Counted from the first letter of the stretch, positions 1 through 20,448 are shown. The stretch is 20,448 nucleotides of DNA from Selaginella moellendorffii (GCF_000143415.4 NW_003314327.1:1070241-1090688); one strand, 5' to 3'. Notes: generated from the letters alone by a model not told the origin. Program-made: numbers and translations.

Positions 1-417
1 AGCATAGCATTTGTCACAGATTATAACTCCATGTTTGTAGAGCTGGAGAAACAACAGAAGATGCAGCAACATGGAAATGAAAATGACTTACGCCCATTAG
101 GGACCTTGCAAGCTGCAATCCGCACAGAACTGGTTGTCTGGTTGCAAGATAAATGTCTGAAATTTAGTCGTGCTTCTCTCCATTTTCTAGGGTATCAAAG
201 ATCCACTCCTGAAAAACAAAGATCGGTGGACAGACCTTCTAGCAAAAAAAAGAAGAATAAAAGAAAAAGCATTGCATGGAAAACCTTACCTTTAAACAAA
301 GGAAATTCTGAGTCAATGAGCTTAACCTTTACTCCAATCCTGCCAATACGCTCTGAGACACATAGATACACTGCAAAAAAAGAGCATTCTCAACTCAGAG
401 GGAAAAGAAAGAACTGG

Positions 418-700
418 GACATCTCTTTCAGAGATCCAGTAAACTGCTTTCACAGAGTTACAAGTGTATTATACAGGTGCTCCGGCTGAATGGTAGAATG
501 CTTTTCAAGTCGATCTGGGTGGAAATCTTGAGCACCTGGCAGCCTTTGGACAGCACACTATTGTGATCAGATGGTCTGTTCACGATTCCACAAGTGCCGT
601 GGGAAGTCAAAGGTCTCTTTGACGGCATATTTGAGTACAATCTGGACAGTAAAGGAAAGATTCGTGAGCACAAGGTATATAACGTAAAGACCAATGCAAT
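418..700 (+). pseudogene. DUF2358 (SnoaL/NTF2-like uncharacterised plant protein) gene fragment with frameshifts
   Basis: Joining frames gives DISFRDPVNCFH / SYKCIIQVLRLNGRMLFKSIWVEILSTWQPLDS / TIVIRWSVH / IPQVPWEVKGLFDGIFEYNLDSKGKIREHKVYNV. This matches the recalled DUF2358 pattern DIVFRDP..F..YK.IF..LRFHGR.FF..LWV.I...WQP....RW.V.GIPRVPWE..G.FDG.SEYKLD..GKIYEH.VDN. Three frameshifts; N-terminus absent. Confidence 0.8.
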
Positions 701-703
701 CAT

Positions 704-953
704 GCAGCAAACCTCATGGTGTGCAGCTGCGGTGATAAGCTCTCCTGGAAAAATGCATTGAGCAAACCTCATGGTGTACAGCTGCGGTGATAAGCTCTTC
801 TCGAAAAATGCATTGAAAAAAACTGGTTTACCCTAAAAAAAAAAACGTTTCACCCTCAACTGTTTTTTTGCCACATGTTTTCATCTCCACCATTAAGCTT
901 GAAAAGAATCTCGATTGAATATGTCACCGTTGCTCTTTTAAATATAGAAGGAT
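704..953. repeat. Dispersed repeat module, copy A (homologous to 10793-11009), with a 2 x 55-bp tandem duplication at 706-815
   Basis: Shared blocks with copy B: gcagc(a/g)aacctcatgg, aaaaaaactggtttacc, ctcaactgttttttt, atctccaccattaa, tctcgattgaatatgt, ttgctcttttaaatata. The tandem unit agcaaacctcatggtgt...aaaaatgcattg starts at 706 and 761. Confidence 0.9.
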
Positions 954-978
954 GATGATGAGTATGATGATGATGATG
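951..978. repeat. Imperfect (GAT)n microsatellite
   Basis: gatgatgatgagtatgatgatgatgatg read directly. Confidence 0.8.
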
Positions 979-1213
979 CCATGTAGTTCTGTTGCAGTTT
1001 TCTATCATTAAAGAATTGAAAGGCAAAGAATATATGAGTGCTGTATTCTTGCAGTGGTCTATGTGGAGTACAATCCTAAGATTTTGAGATTTACAACTGT
1101 TTTACAGTTTTGGAGCAGATCGAAATATCCAGGGTTTGTTTAATGAGAACTGACGTTCTTTCCTCTCCATCTTAGAACTTGATCCAGCATTTCTAAAAAG
1201 ATGCTAAACTTAC

Positions 1214-1639
1214 CATGACGGTTGAATCTCTGGCAGCTATAGCGAGAGTGTCAGCACAGGGATAAAAAAAAATGAAGCTCTTGGCAGACATGAAGTGACA
1301 ATTTTTACACTTTACTTCCATTGGTGGGAGTTGAGTCAAGAAGAACCGATCCATCACAGCCCTGAAGAACAGCAAAGTTACCAGACCAGAATTTAAATCT
1401 TGCAAAGCTACTCCCGTCGACGAAACAGTCGTGGAAGTGCAAGCGAAGAGCTCCTGCTATCGTCCTGTCCCAATTGGTCTGCTTGCTCAGGGTGTCTCTG
1501 ATGATCCTCTCGGCTTGAGTACAGGATCTCGAGTAACTGTGGTAGCCATTCTTGTGTCCTCCACTCTCATCATGAACCAAAACACCCAAGCCCAGAGACA
1601 GCAGAAGCAAAACCAAATGTTCCCTCTCCAACTTCCCAT
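1214..1639 (-). pseudogene. Class III secretory plant peroxidase fragment (exon 1, intron 1, damaged exon 2)
   Basis: Hydrophobic leader, then YSRSCTQAERIIRDTL...DRTIAGALRLHFHDCFVD, a 54-nt intron-like insert, GCDGSVLLDS, a stop/rearrangement, and PCADTLAIAARDSTVM ending at a gtaag donor. RLHFHDCFV/GCDGSVLLD and CAD.LAIAARD are canonical class III peroxidase motifs. No downstream peroxidase exons were recognised. Confidence 0.9.
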
Positions 1640-3179
1640 CGTCGGGTATTGCAGCTTGGCATATCTTCTTCCTCGAATTTTTTTGGCAGTGATCGATGAT
1701 CCGAAGATGAGCATCATTCCGTGATGAAATGGGCCACTGATACAAGGCTCTTAGAATCCAAGTTAAGTCGTCATAAACCGTGTCTGCTGCCTCTGATGAG
1801 TGTTTCCATCCTAGGGAAGCTAGCGCTCATAATTTGACGAAGTTCAACCTCTGCACAAGAAATAGGAAAATTCAGCCAACTAAAGAAAGGTTCTGAAAGG
1901 ACATATGTCTGTAGGCCGCGTTTTCTATTCCATTTCCAAGCTTTCACTTTGTTCTGTTTGTTAAGCTTTTGCTTTTTCTTCTTCTTCATGATGTTCTTGC
2001 CCTTCTTTTTCTTCTTGTTTATCTTCTTTTGGTCTATGACGCTCAATGGTCAATGCTAAATGTATAATGGGTAACGAGATATGGGTCAATTTCAAATCTT
2101 CATTGTCGTCCATTACTTCGTTGCTGGCTACAGGTTAGTATTTATAATTTGTGCTATTATTACTTTATCTGGTGTTTGTAGGAGGACTGCCTTGGATTCC
2201 AACAGCACAGTTTCTTGCCACAACAAGGCCATGAGTTTTCGAATTTGTAAGAGTTTCAAAAGTTGTACTTATAAAAGAAAAAAGTACTATACTGAACTGT
2301 ACCTTGATCTTAGTGAATCAAAATAGCTTTTTTCCTCGTTATGGAATATGTCCAGGTGTGGGCACTTTTTTTTGTTCTCTACTTACCCGCTTTATTCCTA
2401 TCATGTAGTACTATTATAGCAGAGAGCCAGCTCTGCTGAGAGATATAGCATACCCAAGATAAATAGATCTTCTTTTCTAATTTTATGATGTTAGACATTT
2501 TGATTGTATACAAGGTTAAAAAATTTTGTGTGTGTATAACGAGGGAGGTCTTTCCTGCAGGGTTCTGTGGAACCACCAGGACCTAGTGGGTGGAGGCACT
2601 CCTCTCTGGGGGGGATGCCTATGCACATCATCACACTGCTGCCACCCACACAAAGAACAGGTATTCAATTGTACCTTCACATGCTTTTGAAAATTGCAAG
2701 CCTTTTTGGTGCAGTGAGGGAAGAGTAAAATGTTCTAGACGAGAAACAAAAAAACAAGAGTGAAGTGGCAATCTACTGTAAATTCTCTCTCTCACACACA
2801 CCTGATTTTTTATCTGATATTAGTAGCACTAAAGAGGAGGAAAATTCTCTACTGGGACAGAGAGAATAACTACTAGTATGTGCACATATTTACATGATTC
2901 AGAGTCTGCTGAGCATGAAATTTAAGCTAGCCTTTGTGAAAGTAACAGTGAATGATATGGTGTAAAAACTTTGCATTGCTTACTTGTTGCTTCTTGCTCA
3001 GCAGGATTATTGGAGGAGAAGAGATGACTTGCGACAGGCCACCTATAGGCTCCATGGTTTATGTCAAGTACATAGCCTGATTATGCAGAGGGGCTGTTGA
3101 TATAATATGCTTCTTTCAAAGGTTTACATCATTTGATTCAACAATTAGCAGCAATTTTATGTGATCCATTGTCAGACAG

Positions 3180-3975
3180 AAAATAAAATCTGATTGAGTC
3201 ATTTTCAACTAGCTAATCAATGCTTGTGGTTGGTCAGGAGCAGTGAAATGAGCATCTGAGGTCTTCACAGAGTTGAAGTTTGAAAGTCCTACAGATCCAA
3301 ATCACGCCACAATGTGTTTGCTCATAGACACATGCTCAAAAACAGGAGATGTAAGTGGCTTTTATGATTTCTGTGGCTTTGTTGTGACAGCTAAATTTTT
3401 CAGGGAAACTCACAAGTGTGGAATCGGAGGATGCCTGGAGCCTTATAGAGCAGCTGTTCATGCATGCAGCAGTCATTTCCATCTACAATGACATGAAGAA
3501 AGAAGGTGTGAAACCAGATGAGGTAACAATTTGCGATCTAATTTCATTTTGTGTGTTTACTTGATTTTCATTATGCATATTTTCTTTAGTGCTTTGATTA
3601 ATGTTGCTGGCCATGGTGGTAAATTCGACTGCACTGGGCAGAAATCACATTGCATCAACATCCATAGGGACCATCGCAATGCTTTGTTTTAATTAAACAG
3701 TCAAATTCTGTCCTTTGGGACTTCCTCACCACATGACCATATCCTTAGTCACCACACCAAAGGACTGCTCCTCTTCAATTTTGTATTACAAGAAGTTGAA
3801 AAGCACTCTCTTATTCCTGGTGCTGTGGTATTCAGCTCCCTAACAGGAGTCTCTAGCATGTGAGTCACTACAATGTTACTGCTTTGAACTTGATGAAATA
3901 TTTCATGGCCAGACAGGGATATTTCTTTACAAAAATATACAGGTGGTGGAATACAACCCAGCATTCCCACTTTGT
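3180..3975 (+). pseudogene. MRL1: Internal fragment of a P-class PPR gene resembling MRL1 (maturation of rbcL 1), with introns retained
   Basis: KIKSD*VIFN*LINACGWSGAVK*ASEVFTELKFESPTDPNHATMCLLIDTCSKTGD |intron| ...PYRAAVHACS..ISIYNDMKKEGVKPDE |intron| IFFSALINVAGHGGKFD ... LQEVEKHSLIPGAVVFSSLTGVSS |intron| ...GIQPSIPTL. It is collinear with the recalled MRL1 sequence (KPDRVVFNALISACGQSGAVDRAFDVLAEM...DPDH...SIYDDMKKKGVKPDEVFFSALVDVAGHAG). Several stops and deletions. Confidence 0.8.
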
Positions 3976-4610
3976 GTGTAATTTTCAAATCATAAAATAT
4001 TTGAATTCAGGCTTTCATGGCTAACAAGAGTGAGGAGCAGCAGCAGGATTCTGAGCAATGAGCAGGAAAATCTATGGGCTTGGTAACAGGTCTGCATGGA
4101 GGCTTTTTAAAAGCATGCCTCAGCAAAACCTGTTGTTGTTGAGGCCCAGAAGCTAGATCACTTGGAAGAATGTCGAGTTCTCTTCAATTCCATGCCAGAG
4201 CATGACTGTTGTCTGAATAATCACCATTTAAAACTGAATATTTATAAAGTAAATACTCTGAAAAGTATGGTACCAGCACCTCCAAAATGGTTGACAATTG
4301 AGGACTTGTGATTCCATTAATCATGTTAAGCTTTCTTGATGAGTACATCACTAGGGTCTTAGGATAAAATAGAAAGAGGGAGTAATGTATGTCAATCATC
4401 ACTTTATAGTCATTTGAAAGTCACTTAAATATTCACAATAATAAAAGTATAAATGGAAAATTGGTGCAACATTAGTATATAGCCAATTTATAGACACTTT
4501 AAGTTCATAATTAAATTTGAAGTTTAATAAAATTTAAAAGATATGATAAAAATTAAATTTTAATCTAGAAAAATCAAAAATGTCATAAAAACATTAAAAT
4601 AAATTTATAT

Positions 4611-4785
4611 TGTGAGGGCCAAGTGTACGGCTACGATGCCGTATACTAATATTAGAGTAGTGGGATTTTGGTAGCCGTCGGATTGGTTTCAATCCGGACC
4701 ACTCGCTCCTGTATATAAGCTAGGGTTTTTGGGCTAATTGATATGCACATTTCTGTATTCCTTTTCCATATTCCAGGCACTCACA
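4611..4785 (+). repeat. 5' LTR
   Basis: TG...CA ends; terminal inverted repeat TGTGAGGGCC vs TGTGAGTGCC (9/10); TATA-like tatataag near 4712; 6 mismatches in 175 nt relative to the 3' LTR. Confidence 0.97.
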
Positions 4786-4786
4786 T

Positions 4787-4802
4787 TGGTGGAGGTGAGG
4801 GG
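4787..4802 (+). promoter_or_regulatory. Primer-binding site, tRNA-Ala-like
   Basis: TGGTGGAGGTGAGGGG begins 1 nt after the LTR. It is complementary to a tRNA 3' end ...CUCCACCA, typical of tRNA-Ala (expected about TGGTGGAGATGCGGGG). Confidence 0.75.
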
Positions 4803-5018
4803 CACCTTTGATTGTCCCTGAGGAGTGCTTGGATTTGGGATTTCGGTTTAGATCTAGCTTTTGCATCATCTAGATCTAGCTTTTTCCATTTCCTTTTTCT
4901 TATTCTTTCTTTTCAGGATTTTGGTTTAGATCTAGCTTTTTGCATTGTCTAGATCTACCACTTCCTTCCAACTTTTTATCATTTCTCTTCTTTTGCTCTT
5001 TCTTTTTCATTCATTTTC

Positions 5019-5951
5019 ATGGTAGATCAGCATTCTCCTCCCTTGACTCTAGAGCAGTAGTTGGTTCAATTGCTTGATGCTATGTGCTTGCAATTGAACA
5101 ACCAAAATCAATTGATGGCGGCATTCATGGCACATGGTCCAACTTCTCCTGCTCTTGGTGCCAATCCTTGCATTCGGCCAGAGTTCTTTCATAGGAATCC
5201 TGGGGATGATGTGTACCATTGGTTTGATCACTTCACGGTGATTGCCACATATCATTCTTGGGATGATGCTCGACATTTGCGTGAATTCCCCACGTGTCTC
5301 CAAGGGACGGCGTTGCAGTGGTACAATGGATTGAGCGCAGCCACTCGTGGCGATTGGAGTGTTCTTCCGGACATCTTCAAACGCGCCTTCGGACATGCCG
5401 ACGATTGTGATGATGCCTTCCAACAATTGCATCGTCTTCGCCAAGGGCCATCTGAGTCGGTGATGCAATTTGGTGTTCGTTTCCGAAGTCTTTTGCTTCA
5501 TGCAGAGCCCAATATGTCGGAGTGGATCAAGCTAGGAATGTTGTGGTTAGCACTTCATCAAGATCTTGTCGGACTTGTGCATGCATTTGCTCCTGCCACC
5601 CTTGACGATGTTCTTTGCTTGGCACAACGTTATGAGACATCGCCTCTTCCACTTCTCGCTCCACGTCCTTCAGCTCCACTTCCTATGAGTGATGGTCCTG
5701 TTCTAATAGAGGTTGATGCTGCTGCTACTTGAGTCCAAAGACAAGGGCAAAGCTGTGGTCGTGGCCGTGATGTTTGTTGCTAGGCGTGTGATGAAGTTGG
5801 TCATACTTATTGGCGTTGTCGGCGCTTTCCGGATTGGCAACCTCCATTTCCTGGGTGGAGACCTTGGCGTTAGCAACGTCCCATTGGTGCTACTGCGGTG
5901 GAAGGTTTGGACACCGAGGTGCATCCGGGAAATGAGGAGTCACGCAAGTAA
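5019..5951 (+). pseudogene. gag: Retrotransposon gag with CCHC zinc knuckle, interrupted by stops
   Basis: ATG at 5019 is in frame with the 5061-5732 ORF (capsid-like ...LQGTALQWY...LRQGPSESVMQFGVRFRSL). The frame continues through stops at 5058, 5730, 5781 and 5871 and includes C*ACDEVGHTYWRC (CX2CX4HX4C); it ends at TAA 5949-5951. Confidence 0.9.
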
Positions 5952-5988
5952 CGGAGGGACTTTGCGCAAATAAGTTAGTGACCCCTCC
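5927..5988 (+). promoter_or_regulatory. Decayed -1 programmed ribosomal frameshift signal (slippery heptamer plus putative pseudoknot)
   Basis: G GGA AAT in the gag frame; pol lies in the -1 frame. Downstream, cgcaag (5943-5948) pairs with tttgcg (5961-5966) and ggaggg (5953-5958) pairs with ccctcc (5983-5988). Confidence 0.65.
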
Positions 5989-8900
5989 ATCTTTCTTTCG
6001 GAAGTATCATCAAGGGGTTCACTCGACACCAGTTCATCCAGTGTTTACTTTCCAAGCTTGTTTTTATAACAAGAGGTCTCCTATTCTTCTCGCCGTGTTG
6101 GTTGATACAGGTTCGAGTTTATCTTCTGTTGCTCGACCTGTTGCCACACGTTGTCGTCTACACTTGCGTCATGCGGCGAATCCAGTTTTCATTCTTTATG
6201 GCAACGGCCGTACACATGCATGTGCACGAGATGAGGCAGACCTGGTTGTGCGTGTGGGCGATCTCGAGCTTGAGTTGTAGTTGTTGCGGGTGGTGCCAAC
6301 TCAAGCTTTTGACCTCATTCTTGGTATGGATTGGTTGTAGCGCAATCATGCCAAATGTAACTTTGAGGCTTCTCCCCCTTGTCTCATACTTCCTTATGTT
6401 TCATCCATTCCTCTCACTTCCGTACCTCTTCATCCCTCTACTTCTACCTCTACTTCTATTACTTTTGTTCCCCCATTATTTTCTCTTGTGTTTCCATCTT
6501 ATTCTGCTCTTACCCTTTTCGATCCCTCCGATGATCTTTGTGTTGCAGCTGTTGACCGACTCATGAAGGAGTATTCTGATCTCTTTGAATTTGACCTATC
6601 ATCTGGGGCCAAGATTGCCACACGTCATCCCATTCCAACTGGGGATGCTCGTCCAATCAAGGTTCCTGTTCGTTGTCGGTCACCCAAGGAGATTAAGATT
6701 TTACATGCAAACGTCAAGGAGATGTTGGAGAAGAGTGTTATTCGGAAGTCGCGAAGTCCTTGGGCATCTGAACCTCATCTTGTGATGAAGCCTGATGGGA
6801 GTATTCGTTTCTGCATTGATTATCGTCCATTAAATGAAGTGACGATCCCGGATGTGTACCCTCTTCCTCACACTGCTGATCTCTTGGATCGTCTAGGGCG
6901 AAGCCGTTGGTTCACCAAGCTAGATCTTGCTTCTGGGTATTGGCAAGTACCGATGGCCGACGAAGATATTCCTAAGACTGCTTTTCGTACACTATTTGGT
7001 TTGTACAAGTTCTTGGTGATGCCATTTGGTTTGAACAATGCTCCAGCAACTTTCCAGCGGATGATGGACAAGGTTCTTTGTGATATGCCAGAAGTGACTG
7101 CTAACTTCATTGATGATGTCTTGATTCACTCGGAGGGGATGTGGGTGGAGCACATTCGTGATGTGTGTAAAGTGTTGGATCGGCTACGGGATTAAAGCTG
7201 AAGAAGTCAAAGTGCATGTTTGGGTCCAAGGACACAACTTATCTTGGGTACCGTATTTCTCGTAAGGGTTTGTAAATTGATCCTGACAAACTTGTAGCCG
7301 TTTTAAAGTTCCCTACTTCGAAGTGTGTGAATGATATGCAGCGCTTCTTGGGCAAGGTGCAGTATCTCGGTCGTTTTGTGGATCATCTTTCTGATTGCAC
7401 TACACCATTGCGAGCGTTGTTGAAGTCATCAACATCATCTTTCATCTGGTCTTCAGATTGTGAGCGGGCATTTGTGGATCTCAAAGAGCTTTTGACGACT
7501 CCTCCGGTTTTGGCATATCCTGACTACACTCAACTTTTTATTTTGCGCGTTAATGCTTCTGATATTGGTCTTGGAGGTGTGTTGATGCAGGAGAGCCCAA
7601 GTGTGCCTGGTCAGTGTCATCCCATTATATATATAAGCCGTACATTACAACTAGCAGAGGTGAACTACTCCACGACAGAGAAGGAGTGTTTAGCGGCAGT
7701 TTGGGGTTTCGAGAAACTTCATGCATATCTACATGGTTCTCGAACGTTACTTGAAGGTGACCATGCTGCCGTTATTTCATTATTGAAGCGGAAGAACCTG
7801 ATTGGTCGTATTGCTCAGTGGGCTTTAAAGTTTCAGATATATGATTTTGATGTTATTCATTGCCCAGGGAGTTCTATGGCTGATGCTGATGCCCTTTCTC
7901 GAGCTCCTCTTCCTTCTCCACTCTCTTCTCATGTTTCTGATGAGCCTGTTGTTGCAGCATCTGTGGATTTTCTAGACAAGGATTTTGTGCCGTCGGCGGT
8001 TGTTGTACTTGATGTTCAGTGTCCACAAGGCGTAGAGCAAGATCTACCTTCTCTAGATGAGGTTCGCGAGGCTCAAAAGATTGAGCCGTGGATTCGAAAG
8101 CTTCGAGATGTGTTTGAGGATCCTGCATCACTTGCTGATGACTTGCCTTTCCGGCATTTACATTCTCAATATCACCTTGAAGATGGCCTTCTTTATTTTG
8201 TGGGGATGGATCATGATGATCATTTACGGCTGGTGGTGCCTTCTGTTTTTATTCCGCGGTTTCTCCATGCCTACCATGATTCTCCTGTTCTAGGTGGGTA
8301 TATGGGACATCGTCGTATGACTGAGAAGCTGCACAGATCTTTCTATTAGCCAGAGATGTGACGTGATGTTATCCGGTATGTGCGTAACTGCGTTTGGTGC
8401 CAAGCTCGTAATATTCCCCCTTGTGCTATGGAAGGACGGTTGGAGTCAATTGCAATTTCCCATCCATTTGAGTTGGTGGCGTTTGATCTTATGGGACCTT
8501 TTCTACGGTCAACTGCTGGCAATGAGTATGTTATTATTATTTCTGACTACTTGACTCGTTGGGTGGAAGTTGGTGCTCTTGCTAGCGCCTCTGCAACTGC
8601 TGTTGGATACTTTCTCCTCAATTGAGTGGTGTTCCAACATTTTTGTCCAGAGCAGATTCTTTCGGATAATGGTCCTGCATTTATGGCTGAGGTATTTCAT
8701 GTTTTGATGTCTCGGTTGGGGATATGCCACACTTTTACGAGTGCTTATTATCCACAATCAGACGGTCTGGTGGAACGGCTCATTCAGACATTCAAAGGGA
8801 TGATTGCGAAGTATGTGAACTTTCAGCATTCGGATTGGGATGGTTGTTTGCCGTCTCTTCGGTATGCCTATGTCACAGGAATGCAAAGTTCTATTGGTGC

Positions 8901-9394
8901 TTCACCATATAAACTTCTATATGGTCATGATCCAATATTACCAACGGAGCTGGGTTTACCTTCGCGATTGCCACGAGCTCCTGATGCTAGGTCATGGGAT
9001 CAATATTTGACAAGCATTCTTCCACTTGGCCGAACACTTAGGCCGCGTACAAGTGGGACAACAACGGCGCTACAACTCCCATCATCATCCATCTGCAGAG
9101 TACAAAGTGGATGATTTGGTGTTAGTTCGTTTTCCCCATCTTACGGTACGTGGTTTATCTAAGGGGATCCTTGCACAATGGAAAGGACCATATCGGGTGT
9201 TGCAGCAAGTTGGACCACAAGTTTATGAGGTTTGGCATGACATCCAGCAAGCCGATCCTCCGGAGATTGTGCATGTGCAGCAGTTGAAACGCTTTATACA
9301 AAGGGATCAGGAGCAATTAATGCCGTCTATAGATTCGTTGATGCCTCCTCCTGACGTTCCTCCAGATCCCGGCCCATCTACAAGAGAACCCTAA
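5936..9394 (+). pseudogene. pol: Retrotransposon pol (protease, RT, RNase H, integrase) with stops and frameshifts
   Basis: Protease VLVDTGSS and DLILGMDWL; RT SPWAS, RFCIDYRPLN, KLDLASGYWQV, MPFGLNNAPATFQ, FIDDVLI; RNase H NAS(DAS)..GLGGVL, YSTTEKE, ADALSR; integrase zinc-finger region, FDLMGP, SDNGPAF, YYPQSDGLVER, WKGPYRV. Frameshifts near 7192 and 9026. Confidence 0.95.
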
Positions 9395-9411
9395 TAGCCT
9401 TCCATTATTCC

Positions 9412-9426
9412 GAGAGGAGGGGATGA
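9412..9426 (+). promoter_or_regulatory. Polypurine tract
   Basis: gagaggaggggatga immediately before the 3' LTR. Confidence 0.9.
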
Positions 9427-9601
9427 TGTGAGGGCCAAGTGTACGGCTACGATGCCATATACTAATATTAGCGTAGTGGGATTTTGGTAGCCGTCGGATT
9501 GGTTTCAATCCGGACCACTCGCTCCTGTATATAAGCTAAGGTTTTTGGGCTAATTGATATACACATTTCTGTATTCCCTTTCCATATTCCAGACACTCAC
9601 A
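9427..9601 (+). repeat. 3' LTR
   Basis: Direct repeat of 4611-4785, 169/175 identical. Confidence 0.97.
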
Positions 9602-9961
9602 ATATAAATTATAAATTATAATATTATTTTAGCATTATATCATTATTGTAGTATTATAGGATAGATTATAATATAATAAAATAATGAAGTAATTATATAA
9701 AATTACATTAAAAAAGATGCTAAGGAATTTACTTATAAACACAAACATTAAAGATAACTCTAAATTAAATAAAAATGTTGTCATAAGTTCAAAGTGTATT
9801 TTTAAATTAGAATTTTCTACAACATCTATCTTACAACTTATATAAATCCCAGCTCAATAAATTCTTGCCAAGGTTTAAAAGGTAGTGGATCTACTCAAAC
9901 TACAAGTGATAGACACTGCTCGATTCTTATTATAACGAGACTTATAACATTAACATTAGCA

Positions 9962-10228
9962 GAAACTGGAGGAGATCACGAAGAATGGCTCATGGCTCTG
10001 AGCTTGAACCCGATGTATCTGGTGATGGCAGTGCTGGACGCGGAGATCGCGAGTAGCATGCCCAACTCCAGCGAGGTTCTCATCACTGTCAACTTCCAGA
10101 AAGTTCACAAGGACAGGAGCATCGAGTTCTACATGTCAGAGAATGGCTTGATCTTCAGCAGTGGCTCCATACTGGTCAAGTACTTCAAGCAGGTGGTGGA
10201 GCTGCCAAGCAACAAAGTGCTGCTCTAG
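9962..10228 (+). pseudogene. Divergent Tpt1/KptA (RNA 2'-phosphotransferase) C-terminal NAD-binding lobe fragment
   Basis: KLEEITKNG/LMALSLNPMYL...EIASSMPNSSEVLITVNFQKVHKDRSIEFYMSENGLIFSSGSILVKYFKQVVELPSNKVLL* parallels the recalled Tpt1 C-terminus (L.SIL..GL..M.R.HVH...EVISGMR....VLIFLD..KAL.DGI.FYIS.N.VILT.G..G.LP..YF.KI..WP). The N-lobe and the HGT motif are missing. Confidence 0.65.
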
Positions 10229-10385
10229 CTCCGGCCAAGGGGCCTCTGTTCTTAAGAGTAGTTAGATCTTTTCTCAAGTCTTGGAACGAATCTATAAGAA
10301 ATTTTCTAGATATTTAATCAATCAGTCCTCGTTTGGCTTCCAAAAAAATGCAAACATAAGAGAAAACACGTCCTCATACCATAAG

Positions 10386-10550
10386 CTACTCTTCCTCTGC
10401 GATTGTCCCCTTCTCACTCACGTAGATACCATCCAAGGACTTCCTGATGTCCTTGTTCTTCACATGGCATTTCTGGCAGCAAAAAAAGAAGAAACATCAC
10501 CATGAGATAGATATAAAAAACTCATCTCACACCTGTTGATGAGAGCAGCG
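10386..10550 (-). pseudogene. RPL9: 60S ribosomal protein L9 (uL6) 3' fragment: end of penultimate exon, 60-nt intron, complete last exon
   Basis: Last exon 10472-10386 translates [28 protein letters not shown] (plant uL6 C-terminus [20 protein letters not shown]...EE). It is preceded by a GT-AG intron at 10532-10473 and by AALIN (uL6 SAALINQ). Confidence 0.9.
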
Positions 10551-10840
10551 ATCCTCATGGCGTGCAACCATGGCGAAATGCCAAAATATGTAATTTCTGG
10601 CAGCAAAAAAAGAAGAAACATCACCATGAGATACATCTAAAAACCTCATCTCATACCTGTTGATGAGAGCAGCGAACCTCATGGCATGCAACCATGGTGA
10701 AATGCCAAAATACGTAATTTCTGGCAGCAAAAAAAGAAGAAACATCACCACGAGATAGATCTAAAAAACTCATCTCATACCTGTTGATGAAAGCAGCGAA
10801 CCTCATGGCATGGAACCGTGGTGAAATGCCAAAATACGTA
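10469..10840. repeat. Three-copy 124-bp tandem repeat
   Basis: The unit atttctggcagcaaaaaaagaagaaacatcacc...gccaaaata(t/c)gta starts at 10469, 10593 and 10717. Confidence 0.95.
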
Positions 10841-11009
10841 AGCGCTCCCGGAAAATCCTGGAAAAATGCTTCAAAAAAAACTGGTTTACCTACAAAAAAA
10901 CGTTCCTCCTCTCAACTGTTTTTTTCCCATGTGTCTTTATCTCCACCATTAAACTCAAAAAGAGTCTCGATTGAATATGTTGCCTTTGCTCTTTTAAATA
11001 TACAAGGAT
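10793..11009. repeat. Dispersed repeat module, copy B (homologous to 704-953)
   Basis: Same blocks and same orientation as copy A, about 10 kb downstream. Confidence 0.9.
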
Positions 11010-11198
11010 AAATACAAAATTAATCTAAATAAATAAAAACCATTAGATAAATATCCCAAAATATCCATGAATGTTCTTGGTATATTCACTGCCACTCCAG
11101 TCCCATACAGATTTGCTTAAGCAAACCAAAAATACTATTAAAATTCCCATAAAACAACATTTATATAGTTTAAAGTGTCCTATAATCATATTAAAAAG

Positions 11199-13670
11199 TG
11201 TGACTTAAACTGCTAAACCACTAAATAAACATGCACACCCCGTCCTTGGGGAGGCAGCAGACCAATATTGTGGGTTGGTTCTTGAATCTGAAAGCCAAGG
11301 AGCTGCTGTTGGAATCACCCTGCGCTGAGAAGGCTGCAGTGTCAGGATTTAGGTTCCTATGTTGCCGGGGTGCGAGTGTGGCCAATGGAAGGGCAGCACA
11401 TAGAGATTGATCTGACCCCTGAGAAGTTGTCTCAAGTGACAATCTTGGGAGTTGGGAAGGGAAGAAGTAGATGTCATGGGGAGGCTCGAGAGATGGAAAA
11501 GAAACCAGGAGGGAGAGGAGCAGTTGAGTGGGGACGTGATTAGGATGTGGGCCGTAGTTTCTGGTTTAATGCTAGGTTGCACGTGGACCGATGGAGCTGA
11601 GGTGAATTATGACTACGCTGAACTACCCAAACCCAGACTAAAATGCACGCACCTGGCATTTCGACCCTATCACTCAGACAATCCTCCAGGCGGAGATCGA
11701 GCAGGAGCTGAAGTTGACGACATGGACCTATGATACGAGATCCATGGCAAATGTGGCAGCGGACAGAAGCCAAAATTGTTGAGATCATTGAGCAGCAAGA
11801 AAGGGAGATTTGAAAGTTGGAGCAAAGGGACAAGGGAGGTTTCCCAAAAGACATCCTGCTAAAGAAGGAGAGCACGGAGCTTTGGCAGGTAATCCAGATG
11901 CTGAATGGTGAACCTTCACAGTGCCGTTGCCCAAGTATAAACAGCGGGCCCTCCAGATGGAACTGGTTGCCTTGGAAGCATGGGCTGTGAAGGTTCACTT
12001 ACAAAAGGAGAAGGAGGAGCTCCTGGAAGTCCAGAAATTGATTAAAAGTTGGAACAAGGAGGATGAGGCCATGATGAGACTGCTAGGGGGCAACTAGTAG
12101 TGGGGCAGACAGAGTTGGAGGTCGGCAGGCTTGACCGTGAAGCTTCAAGAGGAAAAGGAGAAGGTTGCTGCCTTCAGTAAAGGGGCCTTGGAGGCAGAAG
12201 TTATAATAAAGTTCCAGCATCAGAAGGAATTCTCTGCAATGCTGAGAGAACATGTAAAGGAGCTACAGGCGGAAGAGTGGGAGGGGAAAATTTGGGAGAC
12301 TCATGTATGAGTCAGGGCCTACAGAAGCTTGTTGTCATTGCTCCCATTGTGTTCAGATCTTAATATCTACGCAGAAAAGCTCTTGTTCTAGTATATGGCC
12401 TTCGTGCTGCACGCCATCTTCAGTCTCGTGAAGTAGGTCATCCATCTTTTGAGGGGGGGACGGAATTGGTGGAAACTTAAGGTGCGTTTTGTATTCCTTC
12501 ACCATCAATTCAATCTTCCCTCTGACGTTCTCTATCGCAGCGGATTTTGACACGCCATATCCAACGCAGGGAATGTCCCCAGGTACGGCCACATACTCAC
12601 TTCTAAGTTTTCCGTTTTGTTTGTCTTGGTATTTGTAAACCTGATGTAAGAAAAACAAATGCCAAAATCTTGAAGCTTGGAAAGGCACCTTGCCCCAGTA
12701 CTGGAAAATGAGTTGCTTTCTCCTGCTCCTACGGTCAGGGACCATGCGATTAACATTCCTGCGACCGCTCGAAGCCATGTGTATGTGGGGTTAGGGTAGA
12801 ACCGTGCTAATTCAAGAAGGCAAATCGGCAAGATATGAATGGATTCCTTGCATGCTCTCCTTGACCATGGATTAGAACTATTTGGATCCCGCCCTGTCAG
12901 GATTAAGTTTCCTTCGTGCTCCATTTTTATTAAATAGGCTTTAAAGTTCTCCCATGTGTCCATTAAAGGTCTCGTCCAAGAATTCCTAAGCACTTAGAAG
13001 AGAGGCTGCTCGTAAGTGGAAGTTAACGTTGTAGCAGCCCAAATTAATCAGTAGCAGATAAAGACAAGGGCTTGGTTTGAAGGGGAGCTTGTTAGGCGTC
13101 AGCTTTGACCACGTGGTCAACATCGGTCAAAAGGAAGCTCAAAGGTATATTAAGGTATGTCAGGATAAGGGATCTAGGGCTCACAGTGGAGACACTGCAC
13201 ATGAGAGCTTTTGAAGTAACTCGGGGGTGGTTAAGTGGTGAAGAACCTGAAGAGGAGGGTAACATAGTCTAGGAAGACTAGATCTCTGTTTTTTTGTGCC
13301 AGATCATAATAGAGATTGACTTAGAAGTGAAAGCCTTAATTACCTCACCATGTTATGATCCAATGGTTTATCCTATTCTTTCTAAATGAAAATGATGGTT
13401 ACTCCCCAGAGTTAGAATATACAAATAATTTAGCCTTGAAAAGAACTAAGATCAGTAGTGTTAATTCACTTGATTAGCCATGTTAGGTGAGCTCTAGGGC
13501 ACAACCTCACCCAACATGCCTGGCCGTTCTAAGACCACTACAATGTGCTCGCCCTACCTGGGAACTCTTTCATGGGCTGGCCGATGCCAGTTAAGTTGAT
13601 TGCATTGTTGAGGCTGCTGAGATTATTATTATTATTATTATTATACATGAGATTGTTTTAGGTCGTCACA
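11199..13670 (+). mobile_element. Probable transposon remnant carrying a degenerate E/K-rich coiled-coil ORF, interrupted by an unrelated ~0.7-kb segment
   Basis: Intronless, purine-rich, CpG-poor + strand coding-like sequence with many stops and shifts (about 11250-12350, e.g. IVEIIEQQEREI*KLEQ and KEKEELLEVQKLIK) resumes with similar composition at about 13070-13270. It is bounded by TGTGAC (11199) and GTCACA (13670). No gag, pol or transposase motif was recognised, so both class and boundaries are uncertain. Confidence 0.35.
12353..12778 (-). CDS. Small HicB-fold-like protein; probably 2 exons (12778-12689, 12640-12353; about 125 aa spliced)
   Basis: Open ATG-to-TGA frame with an in-frame 48-nt AAG|GT...TTTTTCTTACATCAG| intron-like segment. 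The spliced core FQYWGKVYKY...SEYVAVPGDIPCVGYGVSKSAAIENVRGKIELMVKEYKTHLKFPPIPS matches the recalled HicB N-domain pattern Y.V........Y.V.FPDLPGC.T.G.T.EEA..NAREAL...L.......PIP.PS. Confidence 0.6.
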   Translation of the reverse strand: MASSGRRNVNRMVPDRRSRRKQLIFQYWGKVPFQASRFWHLFFLHQVYKYQDKQNGKLRSEYVAVPGDIPCVGYGVSKSAAIENVRGKIELMVKEYKTHLKFPPIPSPPQKMDDLLHETEDGVQHEGHILEQELFCVDIKI

Positions 13671-14296
13671 TGTGGCATTACTAGAACAGTACAAGAAATC
13701 CTCTCATTGAGCTATCGATTGAGCTCGGGCGCTGGGATGGGAGGAGCAGCGAGGAGGGAGGAGATCGAGCTGTTACGGGAGTGCTGTGCGAGAATCTGCA
13801 AAATCCTGTGAGAACTTGAAGATCTGGAATCACAAAACCCTAGCACACTGCAATGCATTCGCCCTGCACTGTAGCTCCACACAATCGCTCAGAGCTCCCA
13901 AGACCCCTGAATATAATAGATTACTTTCTCCAACAGAATTCTTGTGGGCAAGCAAAGCTGGTTCTGGTAAAAGAATATTTCAGGATTTCTTATACCATAG
14001 TATGATTGATTTCCATGAATATCAGTGCTTTGCTTTACACTCTCAGCCCAGCGTAAATGTGGAAGCAGTATATGAAACTGCTCCGAGAGTTCTTCCTGGG
14101 ATTGGATTGAAAACTCTAGTATTGGGTGTGAGCTCGGCTTAGTATTGAGTTCCACGAGATCAAGCATTGGCTTACCATCTTATCAAACATGGCCTAATTC
14201 ATAGCCTGGCTCTCGCCCGTTAAGTTAATCGGATTGTTGAGAGCCGTCCAATCAAGAAAATTATATATGATAATTTTTTAGGTTTTCTTATGTGGC
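13571..14296. repeat. Diverged ~100-bp direct repeat pair (13571-13676 and 14200-14296); first copy contains an (ATT)n microsatellite
   Basis: gccagttaagttgattgcattgttgag vs gcccgttaagttaatcggattgttgag; ttatacatgagattgttttaggtcgtcacatgtggc vs ttatatatgataattttttaggttttcttatgtggc. Confidence 0.65.
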
Positions 14297-15389
14297 GGTA
14301 TTGTTCTCCAAAACAGTATATGTGCCGCATGTCACTGTCTTAACAGAGCTTAGGCTAACCCGTGAAGGCCAGTCAAGGGCATGTGCATGCTCATGACCCC
14401 CAGAATGCACTTGCTGGGCTTGTGCCCGGCTTGCCCATTCTGGGAGTAACAGGCTAGCACAGTTCTTTAACCTCTTCTTCACAAATATGTTCACAAAAAC
14501 ACCAACTATTTAGAAAGAAAAAATAGAGATGGCATGCATCCATAATGTTGAATACCACAGCAGTGCCATCATCCTGGCCTTACCACAAAACAATCAGTGT
14601 CATGCACTCTTATTACCAATGCCAACACGTATGAAACACCATGGCCCTGGCAATGCATTCCCAAGAGGCCTGCAAAGATTTCTAAAACAATCATGTGGAA
14701 AGGAACCTTAATCTACTTCGTAACAGATGACACTTTTCCACCGAGTTGATATTTCCCCTCTTTCTTTGGAATTCAGAATATTTTCTTTGTCTGATCAATA
14801 AAGAAAATCCAGAGAACCTGAGTCTTGGTGGTGGGCAAGTTTGATTAAAGCCGTTGATATCACTGACACGATATTTTCATCTTCTTGGAATTGTAGACCA
14901 CATTGCCGGCCCCAGCCCCGTGTCCACATTCTCTATACCACGGTTCACTGCATCTGGCGAAAAGGGGAAAAAAAAAAAAAATGAAAAGCATTTGGATTTC
15001 ATCAATCGTAAGAACTCATAGTCTGGTTCAATTCTATATCTTATATGTATTTGTAGCAGCTCATGTAGGTTCTTCTTTCAGTTGCATGCTTACATATCGT
15101 CTCGCTGAAAGCAGAGATGCTGATGATGAGAGACATGGCGACAGCAAAAGACCCCGCTGTGCCCAAGCAGTCTCCTGAGTTCTGTTCTTTCTAACTCTCC
15201 TTGTGGCAAGTGGACAGGCTCGTAAATCTACACTGCGTTTCTGTTTCCGGTGTTCAATTTTCTCAGATTCAGCATATGTTCAGAATAGAATCGGTCAGTC
15301 AGAATGATCCCTAAAGTCGATTGGCTGGAAGTAATAGAGTCGATAAATTTTTACAAACGAGAACAGGATCACTTAGCACGAGATCTCCT

Positions 15390-15698
15390 TCATTGAAATC
15401 CGGCAGACACCTTCAATGGTGTGAGAACTTCTCCAAGACATTTCAGCCGCACTTCTATAGATTGATCCATATCCAGCTCGAGGAAAAACTATTGAACATC
15501 GGAAGAAGCATGGAACAATGTAGAAAAGCGTAGAACAACCACATGTGACCCGGATGGTGAACTTTCAAACAGAACGAATATCCGATCTTCTCTCATGACA
15601 CAGACAACATCGTCATCAACTCTGATTACTTTCCCTATGGTGTGTTCCTTCGACCACCTGGACTTTAAAATTCGTCTGGCTTCTGCAGCAATATCCAA
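15390..15698 (-). pseudogene. Unidentified spliced coding remnant or small gene, divergent from the GEX3-like gene
   Basis: (L)DIAAEARRILKSRWSKEHTIGKVIRVDDDVVCVMREDRIFVLFESSPSGSH, a 54-nt GT-AG intron (15542-15489), then FFLELDMDQSIEVRLKCLGEVLTPLKVSAGFQ*. No clear initiating ATG; family not recognised. Confidence 0.35.
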
Positions 15699-15862
15699 GG
15701 GGTAAAAAAAAGAAGACTGGTGAAGCAATCAAAGAGCTCAATGTGGTTTGGTCGAGAGGTGAAGGCTTCAAATTGGATGGAGTAAGATGCGAAACTTCTT
15801 TATAAATTTAGTTGAAGGATAAAGTTTCTTTTTTCTTCTATGTATATTCTGACGAGTTTCTT

Positions 15863-15959
15863 TCTCCTTTGATATTTTCTTTTGTGTCTAGGTTCGTGAC
15901 AGAATGTTCAGGAGCACAAACCTAGACACAAAAGAAATTGTGATCAAATTAAAAGGAGA
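15863..15959. repeat. Inverted repeat/hairpin upstream of the GEX3-like gene
   Basis: Perfect 19-bp arms tttcttttgtgtctaggtt (15876-15894) and aacctagacacaaaagaaa (15919-15937), extending imperfectly inward (gtg/cac) and outward (tctcctt/aaggaga). Confidence 0.9.
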
Positions 15960-16078
15960 TTATTATAGATCAGTCTCATTCTTTCTTCTTTCATTTAAAA
16001 TTTTAGTTTTCGTCCACTCCACTTTTTGGATTTTTTTCTTCTAAGGAATGCATGTAACAACTCATTAGGGTTCTTGGG

Positions 16079-18409
16079 ATGGGGAAAGCTTGGATTTTTA
16101 TGATTATGTTGGTTGGTTTCACACGTAGGTATTTCCTCCGAGAGGGCAAAAGTTGAAGAATGCTCTTTGAATTGTTTCCAGGTGCCATTTTACAGATGGA
16201 AAATTGGACAGACATCAACCGTATTTTATCCATTTCTGGAGTTCCTACTATAGCAAGCGATGGGAGGATTTACATCTGTACTGGAAAGAACTTGATTTCT
16301 TATAATGAAGACATGTCTCTCAACTGGACTGCTTCACTAAGAAGTGGAACTTGCGAGCGCCATATTCCTCCTATCATTGACAGTGCTGGACGGGTACATT
16401 AAAACAAGATAATCTGATTATATTCATAGATCCTTCCAGGTTTATCTCGCAGCTCAAAACAATGTCCAGATAGTCACCCCTAAGCCATACTCCTATTCCA
16501 CCAAGAAGTACACTATCAGTTTCCTGTACAACTTTACAAGTCATGGCATTGGTTCAAAACCAGTTACTGGATTAGCAGCTTCTCAAACTGATGCAGCTAT
16601 CATGTTCTATGTGAATAGCGGAGTGGGAGGATTATATGCTGTAACTATTGAAGGCACACCCCGTTGGAGTTTGGGGGGCATTGTTAATAGTTCTGATTGG
16701 CAACAGTCGTCTTTCGATTTTTCAGATTTTTGTAGCAGCAATTCAAGTGTCTGCTACTTCCATTATTCCCCGGCGGTAGACATGTGCGATGGAAGTTTAT
16801 ATGTAAGCACTCTTTTGTCCCATATTAATTAGAGTAATCGTGCAAGGGTACATGGCAGATAGCACACTCGAATGGATGGTTATATGCGATTTCTGGCTGG
16901 CAGCCATTTATCAGATGGCGCTACAATTTTGGATTAAACAGGGAGGCCTCTGAAGCCGGTATAACAACTGGCAACAATGGGCTTGTCTATGCTGCAGTTG
17001 TAGCGCAAGAAATGGTGTACGCTTTTGATGCACAAACCGGTGATGTCTTTTGGAGAGTGAAGGTTGGACCACTGAGCGTTCTTACTTGTTTTCCACGGGT
17101 TGATCTCACAGGTATTTAACTAGTCCTAAAAAGAATTTCACACAACACATTTTGCAAAAGGGTGGGTTTTTATTGGATCCGTTGATGGCTGTTTGTATGC
17201 AATATCTCCCAATGGTCAAGAAGTTAAAAAATATCTGGAACTAGAGTCAAAAAGCTCAATTATACAAGCGCCGCCATATCTTGAATGCAATGGCGGGGCT
17301 TTGTACGTCGCACAAGTCCAGGTCACTTCCAAATATATTAGTTATGGTGCTAGGACACTTGTTTCTTACACCGACGCCTTGAGCGTTTTTGTCTCGCAAA
17401 TCGACCCTTTCACTGGAACCCTGTATCGAAGGCAGAATTTTCTTCCTGGTAAAGTGAGTTTGTAGTCCGTGAGAAAGTAATGTTGGCAACATTGATGCAG
17501 ATTTATCAACAAAGGGCGGATGTACTTTTGATTCTAGCTTAATTCTTGCCTTAGTAGCAGCAAGTAAATCAATCATATTCTTGTACTATTAGTTTGCCAT
17601 TACATTGTGCTACCTTGCAGGCGTTTCAACTTCTGGCCCGTGCAAAGCTGGAGGTAAGATATAGCTTTATCTAAATTTGATTAAAAATATATATATATAT
17701 CTCTAGAGCGTGCAACAGCCGCAACATGTGTTGGAAATCTGGCAATCCCCCAACTCCCAGGTCTGAATTAGACGTTTCCAACATTGAATTTATTTTCCTT
17801 CTCAACTTCAGATATGACCAATAAGAAGTTTAAAGAGTATTATATTAGCATACCGTCAGTATTTATAGGATTCATATTAGCTGTCATTTTCGTATTTACA
17901 TGGTGGAGCAGAAAGGTTCGTGTAGATAGAAAGAACGAACGAGACAAAAGACGGAAAGACATAGGGATGCCTCATGATAAGGTTTACTGTTATTGTTGGA
18001 TCTGGTTAGACCTCAGTTCTCTTTGTGTTTTTTTTTCAAACAGAGAAAACTCGTCAAGCACAGAGCAGCACTGGAGAGAGAGGCAGCACACCTTCGAGGC
18101 AAGTATTTAGAGTGCCCGTCGAAACAAATTGAAGATCGATTGTTTGAGGCACTCAGTCAGCTCAATTTTCTCGACGTACTCATTTCTGATCAAGCTCATT
18201 CTAATGCCTCACTTCATGGTTTGCGAAGACGGCTTGAACTAAGCCCATTCTCACCTTACACTTCAGGCAGCAACAACTTAGCACTGTATCATCCATTGGA
18301 AGGCGACACTTCACTTGTGTCTCCGTCAAACGACCAAGAAGTGATCCCTACTGATTTGACAACCATCAAGAAGGACAAAATTGCTAGCATGGTCGATGCA
18401 ACACCATGA
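16079..18409 (+). CDS. GEX3: GAMETE EXPRESSED 3 (GEX3)-like PQQ beta-propeller type I membrane protein, 10 exons, about 615 aa
   Basis: Exons 16079-16124, 16182-16393, 16440-16802, 16859-17111, 17161-17448, 17501-17563, 17621-17653, 17707-17760, 17812-17981 and 18044-18409 splice at GT-AG into one 1848-nt open frame. Signal peptide MGKAWIFMIMLVGFTRA. Motifs DGRIYIC, PAVDMCDGSLYI, TTGNNGLVY, FDAQTGDVFW..VGPL, GWVFIGSVDG.LYAISPNG and IIQAPPYLECNGGALYVAQ are collinear with recalled Arabidopsis GEX3. A TM helix (IPSVFIGFILAVIFVFTWW) is followed by a basic and coiled-coil tail. Confidence 0.88.
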
Positions 18410-18465
18410 TCAAATGCAACTTTTATATAAAGCATCAACATCACAGTTTCATTATGAGTAAAGAA

Positions 18466-19320
18466 TTAAGTTGCACTCCTCTCTAAAATACCAGCCTCAA
18501 GGCCAATGCTTGTCCGTTGGCAGCTGTCACCTCTTACTTTTATATTTCCAACTTTGTTGTTTAGCTGGCCAACGTTATTGTGTCGTTCAAGAAAATTTAC
18601 ACTCTTGTTTGATTTTGAACGTCGTCTCTCATATAGTGTTTCGGCGTAACTTTCGATAAAATTCAAACGCTTTGACTTCATGTCTATCTTGTAGCATTCT
18701 TTAGGGTTTTTATGTAGCATGACTTGCATCCTGCTGTCTTCTCTTTGAAATTCGTATCAGCTTGCCCAACATTAAGCTCGTTCAGCTTTTCAAACATTCT
18801 AAATACTTTAACAATTTCTCCTCCTAAAACGCCACATTTTTTCTTGCCAAAGCTGCACCTTCAAGGGCTGATTTAACGCCTGAATTGCATTACTGGACTT
18901 TGATATCCAGATTACTGGAAAAAAAAAACACAAAGAAGGAACTCTATTGATTTCAAATCATCTTGCATAGGCTACGTACCAGATCTCGCTAGCTATCTCA
19001 GAAGCAAAGTGGTCATTAGATCCTCCAAGCTTTCTAGTTATCTTTGTGAATTTAACTAATTGCCACTAGTGTTAAAATTTTCTACTTTCATCCGTTTTAT
19101 GGAAGCCTCCGCCACCCCTAGCCTTGCATCCACACTTTTGAAAGGTCATGTTAAAACTTTGGAAGCCAGCTTGATGCTGACAATGCAAGATCACCAGTGC
19201 TTGTTCTTAATTCCTCAACGGAGCACACCGGATTTAGTTGTCTAGCTTTTGAACTTTCCTCCCCATCTCTGTGCCTTCGAAAGAATATTTACTACATGGT
19301 TTAACTTTTCCTACCATTTC
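18466..19320 (-). pseudogene. Degraded, unidentified coding remnant (coiled-coil-like) convergent with the GEX3-like gene
   Basis: Minus-strand stretches DLFKSVDARLGVAEASIKRMKVENF and SALEGAALARKNVAF*EEKLLKYLECLKKLNEL are separated by a gtacgt...ttccag intron-like segment (about 18980-18915); several stops. Confidence 0.3.
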
Positions 19321-20448
19321 TTCTATTTTCATTACTACTAGCAAGGAATCCAACTCTGCTGGCTTGGACCAAAATAAGTCTTTGAAAACACTTTACTGGG
19401 ATAGAAAAGTTATAGCTAATAGTGCAACATAGAATAAATTAGTGTATATTGTATGCTTCTAAGATTTATCATGAGCATCTATAAAATCTATAAGAGTAAT
19501 TATAATCACAAAGCCTTTTATAAAAGAAATCAAGTTTACAAACAATTAATTTTCTTTTAATTTGTAATTATTTAAAAATAAATGAAAAAAAGATTAGCAG
19601 GGATTCCAGCAGAAAATAAAATCAGGGATCCCAGCTCTGATGGGAAGTAGATATAAAATTCTGTAAATGTAAAATAGTTTTCTGATATAAAAATATACTT
19701 TAATGATTCTGTAAATTAATATTTGTTCATTTTTGAGGTTCTAATATTTCCTGAACTTGTGTTACTTAAGTGGTTAATAGATTTAAACGTTTTTAGATTG
19801 TCATCGCTTACCCAGACAAGTTTTGATTGAAGCCAAGCAGGCATTGCAGCCTTGAAGCCTTGGAGGACTTGTACCTTCTATCGAGCACAATTGGTCTGTG
19901 CCATACCACCAAAAGTATCAGAAAGGCTTCTTAGTGTAGAAAATATTTTTAACAGCTAGAGAAATGCATGAATGACAACAGCATAGCCATGTCCTGCCCC
20001 ACCGAGGACATGACCACATGGCAAGTGCTCGACCTCAAGAACGAATCTTGACATATCCATTCATGCTCTTGCCATTTGAAACAGGTCCTTTAGCCCAACA
20101 TTCATGCTCCTAGCTGCATTCCTAGCTTTCTTACTGCTTAGATTCATGGTATCTAATGATACCATGCAGAGGAAGCCATGAGGTGCTGGTTTTTATCCTC
20201 TCAATGCTTCCAGAGTAGAGTTCCCTTGCAAAGCCCTACTTTCACAACATTGTTTTCTTTGGGGAAGAAGTATGTGGTCAAGGCAGCTCCCAGGATCAAA
20301 GAGTATCTCAGGGTTGAGTAATGGTAGGAAGTTCTAAGCAAGTTTTACTGCTCATTCAATCTGGAAGCCTGCTACTCATCGGGAGAAGGATTGGAAATCT
20401 AGGAGACACTATCTACTCCTAGAGAGGTCTCTGCTGGAACCAGCAATG

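Follow-up and report, generated by a model that had tools for sequence, protein, structure and literature searches.

In bacteria, archaea and phages, the HicA toxin is covered by the N-terminal domain of HicB, a beta-beta-beta-alpha-beta module with a degenerate RNase-H-like fold. To our knowledge, and apart from the candidate described here, HicB-type domains are prokaryotic and viral; as far as we know, the parts of toxin-antitoxin systems are likewise regarded as inventions of prokaryotes and phages. HicAB is a two-gene module in which hicB is found beside the hicA toxin gene (PMC2701414). A C-terminal DNA-binding domain belonging to the Xre-HTH or RHH type is frequent in HicB proteins without being universal; the HicB of E. 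coli, for instance, carries an Xre-type HTH domain and is encoded in an operon with hicA (PMC2701414).

Short stand-alone bacterial proteins of the HicB-like, UPF0150 (PF21748), HicB-like_2 (PF15970) and DUF1902 (PF08972) types (66-120 aa) consist of a single domain and are devoid of a DNA-binding domain. They are prokaryotic and usually neighbour a HicA-type gene. The gene studied here is contained in a stretch of 20,448 nucleotides of the Selaginella moellendorffii genome (hereafter, the window), and its product is of similar size to these short proteins, single-domain and without a DNA-binding domain as well. Its predicted order of elements (b1-b2-b3-a1-...-b4) is that of the HicB N-terminal domain (PF15919, HicB_lk_antitox; COG1598), and a single register accommodates the motif VP-D-I-P-C..G...A.EN, the long amphipathic helix behind it and P.IPS. 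In contrast to HicB (PF15919), the Selaginella gene is eukaryotic, split by an intron, not accompanied by an adjacent hicA and without a C-terminal HTH or RHH domain, while its product has a b1-b2 hairpin lengthened by 7 residues, lacks the Gly of PGC and carries a basic N-terminal extension of 22 residues.

A two-exon gene in Selaginella moellendorffii

A sequence-only reading of the window had proposed an uninterrupted ORF that contains a candidate plant-type intron of 48 nt. The ATG ORF is present on the minus strand (12353..12778, 141 codons in the translation of the window). Within it, and on the same strand, exon 1 (12689..12778) provides codons 1-30 (MASSGRRNVNRMVPDRRSRRKQLIFQYWGK), which correspond to the basic N-terminal extension and the start of the predicted strand beta1. 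It is followed by a GT..AG intron (12688..12641, 48 nt) that is in frame and stop-free in the window copy and reads GTGCCT...TTTTTCTTACATCAG, with a pyrimidine-rich tract and then CAG at its 3' end. Exon 2 (12353..12640) provides codons 31-125 and the stop codon, and thereby the remainder of beta1, beta2, the DIPC..G motif, helix alpha1, PPIPS, helix alpha2 and the C-terminal strand. The translation of both exons together is exactly SELMODRAFT_424390 (P0123, EFJ13823.1, 125 aa), and GL377631.1, the scaffold that encodes this protein, matches the window with 100% identity. Since the spliced product is the annotated protein, the proposed ORF and intron are real. The two-exon gene with this same intron is an existing GenBank model, labelled as a hypothetical protein; a HicB nature is not annotated, and the precomputed Pfam entry of the annotated protein is blank.

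Two other features of the ORF that had been put forward hold in part. Its CpG excess is real (observed/expected of 0.80, against 0.20-0.55 in the flanks) but modest, and it involves 18 CpGs. Similarly, the motif Y.A.PGDIPCVGYG.SKSAAIENVR...PPIPS, which intron removal was thought to restore, is present but lies entirely within exon 2, and splicing only affects the first predicted strand (YWGK|VYKY). The core that hmmsearch and hhalign align with HicB covers residues 47-98 (VAVPGDIP-CVGYGVSKSAAIENVRGKIELMVKEYKTHLKFPPIPSPPQKMDD; 12437..12592, minus strand). Upstream, the N-terminal extension contains a basic cluster RRSRRK at residues 16-21 (12716..12733, minus strand), which reads RRSKKK in the sister copy described below and might act as a nuclear localization signal. 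The extension, of about 22 residues, is poorly modelled (pLDDT 50-57 for residues 1-20). The length of the 141-aa ORF is not, by itself, beyond what chance produces, given that a second ORF of 153 aa in another frame (12532..12993) overlaps the gene. This second ORF is absent from the second copy, in which the two-exon ORF is retained.

A second copy in a duplicated or allelic block

The sole relative recovered by a word-index protein search is SELMODRAFT_410930 (P0001, 123 aa), which falls in the same 90% cluster as SELMODRAFT_424390. When it is aligned to the unspliced ORF of the window, a gap of 16 residues appears exactly over the candidate intron. The intron of this sister copy is 49 nt long and the unspliced frame stops there after 58 codons, so splicing alone yields the 123-aa protein and keeps the frame. 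The intact two-exon gene and its short plant-type intron are thus backed both by the annotated models and by a sister copy that needs splicing.

The gene belongs to a duplicated (or allelic) block of 8.2 kb (11125..19337), which recurs in the same order on scaffold GL377578.1 with an identity of 91-96%; beyond both ends of the block, the sequences of the window and of GL377578.1 are unrelated. The S. moellendorffii assembly reportedly contains two haplotypes. The divergence between the copies varies along the locus: substitutions amount to 7.3% in the 5' flank (with 8 indels), 2.5-3.3% in the exons (one in-frame indel of 6 nt), 2.1% in the intron (one indel of 1 nt), 2.4% in the first 300 nt of the 3' flank (one indel of 9 nt) and 6.0% farther into the 3' flank (8 indels). 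The sole frame-breaking indel between the copies within the gene is therefore the one inside the intron, and in this two-copy comparison the conservation of the exons is matched by that of the intron and of the near 3' flank. This pattern of divergence fits a conserved transcription unit with a protected reading frame. The dN/dS between the two copies, with 7 non-synonymous and 3 synonymous changes, is 0.59, that is, below 1 but not significantly different from it (P = 0.43). The conserved 3' flank also holds, on the opposite strand, a coiled-coil-like ORF that is kept in both copies.

A mobile element had been suggested as a possible carrier of the gene. If the gene were an accessory or a passenger of a transposon, a Helitron or a viral insertion that imported a prokaryote-like module, this could explain why the block occurs twice with unrelated sequences past both of its ends, and a Ty3/gypsy element is indeed found 2.7 kb from the gene. 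Nevertheless, the gene lies outside the 175-nt LTRs of this element (4611-4785 and 9427-9601), no direct or terminal inverted repeats were found flanking the gene or the block, and next to the gene the block contains an ordinary PQQ-like beta-propeller gene with several exons (about 16079-18409, plus strand). Moreover, only two annotated copies of the gene were found, a number that fits the two haplotypes attributed to the assembly. Carriage by a mobile element is thus an unlikely explanation of the locus. The neighbouring small ORFs include no HicA-like or phage-family ORF, and so the two-gene arrangement that defines HicAB is absent here.

Database-wide searches

Searches were made with exon 2 or with the database proteins SELMODRAFT_424390 and SELMODRAFT_410930, and the exons were joined only for the identity check and the dN/dS. 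Neither the ORF, exon 2 nor the spliced proteins matched anything in the NCBIfam profile scan, the PADLOC scan or the PDB sequence search. The protein stays under every curated family threshold, including the normal threshold for membership of the HicB family (PF15919/COG1598). In the PHROGs collection, phrog_497 ("HicB-like") and phrog_11958 match all 65 of the aligned HicB proteins and neither of the two Selaginella proteins. The sole PHROG match of the latter, a marginal one (E = 0.11-0.15), is phrog_19327, a family of unknown function, which brings no corroboration, as no HicB protein matches it. The tBLASTn search against phage and plasmid records returned only noise, and HMMER detects no similarity between the Selaginella protein and the short HicB-like, UPF0150, HicB-like_2 and DUF1902 proteins.

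A phmmer search of 1.84 billion representative proteins retrieved only the cluster of the Selaginella proteins and one further sequence (P0002), without any prokaryotic relative. P0002 is a secreted repeat protein of 614 aa from a eukaryote-like metagenome contig. Its E-value of 1.4e-6 is the sum over six copies of a single hairpin-like motif of 25 aa, and it was rejected as a relative, having no match to the HicB profile. No paper that we found deals with toxin-antitoxin genes or HicB in Selaginella or mentions either locus tag.

Targeted comparisons with HicB proteins

The ESM-Atlas feature search, which is database-wide and independent of the idea that motivated the other comparisons, finds as nearest neighbours solely clusters of the HicB type (HicB_lk_antitox, UPF0150, HicB-like_2 and DUF1902). 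The whole protein scores 0.90, sharing 186 features, and residues 22-88 alone score 0.87; by the tool's own calibration, such values provide a lead and not a proof.

Profiles were built from natural sequences, namely E. coli K-12 HicB together with relatives from other enterobacteria, six diverse phage HicB and 115 short PF15919 proteins collected with the resulting alignment, up to a final profile of 131 HicB N-domains. A search of viral contigs for related loci brought up only HicB genes close to the E. coli type, which added no diversity. The outcome of hhalign strengthens steadily as the HicB profile grows more diverse: the comparison is not significant with the narrow profile of 14 enterobacterial HicB (P = 0.31), reaches P = 0.0044 with 7 diverse HicB and P = 9.8e-5 (probability 58%) with the 131 sequences. 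None of 800 composition-preserving shuffles attained the real score (28.4, with 26.3 for the best shuffle) in hhalign, and in HMMER, where a single comparison with the 131-sequence profile yields 6.9 bits and E(Z=1) = 4e-4, only one shuffle in 5000 scored as high; for real proteins, shuffling nonetheless sets a lenient null. When 311 natural ORFs, taken in six frames from the window, from the sister locus and from one E. coli locus, are ranked, E. coli HicB comes first and the window ORF second, with 6.4 bits against 4.3 for the next noise hit. The sister copy is weaker in both methods, with an hhalign score of 19.5 (probability 6.6%) and 5.3 bits in HMMER, a value equalled or exceeded by 9 of 5000 shuffles. 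It differs from the window protein by a few residues, yet scores clearly lower. Overall, the targeted profile scores are small and fragile, and the similarity that they suggest can be described as weak but reproducible.

Every method, including an unguided MAFFT alignment, selects the same register. In it, YWGKVYKY falls on beta1 and EYVAVP on beta2, a 21-residue helix follows, PPIPS is placed on the IP.P of the family and the C-terminal FCVDIKI on beta4. Six of the ten near-invariant HicB columns are kept (D52, P54, C55, G59, A65 and P88), whereas four are lost, the Gly of PGC among them. With regard to E. coli K-12 HicB (b1438), the alignable core is DIPEALTQG...EA...IPLPS, as compared with DIPCVGYG...AA...PPIPS in Selaginella.

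Structure models

Predicted by AlphaFold as a single sequence, the protein obtains a pLDDT of only 41, with strands nonetheless at the positions of beta1, beta2 and beta4. When an alignment of 65 HicB proteins is supplied, the pLDDT rises to 80.7 and the order of the elements is b-b-b-a-a-b (b24-38, b41-50, b57-59, a62-82, a93-106 and b112-124). HicB structures lead the Foldseek results obtained with this second model (6g1c, 6g26, 5yrz, 4p7d and 6hpb; E = 0.011-0.5, TM = 0.4-0.6). Structures of the HicB N-domain include 6g1c and 6g26 from B. pseudomallei, 5yrz from S. pneumoniae, 4p78 from Y. pestis and 6hpb from E. coli. HicB clusters also come on top of the Atlas shape search (TM = 0.53-0.66), so that the short HicB-like, UPF0150, HicB-like_2 and DUF1902 clusters are the nearest to the Selaginella protein both by ESM features and by the shape of the model. 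Yet, since the input alignment was made of HicB proteins, the confident model is circular and indicates compatibility with the HicB fold rather than independent support for it.

Two elements of the earlier domain description can be compared with the model. The C-terminal HTH or RHH domain is absent, as had been stated, and nothing follows the predicted beta4 strand. What had been described as an acidic tail is not separate, but corresponds in the model to a helix (93-106) and a strand (112-124) of the same domain.

Small beta-beta-beta-alpha modules are common, and instead of being related to HicB, the protein could be a member of some eukaryotic alpha/beta family with vertical inheritance, such as the dsRBD. 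A dsRBD chain, 3adl, does appear in the Foldseek results, but at rank 26 and with a TM of 0.30 over 53 columns, far under the HicB matches. Furthermore, there is no dsRBD among the ESM neighbours and no dsRBD sequence match, and the phmmer search disclosed no eukaryotic relative besides the repeat-motif match of P0002. An origin in such a family is highly improbable, and the better dsRBD match that the sequence-only reading had envisaged as an objection did not appear.

Expression

No RNA-seq read maps on the gene and no splice joint was seen in two raw runs from the species, of which about 12% of each was read. The sole matches nearby are 33-nt partial ones at 12992-13024, and their continuation differs from the window. 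The contigs that carry the gene, one matching the sister copy (X1) and the other the window copy (X2), are unspliced and hence probably DNA. This null result does not prove silence, but the two sampled runs carry no trace of expression. The junction reads across the intron that had been proposed as a check are thus missing from these samples, and the idea of a repurposed, functional gene finds backing neither in RNA reads nor in a significant dN/dS.

These observations bear on another explanation, according to which the locus would be a lineage-specific orphan ORF, which arose de novo or is too degraded to be recognised, with a motif that resembles HicB by chance, an ab initio gene model and little or no expression. 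Its two near-identical copies are confined to a single species, every database-wide profile and sequence search is blank, and unrelated ORFs of about 150 aa arise by chance nearby. In addition, the profile scores of the sister copy are close to noise, and both the missing RNA reads of the two sampled runs and a dN/dS not different from 1 are what such an ORF would be expected to display. Nevertheless, the ESM features and the targeted profiles, which are two independent methods, agree on the family and on the register; the frame is kept in both copies, with the frame-breaking indel confined to the intron; and the CpG content is raised over the ORF. An orphan ORF is consequently a possible, if tentative, account of the locus and the principal alternative to the HicB reading.

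Possible origin and role of the gene

The proposal of a HicB fold draws on the ESM neighbours, on targeted profiles with P-values of about 1e-4 to 1e-2, on the single register and on the six conserved positions, while the blank database-wide profile and sequence searches and the circularity of the confident model weigh against it. The HicB likeness is therefore plausible, not proven. SELMODRAFT_424390 is a two-exon nuclear gene known only from S. moellendorffii, and we estimate at roughly 0.5 the probability that it encodes a very divergent stand-alone HicB N-terminal domain.

If the product does adopt a HicB fold, several steps may have led to it. Since HicB-type domains are otherwise prokaryotic or viral, a horizontal origin followed by the gain of an intron is the natural inference: a prokaryotic or phage HicB would have been transferred long ago and would have been split by the intron afterwards. 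A horizontal acquisition cannot be demonstrated, however, because no prokaryotic relative is detectable. As there is neither a toxin gene nearby nor a DNA-binding domain, the protein would not be an antitoxin-repressor. If it is made, its most plausible role would be that of a small protein-binding module in which the face of the sheet and helix alpha1 would clamp a partner, as HicB clamps HicA. Given that no transcript was found, a silent relic is an equal possibility. The more far-reaching view, in which a lycophyte genome keeps, on both haplotypes or in both copies, an intron-bearing, toxin-less, stand-alone HicB-like gene from an ancient bacterial or phage toxin-antitoxin module that now serves as a eukaryotic protein-binding factor, possibly nuclear, and thus as a domesticated antitoxin of a land plant, appears rather doubtful at this stage.

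The present value of SELMODRAFT_424390 is that of a testable lead and not of a result, given that this annotated hypothetical protein resembles HicB weakly and remotely and that no evidence of expression was seen in the two sampled runs. If the HicB reading is true, this would be a known domain in an unusual setting, namely a land plant in which it is intronised and deprived of its toxin. It would provide a handle on the role of a lone HicB domain without a toxin, and the fixation and intronisation of a HicB-type domain in a plant nuclear genome would represent a rare domestication of a toxin-antitoxin module.

A protein matched by the Selaginella protein

In the phmmer search of 1.84 billion representative proteins, the only match of the Selaginella protein (SELMODRAFT_424390) outside its own cluster is P0002, a secreted, membrane-anchored protein of 614 aa encoded at positions 6105-7949 of the metagenome contig L090. 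This contig is compact and eukaryote-like, and the neighbours of P0002 on it are GCN1-like and MAPEG genes. P0002 contains at least seven copies of DYWDPVFGYTDENGNIVEVDSLPPNIAAEQAAPIASP, a motif similar to the beta1-beta2 hairpin of SELMODRAFT_424390, and the E-value of the match (1.4e-6) is a sum over these repeats. P0002 did not match the HicB profile that we built from 131 HicB N-domains.

The genomic neighbourhood

An LTR retrotransposon occupies positions 4611-9601 of the window, delimited by a pair of LTRs (4611-4785 and 9427-9601) that are at least 175 nt long each and share 97% identity. Its Gag, RT, RNase H and integrase-like ORFs (5061-9394, + strand) are broken across several frames; their translations, read by eye rather than searched with profiles, suggest a Ty3/gypsy-type element. 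Two direct repeats of 116 nt (838-953 and 10894-11009; 82% identity) lie about 10 kb apart, one on each side of the retrotransposon. A 124-nt unit is repeated in tandem at 10464-10835 (three copies, 90-100% identity) and is related to the 55-nt unit of another tandem repeat (706-816). Elsewhere in the window, the translation of an ORF at 1305-1745 (- strand) contains HFHDCFV and GCDGSVLLDS, the hallmarks of class III plant peroxidases; the ORF probably corresponds to one exon, or a fragment, of a gene for such an enzyme.

The duplicated block also carries an annotated gene (~16079-18409, + strand) whose 593-aa product has a predicted membrane segment and faint matches to PQQ_2/beta-propeller Pfam families. 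On GL377578.1 its paralogue or allele is modelled with only 500 aa, so the annotations of the two copies disagree.

Close to SELMODRAFT_424390, 84 reads from the two RNA-seq runs align to the 33 nt at 12992-13024 only, and both of their ends run on into sequence that does not match. Such a pattern suggests that the locus shares a short segment with a transcript expressed elsewhere, not that it is itself transcribed. Finally, a coiled-coil-like ORF (KLQEEKEKVAAFSKGALEAEVIIKFQHQKEF...; 12131-12310, + strand) runs toward the 3' end of SELMODRAFT_424390 and is kept in both copies, its counterpart lying at 10383-10643 (- strand) of the sister locus L001; farther along its strand there is an annotated 136-aa gene, in the sister locus only. 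This ORF may be the reason for the exon-level conservation of the first 300 nt of the 3' flank.
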